In this document: positions 1 through 64,000 of the stretch, piece by piece
Layout of the letters: every line of letters begins with the position of its first letter
How positions within the stretch are numbered: the stretch's first letter is position 1
Source: Candidatus Calditenuaceae archaeon
Lineage (GTDB): Archaea > Thermoproteota > Nitrososphaeria_A > Caldarchaeales > Calditenuaceae
Assembly: GCA_025058225.1 (NCBI GenBank)
Contig: JANXEE010000025.1
Span: 11,302-75,301, forward strand
Reading direction: 5' to 3'
Length of the DNA stretch: 64,000 nucleotides
The notes under the pieces: generated by a model
What the model was told of the DNA's origin: nothing
What the model saw: the letters and a program-made list of their open reading frames with translations, nothing else
Database searches by the model: none
Position numbers and translations under genes: made by a program

Positions 1-2606
1 TGCTGCCCGCTGACAGGATCGGGCTGGACCGGGAACGTGAGGTTAACAGGCACGCCACCATCCTTCCACCAGATTCTCATCGTGTCGGGGTCGCTGCTCT
101 CGAAGGGCTCAATGCCTGAGATTACCCTCATTCTCACCAAGTCACCCTCCTCGCTCGTCTCGACGAAGGAAGAAGCGATTCTACTCGCCCCTATGTCCTT
201 CTGGACCCTGAACCTTCCGAAGTGCTCCGTACAGCCAATCACACCAGGCAACACTCCGCTTGTCACCCAGACCCTGCTGACGAAGTACCCTATCTCCGTA
301 GTTACCCTGATCAGGTCACCGGTCTTCACGCCGAGCTTCGCAGCGTCCTGTGGGTTCATCCAGATCGGGTTCTTATGGGATATCTCCGTTAACCACTTGG
401 CGTTGTTAGACCTAGTGTGAATCTGGGTTGGAACCCGCATAGTTGAGACCAATACGAACTCGCCCCGTTCCCTGTCAAGGTCGGCGTGATGGACATGGCT
501 CTTCACGTAAGAGGGAATAGCGTATTCCGGCCAACCCCACTCCTTCAGCGTTCTCGAGTAGAACTCAATTCTCCTGGACGGTGTAGGGAAGCCCAGCAGC
601 GGTTTCCCGTCAACCACCACACCTATCCGCCAACCCTTTTCGGTCCTCTCACTCGCCGGCATAGGGACCATGTTGATCCTCTTGGGAGGGTTAGGTGAGT
701 AAATCACACCCGTTGCCTCATCGAAGAAAGCGTCTCTCAGCTCCTCCTCGCCGAGGGGTGTCTCATGGCTCATGTATACGTTTCTCGCCATCTCATATGC
801 TCCGAATCTCCTCATGTATGAGAGAGGATCCATTCCAGCTTCCCTTGCCCTCTCCTTGAGTCCCGGGACCGAGTTCTCGAAGATCCACCTGTAGAACTCG
901 TCAGCCGTTATCTTCTCGCCGGGCCTGTAGGGCGACTCGAAGTTCTTCCTTATACCGAGTTTTCCGTCGGGGTCGATGCGCCAAGAGAGCTCTATCCAAA
1001 ACTCGGCCTCGTCCATCACCTCCGCCGGTGCTTTCAACTCCTTCCCCAGCTTCTCTCTGATCACTGAATTGATGGGCTGTCTGAACCCTATCCAGATCCC
1101 CGAGTAGGACTCATAGCTATGGAGGTCATGCCTCTCGAGGGCCGTCCCAACAGGCAGAATGAGGTCGGCATACCAGGCAGTCTCGTTCCAGAAGGGGGTG
1201 AGGGCAGCTATGAAGCCTATCTTCTCCTCGTCCGTCAATACCTTACTCCAGAGGAACCCGTCTGGATAAGTCACGATGGGGTTGAAGGCCCTTGGCATGT
1301 AGACCGAGAGCTTCCCTCTCCCCTCGAGGAGCATGTGGGGCAGAATGAAGCTCATTTCGTGGAAACTCAGCGGGAACTCTTTCGGAAAGAGCAGATCGCT
1401 CCAGACCCTCTGAGGCTCCGGGTGGTGAGGCACTCGGGGGACGAACTTGTGGAAGACGTTGAGGTCCATTCCTCCAACCGTCCCGATGCTTCCGGTCAAG
1501 GCGTGAAGGAAGACGAGGGCCCTCGAGACCTGCCAGCCGCCAAGGTTCCCCGCACACGCTGAACGCCATGTGTGGGATGAGAAGGCACCACCGGCCCTAG
1601 CTATCTCCAATGCCAGCTGCCTCACGGTCTCTGATGGAACACCGCACTCTTTCTCGACGAACTCTGGTGAGTACGCGGAGTAAATCGCCTTCAGTACTCT
1701 GATGAAGTTCTCAAAGGTCGGCTCCTTGTCCGGACACTCCTCCATCATGTACTCCTTCCAGTTGACCCATCTCCTCAGAAATTCCCTGTCGTAGAGGTCC
1801 TCCTGAAGTATCACGTTCGCTATTCCCAGTAGGAGCGCCGCCTCGGTTCCAGGCCAACACGGTATCCAATAGTCGGCCATGGCGGCAGTATTGGAGAGCC
1901 TGACGTCTATTACAGCGATTTTCGCACCCTTCTTCTTCGCGTCAATGATCCTTTGAGCGTGGGGATTGAAGTAATGTCCGCTCTCTAGGTGGTCGGAGAG
2001 CAACAGGATGAACCTGGCGTTCTCGAAGTCAGAGCAAGGCCTGTCCGCCCCCATTATCAGTGCATACCCAGCCCTAGCGGATGAGGAGCAGACGTTGGTG
2101 TGGCTGTTCCTTCCGTCGACTCCCCACGACTGGAGCACCCACTCCATGAAGCCGTCCTCACCGGGCCTTCCTACATGATACATTACCTCGGTCAACCTGC
2201 CTTCCACAATGCATTTCCTTATCCTCTCTGCGAGCATATTGATGGCCTCGTCCCAGCTCACCCTGACCCATCTTCCCTCCCCTCTCCTGCTCCCCTCCTC
2301 ACGCTTGAGCGGATACGGAATCCTCTCCGGATCATAGAACTGATTGAGGCTCGCGGGGCCCTTGGCGCAGTTCCGTCCTCTGCTGGTAGGGTGGAATGGA
2401 TTCCCCTCTAACTTCGTAATCTCGAGCGACTCCCTGTCGACGTACGCAAGGAGCCCACACCCGGCCTCACAGTTGAAGCATACCGTGGGGACTATTAGAT
2501 ATCTTCTCTTAACTCGTCGCGGCCAGACCTTCGGGTCGTACTCCTCCCAGTCGTCCCACTTCTCTTGAGGGGGATGGCTCAGGAATCTCTGCACGACACC
2601 TGACAT
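1..2606 (-). CDS. Molybdopterin (bis-PGD) oxidoreductase catalytic subunit, DMSO-reductase family (Psr/Phs/Ttr-like); C-terminus runs off the window
   Basis: Absent from the ORF track because there is no stop codon inside the window. My reverse-strand translation from the ATG at 2606 stays open for 868 codons. Motifs: MSGVVQRFLSHPP...VCFNCEAGCGLLAYV (N-terminal 4Fe-4S Cys cluster), NSHTNVCSSSARAG (candidate Mo-ligand Cys), NPIWMNPQDAAKLGVKTGDLIRV (C-terminal barrel domain). No twin-arginine leader. Confidence 0.85.
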   Translation of the reverse strand, partial: MSGVVQRFLSHPPQEKWDDWEEYDPKVWPRRVKRRYLIVPTVCFNCEAGCGLLAYVDRESLEITKLEGNPFHPTSRGRNCAKGPASLNQFYDPERIPYPLKREEGSRRGEGRWVRVSWDEAINMLAERIRKCIVEGRLTEVMYHVGRPGEDGFMEWVLQSWGVDGRNSHTNVCSSSARAGYALIMGADRPCSDFENARFILLLSDHLESGHYFNPHAQRIIDAKKKGAKIAVIDVRLSNTAAMADYWIPCWPGTEAALLLGIANVILQEDLYDREFLRRWVNWKEYMMEECPDKEPTFENFIRVLKAIYSAYSPEFVEKECGVPSETVRQLALEIARAGGAFSSHTWRSACAGNLGGWQVSRALVFLHALTGSIGTVGGMDLNVFHKFVPRVPHHPEPQRVWSDLLFPKEFPLSFHEMSFILPHMLLEGRGKLSVYMPRAFNPIVTYPDGFLWSKVLTDEEKIGFIAALTPFWNETAWYADLILPVGTALERHDLHSYESYSGIWIGFRQPINSVIREKLGKELKAPAEVMDEAEFWIELSWRIDPDGKLGIRKNFESPYRPGEKITADEFYRWIFENSVPGLKERAREAGMDPLSYMRRFGAYEMARNVYMSHETPLGEEELRDAFFDEATGVIYSPNPPKRINMVPMPASERTEKGWRIGVVVDGKPLLGFPTPSRRIEFYSRTLKEWGWPEYAIPSYVKSHVHHADLDRERGEFVLVSTMRVPTQIHTRSNNAKWLTEISHKNPIWMNPQDAAKLGVKTGDLIRVTTEIGYFVSRVWVTSGVLPGVIGCTEHFGRFRVQKDIGASRIASSFVETSEEGDLVRMRVISGIEPFESSDPDTMRIWWKDGGVPVNLTFPVQPDPVSGQ

Positions 2607-2659
2607 AGATGTTAATTATTTGAATATTTGGTAGTAATCCATTAATTCGTGCGATAATG

Positions 2660-2669
2660 TTTATATATA
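2660..2669. promoter_or_regulatory. TATA-like element TTTATATATA in the divergent 136-bp spacer
   Basis: AT-rich, near-palindromic TATA-like sequence between the divergent Mo-enzyme gene (start 2606) and the FccB-like gene (start 2743). Which gene it serves is not determined. Confidence 0.35.
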
Positions 2670-2705
2670 GGTTACTGAAAAATTTTGGTATGCAAACGTA
2701 TGATA

Positions 2706-2725
2706 TTGCATTCGTTTGCATTCGT
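2706..2725 (+). repeat. Perfect tandem direct repeat (TTGCATTCGT)x2, then TGC
   Basis: Read directly from the sequence. It lies 18 nt upstream of the FccB-like ATG and downstream of an AAAAATTTT element, so about where a transcription start or operator would sit. Confidence 0.7.
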
Positions 2726-2742
2726 TGCTGCGGTGATGGCTG

Positions 2743-4122
2743 ATGGCAGGACAGGCAACCAACAGGAGGGCAGTTCTCGGGGCAGTTGCGGGTGTGTTGG
2801 TAGGAGGAGTAATAGGAGCGGTCTCAGGGTCAACGCTCTTCCCACGTGAGGTCGTGAAGGAGAGGGAGGTAATAAGGACGGAGACGAGGATCGCCGAACG
2901 TACGGTCACGCAAACCGCCGAGAGGACTGTCACACAACCCGTAATGAGGCCGGCCGCAAGCCCTGGTGACTTCACTTGGAAAGAGTCTGGCAAGACGAAC
3001 ATCGTAGTGGTAGGCGCGGGTCCTGCAGGCGTTCAGTTCTCTAAAAGTATTGTAGAATTAATGGGAGACAGAGTTACCGTGACGATCCTAGAGAGGAACC
3101 TATCCTGGGTCTCAGGACCAGCACACGTCGACTTCGTAGCGGGAGTCAAGAAGATGGAACAGGTCACTATGACTCTAGAGAAGATCCCGAGACCAGGTAT
3201 CAGGATTGTGAACGCAAGCGTCGTTCAGCTGAGACCGGAGGAGAGGACCGTATACACCAATTACGGGACAACGAAATACGATGTTTTGGTTTTAGCTCCG
3301 GGAATAGACCTCGCCACTTGGGAGATACTCGGCCTGAGTAAGGAGAGGAACCTGCACGCATGGGACCCTGTCCGTGCGGTTATGCTTAGAGAGGAACTCG
3401 CCAAGATAACTAGTGGGAACGTGGTCTTCGGTGTCCCGGCCGCGCCGTACAAGTGCCCCCCTGCACCCTATGAGGTCGCGATGCTTTCCAGAGAGTTTAT
3501 CAACGAGCAAGGCAAGGGCGACAGAGTCAAAGTGACGGTGCTCGACTCCAACTCGGGGCCACAGCCACCGCCAAAGGCTTCCTATTTCAGGGAACATATG
3601 ACGAAACTCGGGATAGATTACAGGCCCAACTTCAAGATAGCGGAGGTCAATCCTGAGACGAAAGAGGTCATCTCGGTGGACGGAGAGAAAGTCAAGTACG
3701 ATGTCCTCTCGATCCTCCCACCTAACGTTGCACCCTCCTTCGTTAGGGAGGCGGGACTTGGAACGACGTACATGGACGTAGATCCGACCACGTTCAGGAG
3801 CCGGAGATACGATGATGTCTATGGCATTGGGGACGTAATACTCTCACCTTACACGAGGTCGATGTACGTAGCGATGAGATCTGGAAGGCGATTGGCTGAA
3901 TTACTGGCCGAGAGGTTGGGCGTTTCACGACCGGAGAAGACATCCGTCTACAACATATGCTGGAGTTACGTCAACAAGCGGGAACTCACGGTGATAGAGG
4001 TCGAGTGGGACGATGCAGGCAGGACAAAGACCGGGTTCCCCAGGGTAGGGCCGCCAACGGCCGAGAACTTCTCTAGGAGACAGGAGTGGGAAAGAGCGAG
4101 TCTCCTAGCGCTTTACGGATGA
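2743..4122 (+). CDS. Tat-signal FAD-dependent sulfide dehydrogenase flavoprotein (FccB/SoxF/SQR-like pyridine nucleotide-disulfide oxidoreductase)
   Basis: 459 aa. The N-terminus MAGQATNRRAVLGAVAGVLVGG has a twin-arginine motif plus a hydrophobic region. VVVGAGPAGV is a dinucleotide-binding fold. YKCPPAPYE is a redox-Cys motif. The linker carries a tandem AERTVTQ x2. Confidence 0.75.
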   Translation: MAGQATNRRAVLGAVAGVLVGGVIGAVSGSTLFPREVVKEREVIRTETRIAERTVTQTAERTVTQPVMRPAASPGDFTWKESGKTNIVVVGAGPAGVQFSKSIVELMGDRVTVTILERNLSWVSGPAHVDFVAGVKKMEQVTMTLEKIPRPGIRIVNASVVQLRPEERTVYTNYGTTKYDVLVLAPGIDLATWEILGLSKERNLHAWDPVRAVMLREELAKITSGNVVFGVPAAPYKCPPAPYEVAMLSREFINEQGKGDRVKVTVLDSNSGPQPPPKASYFREHMTKLGIDYRPNFKIAEVNPETKEVISVDGEKVKYDVLSILPPNVAPSFVREAGLGTTYMDVDPTTFRSRRYDDVYGIGDVILSPYTRSMYVAMRSGRRLAELLAERLGVSRPEKTSVYNICWSYVNKRELTVIEVEWDDAGRTKTGFPRVGPPTAENFSRRQEWERASLLALYG

Positions 4123-4128
4123 AAAGAC

Positions 4129-4902
4129 ATGTTAGGGAGGCTATCCCCTGTCATATTTGGAGCAATTCCGCTGATTTTAGCGTTGATACAGGTGAACACC
4201 TACGTCGCACCAGTCGGTACAACGACCACACAGTTGCTCTTGAAATCAGATGAATATCATGTGATTGATTTGAGCCTGAACCCCGGAGACAGATACGTAA
4301 TAGAAGTCGCAACGTCTGGCCTCAGCGACGTGTATGTCATCGAAGCAAATCATTTCCATCATTTCAAGGAGACTGGCAAACCACCCTCCTCGGCGGTCGC
4401 CTTCTCGATGGTGAAGTCTCTCAGCCTTGCACTGCCCACCAACTCCGGTGGGGACTACAAACTCGTCATCAAACAGTTGAAGGACGGGGAAGTTAAAGTA
4501 ACCATCAAACATGGGCTCGTCGAGGAGGCCGTGAGCAGAATGAGGAAAGGAGAGAGCGTGTTGAGGAACTCGTTAGTGGCCGAGCTACCACCTGGACAGG
4601 TCTACGTCATTCCCATATACCAATTCGTGATGGGGACGCAGCTGGAGATGGAGGTGCAGAGAGTCGAAAAGGCCGCAGTCTTGAGCTTCTCAGAGTACCT
4701 CGCTTACCGTAGAGGCAGTAAGAGCTTGGAGGCCCTGTGCGTCACGGAGAGGTGCATCAGCGGTTCAGGAAGCTTAAAGCTCTCCTCTGGAGACTTCGGA
4801 GACGTCTACGTCGTAGTTCACGTCACGAAAGACGTCGCGGCGCTGAATTTGAGGGTGATCGCAACACCGGAGATGTTGCTGTACTCCGGAACCTGCGGAT
4901 GA
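4129..4902 (+). CDS. Hypothetical membrane-anchored / secreted beta-rich protein
   Basis: 257-aa ORF starting 6 nt after the FccB-like stop. N-terminal hydrophobic helix VIFGAIPLILALI. Recurring strand-like motifs: GDRYVIEV, DVYVIE, GQVYVIPI, GDVYVVVHV. No catalytic motif recognised. Confidence 0.5.
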   Translation: MLGRLSPVIFGAIPLILALIQVNTYVAPVGTTTTQLLLKSDEYHVIDLSLNPGDRYVIEVATSGLSDVYVIEANHFHHFKETGKPPSSAVAFSMVKSLSLALPTNSGGDYKLVIKQLKDGEVKVTIKHGLVEEAVSRMRKGESVLRNSLVAELPPGQVYVIPIYQFVMGTQLEMEVQRVEKAAVLSFSEYLAYRRGSKSLEALCVTERCISGSGSLKLSSGDFGDVYVVVHVTKDVAALNLRVIATPEMLLYSGTCG

Positions 4903-4929
4903 CAAGTCGCCACCGCACGCTTCGGAAGG

Positions 4930-5394
4930 GTGCGTTACGGAATGAGGTCAGATCAGGTGCTCGCTGTCGCAACGGTCTTGGTCTTCACGATCGGAATGGT
5001 GAGCCTCCACGTAATCAAAGAGCCAGTAAAGGGGGTCGAGACCACAACTCATACATCACCCAAGAAGGAAGTAAAGATCACGAAGGTCACCGTTACGATC
5101 AGGCCCGGGTCTTACATCGAGGGGCGACATCCGACCTACGACCCACCGTCGGTGAGGGTAACTCTAGGGGTCAACAACACGGTCGTGTGGATCAATAGAG
5201 AGGAGGTGGACGTACGCCACGACGTAACACACGAACCGTGCTTCCGTCACGAACCGGACTGCATCCCGGCCTTCAGGTCTGCTCTGTTCGCACCGGGAGA
5301 GAGCTTTCAGTACACGTTCGTCGACAGGGGAGAATACCGGTACGTCTGTGCCGCACACCCATGGATGAGAGGTGAGGTGATTGTTAAAGGGTGA
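4930..5394 (+). CDS. Membrane-anchored type-1 blue copper protein (cupredoxin, amicyanin-like loop)
   Basis: 154 aa with an N-terminal TM helix (VLAVATVLVFTIGMV). C-terminal copper loop YVCAAHPWMRG has Cys-x2-His-x2-Met spacing, with an upstream His in VRHDVTHEP. The start could be GTG 4930 or ATG 4942. Confidence 0.75.
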   Translation: MRYGMRSDQVLAVATVLVFTIGMVSLHVIKEPVKGVETTTHTSPKKEVKITKVTVTIRPGSYIEGRHPTYDPPSVRVTLGVNNTVVWINREEVDVRHDVTHEPCFRHEPDCIPAFRSALFAPGESFQYTFVDRGEYRYVCAAHPWMRGEVIVKG

Positions 5395-5401
5395 CAACCC
5401 G

Positions 5402-6535
5402 ATGAGGTCACTTCGAGCGAGTGGCATAGCGTCCTTGATGATGCTGATTTCGGCTTCAGCAGTCTACCTCTATGGAGGACACCTCCAGCACTCCCTGTTC
5501 ATCATCTTCGGTTTGATATACGGTTACGCGATCTACAAGTCAAGGCTTTGCTTTGCAACTGCTATGTACGGTAACCGAGAGCTATTCAAGGGGATACTGG
5601 TTAGTTTAGCGATAGCATGCCTGGCATCTTACGCGATCATTAAGAGCGGCATGAACATTCCACCGTCTACACCTATAGGCCCAAACGTGTTGATAGGCTC
5701 GATTCTTTTCGGGATGGCTATGCCCTTCGCAGGAGGTTGCATGAGCGGGACCCTGTTCAGGGTGGGGGGTGGACAGGCGAAATCGTTGGCTGCGCTGTTG
5801 GGCATTTTAATCGGTAACATAATTGGTGCAGGTATCCTATGGAGGTATGTTGAACCATTCGTCGACATCGGGAGGGGATTTAACATTTTAGCGACCATAG
5901 GACCCGATCTATCGTTGGCGCTTAACCTAGGAATCGTCCTGACGTTGTTGTATTTCGTCATGAATGGTAACAGACTTAGGGATAATAAGGGTTCGTTAGC
6001 CCCCGTAAACGGATTGATCGCCGTTCCGTCCTCTATTATCCGTCTTATGAGAGGTGATTACTGGCCGGCTTGGCTGGGAGGGATCATATTGGCGGCCGTC
6101 TTCGCTGTACAGTTCGCGTTCTATTCAACATTAACCATCCAACTTCCTTTGGCTAGGTCCGTCCTCTGGCTCACGGCACCAATCCTGCCTCCTTCAGATA
6201 ACCCATGGGTCCTGAGGTTTGGTCTAAGGGAACCATACAACGACCCCTCCCTCCTCCTGGTCGTAGCGTTCGTGGTGGGTGCAATCGTCGCGAGCACCTC
6301 CTCAGGGAGCTTCGCCTGCTTCTCGGGCGCCAAACGTACAGATGTCATCATCGGGTTCATCGCGGGTATAACCATGGGAGTATCCGTTTGGATCGCTGTT
6401 GGCTGCAACATCTCAGGTTTTTGGGCCGCTGTCGCGACACTAAGGCCCGAAGGCTGGCTTTACGCGATCGGGCTCTTTATAGGTGCTAGGACCGGCCTCA
6501 AGTTACTGGAACAGTTGATAGTCGCCCGGGTGTAA
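5402..6535 (+). CDS. YeeE/YedE (TsuA-like) sulfur-compound / thiosulfate permease
   Basis: The track ORF starts at TTG 5381. ATG 5402, preceded by AGGGTGA, is more plausible. Polytopic protein with Cys-bearing motifs RLCFATAMYG, FAGGCMSGTLFRVGGG and VGCNISGFW, typical of YeeE/YedE. Confidence 0.8.
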   Translation: MRSLRASGIASLMMLISASAVYLYGGHLQHSLFIIFGLIYGYAIYKSRLCFATAMYGNRELFKGILVSLAIACLASYAIIKSGMNIPPSTPIGPNVLIGSILFGMAMPFAGGCMSGTLFRVGGGQAKSLAALLGILIGNIIGAGILWRYVEPFVDIGRGFNILATIGPDLSLALNLGIVLTLLYFVMNGNRLRDNKGSLAPVNGLIAVPSSIIRLMRGDYWPAWLGGIILAAVFAVQFAFYSTLTIQLPLARSVLWLTAPILPPSDNPWVLRFGLREPYNDPSLLLVVAFVVGAIVASTSSGSFACFSGAKRTDVIIGFIAGITMGVSVWIAVGCNISGFWAAVATLRPEGWLYAIGLFIGARTGLKLLEQLIVARV

Positions 6536-6541
6536 AAGCAG

Positions 6542-8032
6542 GTGACACGCTTCGCTTTCGTGATAGACCAGAGCCGTTGCATCGGGTGTCATGCCTGCAC
6601 GGTAGCCTGCAAGATGGAGAATCATGTCCCCGTGGGTGTCTTCAGGACTTGGGTGAAGTACATAGAGAGGGGAGAGTTCCCTAACTCGAGGAGGTTTTAC
6701 GCGATCCTCAGATGCAATCATTGCGATAACGCTCCATGCGTCCGTATATGTCCGACCTCTGCCCTCTATTACAGGAGCGACGGTATAGTGGACTTCGACA
6801 AGGGGAAGTGTATCGGGTGTAAGGCCTGCATGCAGGCGTGCCCCTATGACGCCCTCTACATCGACCCGGATGATAACACTGCCGCAAAGTGCCACTTCTG
6901 CGCTCACAGGATTGAGCAGGGGCTGGAGCCAGCATGCGTCATCGTCTGTCCGACGCGCGCCATCTTATGGGGCGACATCGATGACCCGGCCAGCTCGATA
7001 TCGAAAGTCCTTAGGGACAATCCTGTAACAGCGAGAAAGCCTGAGCAGGGGACCAAACCCAAGCTGTACTATATAGGAGCCGACCAGCACGTCTTGACCC
7101 CGATGGCTCATCGTAGGGAATCGACCTATATGTGGTCGGACGTAATCGAGGAAGATAGGGTCGGCGGAGCCCTCGCTACAGACTCACAGGTTGCCTACGA
7201 TATCCCACATTCAAGTCCTTGGGGATTGAAGATCGCCACCTACATCTACACCAAAGCCATAGCAACAGGTCTAATGGTCATGCTCTCCATCTTGATGCTG
7301 CTCTTCCCTAGGGACCTCGGGCCCCAGGCTCTTACCCTCATCCCCCTCCTATCGCTGTTCTTCCTAGGTGTGACCGCTCTCCTCTTGGTCTTGGACCTCA
7401 AGAGACCACTCAGATTCGTTTACGTGATATTGCGGCCGAACCTTTCCTCTTGGTTGAGCAGGGGCAGCCTTCTAATATTGGCTTTTGGTCTGGTCATTAT
7501 TCTGTGGATTCTTTGGCGGAACGAGACACTCATCGTCCCAACACTGTTGATCGCGGGTGCGACCGCCGGATATAGCGGCCTACTTTTCGGTCAATGCGAG
7601 GGCAGAGACTTCTGGCAGTCCCCCTCAGCGCTCCCCCACTTCGTCTTCACCGCTCCTCAAGCGGGCACGGCGCTTTTGGTGCTTCTGATGCCTGTACTTC
7701 AAGTCCACGGAGGAATCCAGTCGTTCCTAGGCGGGTCGTTAGCGTTGTGGAACACCGTCGTTACCTTAATAATAGTCTCGGACCTGCTTCAGCGCCATAC
7801 CACGACCGAGGCCGAGGCCGCGAAATCGTATCTAGTGAAGGGAAGGGGTGCTCTACCTTTCTGGACGATGACCTTCACACTCGGCGGCATTGTGTCGACT
7901 GTTATGGCCATCTTGTATTCCGCTTCACTGAACTATAATTACGGGCTAGTAGCGTCACTAGCGTCACTGAGCGGGTTGGCCGTTTACGAGGCGCTTTGGA
8001 TACGGGCAGGCCAGATAGCCCCCTTGAGTTAG
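6542..8032 (+). CDS. Fusion of a four-cluster [4Fe-4S] ferredoxin subunit (PsrB/DmsB/NrfC type) with an NrfD/PsrC-like integral membrane quinol-interacting domain
   Basis: 496 aa, GTG start. Residues 1-190 carry four Cys clusters: CIGCHACTVAC, CNHCDNAPCVRICP, CIGCKACMQACP and CHFC...CVIVCP. Residues ~220-496 consist of about 8 hydrophobic helices. Confidence 0.8.
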   Translation: MTRFAFVIDQSRCIGCHACTVACKMENHVPVGVFRTWVKYIERGEFPNSRRFYAILRCNHCDNAPCVRICPTSALYYRSDGIVDFDKGKCIGCKACMQACPYDALYIDPDDNTAAKCHFCAHRIEQGLEPACVIVCPTRAILWGDIDDPASSISKVLRDNPVTARKPEQGTKPKLYYIGADQHVLTPMAHRRESTYMWSDVIEEDRVGGALATDSQVAYDIPHSSPWGLKIATYIYTKAIATGLMVMLSILMLLFPRDLGPQALTLIPLLSLFFLGVTALLLVLDLKRPLRFVYVILRPNLSSWLSRGSLLILAFGLVIILWILWRNETLIVPTLLIAGATAGYSGLLFGQCEGRDFWQSPSALPHFVFTAPQAGTALLVLLMPVLQVHGGIQSFLGGSLALWNTVVTLIIVSDLLQRHTTTEAEAAKSYLVKGRGALPFWTMTFTLGGIVSTVMAILYSASLNYNYGLVASLASLSGLAVYEALWIRAGQIAPLS

Positions 8033-8054
8033 TCAGCCAACATCAGAGCTCGCC

Positions 8055-8981
8055 ATGTTGAAATACGCGCCGCTAGGAATGACGGTAGGTGTGTTGGCCG
8101 GTTCGATCGGTGATGAAGCCTCAGCCCCTTCGAGTCCTGAGGTTCTCCTCATTTTGCTGGCCCTGTTCACTTTCTCCTTCGTGATAGGGCTGATCTCGCC
8201 GATGGCCGGTATAGGTGGAGGAGTGTTGTTCACCCCTATACTGTTGGCCTTCACGTCGATAAACGTAGACCTAGTCAGGGGAACAGGAATAGCGCTGGCC
8301 ACCGCCAACTCCTTCACCGCGTCAGGAACCTTCGTCAGGGCGGGGGTGGTGAACTTGAGGCTGGGGCTCCTTGCGGCGCTCATAGCCGCAACCTGTGCGA
8401 TCGTTGGGGTGTTCCTCAGGCCTCCGGGGGGTCCTCTGCTGAACTCACTCTTAGGGCTAATTATGCTATCAGTGGTCCTGACGTACAACATTATGAAAGG
8501 AGGAGTTGAATATCCTCGCGCAGTCAACAGTGACTTCCTCGCTGAGAGGCTCCAGCTTAACGCTTCGTACTACGACAGAGCCCTCAACGAACACGTTAGT
8601 TACGCAGTTGAAAGGACAGTTTTTGGATTTCTGCTGTTCGGCGGAATGGGGTTCATCTCGGGGGCTTTCGGGGTCGGGGCCGGATGGGGAGCGGTTCCCA
8701 TAATCAACCTGTTGATGAGGGTGCCACTGAGGCCCTCGATAACCACCTCCCAGCTCATCGTAAGCATCAGCGGACTTACTGCGATGTGGATATACGTGCT
8801 TCAAGGGGCAGTCGTGCCCTTAATGGCCATACCCTCGTTGATGGGTGGAATGCTAGGAGTGTTGATCGGAAGCAGGATCGCGGTCAGGGCGGGGGCGCGG
8901 TACATCAGATATACCGTCATAGCCATAATGTCCTTCACATCTCTCCGTCTGCTGTTAAGCGGGTTAGGTATATGGAGGTAG
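8055..8981 (+). CDS. TauE/SafE (TSUP, DUF81) family anion (sulfite/sulfonate) exporter
   Basis: 308-aa polytopic ORF. Duplicated glycine-rich helices (MAGIGGGVLFTPILL and GAFGVGAGWGAVPIINLL) are characteristic of the family. Confidence 0.8.
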   Translation: MLKYAPLGMTVGVLAGSIGDEASAPSSPEVLLILLALFTFSFVIGLISPMAGIGGGVLFTPILLAFTSINVDLVRGTGIALATANSFTASGTFVRAGVVNLRLGLLAALIAATCAIVGVFLRPPGGPLLNSLLGLIMLSVVLTYNIMKGGVEYPRAVNSDFLAERLQLNASYYDRALNEHVSYAVERTVFGFLLFGGMGFISGAFGVGAGWGAVPIINLLMRVPLRPSITTSQLIVSISGLTAMWIYVLQGAVVPLMAIPSLMGGMLGVLIGSRIAVRAGARYIRYTVIAIMSFTSLRLLLSGLGIWR

Positions 8982-18703: not shown

Positions 18704-18755
18704 CGCACGTCCCATTTAAATCTCAGGAATCGTAATCTCTGATTGTGAAGTAGTT

Positions 18756-19391
18756 ATGATTAAGGTTAGGGCCCGGATGCCCATCAGCTGTCCGTGGGCC
18801 CGCAGGCTGAGGACGCTGGGGAACACGTGCGAAGTTGTGACGTGCGTCCCTAGGGTCAAGTCCCTCGGCGTGAACGCATTGGTGAAGGTCAGGTCCTCCA
18901 CTTTAGGGAGAACCGAGTTGAGCGAGACCGTCTCGAAGGTGCAGGGCGTCGAGCGGGCCTTGTTCTTCGAGGGCAACGAGAAGGACAGTTACATCGGAAT
19001 GGTGAGGACGAAGACCTGTGCCTGCGCGCGTGCTGGCATCCCGTTCAACAGGTTGATCGCGGTGAGGGAGTCCGGCGGATCCGTGGAATTTGAGATCCTC
19101 TTTGAGGACCCCAATGAGTTTAGCGAGTTCGTCAGGGAGTCCAACGCTAGGGGGTACTCCGCGATCATCGAAGAGATCAAACACACCGATAAGGACATGC
19201 CTCAGCTGACGAGGACCCAGATGCAGCTTCTTGCAGCTGCGCTCCACATGGGCTTTTACGAGGTCCCTAAGAGGGCCGGGACGAGAGAGCTGGCTCACCT
19301 TTTCGGAACTTCGCCGAGAGCTGTCTCAGAGGCCCTCAGGAGGGCCCATAAGAAGCTCGTTATGTCGACTATCTCCGCAACTGAGATCTGA
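18756..19391 (+). CDS. HTH_10 (bacterio-opsin activator-type) DNA-binding regulator
   Basis: 211 aa. The C-terminal LTRTQMQLLAAALHMGFYEVPKRAGTRELAHLFGTSPRAVSEALRRAHKKL matches the Bat-type HTH pattern. Confidence 0.7.
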   Translation: MIKVRARMPISCPWARRLRTLGNTCEVVTCVPRVKSLGVNALVKVRSSTLGRTELSETVSKVQGVERALFFEGNEKDSYIGMVRTKTCACARAGIPFNRLIAVRESGGSVEFEILFEDPNEFSEFVRESNARGYSAIIEEIKHTDKDMPQLTRTQMQLLAAALHMGFYEVPKRAGTRELAHLFGTSPRAVSEALRRAHKKLVMSTISATEI

Positions 19392-19565
19392 TGACCTTTG
19401 CTTACGGCTGGTGTTTCTTTGCGTGTCCCGACCTCTGACGCTCACTCACCGTGCAGTTGGGACCGACTTAGAACGATAAATTGCTTTGACTTACAGGGGC
19501 CATCACGAGGACTTGAGTTCTGATGATAAATCATTAATAGACTGATAACGGAACTTCTTGAATGC

Positions 19566-20372
19566 TCAGCGACCTCCATTATCCGCACCGGGCCTCCAAT
19601 AGATTATCTTACGTTCTAACAAAGAGACTGAGGCAAACATCGACAGTCCCAAACCTGCCATGACCACACATACGGCAGCTGATGACGCAACGTCCACATA
19701 GTAAATGCTTGAAAGCAGCAGGTAACCTAGGCCACCGGTTGATCCCGCCATCTCACCGACGACGGAACCGACCACCGATAGGACAGAACCGACTTTAAGA
19801 GACGCGAAAACGTTCGGGAGGGCTGCCCTTAACCTGACCTCTGTAAAGACCACCCACTCGTTGGCACCAAACGACCTCACGAGGTCTGTCAGGTCTTCGT
19901 CAACGTACTTCAGCCCAGAAACGGTTCCTACAGTGACCGGGAAATAAGAGACTAACGCGGCCATGAGCGTCTTAGCCCAGACGTCGTAACCCAGCCAGAA
20001 GGTGAGTAGGGGCGCCATGGCGACGACAGGGACGGCCTTGCTCGTGACCACGATAGGGTAAAGGAGCCTCTCCAGGACCCTCGAGTAGTACATCATCACC
20101 CCGATACCGAGCCCTGCCGCTGCACCTATCGCGAACCCAACTACGGACTCGAAAGCCGTCATGCCTAGATGCCTGAGGAAGAACGGGCCCCCCATTCCGC
20201 TGATTGAGCCGGCTACGTCGGAGACCGGAGGCAATATTACCCTAGGGACGCTGCCGGTGCGTGCTAAAACCTCGACCGCCAGCGCAAAAAGACCCAAGAA
20301 CGCGACCGATGGCCACCATTCCTTCGTCGAGGCCCTTAACCTGTCGGTAGATCTTCCCATGGCAGATTTCAA
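19566..20372 (-). CDS. ABC transporter permease, NitT/TauT (nitrate/sulfonate/bicarbonate) family
   Basis: 268 aa with about 6 TM helices. EAA-like loop (LVRSFGANEWVVFTEVRLRAALP). Confidence 0.85.
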   Translation of the reverse strand: MKSAMGRSTDRLRASTKEWWPSVAFLGLFALAVEVLARTGSVPRVILPPVSDVAGSISGMGGPFFLRHLGMTAFESVVGFAIGAAAGLGIGVMMYYSRVLERLLYPIVVTSKAVPVVAMAPLLTFWLGYDVWAKTLMAALVSYFPVTVGTVSGLKYVDEDLTDLVRSFGANEWVVFTEVRLRAALPNVFASLKVGSVLSVVGSVVGEMAGSTGGLGYLLLSSIYYVDVASSAAVCVVMAGLGLSMFASVSLLERKIIYWRPGADNGGR

Positions 20373-21154
20373 CCCGCCACCTCCAACCTTGAGAGCCTCA
20401 AGGCCTTCCGGACGCGTATGATGTGCTCGTAGAAGCGTTCGCTCTCTAACACCCTCGGATCGCGTTCCTTCCCCAAGTCAACACGGACCTCGGTGACCTT
20501 TCGACCGGGCCTCTCCGAGAGGACGATCACCCGGTCGGAGAACAAGACCGCTTCGTACACGTTGTGTGTTATCAAGAGTGCGGTCACACCGTTAGGCTCG
20601 CAGAGCCTGAGAAGATCGAAGTTCAGCGTCTCCCTGTTCATCTCGTCTAGGGAGGCAAAGGGCTCGTCCAGCAGGAGCACCTTAGGAGACTGAATCATCG
20701 CCCGTGCAAGGGCGCAACGCTGTTGCATCCCGATCGAGAGCTCATTGGGATAGCTGCGCTCGAAACCCTTGAGGCCGATCGCATGAAGTAAATCGATAGC
20801 CATGCGCTCTAGGCGGCCGTCGACGTCGCCTCTGATCCGGAGGGGAAGTAGCACGTTCTCCAGCACGCTCCTCCATGGCAGGAGAGTCGGTTTCTGAAAG
20901 ACAACCCCTATCTCACCCCTTCTCCTGGGAAGACTGGGATCTTCGCCGTCCATTAACACCCTACCGCTGGAAGGCCTCAGGAGACCCGCTGTGACCTTGA
21001 GCATCGTGGTCTTCCCACAACCCGAGGGCCCCAGCAACGCGACACGCTCGCCGTTTTCAACTTCAAGAGATATCGGACCGAGCGCGTTGATGAGGTCTCC
21101 GCTCTTCAGCCTGTATCGTACCGTCAGCTCGTCTACCACTATTCTGGCCCCCAT
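20369..21154 (-). CDS. ABC transporter ATP-binding protein, NitT/TauT family
   Basis: 261 aa. Walker A GPSGCGKTT, signature LSIGMQQR, Walker B LLLDEPFASLD. Confidence 0.9.
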   Translation of the reverse strand: MGARIVVDELTVRYRLKSGDLINALGPISLEVENGERVALLGPSGCGKTTMLKVTAGLLRPSSGRVLMDGEDPSLPRRRGEIGVVFQKPTLLPWRSVLENVLLPLRIRGDVDGRLERMAIDLLHAIGLKGFERSYPNELSIGMQQRCALARAMIQSPKVLLLDEPFASLDEMNRETLNFDLLRLCEPNGVTALLITHNVYEAVLFSDRVIVLSERPGRKVTEVRVDLGKERDPRVLESERFYEHIIRVRKALRLSRLEVAG

Positions 21155-21158
21155 CTGC

Positions 21159-22547
21159 TTATACCCCCAGTTTGCCAGGATTCATTACGTCGTTGGGGTC
21201 GACCTTTCGCTTGAAGTCCCTCATGGCCCGCAACTTCTCGGGAAAGAGCTCGCCGAGCCTATCGCTGATCTGATACGAATGCAGATCGAACTTGTATCCT
21301 ATTCCAGCGAACCTCTTCCTCAACTCTTCAAGCTTTTCGATGTCTCCCTCCACGAAGAGCCCGAAGTGCGCGTAAGGAGCGCCTCGTATCCAGAATAGGT
21401 TCACTTCGATCAGAGGCTCACCCACCTCAATCTCAGATACGCCCTCCACGACCTCCCACACGCGGTTGTGGTGATGATAGAGGACCAAGTAGAGCAGGTG
21501 TTTGCGGGGATCGCGGCTCTTTATGTGCCTAATGATGTACGGCGTCTGCGGAAGGCCGAAAACACCCGAGAGGACCCTGTCCATCGACGCTCGATCCATT
21601 ACGCCCATGTGGCTGATGCGTCCACCAAATCGTTCCACTCCACGACGGAACACATCAACTAAACCCCTGCCCGAGGGATAAGCGGCGATGACTTTCCAGC
21701 CGTCTCTAAGACTACTTGAGCCCATGAAGTCGTCCGTGAGCCGACTATAGCCAGAGTTCCTCACCATAAGGTGCCAAAACTCAACCCTCTCCTCTATGAA
21801 GCGGTCGACGAGGTCAGCCACCGAGCTCAGCTCGTACAGTGAACCCTCCGCGAGCACGTGTTCCGACAATGGGCGCAACCTCAAACCCACTTCGACGACT
21901 ACACCAACGGTCCCCATGCTGTGCGTGACGACATCTGCCTCCTCGGTTTGCAGGACTACCACCTCACCAGAGGGTGTGACCAGTTTGACGGAGTCTACGT
22001 TGTCCCAGATCAGTCCGTACTCATACGATCCGATCCCCCTGCTGCCGCCCGCCACGAAGCCACCGACTGTAGCCAGAGGATAGCTGGTTGGGTAAACCCT
22101 GAGGTCCATGCCCCTGCTACGTACCCGCTGCATCAGCGTGCCGAACCTGCACCCCGCTTCGACCTTAACCGTTGAACCGTCGATGTCCCCGACATTGTTC
22201 ATGAGCCTCATGTCCAACAGAATTCCGCCTCTAATCGGAAGGACGCCGCCTACGTTGTTGCCTGTCCCTCCGCCCCTAGGTATTATCGGGATGCCGTGCG
22301 AGTCGGCGAACCTCAACAACCAGATCACCTCCTTCACGTTGCGGGGAAAAACCACGACATCTGCAACCGCAGACTCGACGAGCCCCGAAAAAGCCGGCGA
22401 TATCCACGCCCAATCGGTTGAAAGTTTCCTTCTGACCCACTCATCCAGATAGGTCCTACCCTTAAAATTCTTCTCGATTTCGTTCAAGAGATCACGGTCT
22501 AGGGAGGTCCTCACTCCCGTATCATCGCGAACCTGCGACGACATCAT
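21159..22547 (-). CDS. FAD-linked oxidase (GlcD / FAD_binding_4 family)
   Basis: 462 aa. VVVFPRNVKEVIWLLRFADSHGIPIIPRGGGTGNNVGG is the typical FAD-binding PCMH N-terminus. Confidence 0.8.
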   Translation of the reverse strand: MMSSQVRDDTGVRTSLDRDLLNEIEKNFKGRTYLDEWVRRKLSTDWAWISPAFSGLVESAVADVVVFPRNVKEVIWLLRFADSHGIPIIPRGGGTGNNVGGVLPIRGGILLDMRLMNNVGDIDGSTVKVEAGCRFGTLMQRVRSRGMDLRVYPTSYPLATVGGFVAGGSRGIGSYEYGLIWDNVDSVKLVTPSGEVVVLQTEEADVVTHSMGTVGVVVEVGLRLRPLSEHVLAEGSLYELSSVADLVDRFIEERVEFWHLMVRNSGYSRLTDDFMGSSSLRDGWKVIAAYPSGRGLVDVFRRGVERFGGRISHMGVMDRASMDRVLSGVFGLPQTPYIIRHIKSRDPRKHLLYLVLYHHHNRVWEVVEGVSEIEVGEPLIEVNLFWIRGAPYAHFGLFVEGDIEKLEELRKRFAGIGYKFDLHSYQISDRLGELFPEKLRAMRDFKRKVDPNDVMNPGKLGV

Positions 22548-23553
22548 TAATGACCTCCTCGGGCCTCACCTCTCTGGACAGCTTCCCGGCTTCCACCAAG
22601 AGCCGGCTCAGACCGATCAGGGCTTCGCGCTCTATCACTCCTAACTTTGTGGGATCCTTCGCACCCATCAGCTCGAGCCCTATCAAGAACCTCTCGAGGA
22701 GGACTTCGCGGTGCGCCGGCGGGTTGTAATCGCGGTAACTCATTGCTGTGTCAACAGCCTGTTCCTTGTTCGAGTAGGCCCACACGATCCCCCTCCTGAC
22801 CGCTTCAAGGAACCGCTTGACGACATCGGCGTTCGCCTTTACGTATTCCTCGTTGCCGAAGATCACCAGCGAGGGGTAGTTCAGTCCCAGATCGCTGAAA
22901 CGAATGAATTCTACGTCTATTCCCTCCCTTTTGAACGTCGCCAGGTCGGTGACCCATCCAACGACGGCGTCTACCCTCCTTGAAGCGAGCGGTGTGACCA
23001 CATCTGACCCTATGTTCACCTTGTTCACCGACTCTGACTTCAACCCTTGACGTTTGAAGAGGACGTCGAACTGGAGGTCTTGTGTCGACCCTATGAGGGC
23101 ACCCACAGTCTTCCCTTGCAAGTCCGCCAACGATCTCACCCCCGAACCCTTAATGACGAATAGCCCTGCCGGGTTCTCCCTGAAGACCTGGAAGACGACG
23201 CTGAGCTTCGCCCCCCTCGATACGGCCGAGAGGACCACGTCCAGCGTAGCGAGACCTAGGTCAGCCTTGCCCGTCGTGACCAGCTCGACAGCGTACGGGC
23301 TGTTCTTCCCGGGAATGACCTCTAAGCTGATCCCCTCGTCCCTGAAGAACCCCTTGCTCAAGGCTGCGAAGTAGGGTACGTGATGTCCGTCCAGGGCGCC
23401 GAAGTTGAGTACGAACCTGACGTGCCTCAACTCGGATGGCTTTCCGAAGAGCGAAGAGTAGGGCAGTAACGCAACCGTCGCTACGATCACCGCCGTCACC
23501 AGCACCAGAACCAACAGCCGTTGAGACCTCACGGCCGCATTCGATTTCCACAT
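22522..23553 (-). CDS. ABC substrate-binding protein, NMT1/THI5-like (SsuA/TauA type), N-terminal anchor
   Basis: 343 aa. Signal/anchor LLVLVLVTAVIVATVALL. PBP type-2 pattern (VRFVLNFGALDGHHVPYFAALSKGFFRDEGI). Confidence 0.8.
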   Translation of the reverse strand: MWKSNAAVRSQRLLVLVLVTAVIVATVALLPYSSLFGKPSELRHVRFVLNFGALDGHHVPYFAALSKGFFRDEGISLEVIPGKNSPYAVELVTTGKADLGLATLDVVLSAVSRGAKLSVVFQVFRENPAGLFVIKGSGVRSLADLQGKTVGALIGSTQDLQFDVLFKRQGLKSESVNKVNIGSDVVTPLASRRVDAVVGWVTDLATFKREGIDVEFIRFSDLGLNYPSLVIFGNEEYVKANADVVKRFLEAVRRGIVWAYSNKEQAVDTAMSYRDYNPPAHREVLLERFLIGLELMGAKDPTKLGVIEREALIGLSRLLVEAGKLSREVRPEEVINDVVAGSR

Positions 23554-23620
23554 CTAGTTAAATCTGAGGTGCGGCTGTTACAAACATTAATGACAAACTA
23601 CCCCAATTACGTCAACAGAT

Positions 23621-23785
23621 GGCGGTCTCCCCCGAACACCCATTAACTGAGAGTACGGAGCGGGTGATGTGTTCAGACGAAGGGTGACCGGTCCCGAGGT
23701 GCACCGCGCCTGTGTTACCGTAGGCTTCCATCCGGATGCCCTGTCTACCCCGAAGAGGCCAAAAGAGCTTCCGGCAGAGACCGCA
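23621..23785. ncRNA. GC-rich structured island, candidate non-coding RNA of unknown class
   Basis: A 165-nt GC-rich block inside a 355-bp, otherwise AT-rich spacer. It is closed by an 8-bp complement: GCGGTCTC (23622-29) with GAGACCGC (23777-84). Internally there is a 10-bp palindrome CATCCGGATG (23729-38) and a C(UUCG)G tetraloop hairpin when read on the minus strand (23750-55). TATA-like boxes flank both sides. Confidence 0.25.
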
Positions 23786-23908
23786 CCCAGATGGGGGTGA
23801 GGAAAAGCAGATCGATTTCGTTCCAGTTGAAAGAAATTCGTGGCGGTGGTTCAATTTATAAAGAAAAAAGTATTTTATTAAGAAACATCAAGCGGAATCG
23901 ACGACCTG

Positions 23909-25804
23909 TTGATGACTCAACAGAGGGCAGTGAGGGACGTTCCCTCGGGGACGGGCCCGGTGCCCCTGGAGGAGAGGGCGGTACCTGATTGGTGGAAGCG
24001 GCTCTTTAACGACCTTTACCTGATAACGGACGGCGATGTGGTCTGTAACAACAGGCTGACCGGACACGAGGTCGACGTGATCATCGAGCTCCTGGACCTC
24101 GACAAGGACGACGCAATTCTGGACCTCTGTTGCGGCAACGGTAGACACTCACTCGAACTCGCGAGACGGGGCTTCAGACGAGTCCACGGGTTGGACTACT
24201 CGGAATACCTCATCAACTTGGCGAGAGAGTCCGCGATGAGCGAGGGCCTCCGCGTCGACTTCAGATGCGGGGACGCAAGGCGTCTGCCGTACGAGGACAA
24301 CACCTTCAGCGCTGTGATTATGATGGGGAACAGCTTCGGTTACTTCAGAAAGGAGTCCGACAACCTGAAGGTACTGAAGGAGGTCCACAGGGTCCTCAGA
24401 CCGTACGGGAGGCTTCTGATGGACGTGACCGACGCCGATCACTTCCGAAACACCTTCGAGCCCGTGAGAGCTGAGGTCCACGACCACTCAGTCGTCGTGA
24501 GGTTGAGGGAGTTATCGAAAGACAGGAGCAGAGTCTTCACTCGGGAGATCGTCATAAGGGGAGACTCGGTGATCGCAGATCAGATCTACGACATAAGGCT
24601 CTACGCCTTCAACGACTTGAAGGGCATCCTCGAGAGGGCGGAGTTCGTCAACGTCACCCTGAGGACCAAGCTCAACTACGACCCTCTGGACAAGGACCCC
24701 GGTATGATGGGCTCGAGGATGGTCGTGACAGCCTCTGCGTCCAAAGAGCCGAGCGACGCCGGAAAGAAGCCGCTGATCGTAGTGCTCTTGGGAGACCCGC
24801 GCAGGCTTAACCCCGTGAAACCCGGCTTCAGGTTCGACGATGACGACCTCCACGCGGTCAATGAGCTCAAATCAGCTCTCTACGGCATCCGGGAATACAG
24901 GTTCTTGTTCTTAGACGATCACTCGAAGATGCTGAAGTTCTTGATGGAGAACCAGGGATCGATTCACTTGGTCCTCAACCTTTGCGACGACGGCTTCCTC
25001 AACGACCCCAACATGGAGGGACACGTGGCGGCTGTGCTGGACGTCTTGAACCTGAAGTACACCGGAGCCGGACCGGCCTGCCTCAGCATGTGTTACGACA
25101 AATCCGTTGTGAAGGCAGTCGCCAGCTCCTTGAAGATACCTGTGCCACATCACGTGATGATCAACAGCATGAGAGACCTGAGTTCAGTCCCGCGTGACGT
25201 CCTTCCGGGACTGGTCAAGCCCAACTACGGAGACAACAGCTGGGGCATATCTCACAAGAGCGTTGTCAGGACGAAAGAGGAGCTCGTTCAGGCCTTCAGA
25301 CATCTCCGTGAAGAGTGGAGATACGAGGGCCCGGTCATCGTTGAGAAGTTCATTGATGGCGACGACCTGACGGTCTCGATGATCGGCAACCCACCGGATG
25401 TCGTCTTCCTACCGGTCCTAAAGGAGGACTACACCGAACTTCCAGACGGCCTCCCAAAGGTCTTGACATATGACGCGAAGTGGAACCCTGACTCCCCATA
25501 CTGGAGGGTGAGGTCGGTCCCGGCGAACCTGCCACGCGACGTTCAAGCGCGGCTATTCGCTTGGAGCGAGAGGCTCTTCACTAGGCTGGGCTGTAGGGAC
25601 TACGCGAGGTTCGACTGGAGGCTCGGCCGCGACGGAATTCCCAGGCTCCTCGAGGCAAACCCCAACCCCGGATGGGTATGGGACGGACACCTGCGGAAGG
25701 CGTGCAAACACGCGGGCTGGACCTATGAGAGGATGTTCAAAGAGATCATCAGAGCCGCCGAAAAGAGGTACGGCCTCAGGAACCGGACCGGTTTCAAACG
25801 TTGA
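23909..25804 (+). CDS. Fusion protein: class I SAM-dependent methyltransferase (N) + D-Ala-D-Ala ligase-like ATP-grasp (C)
   Basis: 631 aa. N-terminal part: ILDLCCGNGRHSLELARRGF (SAM motif I) and VLRPYGRLLMDV. C-terminal part: LIVVLLGD..., LNLKYTGAGPACLSMCYDKSVVK, LVKPNYGDNSWGI, VIVEKFIDGDDLTVSMIG, LLEANPNPGW (Ddl/ATP-grasp pattern). Confidence 0.8.
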   Translation: MMTQQRAVRDVPSGTGPVPLEERAVPDWWKRLFNDLYLITDGDVVCNNRLTGHEVDVIIELLDLDKDDAILDLCCGNGRHSLELARRGFRRVHGLDYSEYLINLARESAMSEGLRVDFRCGDARRLPYEDNTFSAVIMMGNSFGYFRKESDNLKVLKEVHRVLRPYGRLLMDVTDADHFRNTFEPVRAEVHDHSVVVRLRELSKDRSRVFTREIVIRGDSVIADQIYDIRLYAFNDLKGILERAEFVNVTLRTKLNYDPLDKDPGMMGSRMVVTASASKEPSDAGKKPLIVVLLGDPRRLNPVKPGFRFDDDDLHAVNELKSALYGIREYRFLFLDDHSKMLKFLMENQGSIHLVLNLCDDGFLNDPNMEGHVAAVLDVLNLKYTGAGPACLSMCYDKSVVKAVASSLKIPVPHHVMINSMRDLSSVPRDVLPGLVKPNYGDNSWGISHKSVVRTKEELVQAFRHLREEWRYEGPVIVEKFIDGDDLTVSMIGNPPDVVFLPVLKEDYTELPDGLPKVLTYDAKWNPDSPYWRVRSVPANLPRDVQARLFAWSERLFTRLGCRDYARFDWRLGRDGIPRLLEANPNPGWVWDGHLRKACKHAGWTYERMFKEIIRAAEKRYGLRNRTGFKR

Positions 25805-26351
25805 CCCCCCTTAAGCTGACGAGCTTGGTATTGCCGTAGGGCGCCGTAACGACGATGCCACGCCTCTCGAGCTGCCTGATAACCCTGTGTGCCTTAACTC
25901 GGGAGATGCCAAGCTCTCTCGCGATGTCCCTCTGCGTCATCGGACCTCTGCTCGACAAGAGCCGGACCACCCTCCTCTCCTCCTCCAGAAGACCGATGTG
26001 GTTGAGAGCGTCCACTGAGGTCTTTGCGGGTGACCTCAGCTCTAGGACGAGCACCACCGCGAGGCCCACCACCCCTAATGCCACCACGACACCGATCAAC
26101 GGACCTAAGGACACCATCCCGTGACACATGGGACACCACCCCATCATAGCGGGTGCCGCCGGCCGCGAGAACAATACGGCGGAGGTGAATACTGTGACCA
26201 CGGCTAAGACAGCGGTGAGTGCCAAGAGCAACGTTCTGTTCACGGAGTGAGATAACTCGTCCTTTACTTCAACCGTGCCCTTAACCTGCGTACCGCAAGG
26301 AGGCGGTAGCCACCGAGCTCGGGACTGAACTGTCCGACCAAGGGACCACAA
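25794..26351 (-). CDS. Membrane-tethered winged-helix (MarR/ArsR-like) transcriptional regulator
   Basis: 185 aa. Two TM helices flank MMGWCPMCHGM. C-terminal HTH: RVVRLLSSRGPMTQRDIARELGISRVKAHRVIRQLERRGIV. Confidence 0.6.
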   Translation of the reverse strand: MWSLGRTVQSRARWLPPPCGTQVKGTVEVKDELSHSVNRTLLLALTAVLAVVTVFTSAVLFSRPAAPAMMGWCPMCHGMVSLGPLIGVVVALGVVGLAVVLVLELRSPAKTSVDALNHIGLLEEERRVVRLLSSRGPMTQRDIARELGISRVKAHRVIRQLERRGIVVTAPYGNTKLVSLRGVNV

Positions 26352-26402
26352 CCCGTCGATGATATCTTTTTATGGACGCCGAAAGAACGCATCCCGCAAA
26401 CG

Positions 26403-26687
26403 GTGAAAGATGAGATGAGCACCTCGGACGTGACCGTGTTGGTAGGAAAGAAGCCGGCGATGAGCTACGTGCTAGCGTGTCTGATAGCGCTGCAGCAGGG
26501 ACAGAACATCACGTTGAAGGCTAGGGGCAGGTCGATCAGCAGAGCCGTAGACGTCGTCCAGATACTCAGGAACAGGTTCCTGAAGGACCTGAGGGTGACC
26601 CAGATAAACCTAGGGACCGAGACGCTGAAGGGACAGGACGGACGCGACGTCAACGTCAGCACCATCGAGATCAAGATAGGCCACTGA
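26403..26687 (+). CDS. albA: Alba DNA/RNA-binding chromatin protein
   Basis: 94 aa. Motifs: VLVGKKPAMSYVLACL, ITLKARGRSISRAVDVVQILRNRF, VSTIEIKI. The start may be the ATG at 26415. Confidence 0.9.
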   Translation: MKDEMSTSDVTVLVGKKPAMSYVLACLIALQQGQNITLKARGRSISRAVDVVQILRNRFLKDLRVTQINLGTETLKGQDGRDVNVSTIEIKIGH

Positions 26688-26734
26688 AAAGCCGGTCGAT
26701 AGGTGCTGAGCGATGAGCTGGGGGACTTGGGGCC

Positions 26735-27232
26735 TTGAGACTTCCGGTGTGCGAGTTCGACGTGAGGACCGGAACGTTGTGTCCCAAGTGCGAGCCCCTC
26801 ATCTCCTCAGGTGCACTCTCGCCGGAGGACTTGCGGTTGATGAGGGAGCTCCTGGATGCGGAACCTCAGTTCCCTCAGCTCAAGCCGGCTGAATACATAA
26901 AAACCATTAGAGCAAGCGGAATTTTCTTTGTTTTCCTTCGACCCCATGTGGAGATCAAGCCAATCAAATCCAGACTCGAACGATACCTCTCACAGAGGCT
27001 CGGTGCACAGGCGAACGTCATCGAATACACAGGGCGCGTCAACGAGCTGCTCGAGCAGCTGGTGAAGCCCGCGAGGATAACCGGCATCAGCAGGATCTGG
27101 CTCCCCGACGGCACCGAGCAACTACTCGTGAAGGTGGACAGGATGTCGTCCGTCACGATCGGCGTTGACAGGGTCAACGACGTCCTCAGGGCCCTGAGAG
27201 GGCTCGAGGTGGTGATAGAGCAGGGGGGATGA
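26735..27232 (+). CDS. Conserved Zn-ribbon protein, possibly RNA-binding (function uncertain)
   Basis: 165 aa, TTG start. N-terminal CEFDVRTGTLCPKC zinc-ribbon-like motif. Codon usage resembles the neighbouring genes. Confidence 0.5.
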   Translation: MRLPVCEFDVRTGTLCPKCEPLISSGALSPEDLRLMRELLDAEPQFPQLKPAEYIKTIRASGIFFVFLRPHVEIKPIKSRLERYLSQRLGAQANVIEYTGRVNELLEQLVKPARITGISRIWLPDGTEQLLVKVDRMSSVTIGVDRVNDVLRALRGLEVVIEQGG

Positions 27233-27233
27233 G

Positions 27234-28127
27234 TCAGGTCAAGAGTCCGATGTACCTGTAGACCCCGTCGGGCAAAACCGTCACGACAACCCCCTCTTTG
27301 AGCCCCCGCGCCACGGAGAGCGCAGCGTGAACGTTCGCTCCAGCTGAGGGTCCGATGAGCAGTCCGAACCTTCTGGCTAGGAAGCGCGCTGTGTTATAGG
27401 CGTCCTCCGTCTTCACGAAGACCCGCTCATCAGCAAACCCTTCGTCGTAGATCTTCGGGACGATCGCGTCGCTCATGTTCTTAAGACCCTCGATACCGTG
27501 GAGTGGTTCAGCGGGTTGAACCTCTATCAACCTCACCCTCCCGACGACCTCCCTCAACCTTCTCCCCGCACCCATCAGGGTTCCGGAGGTGCCGACGCCG
27601 GCGACGAAGTGCGTTACCTTACCGCGAGTCTGCTCTATGATCTCCGGCCCCGTGGTCTCGTAGTGGGCTCTCAAGTTAGATGGGTTGTCGTACTGGTTAG
27701 CGTAGTGATACTTCTTCGGGTCCGATTCGTAGATCTCCCTCGCTTTCCTGATGGCGCCGTCGATGCCCTCGAGTGGGTCGGTGACGATCACCTCCGAGCC
27801 CAGATACCTGAGCATCGAGAGCTTGTGCTGGCTGATGCTGCCCGGCACCACGAGGGTGACACCTATTCCCAGAGACGCGCCGACTAGGGCGAGGCCCAGC
27901 CCCATGTTTCCTGATGTGGCGTCGAGGACCCGTTTGTCGGGCGTCAACTCCCCGCTCCTCAAAGCGTCCATCACTATGTACAGGGCAGGCCTGTCCTTGA
28001 CCGATCCGCCCGGGTTCATGAACTCAGCCTTAGCCATCAGCCTCACACTTCCTCTGTCGCCCAACAGTGGTGTCAGGTCGATCAGCGGCGTCCTGCCGAT
28101 GGCGCTCAGCACACCTCCCAGCTCCAT
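27234..28127 (-). CDS. Cysteine synthase / PLP-dependent sulfhydrylase (CysK/CysM/CBS fold type II)
   Basis: 297 aa. Motifs: NPGGSVKDRPA (PLP lysine), TSGNMGLGLA, GVGTSGTLMG. Confidence 0.9.
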   Translation of the reverse strand: MELGGVLSAIGRTPLIDLTPLLGDRGSVRLMAKAEFMNPGGSVKDRPALYIVMDALRSGELTPDKRVLDATSGNMGLGLALVGASLGIGVTLVVPGSISQHKLSMLRYLGSEVIVTDPLEGIDGAIRKAREIYESDPKKYHYANQYDNPSNLRAHYETTGPEIIEQTRGKVTHFVAGVGTSGTLMGAGRRLREVVGRVRLIEVQPAEPLHGIEGLKNMSDAIVPKIYDEGFADERVFVKTEDAYNTARFLARRFGLLIGPSAGANVHAALSVARGLKEGVVVTVLPDGVYRYIGLLT

Positions 28128-28194
28128 CGCCGAACTGGTATTAACCCGTTATAATTTCAACGTAAGCAGCAGCACCAGGAACTATCATATCTGA

Positions 28195-29781
28195 ATGCAA
28201 ACCTCCATGGGCGTGGGGAACTGGGACGTGAGCAAAGGGTTAGCTTATCACGAGGAGACCAAACACAGCTACATCTCGGTCAGGCTTCCGGGAAGGGGGC
28301 TGGACTGGGAGAACAAGCCTTACCCCTTCAAAGTCTACCTCGACGCCCCTAAGGTTCAGCTCCCCAAGTCCTTCCCCTCACCGACCTGCAACCTCTTCGA
28401 GGCCCTGAGTGAACGGAGAACTCCGACCCCCAGAGGAATAGAGTTGAGCCTGATCGCGGAGCTTCTGTTTTACACCGCAGGCATCACTAGAATTAAGGAC
28501 TACGGATGGGAAAGGGTCTACTTCAGAGCTTCACCTGCAACCGGCAACCTCCACGAGACTGAGCTCTACTTGGTCGTGGGTACCGAGGGGGAGCTGGAGC
28601 CTGGCCTGTACCACTTCGACCCCTGCGAGTTCTCCCTGTCACTCCTCAGAAGAGGCGACTACCGGGATTACCTGGCTAGGGCAGCGCTCTCACACGACGT
28701 CCGGGAATCGGGGCTCTCCGTGATCTTAAGCTCCGTCGCATGGAGGAACGCGTGGAAGTACGGCCCTAGGTCTTACAGACATTGGTTCTGGGACGGTGGA
28801 GCCCTCTGCGCGAACCTTCTCGCGGTATCGATGGCGGAGGGTTTGAGTCCGAGGGTGCTGATGGGGTTCGTCGACTCGGAGGTTAACGCGCTGATCGGGT
28901 CGGAGGTTGCGAAGGAGGCGGCGTTGGCGATCGTCGTGCTGAGGGGAGTTCAGGCCTCTTCTCCGGGTTCTCATCCACCAGTTGAACCAATCAAATACAA
29001 AACAATGTCGTACTCGAGGCGTGAGGCCGAATATCCCGAGATAGTTGAGGCCTATCACACGTCCTGCCTCAGGACTCAGGAGGAGGTGGAGAGATGGAGA
29101 GGGGAGGTCGCAGGGATGCAATTCCCGAGTCAGCGATCAGCCTCATCACCGACGTCCCGACGACATTCACGCGCCCGACCGTTGGGAGAGACCATTCTGC
29201 TCCGTGGCTCGACGAGGAGGTTCTCGAGGACCCCCATCGGCGGAGACGTCTTGAGGGCGGTGACCGAGGTCCTGGTCCACCCGATCGATGCCGATTTCAT
29301 GCCGAGGGGAGGCGTGACGCTCCTGGAGCGCTTCCTGATCGTGAACGCGCTTGACGGGACGGCCCCCGGGTCATACTTGCACGAGCCCTCCGGAGGGCTT
29401 CTGAACCTCAGGCTCGGTGACTTCAGGAGGATCGCTGGTTACCTCTGCCTGGAGCAGGAGCTGGGGAGCGACGCGGCACTGGTGCTGTTCCTGATGACAA
29501 GGCTTGAGTCCGTGCTCCGAGCTCTGGGCAACAGGGGCTACAGGGCAGCCCAATTCGAGGCCGGGATAAGAGTTGGACTGGTTTACCTGGCCTCCTATTC
29601 GCTGGGGGTCGGTGCGACCGGACTCACCTTTTACGACGACGACGTTCGGGAGTTCTTCTCCCCCGCTTCAGAGGGGATGGAGAACATGATGACCGTGGCT
29701 GTAGGCAACCCCTCCTACAAATCGAAGCCAGGGAGGATCCACGTGAACGAATGCATCCACCCTCAGAGGGGGCGATCATGA
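28195..29781 (+). CDS. SagB/ThcOx-family dehydrogenase (two nitroreductase-like domains)
   Basis: 528 aa. N-terminal YHEETKHSY, ASPATGNLHETELYLVV and a second nitroreductase-like half (RAAQFEAGIRVGLVYLA). Confidence 0.75.
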   Translation: MQTSMGVGNWDVSKGLAYHEETKHSYISVRLPGRGLDWENKPYPFKVYLDAPKVQLPKSFPSPTCNLFEALSERRTPTPRGIELSLIAELLFYTAGITRIKDYGWERVYFRASPATGNLHETELYLVVGTEGELEPGLYHFDPCEFSLSLLRRGDYRDYLARAALSHDVRESGLSVILSSVAWRNAWKYGPRSYRHWFWDGGALCANLLAVSMAEGLSPRVLMGFVDSEVNALIGSEVAKEAALAIVVLRGVQASSPGSHPPVEPIKYKTMSYSRREAEYPEIVEAYHTSCLRTQEEVERWRGEVAGMQFPSQRSASSPTSRRHSRARPLGETILLRGSTRRFSRTPIGGDVLRAVTEVLVHPIDADFMPRGGVTLLERFLIVNALDGTAPGSYLHEPSGGLLNLRLGDFRRIAGYLCLEQELGSDAALVLFLMTRLESVLRALGNRGYRAAQFEAGIRVGLVYLASYSLGVGATGLTFYDDDVREFFSPASEGMENMMTVAVGNPSYKSKPGRIHVNECIHPQRGRS

Positions 29782-29824
29782 ACTGATTTACCAGACTTAT
29801 ATAGAATGTTGCATCAATAATGGT

Positions 29825-30397
29825 ATGGTGATGAATTCACGGGTGAGCGCAATCACACGACGCGAAGTCGTGACCATAGATGAAGGCGCGACGGTCGAGG
29901 ACGCCGCGAAACTCATGAGCAGCAAGGGAATAGGCGCCCTCGCGGTCACGAGGAAGGGGGTCATCACGGGGATCGTCACCGAGAGGGACATCCTCAGGAG
30001 ATTGGTTGCCGAGGGCAGAGACCCTAAGGAAACGACCGTGAAGGACATCATGACGTCACCGCCCATAACGGTTTCCCTGAACACGACGCTCAGGGAGGCC
30101 ATCGACCTGATGAACAGGAAGAGGATAAGGAGGCTGCTGGTGGAGGAGGCAGGGGAGATCGTGGGCATCTTCACACAGAGGGATATACTGGCGCTCACCA
30201 GGATCTGCCTTTACTGCACTAATGAAGTGTCTCTTCTCGCGCCATCGGGGGACGGTGAACCGCTCATCGTCTGCGGATGCGGTGCGATTTATCACAGGTC
30301 CTGCGCAGCGACGGTCGTTTACTGCCTCGACTGCTCTTCTCGGCTCGTGGAACCCGTCAGGGTCGCAGCTCCTGAGGACACACTGGCCGGCGACTGA
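29825..30397 (+). CDS. CBS-pair domain protein with C-terminal Cys-rich (zinc-ribbon-like) extension
   Basis: 190 aa. Two CBS repeats (GIGALAVTRKGVITGIVTERDILRR and IRRLLVEEAGEIVGIFTQRDIL), then CLYC...CGCG...YHRSC...CLDC. Confidence 0.8.
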   Translation: MVMNSRVSAITRREVVTIDEGATVEDAAKLMSSKGIGALAVTRKGVITGIVTERDILRRLVAEGRDPKETTVKDIMTSPPITVSLNTTLREAIDLMNRKRIRRLLVEEAGEIVGIFTQRDILALTRICLYCTNEVSLLAPSGDGEPLIVCGCGAIYHRSCAATVVYCLDCSSRLVEPVRVAAPEDTLAGD

Positions 30398-30466
30398 ACG
30401 GTCAGAGTACCGTGGTCAGGCTCGCACTTCACAACCGGATTACATAGAGGTTTTCAGGGGACTCGG

Positions 30467-32062
30467 TTGATATACGGGTGGGAGCACCTTGCAACGGGAG
30501 CGATGACGTCTCAGGTGAGGTTCGAGGAGATCAGCCCAGCCGACTTCTTCTACAGGAACAGGGACTTGGCTGGGTTCACCAACCCTGCGAGGTCTCTGTA
30601 CATGTGCATCAGGGAGCTGGTCGAGAACAGCCTCGACGCCACAGAGATCATCAGGGTTCCACCAAACGTATGGGTTCAGCTGGAGCCCACTGACGATCAG
30701 AACGAGAGAATCCTGAGACTGACGGTGAAGGACAACGGTGTCGGTGTCGAGGGTGACAAAATCCCCAAGGCCTTCGGGACGGTGCTCTACGGGAGCAAGT
30801 ACGGGTTCAAACAGTCTCGGGGCACGTTCGGTGTAGGAGGTACGATGGCCCTGCTTTACGGACAGATCACCACCAATCAGCCCTTCTCGATCACATCGAG
30901 CACCGGCGGCAAGGAGGTCCACGAGTACAGGATGATGATAGACATAGTGGAGAACAAACCGAAGGTCCTGGAGCACAGGGTCCACCCGAACGAGAAGAGG
31001 TGGAGGGGTACGATCGTGGACGTAACGCTCGAGGGCGACTACAGCGGCAGCAGGTCCAAGGTCCTAGATTACTTCACGATGACGGCCGTCGTCAACCCGA
31101 ACGCCAACATCGTCTTCGTCGACCCCAGGTACAGGCTCTACGTCTTCAGGAGGGTGATCGATGACGTTCCCGAGCCTCCGAAGGAGGGCAAACCCCATCC
31201 GCTGGGCGTCGACGTCGAGACGGTCAACAGGCTGCTGACCAACACGAGGTCTAGGGACCTGCGCTCTTTCTTGGTCACGGAGTTCCAGAGGATCGGTGCG
31301 AAGACCGCGACGGAGGTGCTGAGGTCTGCAGGGATCGACCTTGACAGGAAGGTGAGGGACGTGACGCACGAGGAGGTCACGAGACTCGTTGAGGCGTTCA
31401 GGACCTACGGGAAGTTCAGGGCCCCCGAGACCAGTACCATCAGCCCCGTGGGTGTCAAGTTCATCGACGCTGGAATACGGGCCATCTACAGGCCCGAGTT
31501 CCTACACGTCGTCCAGCGGCCTCCGTCGAGCTATTCGGGCATACCTTTCGTGGTGGAGGCGGCGATCGCATACGGCGGTGCGATAGAGCCTTCGGAGGAG
31601 ATCCACCTCCTCAGGTTCGCCAACAAAATACCCCTCCTCTACGACGAGAAGGCGGACGTCTCTTGGAAGGTGATATCTGAGCGGATCGACTGGAGCTCTT
31701 ACAAGGTCCAGAAGGGTTTGCCGGTCCTGGTGCTGACCAGCGTCTGCTCACCGAAGGTGCCCTACAAGACTGTCGGGAAGGAGGCGATATCTGACCGACC
31801 GGAGATCGAGAGGGAGCTGACGATCGCGATAAGGGAGTGCGCGAGGCACTTGAGGCTGTACCTCAGCAAGCTGGAGAAGCGGGAGGCAGCCAAGAGGAGG
31901 TTGAGCGTTTACGCCAGGTATCTGCCGATGATCGCGAAGAACTCCGCATACATCGCAGAAACGGATCCGCCAGACGTGATGCCGCTGCTCAGTTCGATCG
32001 GCGTCACATCGAGGATGGTTGAGGAGGAGACGAAGGCCCTCGCCGAAGAGCTCGCCTCCTGA
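30467..32062 (+). CDS. top6B: DNA topoisomerase VI subunit B
   Basis: 531 aa. GHKL ATPase motifs ELVENSLDA, DNGVGV and GTFGVGG, plus transducer-domain length. The likely start is the ATG at 30503. No top6A is adjacent. Confidence 0.95.
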   Translation: MIYGWEHLATGAMTSQVRFEEISPADFFYRNRDLAGFTNPARSLYMCIRELVENSLDATEIIRVPPNVWVQLEPTDDQNERILRLTVKDNGVGVEGDKIPKAFGTVLYGSKYGFKQSRGTFGVGGTMALLYGQITTNQPFSITSSTGGKEVHEYRMMIDIVENKPKVLEHRVHPNEKRWRGTIVDVTLEGDYSGSRSKVLDYFTMTAVVNPNANIVFVDPRYRLYVFRRVIDDVPEPPKEGKPHPLGVDVETVNRLLTNTRSRDLRSFLVTEFQRIGAKTATEVLRSAGIDLDRKVRDVTHEEVTRLVEAFRTYGKFRAPETSTISPVGVKFIDAGIRAIYRPEFLHVVQRPPSSYSGIPFVVEAAIAYGGAIEPSEEIHLLRFANKIPLLYDEKADVSWKVISERIDWSSYKVQKGLPVLVLTSVCSPKVPYKTVGKEAISDRPEIERELTIAIRECARHLRLYLSKLEKREAAKRRLSVYARYLPMIAKNSAYIAETDPPDVMPLLSSIGVTSRMVEEETKALAEELAS

Positions 32063-32633
32063 TCAGGACGATCGCCAAGTAGACCGCAACCCCGAACAGC
32101 GTTGCCCACCCTATCAGGTCCACGTAGTCCAAAATCGTGCTCACCATCGCCTCGCCGTAGAGGGAGAGGATGACGCTCACCGGTATGAACCGTGCAGAGC
32201 GCCCGACGGCGGCTGCTATGAGAAACCCCTTGACGTCCCTCATCCCTAACGCACCTGCACCGATCGTGAAGACCTTGAACGGGAGGGGCGTGAAGGCCGC
32301 CAGCCCGACCGCCAGCGCACCGTACCTGTTGAAGTACTGCTCAAGGGCCGAGATGTTCCGCTTCCCCGCGATCCTCAAGAGCAGCGGCCTCCCGAACCTC
32401 TTCCCCAAGTAGTAACCCGCTAGACCTCCAGCGACGGAGAAGACGACCGTTATCACGCCGTAGAGCAGGCCGTTCTCCGGGTCGAGGAGGACTAGGGGTA
32501 CCAGAAGCGCGTCCGGGGGCACAGGGAAGAATATGGACTCGATGAAGGAGAGGACAGCCAGCCCGAAGGGCCCCACGTGGAGGAGATGGTTCCTCGCGAA
32601 CTCGATCATCCCCTCCAGCAGCTCTCTGAGCAA
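32004..32633 (-). CDS. DedA / SNARE-associated (VTT domain) membrane protein
   Basis: 209 aa. Motifs: FIESIFFPVPPDALLVPLVL, GGLAGYYLGKRFGRPLL, FTPLPFKVFTIGAGAL. The 3-prime end overlaps top6B convergently by 59 nt. Confidence 0.8.
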   Translation of the reverse strand: MLRELLEGMIEFARNHLLHVGPFGLAVLSFIESIFFPVPPDALLVPLVLLDPENGLLYGVITVVFSVAGGLAGYYLGKRFGRPLLLRIAGKRNISALEQYFNRYGALAVGLAAFTPLPFKVFTIGAGALGMRDVKGFLIAAAVGRSARFIPVSVILSLYGEAMVSTILDYVDLIGWATLFGVAVYLAIVLIRRRALRRGPSSPPQPSSM

Positions 32634-32710
32634 CTCCCCGCTTCGATCGCCCTTGATGATTTAAAGGTCCCTTAACCAAAACCATTATACCGCCGAGATC
32701 GTGGACCCCC

Positions 32711-33508
32711 GTGGAGGTACTGCTGGTATACACGAAGTTGAAGGAGGCGAGCGCCGTTCTGGCCTCGAAACTAGAGAGCCTGATCGTGAAGGCTGGGCAC
32801 AGAGTGAACGTCAAGGACGTCGACTCCCTAGGTGACATGAAGTTCGATGTGGATCTGGGCCTGGCCATCGGCGGCGACGGCACCATCCTCAGGACCTTCT
32901 ATCACCTAGAGGACCCTGAGACCCCAGTCCTTCCGGTCGCGGTGGGGAGGGGCGGTTATCTTGCCGAGGTCGGCCCAGAGATGGCGCAGGTGGCGCTGGA
33001 GAGGGTGGTCGAGGGCTCCTTCTACACCGAGAGGCACATGAGGATCAGGGTCGAGGTCAACGGCGATCCCGTTGCAGACGTCGTCAACGACGCGTATGTC
33101 TCTGCCGCGGAGCCGGGCAAGGTCATAGAGTACTCGATCTCCCTCAACGGGTTGGTCTTCAACGGCATCGTGAGCGACGGTCTGGTGGTCTCCACCCCTG
33201 TCGGGTCGACGGCCTACAACTTCTCCTGCGGCGGGCCTGCTGTGGACGACACCATCGAGTGCTTCGTGATGGCCCCTGTGGCGCCCGTCACGTACTTCAG
33301 ACCGCTGGTCGTTTCGGGCCTCAAATCGGTCAGGCTTGACGTGCAGGGACCTAATGCGACGGTCCTCTGCGACGGATTCGTCAGGAGGGAGGTATCGAGC
33401 TCCGTGAGGTTCTTAAAATCACCTCATTACGCTGTCGTCGTCAGGATAGGAAGTGGGGCGCTCTTCGAGCGGAGGTTGAGAAAGAGATTGGGTTGGACGG
33501 TGAAGTGA
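32711..33508 (+). CDS. nadK: NAD kinase
   Basis: 265 aa, GTG start. Motifs: GGDGTILR, NDAYV, STPVGSTAYNFSCGGP. Confidence 0.9.
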   Translation: MEVLLVYTKLKEASAVLASKLESLIVKAGHRVNVKDVDSLGDMKFDVDLGLAIGGDGTILRTFYHLEDPETPVLPVAVGRGGYLAEVGPEMAQVALERVVEGSFYTERHMRIRVEVNGDPVADVVNDAYVSAAEPGKVIEYSISLNGLVFNGIVSDGLVVSTPVGSTAYNFSCGGPAVDDTIECFVMAPVAPVTYFRPLVVSGLKSVRLDVQGPNATVLCDGFVRREVSSSVRFLKSPHYAVVVRIGSGALFERRLRKRLGWTVK

Positions 33509-33912
33509 GGAAGGGCAGGTTCGTTGTTTTGGACGCGACCCCCCTGATCGTCAGCCCTTCGGTACCTACAGGAGATGCGACCGCCGTCACGACGCCCTCA
33601 GTGGTCTCGGAACTCCTCAGGACCACGTCCGAAATTCAGGAGGCCCGAATCAGGGCATCGCTGGAAACCGGCTCCCTTAACGTCATGACGCCCTCAAGAA
33701 GCCACGTGACCAGGGTCCGGCAGGCGATGAGCAGGAGGGAGAGGTCTGGTGCGTCCGTCGCAGACGTCGAAGTCCTCGCGATGGCCCTGCAGCTCGCAGA
33801 AGAGGGGAACGAAGTCTTACTTCTCTCCGACGACTCGGTCGTTCAGAAAGTCGCGACCAAATTGGGGATACGTTGCAAGGGCGTGAAGTACCCCGAGAGG
33901 CAGGAGACTTGA
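33493..33912 (+). CDS. PIN-domain protein, Nob1-like endonuclease core without zinc ribbon
   Basis: 139 aa. Motifs: FVVLDATPLI, VADVEVLAMALQLAEEGNEVLLLSDDSVVQKVATKLGI (Nob1 PIN pattern). Confidence 0.6.
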   Translation: MDGEVRKGRFVVLDATPLIVSPSVPTGDATAVTTPSVVSELLRTTSEIQEARIRASLETGSLNVMTPSRSHVTRVRQAMSRRERSGASVADVEVLAMALQLAEEGNEVLLLSDDSVVQKVATKLGIRCKGVKYPERQET

Positions 33913-34796
33913 AGAGATTCAGGGTTGCGGTGGTGGGGCATTTGGTCTTAGACGAGGTCGTCGTCAAGGCCGGGCCCTACTCCTCGATAGGGGGCGTTCC
34001 GACCTACGCCGGGCTTTCCATAGCGGCCCTAGGACACGAACCGCACGCGGTCACCGTTGTTGGCGCTGACGGTGTTGCGGCCCTGAACGGGCTTAGGGAT
34101 CTCGGCGTCTATGTCGATAGGGCCTTGACGGTCGGCACACGGACCACGAGGTTCAGGATCGTTTACTCTGACGACCACAGGGAGATGTGGCTCCTTAGCA
34201 GGGCTGCGGACGTGCCAGTTGAGCTGCTGGGGGGCGAGTTCGACGCCGTCTACCTGGGGCCTGTCGCTGGGGAGGTTGGTCCAGACCTCCTCGAGAGGGC
34301 GAAGGGTTTCACATGGACGTTGCTCGACCCCCAGGGTCTGATGCGGCGATTCGGTGAAGGGGGCAAGCTGGAGTCACTGGTGTCGGTCGAGCTCGGTGCG
34401 CTGAGGGGCATCAGGGTGATCAAGCTCTCATGGGAGGAAGCGAGAGCCCTCGGATACGATCACCCGGTCGGTGCGGCGTCCGAGATGAGCAGGATAACCG
34501 GGTCCACAGTCGCGGTTACCATGGGGAGGGCGGGCGTCGTCGTCTCCGACGGCACGAGCTCTGTCAAGGGTAGGATCGACTTGGAACCGATAGACGCCAC
34601 CGGCGCGGGGGACGTCTTCGGCGGGGCCCTGCTGGTGGGACTCATGGAGACCGGGGACCTTCTGGAGGCGACGGCCCTCGGTCTCTCGGCATCGGCCGAG
34701 AGGGTGAAGGGGATGGGGCCCAGGAGGCTCGACGGCGACGCGATCAGGAGGAGGGCCCGCGAGCTCATCAGGAACCTTGAGGTGGGGAGGTCCTAA
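33873..34796 (+). CDS. PfkB-family (ribokinase-like) carbohydrate/nucleoside kinase
   Basis: 307 aa. The C-terminal DATGAGDVFGGALLVGL is the PfkB signature. The start may be the downstream TTG near 33909 (LKRFRVAVVGH). Confidence 0.8.
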   Translation: MQGREVPREAGDLKRFRVAVVGHLVLDEVVVKAGPYSSIGGVPTYAGLSIAALGHEPHAVTVVGADGVAALNGLRDLGVYVDRALTVGTRTTRFRIVYSDDHREMWLLSRAADVPVELLGGEFDAVYLGPVAGEVGPDLLERAKGFTWTLLDPQGLMRRFGEGGKLESLVSVELGALRGIRVIKLSWEEARALGYDHPVGAASEMSRITGSTVAVTMGRAGVVVSDGTSSVKGRIDLEPIDATGAGDVFGGALLVGLMETGDLLEATALGLSASAERVKGMGPRRLDGDAIRRRARELIRNLEVGRS

Positions 34797-34813
34797 GGGC
34801 GAAGTGCCAAGTG

Positions 34814-35419
34814 TTACAGGCCGAGTTTTGCCGCCAAACTCCTCGCCGACTCCAACAGCTCCGGTGAGTCGACGTCCATCATCTCCAGTGGGTCTACCTC
34901 GACGGCGACTGCCGACCCGATGTAACGCTCAACGACCCTTCTCGCTCCCTGGTCGCCTTCGAGGGCCAACAGGTCTCCGAAGAACCTAGAGTCGAAGGCC
35001 GCTGGGCTGCGAACCTCTCCCCCGACGGTGCAGTAGGCGATGCCCTTTCCGCAGGCCCTGACCAGCCTGTTCAGAGTTTCGGCCCTGAGGAAGGGCATGT
35101 CCCCAGGACAGATAACCACACCGTCAGCTCTGGCCATCACGGCCTCAACCCCCTTCCTTATGCTCGATGACATCCCAGATGCCCAATTGGGGTTGAGAAC
35201 CACCTCCACGCCCTCCGGGAGGACGCCCCGGACACGTTCAGCCATCCAACCGAGCACGACCACCACGGGCCTGCACTCAGATCCCATAGCTGCGTCAACG
35301 ACCCTCCTCAACACCTCCCTTCCACCTACCTTCGCGACAAGCTTGAACTCTCCCTGCATCCTTCTCGAGGCACCCGCGCCCAGCACAACAGCAGCAAACC
35401 TCATTCCATTTTCACCCAA
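34814..35419 (-). CDS. MobA/MocA-like molybdenum-cofactor nucleotidyltransferase
   Basis: 201 aa. AAVVLGAGASRRMQGEFKL is the MobA-like NTP-transferase N-terminus. VICPGDMPFL is also present. Confidence 0.75.
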   Translation of the reverse strand: MGENGMRFAAVVLGAGASRRMQGEFKLVAKVGGREVLRRVVDAAMGSECRPVVVVLGWMAERVRGVLPEGVEVVLNPNWASGMSSSIRKGVEAVMARADGVVICPGDMPFLRAETLNRLVRACGKGIAYCTVGGEVRSPAAFDSRFFGDLLALEGDQGARRVVERYIGSAVAVEVDPLEMMDVDSPELLESARSLAAKLGL

Positions 35420-35430
35420 CTCAACGTAAC

Positions 35431-35439
35431 ATATTTATA
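35431..35439 (+). promoter_or_regulatory. TATA-like box ATATTTATA upstream of the Lys-rich micro-ORF
   Basis: Centred about 39 nt upstream of ATG 35474. GTGATGG (SD-like) sits 5 nt before the ATG. Confidence 0.35.
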
Positions 35440-35473
35440 CCGTCTTATTACAATAATTGTCGAGTGATGGAAG

Positions 35474-35605
35474 ATGCCTGCTAAGAAGGTGAAGAAGAAG
35501 GCTGCGAAGAAGAAGGCTGCGAAGAAGGCCCCGGCTAAGAAGAAGCCAGTGGCCAAACCACCGGAGAAGCCTCCGGTACAGGGTGCACCGCCAGCGGGGA
35601 CGTGA
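35474..35605 (+). CDS. Small (43 aa) Lys/Ala/Pro-rich basic protein, histone-H1-tail-like composition
   Basis: Too short for the ORF track. Translation: MPAKKVKKKAAKKKAAKKAPAKKKPVAKPPEKPPVQGAPPAGT. It uses AAG Lys codons, like the neighbouring genes. It has an upstream TATA and SD-like sequence and a downstream hairpin plus T6. Confidence 0.4.
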   Translation: MPAKKVKKKAAKKKAAKKAPAKKKPVAKPPEKPPVQGAPPAGT

Positions 35606-35642
35606 GCCCGCTGCGGGCTTAACACCAATGGACGCATTTTTT
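35605..35642 (+). terminator. Hairpin AGCCCG-CTG-CGGGCT followed by a T6 run
   Basis: 6-bp stem with a 3-nt loop at 35605-35619, overlapping the micro-ORF stop. T6 at 35637-35642. Confidence 0.35.
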
Positions 35643-35643
35643 A

Positions 35644-35892
35644 TTACGTCGACTCGCTCCGTTTAGCTCTCGCCCTGATAGCCTCTATCAGCTCCTCTCT
35701 GGTCTTGCCATCGGTGGGTATGCCAAGACGCTCGGCGATCTTAAAGACCTCGTCCTCCGACTCCCCCCGGGACACCTCGGCCCGCAGCCTGCCTAGGGTT
35801 TTACCCCACCTCACGAGGACCTCGGGTTTCAGGAGGACCCAGATGAACAGGATTACCGCGACGAGGATGAGGGCCTCCGTAACCGATATCAA
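35644..35892 (-). CDS. TatA-like small membrane protein (divergent paralog) with HeH-like C-terminal tail
   Basis: 82 aa. N-terminal TM (ALILVAVILFIWVLL), then an amphipathic KPEVLVRWGKTLGRLRAEV. C-terminal FKIAERLGIPTDGKTREELIEAI. Confidence 0.55.
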   Translation of the reverse strand: MISVTEALILVAVILFIWVLLKPEVLVRWGKTLGRLRAEVSRGESEDEVFKIAERLGIPTDGKTREELIEAIRARAKRSEST

Positions 35893-35898
35893 AGCGGT

Positions 35899-36201
35899 TC
35901 ACTTCTTCGCCTTGAGCCTGGCGGCTATTTCGTCCGCTATCTGATCTCTGGTCTTTCCCTCTGTCTCGATGCCGAGTGACTTGGCAATCGTGATTATATC
36001 CGATGAGGGCTGCGAGGTCGCTGGTGCCGGGGTCTCCGAGATTACCGACCTGAACTCCTCCTGGACGTCCCTAGAGGCCTTCTCGTACTCCCTCCTCGCC
36101 TGACCTATCGCCCTCGCTATCTTCGGGATCTTGTCAGGGCCCCAGAGGAGAAGTATCGCGACCACAACCAGCACGATTACCCACTCCATTCCCTGGATCA
36201 A
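35899..36201 (-). CDS. tatA: Sec-independent translocase component TatA/E with HeH-like C-terminal tail
   Basis: 100 aa. WVIVLVVVAILLLWGPDKIPKIARAIGQARREYEKA is the TatA TM-hinge-amphipathic helix pattern. C-terminal ITIAKSLGIETEGKTRDQIADEI. Confidence 0.75.
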   Translation of the reverse strand: MIQGMEWVIVLVVVAILLLWGPDKIPKIARAIGQARREYEKASRDVQEEFRSVISETPAPATSQPSSDIITIAKSLGIETEGKTRDQIADEIAARLKAKK

Positions 36202-36272
36202 GACCTTCCCACCATTCGATCCAGAGTCGACGTAAAAAGGTTTCCCAGCGGAACGAGGCAGCGTCCGGTAAC

Positions 36273-37292
36273 GTGCTCCGCCTAACCTTAACTAATATCG
36301 TCTATCGTGTGGTGACGAACGGGATGAGCGAGGGCATACCCTGGATCGAGAAGTACAGGCCTAGGTCGCTCAAGGAGGTGATCGACCAGGAGCCCATAGT
36401 GGCGGGGCTGACGGGTGTGTTGAAGACTAAGAGCGTCCCCCATATGATCTTCGCCGGGCCGCCCGGAGTCGGGAAGACCGCGACCGCCCACGCCCTCGCA
36501 AGGGACTTCTACGGCGACAGGTACGTCGAGGACGGTCACTTCCTCGAGATCAACGCCTCCGACGAACGGGGCATCGACGTGATCAGGGATAAGGTCAAGA
36601 CGTTCGCCAGGACGATCCCGATGGCGGGGCCCGGCTTCAAGATACTGCTCCTCGACGAGTCGGACATGCTCACGGCCGAGGCCCAGCACGCCTTCAGGAG
36701 GGTGATGGAGCAGTTCTCCGGGACCTGCAGGTTCATCTTGGTGGCGAACTACTTCAACAGGATCATAGAGCCAATACAGTCACGGTGCGCGGTCTTCAGG
36801 TTCAAGCCGATAGATGAGTCTGGCGTCAGGCAGATGGTCGAGAGGGTCTCCAAAGGTGAGGGCATAGTGGTGGAGGAGGGGGCGGTGAGGGCGCTCTTCG
36901 ACGTCTCCGAGGGTGACCTGAGGAAGGTCCTGAACCTCCTTCAGACCGCTTCTATCTACTCCCGGACCGTGACGGCCGACCTCGTTTACAGAGTGGCGGG
37001 GTTCGCGGCAGCCATCGAGGTCAGGAAGATGATGGAGCTGGCCCTGAACGGCAGGCTCGACGAGGCCAAGCGCATGCTCAGGCAGGCCCTCTACGTGGAC
37101 GGCGTCTCCGAGAGGGAGATCGTCAACAGGATGTACGCGGAGGTCTTCTACATCCCGATACGGGAGGTCGACAAGGCGAAGATCCTCAGCCTCATAGGCG
37201 AGGTCGATTATCGGATATCACAGGGTGCCACCCCCGAAGTTCAGATCATGACGGTCCTTGCTAGCCTTCAATCGGCGTCAAGGGCCCCCTGA
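36273..37292 (+). CDS. rfcS: Replication factor C small subunit
   Basis: 339 aa. Motifs: WIEKYRP, FAGPPGVGKT, LLDESD, SRCAVFRF. The likely start is the ATG at 36324 (MSEGIPWIEKYRP). No intein. Confidence 0.95.
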   Translation: MLRLTLTNIVYRVVTNGMSEGIPWIEKYRPRSLKEVIDQEPIVAGLTGVLKTKSVPHMIFAGPPGVGKTATAHALARDFYGDRYVEDGHFLEINASDERGIDVIRDKVKTFARTIPMAGPGFKILLLDESDMLTAEAQHAFRRVMEQFSGTCRFILVANYFNRIIEPIQSRCAVFRFKPIDESGVRQMVERVSKGEGIVVEEGAVRALFDVSEGDLRKVLNLLQTASIYSRTVTADLVYRVAGFAAAIEVRKMMELALNGRLDEAKRMLRQALYVDGVSEREIVNRMYAEVFYIPIREVDKAKILSLIGEVDYRISQGATPEVQIMTVLASLQSASRAP

Positions 37293-37397
37293 TGTGACAT
37301 CAGACAGTTCGAGGGGATAGGTCGGGGTCACAAGCCCCCTTCAGACCTTTTTCGCCCACGGTCGCGACAGGCCATCAACACAAATATAGCCGAAAGA

Positions 37398-37895
37398 GTG
37401 GGGTTGATCGTGTCGGCGAAGCTTGACAGAATAACTTCCGAGATAGTGCGGCTGTTGAACGACCCGTCGCTTAGGGGTTTGGCCACACTGAGACACTACC
37501 CGATGGAGAAGAGGATCTACGCGAGGTTCGGGAGGTGCGGGTTCGCGCTGGACCTCCAGTTCGACTCGGAGGGCGGGACCAGGCACGTCTCGATACTGGT
37601 CGAGGCGGTCGCGAAAGGTTCCGGGAGGGGAGGTAAGAGGGGATATCTCCACTCGCAAGGAACGGCAACTGCCTATTTCGTAGAGCTGGTGGGAAACTCG
37701 AGGAGGACCAGGGTCATGAGGTCCACCTACAGGAACCTAGACGATCTCTTCTCCCAGGTGGAGAAGGTGAGGGCCGAGTTCTACAGGAGGTATGAGGAGG
37801 TCCGGGCTCGAGTTCCGGAAGCGGTGGGTAGGGTGGAGGCCGAGGTCTTCCACTCCATCGGGGTGAGGGAACCAGACCTGTTTCTCGGCGTCTAG
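37398..37895 (+). CDS. Hypothetical protein
   Basis: 165-aa ORF with codon usage like its neighbours. No motif recognised. An AAATATAG box at ~37381 suggests a leaderless start at GTG 37410. Confidence 0.45.
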   Translation: MGLIVSAKLDRITSEIVRLLNDPSLRGLATLRHYPMEKRIYARFGRCGFALDLQFDSEGGTRHVSILVEAVAKGSGRGGKRGYLHSQGTATAYFVELVGNSRRTRVMRSTYRNLDDLFSQVEKVRAEFYRRYEEVRARVPEAVGRVEAEVFHSIGVREPDLFLGV

Positions 37896-38320
37896 CTCAG
37901 GTACCTCTCTATCAAAGATTTGAACTTCTGCTTCGGCATGGCACCGACTATTGCGTCGACCGGCTTACCTCCCCTGAAGACCATGAACGTTGGTATGCTC
38001 ATGATCCCGAACCTCGCAGCGGTCCGTGGGTTCTCGTCGACGTTGAGTTTCGCGAATACCACCTTGCCGGCCATCTCCTTGGCGAGGTCCTTGAGCACAG
38101 GGGCCATGTACCTGCAGGGCATGCACCAATCGGCCCAGAAGTCCACGACCACCAGACCGTGGGACCTCACGAATTCGTCGAAGCCCGCATCGGTCAGTTC
38201 GACGGGGTGATCTATCACGGATTGCGTCTTAGCGTCCTCGCCACCACTTAACGATCGCATCCTCTCCATCAGCTTCCTCATCTTAATCCTCTCCAAGTCG
38301 GAGTCGTCCAGTCCACTCAT
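37892..38320 (-). CDS. trxA: Thioredoxin
   Basis: 142 aa. Active site WADWCMPCRYMAP (CxxC) and a thioredoxin-fold C-terminus (SIPTFMVFRGGKPV). Confidence 0.9.
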   Translation of the reverse strand: MSGLDDSDLERIKMRKLMERMRSLSGGEDAKTQSVIDHPVELTDAGFDEFVRSHGLVVVDFWADWCMPCRYMAPVLKDLAKEMAGKVVFAKLNVDENPRTAARFGIMSIPTFMVFRGGKPVDAIVGAMPKQKFKSLIERYLS

Positions 38321-38432
38321 AACCCTCCGAAGTGATGGTTGCTAAATAGTATTACCTCAGGACACTTTAGAGCGTGGGCGCTCCTCTGCCGCGGTGACCG
38401 CGCACGCACCGTTGTCGCGTTGATCCGAGTCG

Positions 38433-39362
38433 GTGAAATACCGCGATCTGGTCCGTAATGCCGTGAGGATAGTCTCTCTGGTTCCCAGCGTCACCGAGAC
38501 GCTTTACGAGTTGGGGCTCCACGACGAGGTGGTAGGTATCACCTATTCGTGCCCGAACCCGAAGCCCAACTCACACAGGCGCGTTGTGGTGAGGCCGCTG
38601 CTCGACACGGAGAACATGAGTCAGCCGGAGATCGACAGGGCAGTCCGGACCCGTCTCGCCACCGGTAAACCGCTGTACGAGGTGGACTACGAGGCTCTCC
38701 TTGACCTCCGACCGGACACGGTCTTCGTTCAGGACCTCTGTCACGTCTGTGCGGTAACCCCCGATCAGGTCAAGGTCAGCGGTTTCCCGAGGACGGTCGT
38801 CGTATCACCGAGGACGCTGGAGGAGTCGTTGGAGGCCGTGCTGGAGGTCTCGATGATCACCGGGAGGCGAACCGAGGGCAAGGAGCTGGTCGAACGTATC
38901 AGGACGAGGTTGGAGAACGTCAGAGAACGTGTCTCGGGGCTGTTCGGCAAAAGGGTCGTCTATATGGAGTGGTGCGATCCGCCCTTCTGCAGCGGCCACT
39001 GGGTCCCCGAGATGGTGAGGATGGCCGGAGGCAGAGACTTCGGGTCACCGGGCGCCCCTTCTCGGCGTGTCGAACCGGAGGAGCTGGTAGCCTTCAAGCC
39101 CGAGGTGGTCGTGGTGGGGCCCTGCGGCTTCAGGCTCGAGAGATCGCTCGAAGACGCGAGGCTCATGTCGAGACACTCCTGGTTCAGGAGGCTTCCGGCC
39201 TTCGCGCGGCGGGAGGTCTACGCGGTTGACGCGAAGAGGTTCTTCAGCGGCCACGGCCCCTCCATCGCAGGCGGAGTTGAGGCGCTGGCCGAGGTCCTTC
39301 ACGGAGAGCACGTCACGGATCTGGCCCCGGAGGGCTCGTACGCAAAAGTCGCGCTTGATTAG
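38433..39362 (+). CDS. BtuF/TroA-like periplasmic-binding-protein-fold protein (cobalamin/siderophore binding), no signal peptide
   Basis: 309 aa. RIVSLVPSVTETLYELGLHDEVVGIT is the class III PBP N-terminal pattern. No hydrophobic leader. Confidence 0.7.
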   Translation: MKYRDLVRNAVRIVSLVPSVTETLYELGLHDEVVGITYSCPNPKPNSHRRVVVRPLLDTENMSQPEIDRAVRTRLATGKPLYEVDYEALLDLRPDTVFVQDLCHVCAVTPDQVKVSGFPRTVVVSPRTLEESLEAVLEVSMITGRRTEGKELVERIRTRLENVRERVSGLFGKRVVYMEWCDPPFCSGHWVPEMVRMAGGRDFGSPGAPSRRVEPEELVAFKPEVVVVGPCGFRLERSLEDARLMSRHSWFRRLPAFARREVYAVDAKRFFSGHGPSIAGGVEALAEVLHGEHVTDLAPEGSYAKVALD

Positions 39363-40332
39363 GCCGCCGCAGGGTCAGCAGGTAAAACGCCAGCACCGCC
39401 GCGGTCAGAGAGAGTGTAACGTAATACGTCAGCAGGCGCCACCTGAGGACCAACTCCCAGTCGCCGACACCGTAAACGCCGGTGAGGTAGAGGTAGACAC
39501 CCGCCTCCGTGACACCGGCCCCACCGACCGAGACCGGTAAGACGCCCAGAGCGTTGCCGGCCATCGTCGAGTAGAGGGCCCTCACCACACCTCCGGCGGA
39601 GAGGTCGCCGAGGAGCACCAGGAGGACCAGCGAAGGCATCACCGTAACGGCCAGGGAGGCTATGATCACCGCCGCCGTCCTCGAGAAGCTCTCGGAGTCC
39701 ACCAGAACCCTCAGCACACGCCTCATCTCCCTGACGCCCTCACCCATCGCCCTCCTCACCTGCGGCGGCAACAGCGCCGTGAGCCTCCCTGCCCGTACCC
39801 CGCCGTCACCTGTCCCACCCGCGTATGCGGCGAGTATCGAGACGCCCACGATCTGCAGCGTCGAGACCACCAGCACCACGACGGCTATAGCCCATGAACC
39901 GACGAGGGTCGCGTAAATACCTGATATCACCATCAGGGGCGCAGTTACAGCGACGTCGACCACCAGCTCAGCGGTCGCAATCCAAAGGGCTGTGACCGGC
40001 CGCTCGCCCTTCCTGGCCAGCATGACCGCGCGGGCCGCCTCGTCTGCAACGAAGGGTACAGTGGTCAACGCGAAGAACTCGCTGGCGCCCCTCATGGCGA
40101 GGGCCTCACAGAACCCGACCCGTGTTCTGCTCGCAGACCCGACGATCAGGTAGAACCTCAGACCCTGAGAGGCCATTCTGAGCAGAGAAAGGGCCACGGA
40201 GAGCGCAACCGTCTGGGCAGGCAGCTCGTAGACGTCTGACAGCGAAACGCCCGAGACCCTGGAAAGGGTCATCAGCACGGCGACGGCGATCGCTGCACCC
40301 GCCAGCGACAGCTTGAGCTCCCTGCCCGTCAA
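39313..40332 (-). CDS. Polytopic membrane protein, UPF0104 / lysyl-PG-synthase-TM-region-like (flippase-like)
   Basis: The track ORF (491 aa) extends upstream through the methyltransferase gene in another frame, with Arg/Pro/Gly-rich junk. I trimmed it to the TTG at 40332, which overlaps the methyltransferase TGA (TTGA). The remaining ~339 aa are almost entirely TM helices. The start is uncertain. Confidence 0.55.
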   Translation of the reverse strand: MTGRELKLSLAGAAIAVAVLMTLSRVSGVSLSDVYELPAQTVALSVALSLLRMASQGLRFYLIVGSASRTRVGFCEALAMRGASEFFALTTVPFVADEAARAVMLARKGERPVTALWIATAELVVDVAVTAPLMVISGIYATLVGSWAIAVVVLVVSTLQIVGVSILAAYAGGTGDGGVRAGRLTALLPPQVRRAMGEGVREMRRVLRVLVDSESFSRTAAVIIASLAVTVMPSLVLLVLLGDLSAGGVVRALYSTMAGNALGVLPVSVGGAGVTEAGVYLYLTGVYGVGDWELVLRWRLLTYYVTLSLTAAVLAFYLLTLRRPNQARLLRTSPPGPDP

Positions 40333-40877
40333 ATCGACCTCCTCGAAACGACACAGATGGACTGCTGGAGGACCCTGAGGAATCCGGGAAACCTGTCGCT
40401 GAACGGGATGAAGGAGTGAAGGAGCAACTGCATCTTGTCCGTGAGCTCGAACCCGTTCCTCCTCAAAGCCCTCTCGAGCGACCACCACGTGAACCGGTGG
40501 ACGTGGGTGGGGTCCGCTAGGCTGTCGTAGAGCCCGAGGCCGAGGAAGTTGGGTGTGACGACCACCAGTGAGCCCCCCGTCCTGAGGACCCGCCTGCACT
40601 CCCGAAGGCAGAGGTTGAGTTCCGCGACGTGTTCGATGACGTCCAGCGCTATCACCCAATCGAACGACCCTCCCCTGAAGGGCAGGTGGGTTGCCGATGC
40701 TACCACGTCCGGCCTCATACGTCTGTCCAAGTCGAGCCCCACGTAGCTCCTGTACTCGGTCCTCGAACCGTATCTGTTGATTCCGCATCCGATCTCGAGC
40801 AGGTCCCCCGACGTTCCGACGGCCCTCTTCACGAGGCCCTCCTTGTGTTTCCAGTACCTGTGGGGCTCGATCCTCAC
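40329..40877 (-). CDS. Class I SAM-dependent methyltransferase (Methyltransf_11-like)
   Basis: 182 aa. Motifs: DLLEIGCGINR, VGLDLD, FDWVIALDVIEHV, LRTGGSLVVVTPN. Confidence 0.85.
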   Translation of the reverse strand: MRIEPHRYWKHKEGLVKRAVGTSGDLLEIGCGINRYGSRTEYRSYVGLDLDRRMRPDVVASATHLPFRGGSFDWVIALDVIEHVAELNLCLRECRRVLRTGGSLVVVTPNFLGLGLYDSLADPTHVHRFTWWSLERALRRNGFELTDKMQLLLHSFIPFSDRFPGFLRVLQQSICVVSRRSI

Positions 40878-41055
40878 GCTCCCCGCCCCCCGGAAAGCTC
40901 CCGACGCTTTATCGCGTTTATGCCTTGCCCTTCACCCGAGGTTCGGCCGTTGGCTTCGACCGGCGTTGACCCTGTACTTCAGGTTCGCTGTCCTCGGCGC
41001 CTCCTGTGGGGCCTAAGACCCTCGACGTCGTCACGCTTATTACGGATCTGTCGGG

Positions 41056-41628
41056 TTGAGCTCGGGATTGAGGGCGAGACCGGTCGTGGCAGCTCTGGAC
41101 ATAGAGACCACATCGCTTCACGCAGACGTCGGCCATCTGGTTTGCGCCGTGCTCGGCGACTACTGGACCGGCAGGTTGAGGGCTCACGTGGTGAGGAGAC
41201 CTGCCGAGGAGGGGCCTGTACTGGAGAGGGTCGTGGAGGGCATCGGAAGGGCGCACGTCCTCCTGACGTGGAGGGGGAGGGATTTCGACGTGCCCTGGCT
41301 CGTCACGAGGTCGATCAAGCTGAACGTCGACCCGAGACCGCTCTACAACCCCAGGCACATAGACTTGGCCGACGTGGTGGGAAGGGAGATGAAGCTGAGC
41401 AACTCATCGCTCTGGAACGTCGCTCGGTTCCTGGGTTTGAGTAGGGAAGAACCGACGACGGGTGCGGACGTCCCCTCGCTATACGAGGGCGCCTTGTTGG
41501 GGAACCGCGCGGGCATGACCAGGATAGTCCGTCACTGCAGGGAGGACGTGAAATTGACCCTTAAGGTCGCGAGGCGTCTGAGGGGGCTGCTGCAACAACT
41601 CCATCCAGACCTGCCTAATCTATCCTGA
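41056..41628 (+). CDS. RNase H-like fold 3-prime-5-prime exonuclease (YprB/PolB-exo-related)
   Basis: 190 aa. VAALDIETTSL is an Exo I-like motif. Also present: TWRGRDFDVPWL and HCREDV. Confidence 0.6.
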   Translation: MSSGLRARPVVAALDIETTSLHADVGHLVCAVLGDYWTGRLRAHVVRRPAEEGPVLERVVEGIGRAHVLLTWRGRDFDVPWLVTRSIKLNVDPRPLYNPRHIDLADVVGREMKLSNSSLWNVARFLGLSREEPTTGADVPSLYEGALLGNRAGMTRIVRHCREDVKLTLKVARRLRGLLQQLHPDLPNLS

Positions 41629-41773
41629 TCCCGTGTTCCCTCAGGACCCTCTTTATCCTCTTGACCTCCTCCCTCAGCGCGATCACCTCCCTCACGAGCA
41701 TCTCGATGTCCGATGGAAGGACCGGAGACGGCCCCCTCAACCTCCTCACCAGGGGGTCATCGAAGTGCTCCAT
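41615..41773 (-). CDS. Small (52 aa) predicted coiled-coil protein
   Basis: Below the track cutoff. ATG lies 24 nt after the stop of the AsnB-like gene on the same strand. Translation: MEHFDDPLVRRLRGPSPVLPSDIEMLVREVIALREEVKRIKRVLREHGIRID. Codon usage matches the neighbours. Confidence 0.3.
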   Translation of the reverse strand: MEHFDDPLVRRLRGPSPVLPSDIEMLVREVIALREEVKRIKRVLREHGIRID

Positions 41774-41797
41774 ACACTGAGCGTCTTCAAACCCGGT

Positions 41798-43048
41798 TTA
41801 AAGGGTGCGCCTCAACCACCGCCTGACGACCTTCTCCACTCCTGTGCTGTACTGCGCGGCCTTCTTGTCAGCCCTCCAAGCCTCCTCAGGTACAGACGCA
41901 ATTCGTGCGACCTCCCTCAGCACAACCTTCCTCTCGTGCCCGGAGACTTTTCGGTGAATCGGGAGGTTTTGAGCGACCGAGAGAACCTCGGGGGAGAGGT
42001 AGGGCAGCGTCAGCGTCGCACCGCCCAATGCCGCGGACACGTAGTCCCTCACCAGCCCATTGGATCGCAGCTCCTCCAGGTCCCTGGACATAGCTGCCCT
42101 CAGAGCCGACACTCCACCACGTTTGAGGGCCTCCGGGTACTTCGCGTATCCACCGAAGAGCTCATCGGCTCCCTGCCCCACCAGCAGCTGGCTGAAGCTA
42201 TGGGACCTCGCGAGTGACGCGCAGAGGTGCAGTATCGCCGCGAGCGAGATGTCCATCGGCCTCTCGAGACCCATCACCCGCTTCACATAGGAGGCGGCCT
42301 GAACCACCTCCTCATCGTTCAGCTCATGAGCCACGTGATCCACGCCCAGCACCGAAGCGACCCTCTTCGCCCTGACCAAGTCATCCGAGCCCCTCACCCC
42401 GACCGTCAGCGCGATGACCCTTCTCGAGGATTCGGTTGCCAGCTTCAGGAGTAGGCTGCTGTCCAGACCACCGGACAGGCTGACCGCACACCGACTGCCT
42501 GCGTTCCTCATGACCGAGCTCTCGAGCGCCCTCAAGAGGCCCTCGGGAGTGGCCTCGACCTCCCCGGACGCTCGTTGGTCTAACCCGACGACCGAGCTGA
42601 AGGCCCCCTCCGCGACCTCAACCATAGCATGCGGGGGAAGCCTGACCGCTGTTTGTGAGCGGAATGCCTTGGGCCACTGAACCAGCCCCACCACCTCACC
42701 GGATGCGACGAACGAGGGAATCGAGGAGAAGTGATCTGTCGTGACCTTGAACCGGTCCCCGGAAACAGCGATTCTCAGCCACGAGCTCGGATCGATGACG
42801 CCTTCCGACGCGAACCTGGCCGAGACCTCGACCTCTGCTCCAGAACCGGACAGCTCCACGGGCTCACCCCTCGAATACAGCACCACCATCGCCCACCTGG
42901 CCTCGAGCTCCGCGACCTGCTGAACCGGGACTCTGCGGCCGTCGAGGAAGGCCTCAACCCTCTTCCACGAACTGGCTGCCGAGAGGATCAGGTCGTGGTA
43001 CTTGGCATGAAAATCCTCCCGAGAAGAGAGCGTCAGCTGAAGTAACAC
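41798..43048 (-). CDS. Asparagine synthase-related PP-loop ATP pyrophosphatase lacking the N-terminal Cys nucleophile
   Basis: PP-loop AVSLSGGLDSSLLL with an AsnB-type C-terminal domain. The track ORF extends to 43165 and overlaps atpB. The in-frame GTG at 43048 avoids that overlap. No MCG(I) glutaminase start is present. Confidence 0.7.
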   Translation of the reverse strand: MLLQLTLSSREDFHAKYHDLILSAASSWKRVEAFLDGRRVPVQQVAELEARWAMVVLYSRGEPVELSGSGAEVEVSARFASEGVIDPSSWLRIAVSGDRFKVTTDHFSSIPSFVASGEVVGLVQWPKAFRSQTAVRLPPHAMVEVAEGAFSSVVGLDQRASGEVEATPEGLLRALESSVMRNAGSRCAVSLSGGLDSSLLLKLATESSRRVIALTVGVRGSDDLVRAKRVASVLGVDHVAHELNDEEVVQAASYVKRVMGLERPMDISLAAILHLCASLARSHSFSQLLVGQGADELFGGYAKYPEALKRGGVSALRAAMSRDLEELRSNGLVRDYVSAALGGATLTLPYLSPEVLSVAQNLPIHRKVSGHERKVVLREVARIASVPEEAWRADKKAAQYSTGVEKVVRRWLRRTL

Positions 43049-43062
43049 GCCACGGCTGCGGA

Positions 43063-44466
43063 TCAGGCGGCCTGCTGGGGTGCCCTCTTCCTGTAGTACC
43101 TCTTTATGTGGTCCTCCTTGATCTTCGTCAGCTCCGACTCTGGAAGCGTCGAGAGTATGTCCCACGCGATCTCCAGCGACTGGTCCAGCGTCCTGTTCTC
43201 GTATGCGGACTGATTGAGGAACTTCAGTTCGAAGAGGTCTCCGAGCTCGAGGTACTTCAGGTCCGATGCGGAGAGCCCTCCCTTGCCGACGATCTCCGCG
43301 AGCGCCCTCAACTGAACCGCACGCGAATAGGAAGCGTAGAGCTGGTTGCTGACGTCACCGTGGTCGGGCCTCGTCTTCTTCGGTGCGATGATCCCGGGCC
43401 CCATCAACCTGCTAAGGGACATCAGCACGTTGATCGGCGGGTAGATCCCCTTCCTGTAGATGTCCCTTCCCAGAACGATCTGCCCCTCCGTGATGTAACC
43501 GGTGAGGTCGGGTATGGGGTGGGTGATGTCATCGCTCGGCATGGAGAGGATCGGCATCTGAGTGAGGCTCCCCTTCAAGCCCTTGATTCGGCCGGCCCGC
43601 TCGTAGACCGAGGCGAGGTCGGTGTACATGTAACCGGGATAACCCTTCCTCCCCGGAACCTCTTCCCTCGCGGCGCTGATCTCCCTGAGGGCCTCGCAGT
43701 AGTTCGTCATGTCCGTAAGTATGACCAGCACGTGGTAACCCTGCTCGAAGGCCAGGTACTCGGCCAACGTCAACGCCACCCTCGGAGTGATTATCCGTTC
43801 GATCGCCGGGTCGTCGGCGAGGTTCAAGAAGAGGGCGGACCTCGAGAGCGCCCCGCTCTCCTCGAGGCTCGTCCTGAAGTACCTCGCCTCATCGTTCTGG
43901 ACGCCGATCGCACCGAATATGACCGCGAACTCCTCCTCCTTCCCAGGGACTGTCGCCTGCCTGGCGATCTGCGCCGCGAGCACGTTGTGTGGGAGACCGG
44001 AGCCGCTGAAGATCGGTAGCTTCTGCCCCCTCACGAGACTGTTCATCACGTCGATGGCAGAGATCCCCGTCTGAATGAACTCGGAGGGATACTCCCGGCG
44101 CTCCGGGTTGATAGGCTCGCCGTTGACGTCCCTGAAGTCCTCCGCGTAGGGCGCGGGTAAACCGTCGAGTGGTCTGCCGAGACCGTCGAAGACCCTACCG
44201 AGGCACTCGGTCGAGACGCCCCACCGAAGCGTCGTGCCCAGGAACCTGGCCTTAGTCCCCTCAATCGAGAGGCCTCTTGTCCCCTCGAACACCTGAACGA
44301 CGGCCCTTCCACCGCCCACCTCGATCACCCTGCCCAGCCTCCTCTCGCCGGACGCGGTCTCGACCTCGACGAGCTCCTCGTACTGGGCCCTGTCGACTTT
44401 GTCCACGATGACCAGCGGCCCCCTGATCTCGTAGATGGAGGTGTACTCTATGCCGGCGGCGCCCAT
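43063..44466 (-). CDS. atpB: A/V-type ATP synthase subunit B
   Basis: 467 aa. Motifs: [61 protein letters not shown]. No atpA or atpD is adjacent. Confidence 0.97.
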
Positions 44467-44615
44467 CGAGCCTCAGGGATCCTGTCACCTAATAAATATG
44501 GGGAGCTTGGGTCTGGTGAAGCTGCCTTTCCGTCTCCGGGCTCAAGCCCCGGCCAGGGTGAAGGGCCCCGTTCAATCGAAGAATATATCCCGCTACCGGG
44601 GCCGTCTGGTGTAAG

Positions 44616-45128
44616 TTGAGGCTCGACGAACTCGACATGAAGATCATCGACATGCTCCAAGAGGACTCGAGGAGGAGCGCTGCCGAGATCGCGAAGAAGC
44701 TCGACGTCCACGTGAACACCGTCAGATACAGGATCAACAGACTCCTCAAAACAGGGGTGATCAGGAGGTTCACGGTGCTGTTGGACCCGAGGGCCCTGGG
44801 CTTAACCGTCTCCGCGGCTCTCATGATCAAACTCGAGCCCGGGAAGACGGAATCTGTGACGTCGAGGCTGATGGAGATGAGAGAGGTCACGAACGTCTAC
44901 CAGCTCAGCGGAGAGTATGACCTGATCGCGGTGGTCTTCGGGACGGACCTTCTTGACCTACAGGGCAGGGTGAACGCTGTTCGGAGAATCGACGGCGTCA
45001 GGGAGGTCAACGTCTTCGTCACCACGAGGGTCCTCAAGTCCGATGTCAGGTACAACCTGATCTCGACGGACCCCCGAGTCGGCGCCCTGAAACGAGGGCG
45101 CTCTTTCCGACACCGTGGAGTGGCCTAA
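44616..45128 (+). CDS. lrp: Lrp/AsnC family transcriptional regulator
   Basis: 170 aa, TTG start. LDELDMKIIDMLQEDSRRSAAEIAKKLDVHVNTVRYRINRL is the HTH, followed by a RAM-like domain. Confidence 0.9.
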   Translation: MRLDELDMKIIDMLQEDSRRSAAEIAKKLDVHVNTVRYRINRLLKTGVIRRFTVLLDPRALGLTVSAALMIKLEPGKTESVTSRLMEMREVTNVYQLSGEYDLIAVVFGTDLLDLQGRVNAVRRIDGVREVNVFVTTRVLKSDVRYNLISTDPRVGALKRGRSFRHRGVA

Positions 45129-45313
45129 AGGGTTGACAGGCTGCATCGAGAGATCCCGGCCCCGGTCGAGCTCGGTGTGTCGACAGAACGCAGCCCCGCC
45201 GTTATGAGGTGCTGCACACCCTGTTGACTGGTCTTACGTCGTCTCGGATAAGATCCGGTATCAGCCCGTGGGGTTGCTGAAGGTTTATCACGGGTTCTGG
45301 AGGAGAGCTGGCG

Positions 45314-46294
45314 ATGGCACAGGAGCCTTATGACATCGTCGTCATAGGATCGGGGCCTGCGGGGTGCACCGCGGCGGTCTACGCTGCGAGGGCCGGAATG
45401 AGGACGCTGATGATAGCTGGCGTGACACCGGGAGGTCAGCTGATGTTAACGACGGTCGTCGAGAACTTCCCCGGCTTCCCCGAGGGCGTGAACGGGCCTG
45501 ACCTGATGGACAGGATGAGGGAGCAAGCGGAGCGGGCGGGCGCGGAGGTGGTCCACGAGGACGTGAGGGAGGTGGACCTCTCGACGTACCCGTTCAAGGT
45601 CTACGCGGGCGACTCGGAGTATTCAGCGCTCTCGATCGTGGTCGCGACCGGGGCTGCATCCAAGTGGCTCGGCCTCGAGTCCGAGAAGAGGTTCATCGGG
45701 AGGGGAGTCTCGAGCTGCGCGACCTGCGACGCTCCGCTCTTCAAGGGCGCGAAGAACATAGTCGTGGTGGGCGGAGGCGACTCGGCGATGGAGTACGCCC
45801 TCTTCTGCGCGAACCTCGCCGAGAGGGTGACGGTGATTCACAGGAGGGACAGGCTGAGGGCCTCGAAGGCGATGCAGGACAGGGCCTTCGCCAACCCGAA
45901 GATAACTTTCGTCTGGAACAGCGTCGTCGACGAGATCCTCGGGGACGTGAGGGTGCGGGCCGTGAAGGTGAGGGACGTGAAGACCGGAGAGACCGGCGTG
46001 ATCGAGTGCGACGCGGTCTTCGTCGCGATCGGACACGCGCCGGCCACCGAGTTCCTCAGAGGCTGGGTAGAGCTCGACGAGGACGGCTACATCGTCACCA
46101 GGGACCTCGTCAGGACGAGCGTCGACGGCGTCTTCGCGGCGGGCGACGTCCACGACAAGAAGTACAAGCAGGCGATAACCGCGGCGGGCTTCGGGTGCAT
46201 GGCGGCCCTGGAGGCGGTGAGGTTCGTGGAGGGCGTGAAGCTCGGACAGGTCAGGCCCCAGCTGATCGCGAAGGCGGTCGGCGAGAAGCGGTGA
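45314..46294 (+). CDS. trxB: Thioredoxin reductase
   Basis: 326 aa. Motifs: VVIGSGPAGCTAA, redox CATCDAPLF, VVGGGDSAMEYA, AAGDVHD. Confidence 0.92.
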   Translation: MAQEPYDIVVIGSGPAGCTAAVYAARAGMRTLMIAGVTPGGQLMLTTVVENFPGFPEGVNGPDLMDRMREQAERAGAEVVHEDVREVDLSTYPFKVYAGDSEYSALSIVVATGAASKWLGLESEKRFIGRGVSSCATCDAPLFKGAKNIVVVGGGDSAMEYALFCANLAERVTVIHRRDRLRASKAMQDRAFANPKITFVWNSVVDEILGDVRVRAVKVRDVKTGETGVIECDAVFVAIGHAPATEFLRGWVELDEDGYIVTRDLVRTSVDGVFAAGDVHDKKYKQAITAAGFGCMAALEAVRFVEGVKLGQVRPQLIAKAVGEKR

Positions 46295-46901
46295 AGTGGG
46301 CCAGCCTCACGAGCTCGTGAAGCCGCGTCCCCGTGACGTCAATGAGCTCATCGACGGTCTCGAGGTCCGTAAGGTGGCCAGGACTCACGAAGTACTCCCT
46401 CCCTCCCGGAGTCCTGTAGCACCTGCCCAACACCTCCTCCCCGAGGACCACGTCGCCCACAGAGCCCCTCCACCTCGCCTCGCCGACCAACAGCGAACCC
46501 GCGACGCCGACGGTCGGAACCGAGAGGAGCAGCCCGACGACCGACGCGAGGCCCGCGCGCCTCGGGTGGGCGACGCCGTGGCCGTTCACCACGAGGACCG
46601 AGAACTCCCCCCTCAGTCCGCGGACGAACTCGACGACCAAGGGCCCCTCCCTGAGGTACAGGAGGCCTGGGACGTATGGGAAGAGGACCTCCAGCTCCGC
46701 CGACCTCTCCTCGTGGACCCTCCAGTCAGGGAGGCTCACCACGACGCACCCGGCCCTCCCCACTCCGTCGGAGTAGGAGACGTCGACGGCGCAGACCTTG
46801 ACCGGCGGTGATACGTGAAGGTGCTCAAGCCTCACGAGCCCTGAGAGCGCATCCTGGACGAGCGCGAAGAAGCTGACGTAGTGCTGCGGCAGCCCGGTCA
46901 C
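46251..46901 (-). CDS. nfi: Endonuclease V (deoxyinosine 3-prime endonuclease)
   Basis: 216 aa. Motifs: VCAVDVSY, YVPGLLYLREGP, VVNGHGVAHPRRAGLAS. Converges on and overlaps trxB by 44 nt. Confidence 0.8.
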   Translation of the reverse strand: MTGLPQHYVSFFALVQDALSGLVRLEHLHVSPPVKVCAVDVSYSDGVGRAGCVVVSLPDWRVHEERSAELEVLFPYVPGLLYLREGPLVVEFVRGLRGEFSVLVVNGHGVAHPRRAGLASVVGLLLSVPTVGVAGSLLVGEARWRGSVGDVVLGEEVLGRCYRTPGGREYFVSPGHLTDLETVDELIDVTGTRLHELVRLAHFTASRRPPSRSAGA

Positions 46902-48125
46902 TCAGCCTACCCGCGCCTCGGCCCTCTTAACTTCAGCCCCGGGTCGGAGGAGCTTCTCGATCAGCGTCCCTACGCTCTCCACCGGCTCAGCCCCCCTCAC
47001 CAGCCCCGACGACGGCCCGGGCATCACCAGGACCCTCATGCCCGCACCGACCAGCTCGTTCGCGAGTTCAGCGTTCCTCCCGTTCAGCGGGCCGACTGGT
47101 GGCGACGCGTAGACGACCGCGTCCGAGCCTAGGCCGGCCGAGAGCGCGGCCGAGTAACTCTCCTCACCGATCGGGTTGAAGGGCTCCTCAGAGACCACAC
47201 CGATCCCCAACGACTCCGCCACGTGGTGGTCGACGTCGTTCCCGTGCAGGACGCCCGTCGAGGCCGTGATGCCCCTCTTGACCAACGCCCTGTAGACCCT
47301 CGAACCGGTCCCCGCGCCGGCGATCACGAAGACCCGCGGAGACCCCTGTGTCCGGCCTCGGCCGAACTCGACCGACAGCGTGACAGGAGAGATCGAGAGC
47401 TCTCCATCGAGACCGAAGCTCTTCAGGAACGCCTCCTCCCTCAGGAGGTCCTCGGGGTCGTCCCTCACCACGATCGAACCGTCGAGGATCGCGACTATCC
47501 TGTCCGCGAACCTCAGGGCCAATTCCAGCTCGTGTGTCGACGCTATAGCCGCTATGCCCTTGGACCTGGTGAGCCTGAGGAGCAGCCCCATCACCTCCAG
47601 GCGGGACCTCACGTCCAGGTGGGTCGTCGGCTCGTCGAGGACGAGGCAGCGCGGCGACTGCGCGAGGGCCCTCGCGATCATGACCCGCTGGAACTGGCCG
47701 TCGCTGAGCTCGGAGACCTTCCTGCGCCTCAGGTGAACGACCCCCGCGTCCCTCATCGCCTCCTCGACGGCCCTCCTGTCCTCCTCGGAGAGGAGGTGTG
47801 CCATGTTCGTCCACGGGTACCTCCCCATCGCGACGACCTCCTCGACCGTCATCGCGTTAAGGTCAGGCCTGCCCGTGAAGACCGCGCTCACCCTCCTCGC
47901 CCTCTCCCGGGGAGGTAGCCTGTGGAGCTCGGCGCCCGAGACGTAGACCGCGCCCATGACAGGCTTAAGGACGCCGGCCAGCGTCTTCAAGAGCGTCGAC
48001 TTGCCAGAGGCGTTCGGCCCGATCAGAAGGGTCAGCTCGCCGGGCCGCACCTCGAGCTCGACGCCCCCCAACACGACCTCCGCGCCGTACCCGGCCGAGA
48101 GCGCCCTGGCCTCGATCACCTCCAA
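46902..48125 (-). CDS. ABC transporter ATPase (FepC/BtuD type) with ~150-aa C-terminal extra domain
   Basis: 407 aa. Walker A GPNASGKST, signature LSDGQFQR, Walker B LVLDEPTTHLD. After ~aa 255 there is an unassigned domain (VFVIAGAGTGSRVYRALVKRGI...). Confidence 0.9.
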   Translation of the reverse strand: MEVIEARALSAGYGAEVVLGGVELEVRPGELTLLIGPNASGKSTLLKTLAGVLKPVMGAVYVSGAELHRLPPRERARRVSAVFTGRPDLNAMTVEEVVAMGRYPWTNMAHLLSEEDRRAVEEAMRDAGVVHLRRRKVSELSDGQFQRVMIARALAQSPRCLVLDEPTTHLDVRSRLEVMGLLLRLTRSKGIAAIASTHELELALRFADRIVAILDGSIVVRDDPEDLLREEAFLKSFGLDGELSISPVTLSVEFGRGRTQGSPRVFVIAGAGTGSRVYRALVKRGITASTGVLHGNDVDHHVAESLGIGVVSEEPFNPIGEESYSAALSAGLGSDAVVYASPPVGPLNGRNAELANELVGAGMRVLVMPGPSSGLVRGAEPVESVGTLIEKLLRPGAEVKRAEARVG

Positions 48126-49129
48126 GCCCTCCTCCTGAGGACCAGGAAGACCAGGAGCGGAGCGCCGAAGATCGAGGTGACCGCGGTGACCGGGAGGTCC
48201 AGCGGAGGCAGTAGGGACCTAGCGGCGAGGTCTGAGAGGATCGCGACCGTCGCGCCGACGACCGCGGAGAGCGGGATAACGGCCCTGTTGTCGGAGGTGT
48301 CCATGGCCAGCTTGACGAGGTGAGCTGATGCGAGCCCGATGAAACCTATCGGCCCTGCGATCAGCGTCGAAGCGCTGAGGGCAGAGGCCGCCACCGCGAC
48401 CGTCGCGACGTTCGTCAGCCTGAGCCTCACGCCCATAGAGACAGCGGTCTCGTCGCCGAAGGCGAGGCCGTTCAACGGCTTCGCGAGCAGGAACGTCGTG
48501 AGGAGCGTCGCGGCCGAGACGGGCAGGAGCGGGAGGAGGATCGACCACTTCGCGGCCCCGAAGCTCCCGAGCGTCCAGAAGCTGAACGCCCTGGCCCTCT
48601 CGACATCCGAGAGGACGACCACGAGGGCGGTCAGCCCGGAGTTGAGGTACCCGATCATCACGCCGACGAGGACGATCGAGGAGACCGACTGGACCACCGA
48701 CGAGATCGAGATGACTAGTAGCGACGTGAGGAGGGCACCCAACGCTCCGGCCGCGTAGAGGGCGTAGGGGTCGTACTGGGAGATGAGGCCGCCCCCGAGC
48801 CCGAATACCAGCGTCAGCGCGATCGCCAGCGACGAGCCCGACGATATCCCGAGGACGAACGGGTCCGCGAGGGGGTTCCTGAAGAGGGACTGGAGCAGGG
48901 CCCCGGAGGCACCGAGGCAGGCGCCGGTGATCGCCGCTGCCAGCACCCTCAGCGTCCTGATGTCGAGGACTGCCGCGGTGACGCGGTCGGCGGAGCCCAG
49001 CCCGAAGACGTGGGCAACTGCAGCTTCGAAGGGTATCCGGACCGTCCCTGTCGAGACCGAGAAGAGGAACGACCCGAACAAAGACGCACCGAGGAGCGGG
49101 AGTGGCCAGTACCTCAAGAGTTGGGTCAC
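48116..49129 (-). CDS. ABC permease, FecCD/BtuC family
   Basis: 337 aa with about 9-10 TM helices. Motifs: RNPLADPFVLGISSGSSLA and AGPIGFIGLASAHLV. Confidence 0.9.
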   Translation of the reverse strand: MTQLLRYWPLPLLGASLFGSFLFSVSTGTVRIPFEAAVAHVFGLGSADRVTAAVLDIRTLRVLAAAITGACLGASGALLQSLFRNPLADPFVLGISSGSSLAIALTLVFGLGGGLISQYDPYALYAAGALGALLTSLLVISISSVVQSVSSIVLVGVMIGYLNSGLTALVVVLSDVERARAFSFWTLGSFGAAKWSILLPLLPVSAATLLTTFLLAKPLNGLAFGDETAVSMGVRLRLTNVATVAVAASALSASTLIAGPIGFIGLASAHLVKLAMDTSDNRAVIPLSAVVGATVAILSDLAARSLLPPLDLPVTAVTSIFGAPLLVFLVLRRRAWR

Positions 49130-50394
49130 CGGAACCTGACGAAGTAGCTCAGCTGGTGGTCCCTGAACACCTCAGGGTAGAGGACCGCGGCCAGGTCCCT
49201 GAACCAGCCCTCGGTGTCGTAGTAGCCGAGCTGAAAGATGTTCGAGTTATACCTGAAGACCCGGCCCTCCCTCACCGCCTTCGACCCGGCGAGCCCCGGG
49301 ACCTCGGCCAGCAGCGCGTCCAGAGAAGTCACCAGGTCGGTCGAGAGCATGATCACGTCCGCGTCGGCAGCCCTCCGCACCAGCTCCTCCAGCGTCACGG
49401 TGCCGCTCCCGGTCCCCCTGATGTCGGAGAAGGCGTAGACCCCTTTGAGGTCGCCGATCGCCTTCGCGACGTAGCTCCCTCCGGCCGCGACGTAGACCGT
49501 GCCCCTGAAGACCGAGAACCAGACGATCTTCTTCGGGGTCACCGTCTTCGCGTCGATCGCGCCGGCCACCCTCTCAGCGGTCAGCTGGTAGGACGCCTCG
49601 ACGAACCTGAAGACGGCCCTCGCCTCCTCGTCAAGTCCAAAGAACGCTCCGACGAACTTGATCCACTCGAACCTCCCCAGCAGCGTGTCCTCGAGGTACT
49701 CGCTGTTGACGACGTACGGCAGCTTCAGCTCGGCGAGCTTAGACGGTATCGGGTCGCCGGGGTACGTGTAGATCATGATCAGGTCGGGCCTCAGCGCGAC
49801 GATCGCCTCGTAGTTCGGCGAGAACGCAACTCCGACGTCAGCTATCCTGCCGTCCTTCAGGGCCCTGTCGATCTCCGGGAAGAACCACTGGTACGAGTTC
49901 CCCCACGTTATCCCCTTGACCCTCGTCAGGAGATCGGGCGCGTACTCCCTCAGCCTCTCGATCAGCGCCACATGGGTCGCGGACATCAGGACCACACGCT
50001 CAACCGGGACCGTCACGACGAGGTCCGCCCTTATGTCTGGCGCGGCCCTGCCCTTCGGCACAAGCAGGACCGTCCTGTTGGCACCGTCCCTGAGGACCGT
50101 GAACCCGTCCCGCCTCTCGATGCTGAAGAGCTTCGCGTACTTGACCGGCGGCTCGACGACCTCGACCCGCTGCGTCACCGTGACGAGCGAGGTGGTGACC
50201 CTGAGCTCCGTGGCAGTCGCCGTTGTGATCAGCTGTGTGGTCCGGGTCTGAGTGATCGTCTGATACTGTGTCACTGGCGGGAATATCGCCGGAGCTGCCG
50301 CGACTCCGACCACCATGCCCACGACCAGCGAGGCGACGACCAGCAGAGCGGTGACGGTCTTAGAGGTCCACCCGACCGATCCCGTCCGAGACAT
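49126..50394 (-). CDS. ABC substrate-binding protein (class III PBP, BtuF/FepB-like) with TM anchor and Thr-rich linker
   Basis: 422 aa. Anchor LLVVASLVVGMVVGVAAA. Linker TQYQTITQTRTTQLITTATATE. Body RVVLMSATHVALIERL. Confidence 0.75.
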   Translation of the reverse strand: MSRTGSVGWTSKTVTALLVVASLVVGMVVGVAAAPAIFPPVTQYQTITQTRTTQLITTATATELRVTTSLVTVTQRVEVVEPPVKYAKLFSIERRDGFTVLRDGANRTVLLVPKGRAAPDIRADLVVTVPVERVVLMSATHVALIERLREYAPDLLTRVKGITWGNSYQWFFPEIDRALKDGRIADVGVAFSPNYEAIVALRPDLIMIYTYPGDPIPSKLAELKLPYVVNSEYLEDTLLGRFEWIKFVGAFFGLDEEARAVFRFVEASYQLTAERVAGAIDAKTVTPKKIVWFSVFRGTVYVAAGGSYVAKAIGDLKGVYAFSDIRGTGSGTVTLEELVRRAADADVIMLSTDLVTSLDALLAEVPGLAGSKAVREGRVFRYNSNIFQLGYYDTEGWFRDLAAVLYPEVFRDHQLSYFVRFR

Positions 50395-50463
50395 CGGATT
50401 TGGATGATATATCCAATAGAAAAGATTTTGCCAACGTGAGCCGGTGAGATCCGTCGTAAGAAC

Positions 50464-51213
50464 TTAAATCGGTAGGTCCGTCCAGCCGAAGGTCTCCAGC
50501 GCGTTCTGGGTGGTGACCTCGACGACCATCTGAGGCGGGACCGACTTGATCCTCGCGATCCACTCGACGGAGACCCAGACGTTCTTCGGCTCGTTGATCG
50601 AGCTCCTTGAGGGCCCGAGCCAGGGCGAGTCGGTCTCCAGGAGCAGGGCCTCCAGCGGCAGCCTCCTCACCAGCGACTTCTTCTGGTCCGATTCCGCGAT
50701 CCTCGGGGGTATCGAGAACCTGAAGCCCCTCTCCGCGGCCCTCCTCGCGGCCGAGACGTCGCCGTCGTAGGCGTGCATCACGACCCTCTCCGCGCCCTCC
50801 CGCATCAGCACCTCGATCGCGAGCTTCCCGGCGTTCCTGCTGTGGACGACTATCGGCTTGTCGAGCGACCTCGCGAGCCCGATGAACTCCCTGAACGCGT
50901 TGACCTGCTCCTCCAGCTTCTCCCTCGACCCCCTGTAGAGGTCCAGACCGACCTCGCCGACCGCGTCGACGCTCCCGGAGTTCCTCTCGATCAGTTCCAG
51001 CACCTCCTCGTACCCCCTGAGGTCGTAGGGGGCTATGCCCAGAGAAGCCCTCACCTGCCCGTTGACCAGTCCGAGAACCGCCCGCGAGTCCTCCGGCCCG
51101 ATCCCGCAGGTGACGACCCTCCAGACGCCGGCGGCCGATGCCGATCCCAGTACGGTCTTCAACCTCCCCTGCAGCCTTGGGTCCGTTAGGTGTGAGTGAA
51201 CGTCGACGAGCAA
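50464..51213 (-). CDS. tatD: TatD-family metal-dependent hydrolase/DNase
   Basis: 249 aa. MLVDVHSHL start, plus GEVGLD, VVHSR and ETDSP. Confidence 0.9.
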   Translation of the reverse strand: MLVDVHSHLTDPRLQGRLKTVLGSASAAGVWRVVTCGIGPEDSRAVLGLVNGQVRASLGIAPYDLRGYEEVLELIERNSGSVDAVGEVGLDLYRGSREKLEEQVNAFREFIGLARSLDKPIVVHSRNAGKLAIEVLMREGAERVVMHAYDGDVSAARRAAERGFRFSIPPRIAESDQKKSLVRRLPLEALLLETDSPWLGPSRSSINEPKNVWVSVEWIARIKSVPPQMVVEVTTQNALETFGWTDLPI

Positions 51214-51265
51214 CCCCTCACACGCCGGGGTACCTATAAATTAAACTGTTAGGCCGCAAGTGCGA

Positions 51266-51529
51266 ATGAGCAACGGCTGGCCCATTTGCGCGTGCGGCAA
51301 CATCCTCTCGCCGGAGAACCTCAAGGTCGAGCGGCTGAGCGGGGTCACGGAAGTCCTCTGCTCGAACGTGTCCTGCACCCTAAAAAGGGTCGCTAAGGTC
51401 GAGTCGAGGCCCCGGGTAGTCAGGTTCCTCGTGGGCTTCAACGAGCTCCTGTTCGGCTCCGACGAGGGCTTGAAGAGGATCAAGCGGCTCGAGACGTCCC
51501 TGCATAGGTCCCTCTCCAGGGTCAGGTGA
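51266..51529 (+). CDS. Small Cys-containing (putative zinc-binding) hypothetical protein
   Basis: The track ORF starts at GTG 51260; an ATG is at 51266. CACG...CSNVSC gives four Cys. High GC3 like real genes. CTATAAATTA lies ~28 nt upstream, suggesting a leaderless transcript. The antisense 158-aa ORF is judged a shadow. Confidence 0.4.
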   Translation: MSNGWPICACGNILSPENLKVERLSGVTEVLCSNVSCTLKRVAKVESRPRVVRFLVGFNELLFGSDEGLKRIKRLETSLHRSLSRVR

Positions 51530-51577
51530 GCCTGAGACCGTGGTAGGTTCTTATCCACGGTAGGAGAATGAGATGTA

Positions 51578-52255
51578 ATGCCCTCAAGCGTCGTCTTCGG
51601 GGAACTGAAGATAACTTGGTTGCGCCACGCCGGGTTTCTACTCGCCGGGCGCGGGAAGACCGTCGTCATAGACCCGTTCAACGTTAAGCCGGAAAAGGCC
51701 GTGAAGGTCGACCTCACCTTCGTGACGCACGACCACTTCGATCACTGCTCCCTGAAGGACTTGGAACCGTTCGTCGACAGGGAGAGGACCTCGGTCGTGG
51801 CCGCGAGGAACTGCTCCAGGGCCCTAAAAGACCTGAGGTGCAAGACCAAGGACTTCGTGGATCCCGGCGGCTCCGGTGAGGTTGCGGGCGTGAAGTTTCA
51901 GGCGGTGCCAGCGTACAACGTCAACAAGTTCAGATCTCCGGGTGTCCCCTTCCATCCCAGGAACTACGGAGGTGTCGGGTACGTCATCGAGGTCGCCGGA
52001 GCAAGAGTCTACCACGCCGGTGACACCGACAACATCCCGGAAATGGTCCAGCTGAAGGACATCGACGTGGCTTTGCTGCCCGTCAGCGGAACCTACGTCA
52101 TGACCGCTGAAGAAGCCGCCGAGGCGGCGAAGACGATCACGCCGAAGCTCGCGATTCCGATGCACTTCGGTGAGATAGTCGGTTCGATCGAGGACGCGAA
52201 GAGGTTCAGTTCGCTGGCCGGCGTTAAGGTCGAGGTGCTGGAGCCGGGGATGTGA
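51578..52255 (+). CDS. Metallo-beta-lactamase-fold hydrolase (UPF0173-like)
   Basis: 225 aa. Motifs: VTHDHFDH (HxHxDH), YHAGDT, LPVSGTYVM. Confidence 0.85.
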   Translation: MPSSVVFGELKITWLRHAGFLLAGRGKTVVIDPFNVKPEKAVKVDLTFVTHDHFDHCSLKDLEPFVDRERTSVVAARNCSRALKDLRCKTKDFVDPGGSGEVAGVKFQAVPAYNVNKFRSPGVPFHPRNYGGVGYVIEVAGARVYHAGDTDNIPEMVQLKDIDVALLPVSGTYVMTAEEAAEAAKTITPKLAIPMHFGEIVGSIEDAKRFSSLAGVKVEVLEPGM

Positions 52256-52722
52256 CCTTGGGGTGCACGTCCCACGACTACGTCTACATCGGTGCGGTCA
52301 ACGTCTTCATGGACGAGGAGCTCCTCAAGGTGATCGAGGCCTGGAGGTGCAGGGCCTGTAATGCTGTTCTGGCGGGCGAGCGGCAGATGGGCATTATAAC
52401 CTCGACCGAGGGAATACTCGGCACGGTCTCCGCCGGATCTGGTGAGAGGTGGATGTTGGTGGCGAGACAGGGACGCGGCTCGCTGCCACCCGATGCGACT
52501 CTGGTCAGGACCTCCCCCGGGTTGCGGATTAAAGTCGATTCGATCGAGCCGGGCGACTCAACGCTCGTGGTGAGGGAGGACATGTCCGTCGTGAGGGAGG
52601 TCGACGAGGAGCCCCCGAAGACGGTCATGGTCTACGACGTGCTCTCCGTTCTGAAGGGATACATCGACCTCTCGACGTGGCCGCCGAAGGTCTTCACGCT
52701 CCAGGCCGGAAGACGACATTAA
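52252..52722 (+). CDS. Hypothetical protein
   Basis: 156-aa ORF overlapping the upstream stop by 4 nt. Coding-like codon usage. A CRACN motif is the only feature. A possible start is ATG 52309. Confidence 0.4.
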   Translation: MTLGCTSHDYVYIGAVNVFMDEELLKVIEAWRCRACNAVLAGERQMGIITSTEGILGTVSAGSGERWMLVARQGRGSLPPDATLVRTSPGLRIKVDSIEPGDSTLVVREDMSVVREVDEEPPKTVMVYDVLSVLKGYIDLSTWPPKVFTLQAGRRH

Positions 52723-53636
52723 CTCTGGTAGGGGACATCGATCGACTGGAGGTCCTCGGGAAGAAGCACGTTTGGGAAGACCGAATTCGCCTCCTCTAAG
52801 AGAACACCCCATCTACCCCGGTACCTCGAGCTCAAGTGATAGAGGACCAGGAGCTTGACGTTCGCTTTTGCTGCGATGGTTGCCGCGTCTTTGGCGGTAG
52901 AGTGAAGGTCCTGATCGGCCCTTGACTTCAGGCTCTGATCGTAGGTGCTCTCGTGGACAAGGACGTCTGCCCCCCTCGCGAACTCCACCATTCCCTGGAA
53001 AGGAGCGGAATCGCCAGAGTAGACGACCGACCTGCCTTTCTTGGGGGGTCCTACGGCCGCATCAGGCCGGATCGTTCTCCCACCGTAGACGACCTCCTTA
53101 CCCCTCTGGAGCTCTCCCCAGAGGGGGCCCTTCGGGAGTCCGATCGACTCGAGCAACTCGACGTTGACCTTTCCGGGCCTGTCCTTCTCCCTGAGCCTGT
53201 AGGCGAGCGAGGGTACCGTGTGGGTGGTCCAGATGGCGTCGATAACGAAGTCCCTCGCGTTCAGCACCTCTCCCTCCCCAACCTCCCTCACGACCACCTG
53301 AAACCCTGGGTCGAGCCTCGAACCGAGCAACAGGTGCTCCAGCGACTCTCTTATGCCGGGAGGGCCGTACACGTAGAGCGGCGCCTCTCGTTTCGACAGG
53401 TCCATCGTCGCGATCAAACCTGCCAGTCCGAGGTAGTGGTCCGCGTGGAGGTGAGTGATGAAGACGTGTGTACTCGAGGGGAACCCGAGCTTCGCGGCCA
53501 TCAGCTGTCGCTGCGTCCCCTCACCGCAGTCGAGGATCAGCAGGCTTCCACCGAACCGTATCGCCAGAGAAGGCAGCCCCCGCTCCGGTGTAGGCATCCC
53601 GCCCCCCGTACCGACGAAGGTCAGCCTCATCATCAA
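52719..53636 (-). CDS. rnz: Ribonuclease Z (tRNA 3-prime endonuclease)
   Basis: 305 aa. Motifs: FVGTGGGMPTPERGLPS, ITHLHADHYLGL, HESTY. Confidence 0.92.
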   Translation of the reverse strand: MMMRLTFVGTGGGMPTPERGLPSLAIRFGGSLLILDCGEGTQRQLMAAKLGFPSSTHVFITHLHADHYLGLAGLIATMDLSKREAPLYVYGPPGIRESLEHLLLGSRLDPGFQVVVREVGEGEVLNARDFVIDAIWTTHTVPSLAYRLREKDRPGKVNVELLESIGLPKGPLWGELQRGKEVVYGGRTIRPDAAVGPPKKGRSVVYSGDSAPFQGMVEFARGADVLVHESTYDQSLKSRADQDLHSTAKDAATIAAKANVKLLVLYHLSSRYRGRWGVLLEEANSVFPNVLLPEDLQSIDVPYQS

Positions 53637-53691
53637 GCCCCTAACCTTGAGGTCACGACCTATTTGAGAGTCCCTTTCGCACGTTTAAGAG

Positions 53692-54933
53692 ATGGTCGAG
53701 GATACTTTGAGCATGGACTTCTCGGAGTCACCTGCGCATAGCGTCTTCAGGGAATCTGTGAGGGAATTCTGCAAACGCTACGTTGAGCCGGTCTGGATCG
53801 ACATAGACGAGCGTGGACTCATCGAGACTGACCTGATACGTAAAATGGCCGAGAACGGTATCTACGCCCTGACGATCTCAGAAGACCTCGGCGGTCAGGG
53901 CGGAACCTTCACCGAGGCCGCGATCGCGGGTGAGGAGCTTGCGTATCACGCGCCGGCCCTCTCTCTGGCTGTCCTCTTCATCATTCAGTCCTCCTGGCCC
54001 TACACCTTTCAGCTCTACGGCCACGAGGATGCTAAGCACGAGGTTCTTCCGGAGGTCGCGAAGGGGAGAGCCGCGATAGGCATCGCCAGCACCGAGGCCC
54101 ACGGCGGCAGCGACGTCGCAGACGTCAGGCTCCACGCATCGAGGGACGGTGACTCCTGGGTACTGAGGGGTGAGAAGAGCATGGTCTCGCTACCCGGGAT
54201 CATCGAGTCCCTTCCGTGGGGCGGTGGATGGTTCACGATCGCTCGTACAGGAGACCCGAAGTTGAGACACAACGCGATCACCGATTTCCTGGTGCTGCTG
54301 AAGAGGAGGGGTACGAGGGACAGTACCATCAGCTACAGGCCGTGGACGGAGATCGGGAGGAAAGGGCTCGACACCTCTGTAATAACGTTCGACGGTACCC
54401 GAGTGTCGGACGTATTCCGCATCGGTGAGGTCAACGCCGGCTTCAGAATCGCTATGGAGGGTTTCAACCTCGCTAGGTCTATGATCGGAGCGATCACGGT
54501 GGGCTGCGCCAGATGGCTTCTTGACACTGGACGTGACTGGATAAAGCAGAGGGAGGTGTTCGGAAGGCCTATCGCCAACTATCAGTCCATCAGTTTCAAG
54601 TTCGCCGACCTGGCGAGTGAGTTGGAGTCTGCGAGGCTCCTGTGCTACAAGGCCGCTTGGGTGGCAGACAGATATTACGTGCAGAAGGACGGATCCGTCG
54701 ACCTCGGGGACGTGGCGCTCTACGGTGCCATGTCGAAGCTCAAGTGCGCAGCGCTCGCAGTGGAGATCGGGCAGAACGTTATGAAATGGTTCGGGGGAGC
54801 TGCCTACTTCAAGGAGACCCCTGTGCTGAGGGCATGGCTGGGCGCGCTGAGCTACGTGCTCGGCGCTGAGGGCACCGAGAACATGCTCCGTCTGATCATC
54901 GCGAGGCGGCTCATAGGACGCGAGTACGTCTAA
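53692..54933 (+). CDS. Acyl-CoA dehydrogenase
   Basis: 413 aa with the three-domain ACAD pattern: TEAHGGSDV, FGRPIANYQSISFKFADL, GGAAYF. A possible start is ATG 53713. Confidence 0.9.
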   Translation: MVEDTLSMDFSESPAHSVFRESVREFCKRYVEPVWIDIDERGLIETDLIRKMAENGIYALTISEDLGGQGGTFTEAAIAGEELAYHAPALSLAVLFIIQSSWPYTFQLYGHEDAKHEVLPEVAKGRAAIGIASTEAHGGSDVADVRLHASRDGDSWVLRGEKSMVSLPGIIESLPWGGGWFTIARTGDPKLRHNAITDFLVLLKRRGTRDSTISYRPWTEIGRKGLDTSVITFDGTRVSDVFRIGEVNAGFRIAMEGFNLARSMIGAITVGCARWLLDTGRDWIKQREVFGRPIANYQSISFKFADLASELESARLLCYKAAWVADRYYVQKDGSVDLGDVALYGAMSKLKCAALAVEIGQNVMKWFGGAAYFKETPVLRAWLGALSYVLGAEGTENMLRLIIARRLIGREYV

Positions 54934-54988
54934 CGCTTACCGATGATCGGCGTTCGGGTTTATTAGAGGCTGCTGGACGTTCATCGCG

Positions 54989-55192
54989 ATGGCCCGCGGA
55001 GGTGTGAGGCCGCTCCACAAGCTTTACGAGGTCTCTCGAGACGGAAAATTGACGAGGAAGACGATGTACTGCCCGGTCTGCGGTACCGGGTACCTCATGG
55101 CCGATCACGGAGATCGGTTTTATTGTGGTAGGTGTCGCCATACGATCTTCAAGCAGAGGGAGCGCGCACCTGCACAGCCCCGGCGAAGATGA
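54989..55192 (+). CDS. rps27ae: 30S ribosomal protein eS27ae (S27ae)
   Basis: 67 aa. LYEVSRDGKLTRKTMYCPVCGTGYLMADHGDRFYCGRCRHT has the C4 zinc ribbon and the conserved order. Confidence 0.85.
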   Translation: MARGGVRPLHKLYEVSRDGKLTRKTMYCPVCGTGYLMADHGDRFYCGRCRHTIFKQRERAPAQPRRR

Positions 55193-55715
55193 GCTCCGCG
55201 AGGGACTTCAAGTCCTCACGCACCTCCACCATCACCACGCCCTCTGATGGTTGGCCGTAGAGCACGAGGGACCCGTTGGGAGCCAAGTAGATCGCCACCA
55301 GAGCCAACAGGTCTTCTTCCCCCCTGACCACCACCCTCACCCTGCCGGCACTTCTCATGGCCCTCTCAAGAGCCTCGAACCCCTCCAGCGAGATCGTTCC
55401 CGCCGCGTTCGAGCACTCGACGGTCTCATCGACGTCCAGCTCCACTCTGGTGACCTCCTCTCTCCTGCTCTTGTCGTCGGTCACGAAGACCACCCTTGAC
55501 AGTCCTAAAGCGTTGACCTCGGCCGAGACCACATCCCCTACCGCGATGACCAGAGAGGAGCGTCCGGCCAACAGACTCCTTAACCTCCCTCTGGTCTCTT
55601 CCGGAGAACCCCTGATCAGATCGCCGATAGGCTTCCTGACGTACTCCCTTTGACCTTCCGTTAACGCGAGGGCCTTTACACCGCTGGGGAAGAGCTTATT
55701 CCACTCTGACCGCAT
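55149..55715 (-). CDS. GTP-dependent dephospho-CoA kinase (DUF359 family)
   Basis: 188 aa. AVGDVVSAEVNALGLSRVVFVTDDKSRREEV fits the DUF359 pattern. It occupies the conserved position after rpo7-spt4. Confidence 0.75.
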   Translation of the reverse strand: MRSEWNKLFPSGVKALALTEGQREYVRKPIGDLIRGSPEETRGRLRSLLAGRSSLVIAVGDVVSAEVNALGLSRVVFVTDDKSRREEVTRVELDVDETVECSNAAGTISLEGFEALERAMRSAGRVRVVVRGEEDLLALVAIYLAPNGSLVLYGQPSEGVVMVEVREDLKSLAELIFAGAVQVRAPSA

Positions 55716-55884
55716 ATCGACCAGGCTTCGTGATACCTAAGGCCTTCGCGAGTTCGGACTCTTCGGGGACCAACATGACCACCAGGCCAGAGTAGGACGT
55801 CGAGAGGTCTGAGGACCCGCAGTTCCAGCACCTCTCCTCGGAAGTTATCGCCTTACAGACCCTGCACGCCCTCTCCTTCGGCAA
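55696..55884 (-). CDS. spt4: Transcription elongation factor Spt4 (RpoE2)
   Basis: 62 aa. CRVCKAITSEERCWNCGS zinc ribbon, then SYSGLVVMLVPEESELAK. Confidence 0.85.
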   Translation of the reverse strand: MPKERACRVCKAITSEERCWNCGSSDLSTSYSGLVVMLVPEESELAKALGITKPGRYAVRVE

Positions 55885-55890
55885 CCCCGC

Positions 55891-56442
55891 TTACCTCTTC
55901 GCAGCAGCCTTCGGGGCGACCTGTTGAGCGATCCACTCGAGGTTGCCTAGGTAGGGCTGACGCGTCGTGAGGCCGACCTTTCCTCCACCAATCGAGACTG
56001 CCACAACCCTCGCTCTGACCTTGTCGCCGACTCCGAGCTTGAGACCAGTCTTGTTGCCGACGAGCGTCATGTTCTTCTTGTCCAGTGAGACGTAGTCGTC
56101 CATGATCTGTGAGAGGTGAAGCAACGCGTCGATCGTGACCACCCTGACGAAGGCCCCGAACTCCGTCACGTCCACGACCTCTCCCTCGACGACCTCTTGG
56201 AGCAACGGCAAGTACGTCAACAGCGTGCAACGGACGCGGTGATACGCAGCGGGGTCGCGCGGTAGCAAGTAGCCGATGTCTTCGACCTCGACGTTCAGCA
56301 CCGTGATCACGTATCCCAGCTCCTCGTCGACCACACCCTCGTACATCGAGATGAGCTTCTCCATCGCGATCCTGTCGAGCGGCTCGCCGAACTCCTTGGG
56401 TTCGATGCCTATCACGTCCTCAACCGTAACGAGATAAAACAT
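55891..56442 (-). CDS. rpo7: DNA-directed RNA polymerase subunit Rpo7 (E-prime)
   Basis: 183 aa. MFYLVTVEDVIGIEPKEFG N-terminus and a C-terminal S1-like domain (GEVVDVTEFGAFVRV). Confidence 0.9.
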   Translation of the reverse strand: MFYLVTVEDVIGIEPKEFGEPLDRIAMEKLISMYEGVVDEELGYVITVLNVEVEDIGYLLPRDPAAYHRVRCTLLTYLPLLQEVVEGEVVDVTEFGAFVRVVTIDALLHLSQIMDDYVSLDKKNMTLVGNKTGLKLGVGDKVRARVVAVSIGGGKVGLTTRQPYLGNLEWIAQQVAPKAAAKR

Positions 56443-56545
56443 GTTCTCGCGCTAAATGATAGAATTCGTAATACCTGTTTAAAAACGTGATGTGGGACGT
56501 CCGTGCCGGTTGATGGCCAACGAGTGGGTCTCTCATCGGACGATT

Positions 56546-56563
56546 CATATCCGAATGGATATG
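56546..56563 (+). promoter_or_regulatory. Palindrome CATATCC-GAAT-GGATATG in the RNR leader
   Basis: 7-bp arms with a 4-nt spacer, read directly, about 95 nt upstream of the RNR ATG. Confidence 0.5.
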
Positions 56564-56580
56564 AGGTGGATCAAACTTTT

Positions 56581-56615
56581 ATGATTGAGTGGATGATTTG
56601 AGTGGATCTGTGGAC
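56581..56615 (+). repeat. Tandem TTGAGTGGAT repeats (2 perfect copies plus GAGGTGGAT and CTGTGGAC variants) upstream of the RNR gene
   Basis: TTGAGTGGAT at 56585-94 and 56598-607. Related GTGGAT/GTGGAC at 56567-72 and 56610-15. A TTTTATGA TATA-like box lies at ~56577. Confidence 0.6.
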
Positions 56616-56656
56616 GCAAGAGGTTATCAGAGCGTTATGATGAGGAGTGAGGTCCG

Positions 56657-59314
56657 ATGATTCAGGTCAGCGGTTTTCCGGTGAAACGCATCGTGAAACG
56701 CGACGGCCGTGTCGTGGACTTCGACCCCGAGAGGATAAGGAACGCGATCAGGAAGGCGATGATAGCGACCAACAGGCTAGACGAGGAGCTGTTGGACAAG
56801 GTCACCGAGAACGTCCTGAAACTCGTGGCGGAGAAGTTCGGTGAGACCAAGGTTCCGCACGTGGAGGACGTCCAGGACCTAGTCGAGCTGTCGCTGGTCA
56901 AGTTCGACCTGTACGAGGTGGCGAAGGCCTACATCCTGTACAGGAAGGAGAGGGAGCGGATAAGGAAGGAGAAGATGCGGATACTGGAGAGGGACTACCT
57001 AGACGAAGTCGACAAGGCCTTCTCCGTCAACTCGTTGAGGCTAATGGCAGCCAGATACCTCCTGAGGGATCCGGAGACCGGCAGGTTGGTTGAGGGGCCG
57101 AAGCAGATGTTTCAGAGGGTCGCAGCGCTGGTGGTAATTCCTAACGTCCTCTACGACCCAAGGGTCTTCGATGTCGAGAGGTCCCAACAGGTAAAACCAG
57201 CGGAGGCCTTCGATCCCTCTCTCTGGGCCGGCAAGATCGGGCTGAGGAACGCAGAGGGTAACCTCCTCTTCACTTGGAACCGTTGGCATCTTGAGCGGAT
57301 GAAGGCCCTGTATGACCGTTTGAACTCGGAGGGTGCGATGAGGTTCAGGTTCTCAGAGATAGTCGAGATGCTCGAGAGAGGTGAGTTCGATGTTCACGCC
57401 AAGGACTACCTCGCGTATTACGGACTCATGGCGGAGAAGAAGTTCATGCCGAACAGCCCCACGCTGTTCAACGCAGGGGCGAGGCTCGGACAGCTCTCGG
57501 CGTGCTTCGTCCTCCCCATCGATGACAACATGGAATCGATCATGAAGTCCGCATCGGACGCTGCCATGATTTTCAAGAGCGGCGGCGGCATCGGGATCAA
57601 CTACTCGAGGCTGAGACCAGAGGGTGACATAGTCGCCTCGACCTCCGGTGTGGCATCGGGCCCGGTCACGTTCATGCGCATCATCGACACCGTGACTGAC
57701 GTCGTCAAGCAGGGGGGGAAGAGGAGAGGTGCGAACATGGGAATACTGGAGGTGGACCATCCGGACATCGAGAAGTTCATCAGGGCTAAGGAGAAGCCGG
57801 GGGTTCTGGAGAACTTCAACATCAGCGTGATGATAAAGCCGAACTTCTGGGAGTACTACGAGCGGAACGAGCCGTACCCTCTGATCAACCCGAGGGACGG
57901 GAGGGTGTGGGAGACCGCGAACCCGCGCCAGCTCTTCAACATGATCGCAGAGGTAGCGTGGAAGACGGCCGACCCCGGAGTGCTCTTCCTCGATCACATC
58001 AACAGGAGGAACCCGTTGAGGGAAGTATTGGGGGACATAAGGACGACGAACCCGTGCGGCGAGGAGCCTCTGTACGATTACGAGGTCTGTAACCTCGGCT
58101 CGATCAACCTTCACGCGTTCGTGAAGAGCGTTGACGGGAAGGCCGTGATAGACTGGGAGGGTCTGGCAGAGACGGTTAGAACTGCGTACAGGTTCCTGGA
58201 CAACGTGATAGACGTGAACAACTACCCGCTAAAGGAGATAGACGAGATGGCCCACAAGACGAGGAGGATCGGACTCGGTTTCATGGGCCTCGCCGACATG
58301 CTGTACGCCCTCAGAATCCCCTACAACAGCGAAGAGGGCTTCGCGCTGATGCAGAGGGTCGCCGAATTCGTTGCGTGGCACGCGTACCTCGAGAGCGCCA
58401 AGAGGGCGAGCGAGAGGGGACGGTTCCCGTTGTACTGGCAGAGCAGTTACACGAGGGGAGAGCTACCACTCGAAGGCTATTACCACAGGGAGCTCTGGAC
58501 GATGGACTGGGACTCCCTCGCGAGCTTCATCAGAAGACACGGCATCAGGAACAGCTTTGTACTCTCCATAGCCCCAACCGGAAGCATCTCCATGCTCGTC
58601 GACACGAGCTCCGGGATCGAGCCGGTGTTCGCGCTGGTCTACGAAAAGAGGGTGACCGTGGGCACGTTCTACTACATCGACCCCGAGTTCGAGAGATACC
58701 TGGAGGAGAGGGGCATGAAGAGGGACGACGTCCTCAAGGCGATAGCCGATAACGGTGGTTCAATACAGGGGCTCGATGAGATGTTCGACGAGGGGGCGAG
58801 GAAGGTCTTCGTGGTGGCATACGACATACCGTGGTGGGATCACGTCAGGGCCCAGTACCACGTCGGTCTCTGGGTGGACGCTGCGGTGAGCAAGACCATC
58901 AATATGCCGAATTGGGTCACGACGGAGGACGTCAAGAACGCCTATCTCTTCGCGTACAAACTGGGGCTTAAGGGGATAACGATCTACAGGGACCAGTCGA
59001 AGGGCGCACAGGTCCTCGTTACTCCGAGCCAGAGGACCAATCAGTACGTCTCGCCGGTCAGGAACAACACGCTCCAGATGATGAGCGCCATGGGCATAAA
59101 GGTTGACGTCGAGAAGGCCACGAGTGCAGCGGTTGAGGGCTCACCTAAGCTTTTCCTCAAGATGGCGGTTCCCGCGGAGGTAGTCGAAGAGGAGGCGGCT
59201 GGTGGAGGACAGCAGGGCGAGGCCTGCCCGGTCTGTGGCGGAAAGCGCATAGCACACCAGGAGGGGTGTGCTACCTGTCTGACCTGCGGGTGGTCTGCCT
59301 GTCTAACGGCTTGA
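56657..59314 (+). CDS. nrdJ: Class II (adenosylcobalamin-dependent) ribonucleoside-triphosphate/diphosphate reductase with N-terminal ATP-cone
   Basis: 885 aa. ATP-cone (VKRDGRVVDFDPERIRNAI), active-site TNPCGEEPL, APTGSISM and a C-terminal Cys-rich tail CPVCGG...CATCLTCGWSAC. Confidence 0.95.
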   Translation: MIQVSGFPVKRIVKRDGRVVDFDPERIRNAIRKAMIATNRLDEELLDKVTENVLKLVAEKFGETKVPHVEDVQDLVELSLVKFDLYEVAKAYILYRKERERIRKEKMRILERDYLDEVDKAFSVNSLRLMAARYLLRDPETGRLVEGPKQMFQRVAALVVIPNVLYDPRVFDVERSQQVKPAEAFDPSLWAGKIGLRNAEGNLLFTWNRWHLERMKALYDRLNSEGAMRFRFSEIVEMLERGEFDVHAKDYLAYYGLMAEKKFMPNSPTLFNAGARLGQLSACFVLPIDDNMESIMKSASDAAMIFKSGGGIGINYSRLRPEGDIVASTSGVASGPVTFMRIIDTVTDVVKQGGKRRGANMGILEVDHPDIEKFIRAKEKPGVLENFNISVMIKPNFWEYYERNEPYPLINPRDGRVWETANPRQLFNMIAEVAWKTADPGVLFLDHINRRNPLREVLGDIRTTNPCGEEPLYDYEVCNLGSINLHAFVKSVDGKAVIDWEGLAETVRTAYRFLDNVIDVNNYPLKEIDEMAHKTRRIGLGFMGLADMLYALRIPYNSEEGFALMQRVAEFVAWHAYLESAKRASERGRFPLYWQSSYTRGELPLEGYYHRELWTMDWDSLASFIRRHGIRNSFVLSIAPTGSISMLVDTSSGIEPVFALVYEKRVTVGTFYYIDPEFERYLEERGMKRDDVLKAIADNGGSIQGLDEMFDEGARKVFVVAYDIPWWDHVRAQYHVGLWVDAAVSKTINMPNWVTTEDVKNAYLFAYKLGLKGITIYRDQSKGAQVLVTPSQRTNQYVSPVRNNTLQMMSAMGIKVDVEKATSAAVEGSPKLFLKMAVPAEVVEEEAAGGGQQGEACPVCGGKRIAHQEGCATCLTCGWSACLTA

Positions 59315-59317
59315 CCT

Positions 59318-60199
59318 TCAGAACGTCAACTCCAGCTGCCGCTCTAAGCGCTGACGCTGTGTCATGTACTCGTCGTGCTTCAGCTCACCCACCTTGTACC
59401 TCAGCTCTAACTTGACCATCTCAGCCTTTATGCGGTCGTACTGCTTTACCAGCTCGCCGATGGCGTCCAGCAGGACGTTCAAGTTGTTGACCACCTTTTC
59501 TGCCCACTCGACGGGTAAGTTGAGCTCCTTGGCCTGCTTCTTCACCCTCTCGATCCTCTCGAGGACCTCGCTCCTGAACTTCGGGATCTCACCGATCTTG
59601 ATCTCTATCGGGTTCTGAAGGATGGTCAACTTGGGTCTGAGTTTTGAGATCTCTCGATCGATCTCGATCTTCTGTCGGATGTACTCCCTATCCGTGACCT
59701 CGCTAACCTCGTGCCTGAGCTTGAGGTTGTCGAGCCTCTGAGTCAGCTCCTTTATCCTCTCCTCAAACCTGTTGATCATTTCCAACCTCTTCTGGTTAAG
59801 GGTAGTTATTCTGGACTCGTAATCGGTGTAGATCTCAGAGAAGGCATCGAACGTCGCCTCTCCGTCCATGAAGAGGTCGACCAGCCTGAGCTGCCAGTTG
59901 TAGAGCTTTGAGAGCTGCTCGACGAGCTTCCGTTCCTCGGCAAGCTCCTCCAGTTGAACGTCTTTAGGTTGCTCGGGCTGAGCCGGTTGCTCTGCCGCGA
60001 CCGGCACCTGCTCGGTTGATGGGGTCGGAGGCGGAGCGGGCTGTTGAGGTCCAGCTCGGGGCTGGACGACCTGCTGTGAGACCTGCACATCGAGCTCCTT
60101 CCCACAGTTCATGCAGAACTTCCCCTTGATGGTCAGCTTACCGCAGTGTGGGCATACCACCCTTCCCAGCACGGCCATCTGGCACCACTTTTCTACCAC
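59318..60199 (-). CDS. Zinc-ribbon + Pro/Gln linker + coiled-coil protein of unknown function
   Basis: 293 aa. CPHCG...CMNCG ribbon, a PQ-rich spacer, then a long heptad-like region. That region has three copies of a G/E-x-(S/T)-x2-E-Y-x3-(K/R) helix motif. Confidence 0.6.
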   Translation of the reverse strand: MVEKWCQMAVLGRVVCPHCGKLTIKGKFCMNCGKELDVQVSQQVVQPRAGPQQPAPPPTPSTEQVPVAAEQPAQPEQPKDVQLEELAEERKLVEQLSKLYNWQLRLVDLFMDGEATFDAFSEIYTDYESRITTLNQKRLEMINRFEERIKELTQRLDNLKLRHEVSEVTDREYIRQKIEIDREISKLRPKLTILQNPIEIKIGEIPKFRSEVLERIERVKKQAKELNLPVEWAEKVVNNLNVLLDAIGELVKQYDRIKAEMVKLELRYKVGELKHDEYMTQRQRLERQLELTF

Positions 60200-60302
60200 C
60201 AGCCATATTCATATGATATAAATGTTGAAGCTTACGGGTGGGGTGACGAATCAGCGGGACAATCTGTGCCCAATACGCTGGGAATCCCTCATCCCCAGCA
60301 GG

Positions 60303-61694
60303 CTAAGCGCCCCGAAGCTCCTCCACCAGGGCCCTCATACCCTTCTCGACTTTATCAAGGGAGTCGCTGATGCTAAGCCTGACGTTCCGCTGATAGTCGC
60401 CGAAGACAGACCCCGGAGCTATGGCAACACCCCTTCTCTCGAGCAGCTTCAGCGCGAACTCGGTCGCGTCTTCCAGCTGGAGCTCCGGGAAGACGTACAT
60501 TCCACCACCGGGTGCTACGTACCGCGCTTTCAATCGATCGAGGTAGGAGCAGATGATCTCTGCACCTCTCTTCATGTGCTCCCTGTACTTCCTCGGCGTC
60601 TCCCTGTCGGAGAGCGCCTTCAGGGCTGCCACCTGAACGAACTCCGGCACGCATGTAAGCAGCGACCCCTGAATGCGGGTGGCGCGTTCTGCAACCTCGC
60701 TCGGTGCGACCAGGTAACCTATCCTGTAACCGGTCATGCCCCAACTCTTGGAGAAAGACATGAGCATTAGCACCCTGTCAGAGTTGGTTGTTAGGGCGGT
60801 GACGTGCTCGTCGAAGGAGTAATCCATGTAGACTTCGTCGCTCAGAAGGTAAGCTCCGGACCTCTCCGCGAGATCGACGACCTCGTCCATCAGCTTCTGG
60901 TTTATCACCGCGCCCGTTGGGTTGTTGGGGTAGTTGATCACGAGGAGCCTCGTCGAGTCGGTGAGGAGCCCCTCCAACTCCGCAGGGTCCGGGGCCCACG
61001 CGTCCTCGAGCGTCGTCTTGAGGGCGACCGCCCTGCACCCCAGGTAATCGGCCATCTGCTTGTAGTGGGGCCAGGAGGGGTCTATCACCACGGCCTCGTC
61101 CCCGGTCGAGAGTATCGAAGCCATAGCGAGGTAAACTCCGAAGCGGCCTCCTTGAGTCACGACGACGTTCTCAGGCCTCACGTCCACGCCGAACCTCTCC
61201 ATCAGGTCGCCCGCTATCGCTGCCCGAAGCTCCGGCAGTCCGGCGGCCTCACCGTAGAACGCGTAACCCTTGAGCGCAGCCTCGCTGAGCTCCCTCGCCA
61301 CGGCAGCAGGTGCACCTAGTGTCGGCTCACCGACCTCCATGTGGACCACCTCCCTGCCGTTGCGCTCCATCCTCTTCGCCAACCTCATCAGGTCCATGTG
61401 GGTGAGCCTGTTAGAGTTAGAAGGGCCCTCCTGAGCCCTCACTGAGCTCTTCAGCACCAACGTCAACACCCTCCTGACCAAGTCTCGATCGATTCCCAGC
61501 TCGACCGCCCTCTTCAGCGCAACCGCCCTCAGCTCCCTCTCGACCTCAGGGACGAACTCCGGGACCCCGAGCTCAGACTTCAGCCGCGCGATCTCGGCCA
61601 CAACCCTCTCCCTCGTCGCGAGGAGCTCCACCAACCTCACCGTCAGCTCCTTCGCCCTTTCCCTCTCCCTCGCGAGCTCCTCGAATGATCCCAC
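60303..61694 (-). CDS. Fusion: AroQ-type chorismate mutase (N, ~90 aa) + class I/II aminotransferase (C)
   Basis: 463 aa. The N-terminal RLVELLATRERVVAEIARLKSELGVPEFVPEVERELR is the CM_2 pattern. The C-terminal part has NYPNNPTG and SFSKSWGMTGYRIGY (PLP lysine). Confidence 0.85.
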   Translation of the reverse strand: MGSFEELARERERAKELTVRLVELLATRERVVAEIARLKSELGVPEFVPEVERELRAVALKRAVELGIDRDLVRRVLTLVLKSSVRAQEGPSNSNRLTHMDLMRLAKRMERNGREVVHMEVGEPTLGAPAAVARELSEAALKGYAFYGEAAGLPELRAAIAGDLMERFGVDVRPENVVVTQGGRFGVYLAMASILSTGDEAVVIDPSWPHYKQMADYLGCRAVALKTTLEDAWAPDPAELEGLLTDSTRLLVINYPNNPTGAVINQKLMDEVVDLAERSGAYLLSDEVYMDYSFDEHVTALTTNSDRVLMLMSFSKSWGMTGYRIGYLVAPSEVAERATRIQGSLLTCVPEFVQVAALKALSDRETPRKYREHMKRGAEIICSYLDRLKARYVAPGGGMYVFPELQLEDATEFALKLLERRGVAIAPGSVFGDYQRNVRLSISDSLDKVEKGMRALVEELRGA

Positions 61695-61746
61695 ACCCGC
61701 TCAGAGTTCAGGTCCCTCGGTATGACTAAAACGTTGACGGCCCCGG

Positions 61747-62160
61747 TCAAACGGAGAGTATCCCTAAGGAGGGATATCTTCTCACGAACTCCGCGACCAT
61801 CGGCTTGTAGGTGTACGCGTACCCCTCCGGTGTCTCGGGGACGAATTCTAAGCCCATGAGGGCCCTGTAAACGGCGGCCTCGACCCTGTTCCTCAGTATA
61901 ACGACGCCCTTCCCGTAATCCTCGCCGGAGGAGAAGGTGATGGGTAGGGCAGGTGCCCTCCTCAACTCACCGGTGAGGAGCTTTGAAGCTGCACGCAGGT
62001 CCTCCGGTCGGAACCTGTGGCGTCCACCGCCGAGCGTCTCCACGCTCGGGTTGTCCGAGTCGATCAGCTCCTCCAGCGACGCCTTTCTTACCGGGACATT
62101 GTCCCTTAACCTCTTCAAGTGGCCCTCGATGAAGGCATCGTCGATCGACGTTGACGCCAT
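61747..62160 (-). CDS. Conserved archaeal hypothetical protein (possibly UPF0216/DUF61-like)
   Basis: 137-aa ORF with coding-like codon usage. The family assignment is from memory only: HLKRLRDNVPVRKASLEELIDSDNPSVETLGGGRHRF. Confidence 0.45.
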   Translation of the reverse strand: MASTSIDDAFIEGHLKRLRDNVPVRKASLEELIDSDNPSVETLGGGRHRFRPEDLRAASKLLTGELRRAPALPITFSSGEDYGKGVVILRNRVEAAVYRALMGLEFVPETPEGYAYTYKPMVAEFVRRYPSLGILSV

Positions 62161-62229
62161 CCCGATATGTTATAACTCGTCGTTTTTAATAAAATGGGGT
62201 CCGTTGACACGTAAGTGAGACTTGAGGAG

Positions 62230-62338
62230 ACGAGAGGGGTTATAGGACCGTGACCTGCGTCGCCGTACTGAAGGCCCGGGCCCTGCACCGCGACCCTTTC
62301 CCAGTTCATACCGGGAGAACCGCCGGCCCCCCTCTCGT
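62230..62338. repeat. 10-bp perfect inverted repeat ACGAGAGGGG / CCCCTCTCGT enclosing 89 nt of GC-rich sequence, upstream of radA
   Basis: Arms at 62230-39 and 62329-38. The interior contains the palindrome GGCCCGGGCC (62273-82). The radA TATA-like GTTTATATTT follows at ~62340. Confidence 0.6.
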
Positions 62339-62374
62339 TGTTTATATTTGAGGAGGGCGGCCTGATCACAGGAT

Positions 62375-63394
62375 ATGCCACAAAGGGAGAAGGCGAAGCA
62401 GCAGAAGGAGAAGGTTCCGGCGTTCACGGACATCTCTGAGCTTCCCGGCGTGGGGCCCGCAACCACCGAGAAGCTGAGGGAGATCGGGTACTCAACGGTG
62501 GAGGCCCTCGCGACGGCGACCATAAGCGAATTAGAGGCCGCTGGAATCGGGGAGAAGAAGGCACAGGAACTGATAGAGCTCGCGAGGGAGACCATCGAGG
62601 TCTCTTGGGTGACGGCGAAGGATCTGATCAAGTACCGGAGCTCCATCGGAAGGCTGTCGAGCGGCAGCAAGGCCCTAGACGCGATGATAGGAGGAGGAAT
62701 AGAGACTCAGTCGATAACGGAGTTCTTCGGAGAGTTCGGGTCCGGGAAGTCGCAGCTCTGCCACCAACTCGCGGTCAACGTCCAACTCCCGGAGGAGAGG
62801 GGAGGGCTGAACGGCGCTGCCCTCTACATCGACACCGAGAACACCTTCCGGGTCGAGAGGATAGAGGCGATGGCTAAGCACTTGGGTCTCGAGACCGACG
62901 CTGTACTGGACAGGATCGTGTACGCGGAGGCTTACAACAGCGACCATCAGATGCTGCTGCTCGAGAAGGCCGACAAGGTCATCAAAGAGAACGGCGTGAA
63001 GCTGATAATAGTGGACTCATTGACCGCCCATTTCAGGAGCGAGTACATCGGCAGGGAGATGCTCGCGGAGAGGCAGCAGAAGTTGAACAAGCACATGCAC
63101 AAGCTACTCAGGCTCGCGAGGGCCTTCAACGCAGCAGCGGTGGTGACGAATCAGGTCATGGCAAGGCCCGACGAGTTCTTCTCACCCATGGTGGTCTCCC
63201 CGGTTGGCGGACACATAGTAGGACACACGAGCCACACGAGGCTCTTCATCAGGAAAACCGCAGGGAAGAACTTGAGGATCATCAGGTTAGTTTCAAGCCC
63301 CTATCTGCCTGAGGGGGAGGTTTTGATCAAGATAACGCAGAACGGCATCGAGGACGTCGAGGAGTCTGAGAGGGAGGAGCTCAGGAGGAGATGA
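62375..63394 (+). CDS. radA: DNA repair and recombination protein RadA
   Basis: 339 aa. N-terminal HhH ([17 protein letters not shown]), Walker [10 protein letters not shown], Walker B LIIVDS, and AAVVTNQV. Confidence 0.97.
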
Positions 63395-63398
63395 GGCC

Positions 63399-63773
63399 GT
63401 GGACGAGAAGCTGGAGAGGGCAGTTTTGAAGTTCGTACAGACCCTCTTCTCGGGGAGATACTCGGACGCTGAGAGGATCGCGGAAAACCTGGAGAAGCGT
63501 GCAAAGTCGGACGACGAGCTGAAGGTCGCCCGGGCCCTCAGGGGGCTGTACCTCTCCTACACGACAGACGACGCCGCATCCATCGTCCATAAGACCTACT
63601 CATCCGGCGACCCTAAGTCGGAGCTGGCGGAATACGTGAGGTCAATGAGGGAGGCCAACGGCGGCCTCGGTGGGGCCTCAACGATCATCGAGGTCTGGGA
63701 GGTGTTGCTGAAGAACTTCGAAAGGCTACCTAAGCCCGATAGGTACGGTAGAAAGGCTGAGGGTTCAGACTGA
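63399..63773 (+). CDS. Hypothetical helical protein, co-oriented 4 nt after radA
   Basis: 124-aa ORF with coding-like codon usage. No motif recognised. Confidence 0.5.
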   Translation: MDEKLERAVLKFVQTLFSGRYSDAERIAENLEKRAKSDDELKVARALRGLYLSYTTDDAASIVHKTYSSGDPKSELAEYVRSMREANGGLGGASTIIEVWEVLLKNFERLPKPDRYGRKAEGSD

Positions 63774-63799
63774 GGCCCTCGACGGGAACGACGGTGTGT

Positions 63800-64000
63800 C
63801 TATGCGATCAGGTTGTAGACTAGGAGCCAACACATCAGCCAGATGGTGGAATACGCTCCTACGGCCAGTGTCCACCTCCTCCTCCCAGAGAGATGCGGGT
63901 TATCCCTCTGCACCGCCCCCATCATAGCATAGGTGATCGCTAGATACACCGCCGCCGCGAAGGGGATCGTGAGGGCCCAATGTGCAACGACCGAGACATA
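63800..64000 (-). CDS. C-terminal fragment of a membrane protein (start lies beyond the window)
   Basis: Reverse-strand frame open from the window edge to TAG at 63800-02. Translation: YVSVVAHWALTIPFAAAVYLAITYAMMGAVQRDNPHLSGRRRWTLAVGAYSTIWLMCWLLVYNLIA. Two hydrophobic helices. Confidence 0.4.
   Translation of the reverse strand, partial: YVSVVAHWALTIPFAAAVYLAITYAMMGAVQRDNPHLSGRRRWTLAVGAYSTIWLMCWLLVYNLIA

Follow-up and report, generated by a model that had tools for sequence, protein, structure and literature searches.

Flavocytochrome c sulfide dehydrogenases (FccAB; Allochromatium vinosum, 1fcd; Thermochromatium, 3vrd; Thioalkalivibrio, 5n1t) join the FAD flavoprotein FccB to the dihaem cytochrome FccA, and in the Sox system of Paracoccus, an FccB-like flavoprotein, SoxF, stands beside the sulfur carrier SoxYZ. 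A periplasmic dehydrogenase with a dedicated cupredoxin from its own operon is exemplified by methylamine dehydrogenase, a TTQ quinoprotein, and its partner amicyanin, which has a short Cys-x2-His-x2-Met loop. A hand-over of sulfur from SoxYZ to the YeeE-like protein SoxT1A has a precedent in Hyphomicrobium denitrificans (PMC11582611). Cytochromes c were not found in archaeal phyla outside the Cren- and Euryarchaeota (the Aigarchaeota are not named there), and some species of the Thermoproteales, the order of Pyrobaculum, have them (PMC4429474). Here, we describe a gene cluster in a 64-kb stretch of DNA (hereafter, the window) from the Caldarchaeales/Aigarchaeota genome of a hot-spring archaeon. 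We read this cluster, from its sequence, as a membrane-tethered, outward-facing FccB/SoxF-type sulfide (reduced-sulfur) dehydrogenase module that would have been rebuilt for an archaeon without c-type cytochromes, an explanation that, taken as a whole, we hold to be correct with a probability of roughly 55%.

The three genes that the original prediction had singled out at 2743-5394 all carried the features that it described: a flavoprotein of 459 aa assigned to the FccB type (2743..4122, + strand), a 257-aa protein of no described family that we refer to as U257 (4129..4902, +), and a 154-aa amicyanin-like copper protein (4930..5394, +). From 2743 to 9364, genes are co-directional and follow each other with intergenic gaps of 6, 27, −14, 6, 22, and −10 nt, a pattern that is consistent with a single operon. 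Accordingly, the proposed sharing of one transcription unit by flavoprotein and cupredoxin fits the gaps, but its extent had been drawn too short. Beyond 5394 lie genes for a YeeE-family transporter, a fused FeS-NrfD protein, a TauE-family exporter, and a DUF1634 protein, while the gene of a molybdopterin subunit runs divergently from the flavoprotein gene upstream. The intergenic region between these two divergent genes (2595..2742, no strand assigned) is AT-rich, and direct reading of the sequence revealed two TATA-like boxes, TTTATATATA at 2660-2669 and TTAATTATTTGAATATTT at 2612-2629, as well as a repeat, GCAAACG...CGTTTGCATTCGTTGC, at about 2693-2728, which are putative promoter and operator elements. 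The block of flavoprotein, U257, cupredoxin, and YeeE genes recurred in about five Caldarchaeales lineages, with flavoprotein identities down to 59% and unrelated flanks, and in four loci of thermophilic bacteria, and the arrangement thus goes beyond chance.

The flavoprotein matched the Pfam families Pyr_redox_2 and FCSD_central, and its best solved relatives were FccB chains (1fcd at 5e-30, 3vrd, and 5n1t). In the profile comparison, its clade scored 184-199 bits with FccB chains, 122 bits with human sulfide:quinone reductase (SQR), and at most 97 bits with other SQRs, and the alignment to the FccB chain of 3vrd extended to the C-terminal residues. Foldseek likewise placed FccB first for the predicted structure (TM 0.84-0.85, rmsd 2.7-3.2 Å; SQRs at TM 0.77-0.79). 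In a rough neighbour-joining tree, whose reference set was without named SQR types III, IV, and VI, the flavoprotein stood beside canonical FccB among Tat-bearing proteins, and leaderless proteins formed a separate branch. Sequence, clade profile, predicted fold, and rough tree thus all favour the proposed likeness to FccB over SQR. SQR as the closest relative was rejected, with SQRs below FccB by sequence, profile, and fold and the tree position on the FccB side; no clustering with quinone-reducing SQRs was seen in tree, profile, or fold.

Type III SQR does belong to the same flavoprotein superfamily and has the active-site motif PYKCPPAPYE in common with the protein described here, and its NCBIfam model was the only one to match the flavoprotein well (145 bits). 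The flavoprotein might effectively be an SQR that passes electrons directly to quinone on the outer membrane face, with the cupredoxin a bystander or working for another enzyme, a reading that would also suit the only moderately lower fold scores of SQRs and the relatives in Pyrobaculum, Nitrospirae, and two other bacteria that have no adjacent carrier gene. We consider it quite improbable, however, as the 145 bits fall far under the cut-off of 525 and cover model positions 2-316 of 406, leaving the last 90, the C-terminal part of SQR, unmatched, whereas the type III-like proteins of the other tree branch are leaderless and score higher (175-218 bits). The clade profile, by contrast, reached the last residues of 3vrd, and the flavoprotein model ends in one helix (440-458) that aligned with the FccB C-terminus and whose sequence, PTAENFSRRQEWERASLLALYG, is charged rather than amphipathic and hydrophobic. 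A Tat leader, a long stalk, and the filling of the acceptor slot by a cupredoxin or Rieske protein in most lineages also argue against an SQR.

The N-terminus of the flavoprotein combines NRRAVLG with a single hydrophobic stretch (residues 9-33), which forms the Tat-type leader that had been proposed, with a twin Arg that was nearly invariant among 15 homologs. This leader/anchor (1-33) is followed by a disordered linker at about 35-80 and the catalytic core (85-459). In the archaeal flavoproteins, the ~45-residue linker after the leader is rich in Thr, Val, and Glu and of low model confidence, with no obvious cleavage site, and the leader probably stays as a membrane tether. The archaeal flavoprotein differs from FccAB by this N-terminal tether and stalk, while it shares the flavoprotein fold, the C-terminal match to 3vrd, both active-site cysteines, and a predicted Tat export. 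Its redox pair Cys238/Cys406, invariant in the 15 homologs, aligned with Cys161/Cys337 of FccB in the numbering of 1fcd. At the position of the FAD-linking Cys42 of FccB, it instead carries Ser124, which belongs to a VSGP motif and does not vary in the clade, so that the cofactor chemistry may differ. Flavoprotein, U257, and cupredoxin each contain exactly one hydrophobic stretch, at the N-terminus, which, with the conserved RR leader, supports the earlier suggestion that flavoprotein and cupredoxin face outward. Overall, we regard it as very likely that the flavoprotein, predicted to reach the periplasmic side by Tat export, is an outward-facing FccB-type enzyme.

The flavoprotein further differs from its FccB counterparts in having no dihaem FccA, its partners being the cupredoxin and the unrelated U257. 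The ORFs of these three proteins contained no CxxCH motif, and of the three occurrences in the whole window, one lay in a real gene. This CIGCH in the ORF at 6542-8032 was rejected as a haem site, since it is part of a CxxCxxCxxxC ferredoxin motif. Similarly, no ORF with CxxCH adjoined the flavoprotein gene in any examined locus of its clade, hereafter clade A, which has U257 as its partner (clade B denotes the neighbouring flavoprotein clade). With no haem-type CxxCH in the window and no c-type cytochrome in the related clusters, the claim that a cytochrome c partner is lacking held up.

The cupredoxin gene starts with GTG (an ATG follows at 4942), and its product matched Pfam Copper-bind at 2e-7, above the cut-off, with amicyanin as the best NCBIfam model. 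The protein consists of an N-terminal helix (7-31, its one hydrophobic stretch), a Thr/Lys-rich stalk, and a cupredoxin domain with the loop C140-A-A-H143-P-W-M146, and the putative copper ligands His97, Cys140, His143, and Met146 were invariant in an alignment of 7 orthologs. These features agree with the proposed membrane-anchored type-1 copper protein with a short Cys-x2-His-x2-Met loop. The pairing of an outward-facing dehydrogenase with an operon-encoded cupredoxin is akin to that of methylamine dehydrogenase and amicyanin, but here the enzyme is an FAD/disulfide flavoprotein in place of a TTQ quinoprotein, and the cupredoxin, unlike amicyanin, is membrane-anchored and has an additional conserved pair, Cys104/Cys111. 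Its nearest relatives (at least 53% identity) were found only in these clusters and never beside an oxidase, which argues against a cupredoxin that accompanies terminal oxidase genes rather than FccB homologs. In every Caldarchaeales lineage found, also where the flanks were different and there was no molybdoenzyme, its gene directly adjoined the flavoprotein block, and a distantly related cupredoxin, detected by Pfam, occupied the same position in the four bacterial loci. Loci of close relatives in Pyrobaculum, Nitrospirae, Caldilineales (L023), and an unclassified bacterium (L026) were without the cupredoxin, which is therefore not essential to the enzyme family.

Related loci suggest what can take its place. 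Downstream of the flavoprotein gene, Nitrospinota and clade-B loci carry the gene of a Tat-exported Rieske protein, which comes next in clade B and is preceded by U257 in Nitrospinota, while the Pyrobaculum loci had neither a cupredoxin nor a Rieske gene. Given this distribution, with cupredoxins in Caldarchaeales and the four bacterial loci, the one-electron acceptor looks modular, and such an acceptor slot supports an electron route from flavoprotein to cupredoxin. The suggestion, made for Aigarchaeota, that blue copper proteins of the membrane carry electrons (PMC4681859) also speaks for this route, as does the lack of cytochromes c noted above for archaeal phyla outside the Cren- and Euryarchaeota. 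On the basis of synteny and analogy, we think it somewhat more probable than the explanation as a whole that the cupredoxin is the electron acceptor of the flavoprotein.

The partner that is conserved throughout the clade-A flavoproteins is U257 rather than the cupredoxin, and the original prediction underrated this role. U257 adjoined every clade-A flavoprotein in the loci examined, and its divergence tracked that of the flavoprotein (r = 0.89). The protein has an N-terminal signal/anchor (1-27), two predicted beta-sandwich domains, and a C-terminus ending in GTCG-COOH; it is predicted to be secreted, and its bacterial copies carry Sec-type leaders. It had no Pfam match and no PDB sequence match, and a search among 1.84 billion representatives yielded matches in just 14 clusters. 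In its AF2 model (pLDDT 81), the last four residues fell below a pLDDT of 50, and fold matches were to generic tandem beta-sandwiches only, at a TM of about 0.3. An alignment of 19 sequences contained only 5 invariant positions, among them the penultimate Cys256, and a Cys was the last or penultimate residue, flanked by Gly, Ser, or Thr, in all 31 homologs, every one of which is encoded beside a clade-A flavoprotein.

These properties recall the Sox system, where a carrier likewise stands beside an FccB-like flavoprotein: U257 is predicted to be an extracytoplasmic protein of two beta-sandwiches with a Cys on a terminal arm of small residues (GTCG, SSCT, or SGC-COOH, versus GGCGG in the Sox carrier). 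The similarity is one of resemblance, as neither sequence nor profile comparison detected a relationship of U257 to SoxY or SoxZ (none of 19 members matched the Pfam models of these two; hhalign probability of 0.3% against SoxYZ fusions), and the cluster has no SoxXA, SoxB, or SoxCD genes. In clade B, most loci encode an actual SoxY-SoxZ fusion, of a size similar to U257, upstream of the flavoprotein gene in the place of U257. With no SoxY or SoxZ homology and a generic fold, the notion of U257 as a candidate sulfur-carrier subunit draws on a single cysteine that never varies and on where the gene lies, and we accordingly put it forward with some reserve, at slightly less than even odds.

The strict adjacency of the flavoprotein to U257 in clade A, or to the SoxYZ fusion in most clade-B loci, would also suit a flavoprotein that acts as a thiol/persulfide oxidoreductase on the U257 cysteine, where it would load, unload, or re-activate the carrier instead of gaining energy from free sulfide, and where the cupredoxin would merely drain electrons. 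SoxF reportedly has such a helper role towards SoxYZ in Paracoccus. The presence of TusA and DsrE relay genes and of YeeE in the clusters, and a distant homolog (P0023) that is fused to a DsrE_2 domain, point in the same direction. However, this reading overlaps with that of a sulfide dehydrogenase to the point of being inseparable from it by sequence, and the conserved FccB catalytic pair and the substrate-side architecture fit sulfide as a co-substrate equally well; we judge it unlikely, if less so than an SQR.

Downstream of the cupredoxin gene, and adjoining the block in 13 of the 21 clade-A loci that were analysed as representatives, lies the gene of a 384-aa YeeE/YedE/SoxT-family sulfur transporter (5381..6535, +; Pfam Sulf_transp, 1e-32). 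Among 18 orthologs, Cys57 and Cys120 were conserved in 100% and Cys342 in 94%, and by analogy to described family members, these would be the pore residues of YeeE (PMC11582611). Such a three-cysteine YeeE-family channel, along with the TusA and DsrE sulfur-relay genes present in bacterial versions of the cluster, parallels the Sox system with SoxT1A import in H. denitrificans. The next gene encodes a fusion of a four-cluster ferredoxin (PsrB/TtrB-like) to an NrfD/PsrC-type quinone-interacting membrane domain (6542..8032, +; Pfam Fer4_11 and NrfD; NCBIfam TtrB, 1e-59), in which the ferredoxin part (residues 1-200) has no signal peptide and hydrophobic stretches begin at residue 235. It is followed by a TauE/SafE-family exporter of anions of the sulfite type (8055..8981, +; Pfam TauE, 2e-32) and a DUF1634 membrane protein (8972..9364, +; Pfam DUF1634 at 2e-6, matched with the ORF extended to 8684-9364), whose gene starts at the ATG of MEVVRLL and shares its first 10 nt with the 3′ end of the TauE gene.

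On the opposite strand, a Psr/Phs-family molybdopterin oxidoreductase catalytic subunit (3..2594, −; 3′ end beyond the window) was identified by tblastn, PDB match, and NCBIfam. It is encoded in one frame and aligned, with 78% of positions identical, to residues 1-861 of its 928-aa counterpart in a related locus (L003), its best solved relative was Thermus PsrA (2vpw, 9e-52), and the NCBIfam models matched were DmsA/PhsA-like. The module thereby resembles the complex iron-sulfur molybdoenzymes of the Psr/Phs/Ttr type in its molybdopterin subunit, four-cluster ferredoxin, and NrfD anchor, and differs from Thermus PsrABC in that a single protein of 496 aa combines the B and C subunits and that the catalytic subunit has no twin-arginine (Tat) leader. 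The L003 ortholog begins with MQKFLSHPPPDRWDD and likewise has no RR motif, so that the active site should face the cytoplasm, as it does in SoeABC.

For an Aigarchaeote, Beam et al. suggested that blue copper proteins of the membrane deliver electrons to the oxidase or to a "TTR" complex (PMC4681859). In line with this, the cupredoxin could serve the Psr/Ttr-like molybdoenzyme, or respiration in general, and lie beside the flavoprotein by coincidence, in which case the flavoprotein could reduce the FeS-NrfD protein or oxygen. In both archaea and bacteria, genes for the molybdoenzyme, FeS-NrfD, and TauE do turn up repeatedly close to the block. Against this, in Caldarchaeum loci such as L006, the block of flavoprotein, U257, cupredoxin, and YeeE is retained with no molybdoenzyme or FeS-NrfD gene nearby, and the molybdopterin subunit and FeS domain, lacking export signals, face the cytoplasm, on the side opposite to the cupredoxin. 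The potential of type-1 copper is, moreover, too high to feed the reduction of sulfur compounds, and we find this the least credible of the alternatives, with very little probability left to it.

Returning to the module as a sulfide dehydrogenase, the Tat-exported flavoprotein would, as a likely first step, oxidise sulfide in the manner of FccB at Cys238/Cys406 next to the FAD. The two FAD electrons would then pass singly to the co-encoded, anchored type-1 copper protein, which would take the role of FccA and relay them towards a terminal oxidase. Less certainly, secreted U257 would be the obligate partner whose flexible C-terminal Cys takes the oxidised (sulfane) sulfur as a persulfide, in a SoxY-like fashion. 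The three-cysteine YeeE channel may import that sulfur, or thiosulfate, and its further processing may fall to the TauE exporter and to the Psr-like molybdoenzyme, which FeS-NrfD would anchor on the cytoplasmic side; the cluster contains no enzyme that would convert imported sulfane sulfur into a molybdoenzyme substrate. More tentatively still than its carrier role, U257 might found a rare, new family of extracytoplasmic sulfur carriers, non-homologous to but interchangeable with SoxYZ. It might then be one element of an undescribed route, along with YeeE, a flavoprotein of the FccB type, and an exchangeable one-electron acceptor, be it a cupredoxin, a Rieske protein, or a cytochrome. In this route, sulfide would be oxidised outside and sulfur delivered to the cytoplasm, and thermophilic bacteria, Nitrospinota, and Nitrospirae would have it in common with these archaea through lateral transfer.

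FccB-type sulfide dehydrogenases are a known kind of enzyme, while the variant with cupredoxin and U257 is new, as judged from genomes. The comparison across loci suggests that FccB-type enzymes are assembled from exchangeable parts, with an acceptor slot for a cupredoxin, Rieske protein, or cytochrome and a partner slot for U257 or a SoxYZ fusion. As to how such enzymes could work in lineages free of cytochrome c, the cluster offers a concrete, testable answer, in which the flavoprotein is tethered, a blue copper protein is dedicated to accepting its electrons, and a new partner contributes a cysteine arm. If the parts are indeed exchangeable, surveys that require fccA, or that lump these genes with sqr, would misjudge sulfide oxidation in hot-spring archaea, Nitrospinota, and Nitrospirae. 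Sulfide oxidation on the outside would moreover be linked to the import of sulfur through YeeE, of which little is understood as yet (PMC11582611), and the route with U257 as carrier, if it holds, would be the first defined path of sulfide oxidation for Aigarchaeota.

The flavoprotein, the cupredoxin, and the other elements of the original prediction are all present at 2743-5394, where they open a run of seven closely spaced genes on the + strand (2743-9364; intergenic gaps of 6, 27, -14, 6, 22, and -10 nt). The run consists of an FccB-type flavoprotein (459 aa, 2743-4122), a 257-aa protein without a family that we refer to as U257 (4129-4902), the cupredoxin (154 aa, 4930-5394), a YeeE/YedE sulfur transporter (5381-6535), a PsrB/TtrB-like four-cluster ferredoxin fused to an NrfD membrane domain (496 aa, 6542-8032), TauE, and a DUF1634 protein, with which the run ends at 9364. 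On the - strand, tblastn revealed a Psr/Phs-like molybdopterin subunit (3-2594) whose intact gene extends past the window edge, which ruled out a pseudogene or RNA in the seemingly ORF-free region 1-2742; an Rfam search of 1-12000 gave no match. The source is a Caldarchaeales (Aigarchaeota) archaeon: The cluster is flanked by thermosome and archaeal housekeeping genes, the nearest relatives of its flavoprotein come from Candidatus Caldarchaeum MAGs, and the window contains no oxidase, second cupredoxin, TusA, DsrE, Rieske, or SoxYZ gene. The flavoprotein gene is preceded by an inverted repeat, GCAAACG ... CGTTTGC (2693-2728), overlapped by a direct repeat, GCATTCGTTTGC ATTCGTTGC, with a TATA-like box upstream (2660-2669); these repeats may be a binding site for a regulator. 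Elsewhere in the window, two long ORFs on the - strand (17330-18715, 461 aa; 39313-40788, 491 aa) match nothing in Pfam at 1e-5, and the G+C content is raised to 0.66-0.68 at 46-50 kb, where an ABC iron-type uptake system (FecCD, binding protein, and ATPase) is encoded.

The flavoprotein contains Pyr_redox_2 and FCSD_central domains, and its nearest solved structures are FccB flavin subunits (1fcd, 5e-30). Its predicted Tat leader was borne out by an N-terminal NRRAVLG followed by a hydrophobic stretch, with both arginines nearly invariant among 15 homologs. A main rival explanation is that the flavoprotein reduces quinone directly, as would be suggested if it clustered with the quinone-reducing sulfide:quinone reductases (SQRs). 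In comparisons with these enzymes, a profile of its clade scored 122 bits against the human SQR, 97 against that of Acidianus, and 78 against that of Aquifex, and the AlphaFold model (pLDDT 84) matched SQR structures at TM 0.77-0.79. Profile, predicted fold, and a rough tree all placed the protein with FccB instead: The same profile scored 199, 197, and 184 bits against three FccB structures, with the alignment to 3vrd reaching the C terminus; FccB was the best fold match (TM 0.84-0.85, rmsd 2.7-3.2 Å); and a rough neighbor-joining tree, built from the FccB structures and 72 relatives, put the window protein within a Tat-bearing superclade that has canonical FccB as its sister. The second main branch of this tree comprises leaderless proteins that score 175-218 bits with the NCBI type III SQR model, versus 145 for the window protein. 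The invariant Cys238 and Cys406 align with the catalytic cysteines of FccB, and an invariant Ser occupies the position of the FAD-linking cysteine. As judged from its predicted fold and aligned active site, the flavoprotein is FccB-like; it lies outside the flavocytochrome c sulfide dehydrogenase (FccAB) family as usually defined, because it lacks both the cytochrome FccA and the covalent-FAD cysteine. A distant homolog (P0023, 646 aa, 26% identity) also contains a fused DsrE_2 sulfur-transfer domain and is, by its predicted domains, a further example of this flavoprotein family joined to a sulfur carrier.

The lack of a cytochrome c partner extended from the window to its relatives. Across the whole window, a single CxxCH falls within a real gene, the CIGCH of a ferredoxin CxxCxxCxxxC motif, and among 79 genomic loci, whose neighboring genes we labeled by motifs and by similarity to window proteins, none of those with flavoproteins closest to the window protein (clade A) had an adjacent CxxCH protein. 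Clade A spans Caldarchaeales, Pyrobaculum, thermophilic bacteria (Armatimonadota, Sysuimicrobium, Caldilineales, and unclassified MAGs), Nitrospirae, and Nitrospinota, and in all of these groups U257 directly adjoins the flavoprotein, in either gene order. All 31 U257 ORFs that a profile search found in the loci adjoin clade A flavoproteins, with none elsewhere, and the pairwise divergences of the two proteins are correlated (r = 0.89). Around this pair, the arrangement is flavoprotein, U257, cupredoxin, YeeE in Caldarchaeales; TusA, U257, flavoprotein, cupredoxin, YeeE in four of the six complete loci of thermophilic bacteria; flavoprotein, U257, YeeE in Pyrobaculum; OsmC, flavoprotein, U257 in clade A Nitrospirae; and TauE, universal stress protein, TusA, DsrE_2, flavoprotein, U257, Tat-Rieske in Nitrospinota (L018, L020, L021). 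The gene content of the latter suggests a capacity for sulfur oxidation and relay in these Nitrospinota MAGs. At three Nitrospirae loci (L016, L024, L025), the OsmC-family protein (Pfam, 2e-19) is encoded 11-100 nt upstream of the flavoprotein/U257 pair.

In the neighboring clade B (Rokubacteria, Methylomirabilota, and other Nitrospirae), the flavoprotein gene is immediately preceded in most loci by one for a fused SoxY-SoxZ protein and immediately followed in several by one for a Tat-exported Rieske protein. Nine loci from Rokubacteria, Methylomirabilota, and Nitrospirae (L029, L030, L031, L034, L036, L037, L039, L040, and L042; ~7000-10300 in each) encode the SoxY-SoxZ fusion, an FccB-like Tat flavoprotein, and the Tat-Rieske, in this order; other sox genes are absent from them, their Rieske protein has a C-terminal Cys, and some loci lack the full trio. 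Our literature searches turned up no account of such an arrangement.

The cupredoxin is, as anticipated, a type-1 copper protein with an N-terminal anchor, having a single N-terminal helix and the loop Cys140-x2-His143-x2-Met146. The ligands His97, Cys140, His143, and Met146 are invariant in seven orthologs, and amicyanin is the top NCBIfam model. The Caldarchaeales orthologs also share invariant His101, Cys104, and Cys111, which the next-closest stand-alone cupredoxins (L089) lack; these residues may provide a disulfide or an additional site. Word-indexed protein searches yielded just three to four close matches for U257 and the cupredoxin, and scans of loci were far more informative. We rejected a linkage of the cupredoxin to terminal oxidases rather than to FccB homologs: In a metagenome scan, relatives of at least 53% identity were located in U257/cupredoxin/YeeE clusters, those of 46-50% stood alone beside housekeeping genes and lacked the Cys104/Cys111 pair, those of 38-40% adjoined a protein with a terminal multicopper-oxidase-like HCH...H...M motif, and none of the relatives examined in these three ranges had a haem-copper oxidase neighbor. 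At L108, L128, and similar loci (~5800-6300), the 38-40% cupredoxins lie between this ~340-aa HCH...H...M protein and a ~315-aa CxxC protein, an arrangement that, by its gene content, is a separate conserved cluster of putative copper proteins.

Another main rival is that the cupredoxin in truth serves the molybdoenzyme, whose molybdopterin gene borders the run and whose ferredoxin-NrfD fusion lies within it. Yet in Caldarchaeum loci of the L006 type, the four-gene block persists amid entirely different flanks and without the molybdoenzyme, which ties the cupredoxin to the flavoprotein block instead. Neither the molybdopterin subunit (no twin-arginine leader) nor the ferredoxin domain carries an export signal, and a cytoplasmic orientation is therefore expected for the Psr-like complex. 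The ferredoxin-NrfD/PsrC anchor fusion recurs in Caldarchaeum loci L003, L008, and L088. For a related Aigarchaeote, published work describes a putative operon for tetrathionate reductase (PMC4681859).

At the equivalent position, bacteria have distant cupredoxins (37% over 86 residues) with a longer ligand loop, and loci of Pyrobaculum (order Thermoproteales) have none. Cytochromes c occur in some Thermoproteales according to a survey that reported none in archaeal phyla beyond Cren- and Euryarchaeota, Aigarchaeota not being named there (PMC4429474), and the distribution of the cupredoxin fits this published pattern. Membrane blue copper proteins were moreover proposed as respiratory carriers in an Aigarchaeote without a cytochrome c complex III (PMC4681859). 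The gene adjoining the flavoprotein block thus seems to occupy a slot for one-electron carriers of high potential, which lineages fill differently. This apparent variable slot is the strongest, if circumstantial, support at hand for electron flow from flavoprotein to cupredoxin; our literature searches found no paper that connects FccB with a cupredoxin.

U257, the constant neighbor, lacks sequence relatives in the PDB, none of 19 members falls in a Pfam family, and a search of 1.84 billion representative proteins matched it to just 14 clusters. Its N termini are classical Sec leaders in bacterial copies and hydrophobic in archaeal ones; the source annotation apparently gives 213 aa from an internal start (P0025), and because the hydrophobic N terminus is conserved in 257-aa orthologs, we take the longer form with its export signal as correct. 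In a structural model (pLDDT 81, from an alignment of only four sequences), the protein folds into two beta-sandwich domains, with poor order at its C-terminal tip, and Foldseek returned only generic tandem beta-sandwich (jelly-roll/CUB-like) matches (TM ~0.3). Among members whose identity falls to 16-20%, no more than five positions stay invariant. One of them is a Cys, either the final residue or the one before it, with Gly, Ser, or Thr beside it (GTCG, SSCT, SGC-COOH). A terminal-arm Cys amid small residues is the hallmark both of SoxY (GGCGG-COOH) and of DsrC, and the clade B counterpart is a true SoxY-SoxZ fusion that is similar in length and has a GGC motif. The possibility that U257 is a diverged or permuted SoxZ-SoxY was nonetheless rejected (hhalign probability 0.3%, empty Pfam and PDB sequence searches, generic fold matches), and in view of this lack of profile-profile homology, we propose a functional analogy to SoxYZ rather than family membership.

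YeeE retains its three conserved cysteines, and the TusA and DsrE genes of the bacterial clusters point the same way, toward sulfur import. We consider it likely that a membrane-tethered, outward-facing FccB-type enzyme oxidizes sulfide at its cysteine pair and FAD. From the conserved, interchangeable gene neighborhoods, we infer that electrons would pass to the tethered cupredoxin and on to an oxidase, and that oxidized sulfur would be loaded onto the C-terminal cysteine of U257 and handed to YeeE for import. In the last main rival, the flavoprotein would serve carrier maintenance rather than energy-yielding sulfide oxidation. The original finding is genuine and goes beyond a lone odd gene pair, and its interest lies partly elsewhere than had been stated: The comparison of loci points to a modular FccB-type system in which a cupredoxin, or elsewhere a Rieske protein, would take the place of the cytochrome, with a new cysteine-armed protein as the constant partner.

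Follow-up and report, generated by a model that had tools for sequence, protein, structure and literature searches.

Comparison with related genomes shows that the open reading frame (ORF) at 35474-35605 on the forward strand of the window (the whole stretch of 64,000 nucleotides that was analysed) is a genuine protein-coding gene with transcription signals of its own, namely a BRE/TATA promoter, a short leader that bears an SD-like motif, and an oligo-T terminator. Judged by its charge, the product most likely binds RNA or DNA, and the combined view of a real coding gene whose disordered polycationic peptide binds nucleic acid is considered reasonably probable. A sequence-only reading had described the locus as a stand-alone unit for a Lys/Ala/Pro-rich micro-protein similar to the tail of histone H1; the conserved signals, the purifying selection on the frame and the lack of a match to any known family support the core of that description. 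The 43-codon frame is borne out, with ATG at 35474 and TGA at 35603-35605, and its translation exactly reproduces the proposed product, MPAKKVKKKAAKKKAAKKAPAKKKPVAKPPEKPPVQGAPPAGT. The features of the locus are as follows.

34814..35404, reverse strand: MobA-like NTP transferase (Pfam PF12804, E = 2.5e-36), the divergent neighbour
35431..35439, forward strand: TATA box ATATTTATA, with the core TTTATA at -40 from the ATG and a purine-rich BRE-like stretch 5' of the box
35444..35459, no strand assigned: another conserved AT-rich element, CTTATTACAATAATTG, within the shared intergenic stretch, near-invariant in the 4-genome alignment
35464..35470, forward strand: SD-like GTGATGG, 4-10 nt 5' of the ATG
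35474..35605, forward strand: coding sequence of the micro-protein, 43 aa, TGA stop included
35474..35557, forward strand: polycationic head, residues 1-28, with 14 of the 15 Lys, no acidic residues and a net charge of +14
35491..35527, forward strand: perfect 15-bp tandem repeat, encoding KKKAA KKKAA
35558..35602, forward strand: Pro/Ala-rich neutral tail PPEKPPVQGAPPAGT, residues 29-43
35605..35619, forward strand: hairpin AGCCCG-CTG-CGGGCT, 6-bp stem and 3-nt loop, sharing the final base of the stop codon
35637..35642, forward strand: T6 run, a likely archaeal oligo-T transcription terminator
35644..35892, reverse strand: 82-aa TatA-like membrane protein, the convergent neighbour, with no Pfam match of its own

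Expression signals and coding conservation

The TATA-like box, the SD-like GTGATGG, the tandem repeat, the hairpin and the T6 run were all re-found at the places originally given for them. The further claim that they form a complete expression unit holds for the promoter, start, frame, stop and oligo-T, all of which are conserved throughout the genus and, in their general layout, throughout the class; the hairpin, however, is confined to the present genome. In the family f1 orthologs examined, the TATA box is kept as (A)TTCTTATA or ATATTTATA, and the distance from the end of the box to the ATG is fixed at 34-35 nt. The 69-nt intergenic region is invariant in 78% of its columns among the four closest genomes. 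TATA-like hexamers peak genome-wide at -34 to -29 relative to start codons, and the location of the micro-gene core at -40 thus suggests a leader of ~6-10 nt. The AT-rich element at 35444..35459 may serve the divergent MobA-like gene as its promoter. GTGATGG is unchanged in five of the seven genomes of the genus and degenerate in the other two (GTGGTGA and GTGAAAC), while GAGGT or AGGT stands in its place in other genera; GUGAU is complementary to AUCAC of the usual 16S 3' end. The motif also holds an in-frame TGA, which excludes any upstream start. The micro-gene is probably highly expressed.

Archaeal transcription terminates at oligo-T, and each of the 10 family f1 orthologs examined has an ATTTTTT run 30-40 nt past its stop. 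In the 4-genome alignment the T-run region is 88% invariant, and the stretch that separates it from the stop 20%. The 48-nt 3' region of the present genome folds with an MFE of -15.6 kcal/mol (z = -1.9), and the hairpin is missing or different in the nine other orthologs compared (z from -0.7 to +1.4); being unconserved, it was dropped as a component of the terminator. A sigma-70/hairpin scan, which is unsuited to archaea, returned nothing useful on the plus strand, and Rfam gave no match at the locus.

Each of the six other genomes of the genus has an ortholog at the syntenic site, in frame and 42-61 aa in length. Between G000 and its closest relative, G005, the micro-gene differs by 17 synonymous and 3 non-synonymous changes (pS 0.55, pN 0.03, omega ~0.03), and in the same comparison the flanking MobA-like and TatA-like genes have omega values of 0.17 and 0.15, respectively. 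Against its three closest orthologs the micro-gene gives an omega of 0.03-0.10. By these substitution measures, purifying selection on the micro-gene is strong. The invariant columns of the 4-genome alignment amount to 86, 77 and 44% at codon positions 1, 2 and 3, respectively. Every indel among the orthologs is a multiple of 3, and the tandem-repeat region gains or loses 3-bp multiples among relatives. The sequence-only reading had stated that a repeat of variable length that disrupts the frame would speak against the gene; the length does vary, from 34 to 82 aa across the class, yet the frame is intact in 49 of 49 orthologs.

The low omega has to be read with the opposite strand in mind, where a 78-aa ORF (35401-35637, reverse strand) is open throughout the genus. 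This antisense frame has its wobble positions in common with the micro-ORF and therefore inherits the low omega, so that omega alone cannot tell the strands apart. Assignment to the plus strand relies on the promoter and terminator, on the start codon, and on stop codons in distant orthologs. It is very improbable that the plus strand is non-coding, i.e., that the micro-ORF is a chance frame in an AAG-rich spacer, a shadow of the antisense ORF, or the lysine-codon leader peptide of an attenuator. The antisense ORF is without an ATG in G002 and G004, contains a stop inside the g2 ortholog, and would cross the conserved TATA and SD elements; its openness is forced by composition. A plus-strand ORF, in contrast, fits the conserved ATG and the conserved stop position (TGA or TAA), and it also fits the conservation profile, which collapses directly past the stop and recovers at the T-run. 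The antisense ORF was rejected for its unconserved start, the stop in a distant ortholog and its overlap with the promoter. Exact look-ups of four antisense ORFs returned no match. The run of lysine codons followed by a hairpin and a T-run bears a superficial likeness to an attenuator, but no same-strand gene lies downstream in any lineage. Since the next gene is convergent, there is nothing for an attenuator to regulate, and the leader peptide was rejected on this ground and for the unconserved hairpin.

A probable diblock peptide and its family

The composition of the 43-aa peptide is K15 A10 P9 V3 G2 M1 E1 Q1 T1, corresponding to 35% K, 23% A and 21% P with a net charge of +14. This count corrects the 17 Lys reported earlier to 15 and confirms the lack of aromatic residues. 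The 15-bp tandem duplication was likewise recovered by Tandem Repeats Finder (2.5 copies, period 15, 100% match, score 74). AlphaFold2 predicts coil with no secondary structure for the peptide (pTM 0.13), and the product is inferred to be an intrinsically disordered 'diblock', a prediction that joins the polycationic head to the neutral tail. The micro-gene is single-copy in the present genome, and no other small ORF of 22 aa or more in the 1.17-Mb assembly reaches 25% Lys.

Forty-nine orthologs of 34-82 aa were gathered from 13 of the 15 genera of the class containing Caldarchaeales (Aigarchaeota) by DNA similarity, an AAGAAG-spaced pattern, and synteny with the Trbp gene. They share a common plan, in which M[PA] is followed by a K/R/A head, 20-66 aa long with a net charge of +9 to +38, and a Pro/Ala/Glu tail of ~15 aa. 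The tail measures 13-17 aa in 42 of the 49 (median 15) and is composed of 32% A, 27% P and 12% E, in contrast to the threefold variation in head length. The head drifts in length by in-frame gain and loss of repeats, which suggests selection on charge and composition rather than on a fold. Aromatic and His residues are absent from all 49, and bulky hydrophobic residues are nearly absent. No ortholog was found in family f2 (genera g5 and g8). Some DNA-level matches in relatives were discarded as false; they belong to the N-terminus (MPSKKVKKKR...) of a ~200-aa membrane protein. HMM profile searches of whole genomes are insensitive for such a low-complexity family and missed the window's own copy. 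Outside the class, the micro-gene was not found by an insensitive profile search of the phylum combined with a control at Trbp loci, a result that is not proof of absence; in the control, 26 Thermoproteota genomes of other classes supplied 27 Trbp loci, and the same filter detected such an ORF at none of them.

Searches of Pfam and NCBIfam gave no significant match to a known family. The Linker_histone model (PF00538) did not match any of seven orthologs in Pfam, even at E <= 10. The HC2 model (PF07382) reached a best E of 0.47, far below the cut-off, in one of the seven, and the Rv3852 model a best E of 0.17, again far below the cut-off, both reflecting compositional resemblance only. The best PDB match had a non-significant E-value of 1.2. 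A profile search of 1.84 billion representative proteins returned no match, and single-sequence and profile searches of a 5.8-billion-cluster collection returned either nothing or one mis-started ortholog. This public ortholog had been called with a false 34-aa N-terminal extension. The proposal that no archaeal equivalent is known is supported by the lack of matches to known families in Pfam, NCBIfam, PDB and the representative proteins. The accompanying remark that the gene is too small for standard gene callers stands in part: 16 exact ortholog sequences are absent from ~15 billion proteins, but 43 aa exceeds common minimum lengths, and one ortholog is public, albeit with the wrong start.

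Candidate ligands and gene neighbourhood

The binding of nucleic acid is proposed from composition alone. The N-terminal Lys/Ala block would bind the phosphate backbone non-specifically, in a mode likened to that of the H1 tail, Hc2, and the lysine-rich appendages of eukaryotic tRNA synthetases. The C-terminal Pro/Ala/Glu block, which is neutral to slightly acidic and held at a constant length of ~15 residues, would stay off the nucleic acid and act as a solubilising spacer or a short docking motif. Tandem Lys/Ala(/Pro) repeats that expand and contract in frame are also the feature of Chlamydia Hc2 (PF07382), Pseudomonas AlgP, the PAKKA-repeat tails of mycobacterial HupB and the Rv3852 family, for which the same role of a polyanion-binding polycation is proposed. 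In contrast to these proteins, the micro-protein is archaeal, several-fold shorter, and diblock. As for the nature of the bound polyanion, RNA or tRNA of the translation apparatus is a tentative candidate on present comparisons, DNA in chromatin a doubtful one, and the binding of both quite unlikely.

Fourteen lysines within the first 28 residues would bind any polyanion, and a ligand other than nucleic acid was considered, i.e., polyphosphate granules (AlgP-like), acidic proteins (as a charge chaperone), or membranes. AlgP, the H1-like protein of Pseudomonas, is reported to be associated with polyphosphate granules (PMC9239181). Polyphosphate genes are, however, not linked to the micro-gene in any context examined, a signal peptide is absent, and bulky hydrophobic residues suited to a membrane ligand are almost wholly lacking; ligands of this kind are distinctly improbable. 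Improbable as well is a lineage-specific small ribosomal or ribosome-associated protein, similar to eL41 or bS22 and buried among rRNA helices. The micro-gene resembles eL41 and bS22 in being very small, extremely basic, stand-alone, and of a kind often missed by annotation; the strong stand-alone expression signals are consistent with such a protein, and the best matches in PDB, though weak (all E > 1), fall on N-terminal tails of ribosomal proteins. Nevertheless, eL41 and bS22 have fixed sites, a fixed length and a conserved sequence, whereas the basic block of the micro-protein varies threefold (20-66 aa) by repeat gain and loss and differs in length even within one genus, its tail is non-basic, and neither a ribosomal-operon linkage nor a family model or PDB match was found.

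The likeness to linker-histone tails pointed out by the sequence-only reading is evident in the Lys/Ala/Pro-rich, highly basic composition and, from the AlphaFold2 coil, in the predicted disorder. Low complexity in Lys/Ala/Pro, high positive charge and disorder are shared by the micro-protein with the C-terminal domain of H1 and with the tail-only H1 of kinetoplastids, as are the repeat-driven variation in length and the presumed electrostatic binding to the backbone. An analogue of the linker histone, likened to the kinetoplastid form, would neutralise the linker DNA between archaeal histone particles and compact or heat-stabilise chromatin. No H1 homologue is known in Archaea (PMC6136690), leaving the niche open; the PAKK motifs are in line with such an analogue, and the strong, conserved stand-alone promoter would suit an abundant protein. 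An archaeal histone is encoded in all 21 genomes of the class examined (that of the present genome is 77 aa and without a tail), but many archaea without the micro-gene equally have histones, and the co-occurrence is therefore uninformative. The micro-protein, at only 34-82 aa, differs from H1 in lacking the winged-helix globular domain and the S/TPKK motifs, its conserved neutral Pro/Ala/Glu tail of ~15 aa has no counterpart in H1, and homology is undetectable. No linkage to chromatin genes was observed in any lineage. On balance, a linker-histone analogue is regarded as unlikely.

The gene neighbourhood in relatives points to tRNA or RNA at least as much as to chromatin. In the window, the flanks named earlier were confirmed: the MobA-like gene is divergent and a TatA-like pair is convergent, in which the 100-aa paralog that adjoins the 82-aa protein matches TatA_B_E (Pfam). 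The adjacency to the MobA-like gene is kept in genera g1 and g3 only. A functional tie to the TatA or MobA-like gene was rejected, as these neighbours are retained only in part of one family. In genera g4, g6, g7 and g9-g15, the micro-gene is head-to-head with a stand-alone tRNA_bind (PF01588) gene, mostly followed by a class IIb aminoacyl-tRNA synthetase (aaRS), AspRS, and in g2 it is head-to-head with the aaRS itself; three of the four families thus show it next to the tRNA_bind and class IIb aaRS genes. The adjoining Trbp homologue, of 107 aa, is made up of the OB fold alone. In genus g1, to which the present window belongs, Trbp and AspRS lie on other contigs than the micro-gene, and in g3 they are also separated from it; in the present genome Trbp is at ~10998-11315 of contig C30 and AspRS at ~16664-17647 of contig C6. 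As read from this synteny, the micro-gene was ancestrally transcribed divergently from a Trbp111-type tRNA-binding gene, behind which came AspRS, and the window's genus relocated it beside the MobA-like gene. It is from this ancestral position that RNA is favoured over DNA. We also note that conservation extends to the other flank of the ancestral block, a membrane-protein gene, so that the adjacency to Trbp may be historical and not functional.

Taken functionally, the same neighbourhood would make the peptide a trans-acting lysine-rich cofactor of Trbp111 and/or AspRS, in which the free peptide gives an affinity for tRNA that is electrostatic and non-specific, specificity comes from the OB-fold protein or the synthetase, and the constant Pro/Ala tail of ~15 aa is the docking motif. 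The arrangement would be a 'split' counterpart of Arc1p in yeast, or of the N-terminal lysine-rich extensions that AspRS and LysRS carry in eukaryotes. Both the lysine-rich middle domain and the Trbp-like OB fold of Arc1p are required for tRNA binding (PMC11286949), and a passage in PMC6213541, citing Agou 1995, names the lysine-rich segment of yeast AspRS as a polyanion-binding element. Like the middle domain of Arc1p and these extensions, the micro-protein is short, disordered and lysine-rich, and in most relatives its gene adjoins the Trbp111-type OB-fold gene and AspRS, which are the fusion partners of such segments in eukaryotes. The head-to-head pairing with tRNA_bind or aaRS genes, the second paralog in genus g6 that adjoins the tRNA m1A58 methyltransferase TrmI, and the lack of such a neighbour at the outgroup Trbp loci are in line with a cofactor. 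In contrast to appendages of the Arc1p/AIMP1 type, the micro-protein has a gene, a promoter and a terminator to itself, and the pairing is divergent, not fused and not an operon. The membrane-protein flank is equally conserved, and the block may simply be old; moreover, g1 and g3 parted the micro-gene from Trbp and AspRS and retained it, the Trbp/aaRS linkage thus being lost in the window's genus. A cofactor role is accordingly given a low probability. Slightly lower still is that of its most specific form, in which Caldarchaeales may carry a 'split Arc1p' whose free oligolysine peptide, Trbp111 OB fold and AspRS would together capture tRNA, with docking via the Pro/Ala tail.

Implications for the class

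The product ranks among the simplest protein designs, an oligolysine block joined to a short Pro/Ala block, with selection probably acting on charge and tail length and not on a fold. The peptide is amenable to synthesis and direct testing, and the family offers a useful test case for small-gene finding in low-complexity sequence. A whole archaeal class carries a strongly constrained gene that has been overlooked by public annotation. Were DNA the ligand, the linker-histone tail would have its first archaeal counterpart, and in organisms whose chromatin contains histones. If the peptide acts with Trbp111 and AspRS, it would bear on the origin of the lysine-rich tRNA-binding appendages of eukaryotic synthetase complexes; a split Arc1p, if true, would stand to the lysine-rich domains of these complexes either as a prokaryotic forerunner or as a convergent equivalent, and its archaeal carriers are relatives of the lineage that gave rise to eukaryotes.

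Anatomy of the locus and evidence for a coding gene

The micro-gene is flanked by a divergent gene for a MobA-like NTP transferase and by two convergent TatA-like genes, and GC content drops at the locus to 0.49-0.51 from ~0.61. The TATA box, SD-like motif, ATG, 43 codons, hairpin, T6 run and 15-bp repeat that the sequence-only reading described at 35420-35643 are all located, and the peptide quoted there is the exact product of the ORF. Its Lys content, put at 17, is corrected to 15 (K15 A10 P9 V3 G2 M1 E1 Q1 T1).

Features of the micro-gene locus (window positions, plus strand; by sequence reading except where stated)
35431-35439, +: TATA box ATATTTATA
35464-35470, +: SD-like GTGATGG
35474-35605, +: micro-gene ORF, with ATG at 35474, 43 codons and TGA at 35603-35605
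35491-35527, +: perfect 15-bp tandem repeat, 2.5 copies (repeat search)
35605-35619, +: hairpin with 6-bp stem and 3-nt loop
35637-35642, +: T6 run

Within the 1.17-Mb assembly, which is 73% complete, the micro-gene is the sole small ORF of at least 22 aa with at least 25% Lys, and no Rfam family is matched anywhere within the window. The TatA-like tandem pair (35644-36201, minus strand; 82 and 100 aa) is kept across the genus and has the common C-terminal motif LGI-x-T-(E/D)-G-K-(T/S)-R-(E/D)-(E/Q)-(I/L). Pfam TatA_B_E is matched by the 100-aa copy only, and the 82-aa copy is without a Pfam match.

Micro-ORFs at the syntenic site, which the sequence-only reading had suggested looking for, are present in 6/6 other genomes of the genus, with the MobA-like gene on one side and the TatA pair on the other. 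They have an MPAKK start, a KPP(A)EKxP-type tail end and lengths of 42, 43, 44, 53, 55 and 61 aa, with indels that are all multiples of three. For the sequence-only reading, a length-variable and frame-disrupting repeat would have spoken against a gene; the length does vary (42-61 aa in the genus), and the frame is never broken. The closest relative differs at 17 synonymous and 3 non-synonymous sites (pS 0.55, pN 0.03, omega 0.03), and the flanking genes of the same genome pair have omega values of 0.17 (MobA-like) and 0.15 (TatA-like). Among the four closest genomes, 86%, 77% and 44% of columns are invariant at codon positions 1, 2 and 3, respectively, compared with 78% in the 69-nt promoter region, only 20% in the 30 nt after the stop and 88% in the T-run region, a profile that shows a coding pattern. 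The position of the stop codon is fixed, and its type switches between TGA and TAA among relatives. Purifying selection on the coding sequence is strong.

In family f1, to which the window's genus belongs, a TATA box (TTCTTATA or ATATTTATA) keeps a fixed distance of 34-35 nt to the ATG and is preceded on its 5' side by an A-rich BRE-like stretch. GTGAT, GAGGT or AGGT serves as SD-like motif before the ATG, and an ATTTTTT run follows 30-40 nt past the stop. Relative to start codons, TATA-like hexamers peak genome-wide at -34 to -29, as expected for leaderless mRNAs; the hexamer of the micro-gene at -40 would fit a 6-10-nt leader with an SD motif. The hairpin is stable in the window's genome only (z = -1.9); nine other orthologs lack it or have a different one. 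Of the proposed complete expression unit, promoter, SD motif, frame and T-run are conserved, and the hairpin does not belong to it. We also note that the divergent intergenic region (35405-35473, 69 nt; 78% invariant in four genomes) is more conserved than either flanking coding region and contains two AT-rich boxes, the first of which is close to a palindrome (TATAAATAT on the minus strand). The micro-gene and the MobA-like gene could share this region as a bidirectional promoter.

An antisense ORF of 78 aa (35401-35637) is open throughout the genus, since AAG, GCN and CCN codons yield no antisense stops, and omega is unable to separate the strands because the two ORFs share wobble positions. 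The antisense ORF is rejected on the grounds that it is without ATG in two close relatives, has a stop inside the ortholog of genus g2, and would cross the conserved TATA and SD motifs. An attenuator is likewise rejected, given that all lineages have a convergent gene next to the micro-gene and that the hairpin lacks conservation. That the micro-gene is not a plus-strand gene is hardly credible; genome comparison shows it to behave as a protein-coding gene that is under strong constraint and is transcribed independently.

An ortholog family with a basic head and a Pro/Ala/Glu tail

In the taxonomy used, the class and the order of the window's organism are an identical set of 76 genomes. Profile searches of genomes are insensitive for this low-complexity family and missed even the window's own copy; orthologs were found by DNA similarity, an AAGAAG-spaced pattern and synteny. 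These revealed 49 orthologs in 13/15 genera of the class, with none seen in family f2. All 49 have P or A as the second residue after the initial M, and none contains an aromatic or His residue. The head comprises 20-66 aa of Lys, Arg and Ala (K 46%, A 25%, R 10%), and its net charge lies between +9 and +38. The tail is rich in Ala, Pro and Glu (A 32%, P 27%, E 12%), usually carries an (A/P)-P-x-E motif, and is 13-17 aa long in 42/49 orthologs (median 15). Thus, the head drifts in length as repeats are gained and lost, and charge character and tail length are kept constant.

Several variants were observed. Genera g12, g13 and g15 (L082, L083, L086, L087, L091) have heads of 55-66 aa built by (R/K)KKTT-type repeats, with net charge up to +38 and a tail still of 14-16 aa. 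Genus g6 of family f3 has two Lys-rich micro-genes (L014 1386-1586 (-), with L065, L067 and L068; compare L079, L081 and L084, ~1235-1352 (-)): a 34-36-aa copy adjoins the Trbp gene, and a second paralog of 63-67 aa ends in a long, acidic tail of Thr, Glu and Pro. In genome G021 (g7), a second K-rich small ORF with a putative start (L016 1486-1638 (+), ...GKKAAKKMGSKPAKKKVKAKRKAKPKPAPPAPSEKRAESAAEAPAM), in a context unlike that of the Trbp-adjacent copy L070, may be a paralog. Two g4 genomes (L078 1857-2015 (+), L080 1944-2024 (+)) have a Trbp-adjacent, Cys-terminated, tail-less Ser/Lys-rich form of 23 aa, MAAKKSKKSKAKKKSKSKSSKRAC, and a third (G011) has a normal 48-aa form beside GlmS. DNA-level matches at L017, L019 and L022 (~933-1541 (-) or 1434-2063 (+)) are rejected as a ~200-aa membrane protein, with N-terminus MPSKKVKKKRNLS... 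or MPKKKSRAGPPPKKR..., whose first codons resemble the search target.

In families f3, f4 and part of f1, the micro-gene is situated in a conserved block between a convergent membrane protein gene and a head-to-head stand-alone tRNA_bind gene (PF01588, Trbp111-type), which in most blocks is followed by a class IIb aaRS of AspRS type. No such ORF was found at 27 Trbp loci of 26 Thermoproteota genomes of other classes under the same filter. The micro-gene would appear to be absent outside the class, as judged from the insensitive profile search and this synteny control.

Relation to known polycations and proposed function

The sequence-only reading knew of no equivalent archaeal chromatin or RNA-binding peptide, and database comparison likewise yields no known family or sequence. 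The best matches are not significant in Pfam (DUF6465, E 1.8; HC2, E 0.47) or NCBIfam (E 0.07-0.17), and the best PDB E-value is 1.2. A search of 1.84 billion representative proteins gave no match at E <= 0.001, and the 5.8-billion-cluster search gave nothing except one ortholog. This 88-aa protein of genome G043 (P0001; L037 1366-1656 (+)) is the only family member for which a public record was found, and the call includes 34 spurious N-terminal residues (MLKGLSNMLSGRF...) ahead of the conserved MPAKK start. Exact look-ups of sixteen ortholog sequences and four antisense ORFs gave no match in ~15 billion predicted proteins; the locus is therefore usually treated as "intergenic".

AlphaFold2 modelling (no secondary structure, pTM 0.13) shows a product predicted to have no fold. 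The head would act as a non-specific polycation on nucleic-acid backbones, and the uncharged, constant-length tail would stay free as a solubilising spacer or short docking motif. Overall, the product is probably a nucleic-acid-binding disordered polycation, with RNA slightly ahead of DNA. An RNA or tRNA target is favoured by the ancestral head-to-head Trbp111/AspRS position and by the g6 paralog of 63-67 aa, which lies between the genes for tRNA m1A58 methyltransferase TrmI and an AAA_17 P-loop protein. In yeast Arc1p, tRNA binding requires a Lys-rich middle domain together with a Trbp-like OB fold (PMC11286949). The same ancestral position speaks for a trans-acting cofactor of Trbp and AspRS, which is nevertheless unlikely; in g1, the window's genus, and g3 the micro-gene is relocated beside the MobA-like gene, and in the window's genome Trbp and AspRS are on other contigs with no Lys-rich ORF adjoining either.

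A DNA target is allowed by the composition and the histone background: an archaeal histone is encoded in 21/21 tested genomes of the class, that of the window's genome being tail-less and of 77 aa. According to a review (PMC6136690), Archaea have so far yielded no linker histone with homology to H1. A linker-histone analogue is as unlikely as the cofactor of Trbp and AspRS. A ribosome-associated protein is very unlikely, and binding to other polyanions slightly more so.

The nucleic-acid-binding polycation proposed here is of a known kind, the Lys-rich low-complexity polycations represented by the H1 tail, Hc2, AlgP, HupB tails and aaRS appendages. The product shows no detectable homology to any of these and is without public annotation. 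In contrast to them, it is an archaeal, stand-alone micro-protein with a conserved diblock plan, conserved across the whole class and ancestrally linked to Trbp and AspRS.
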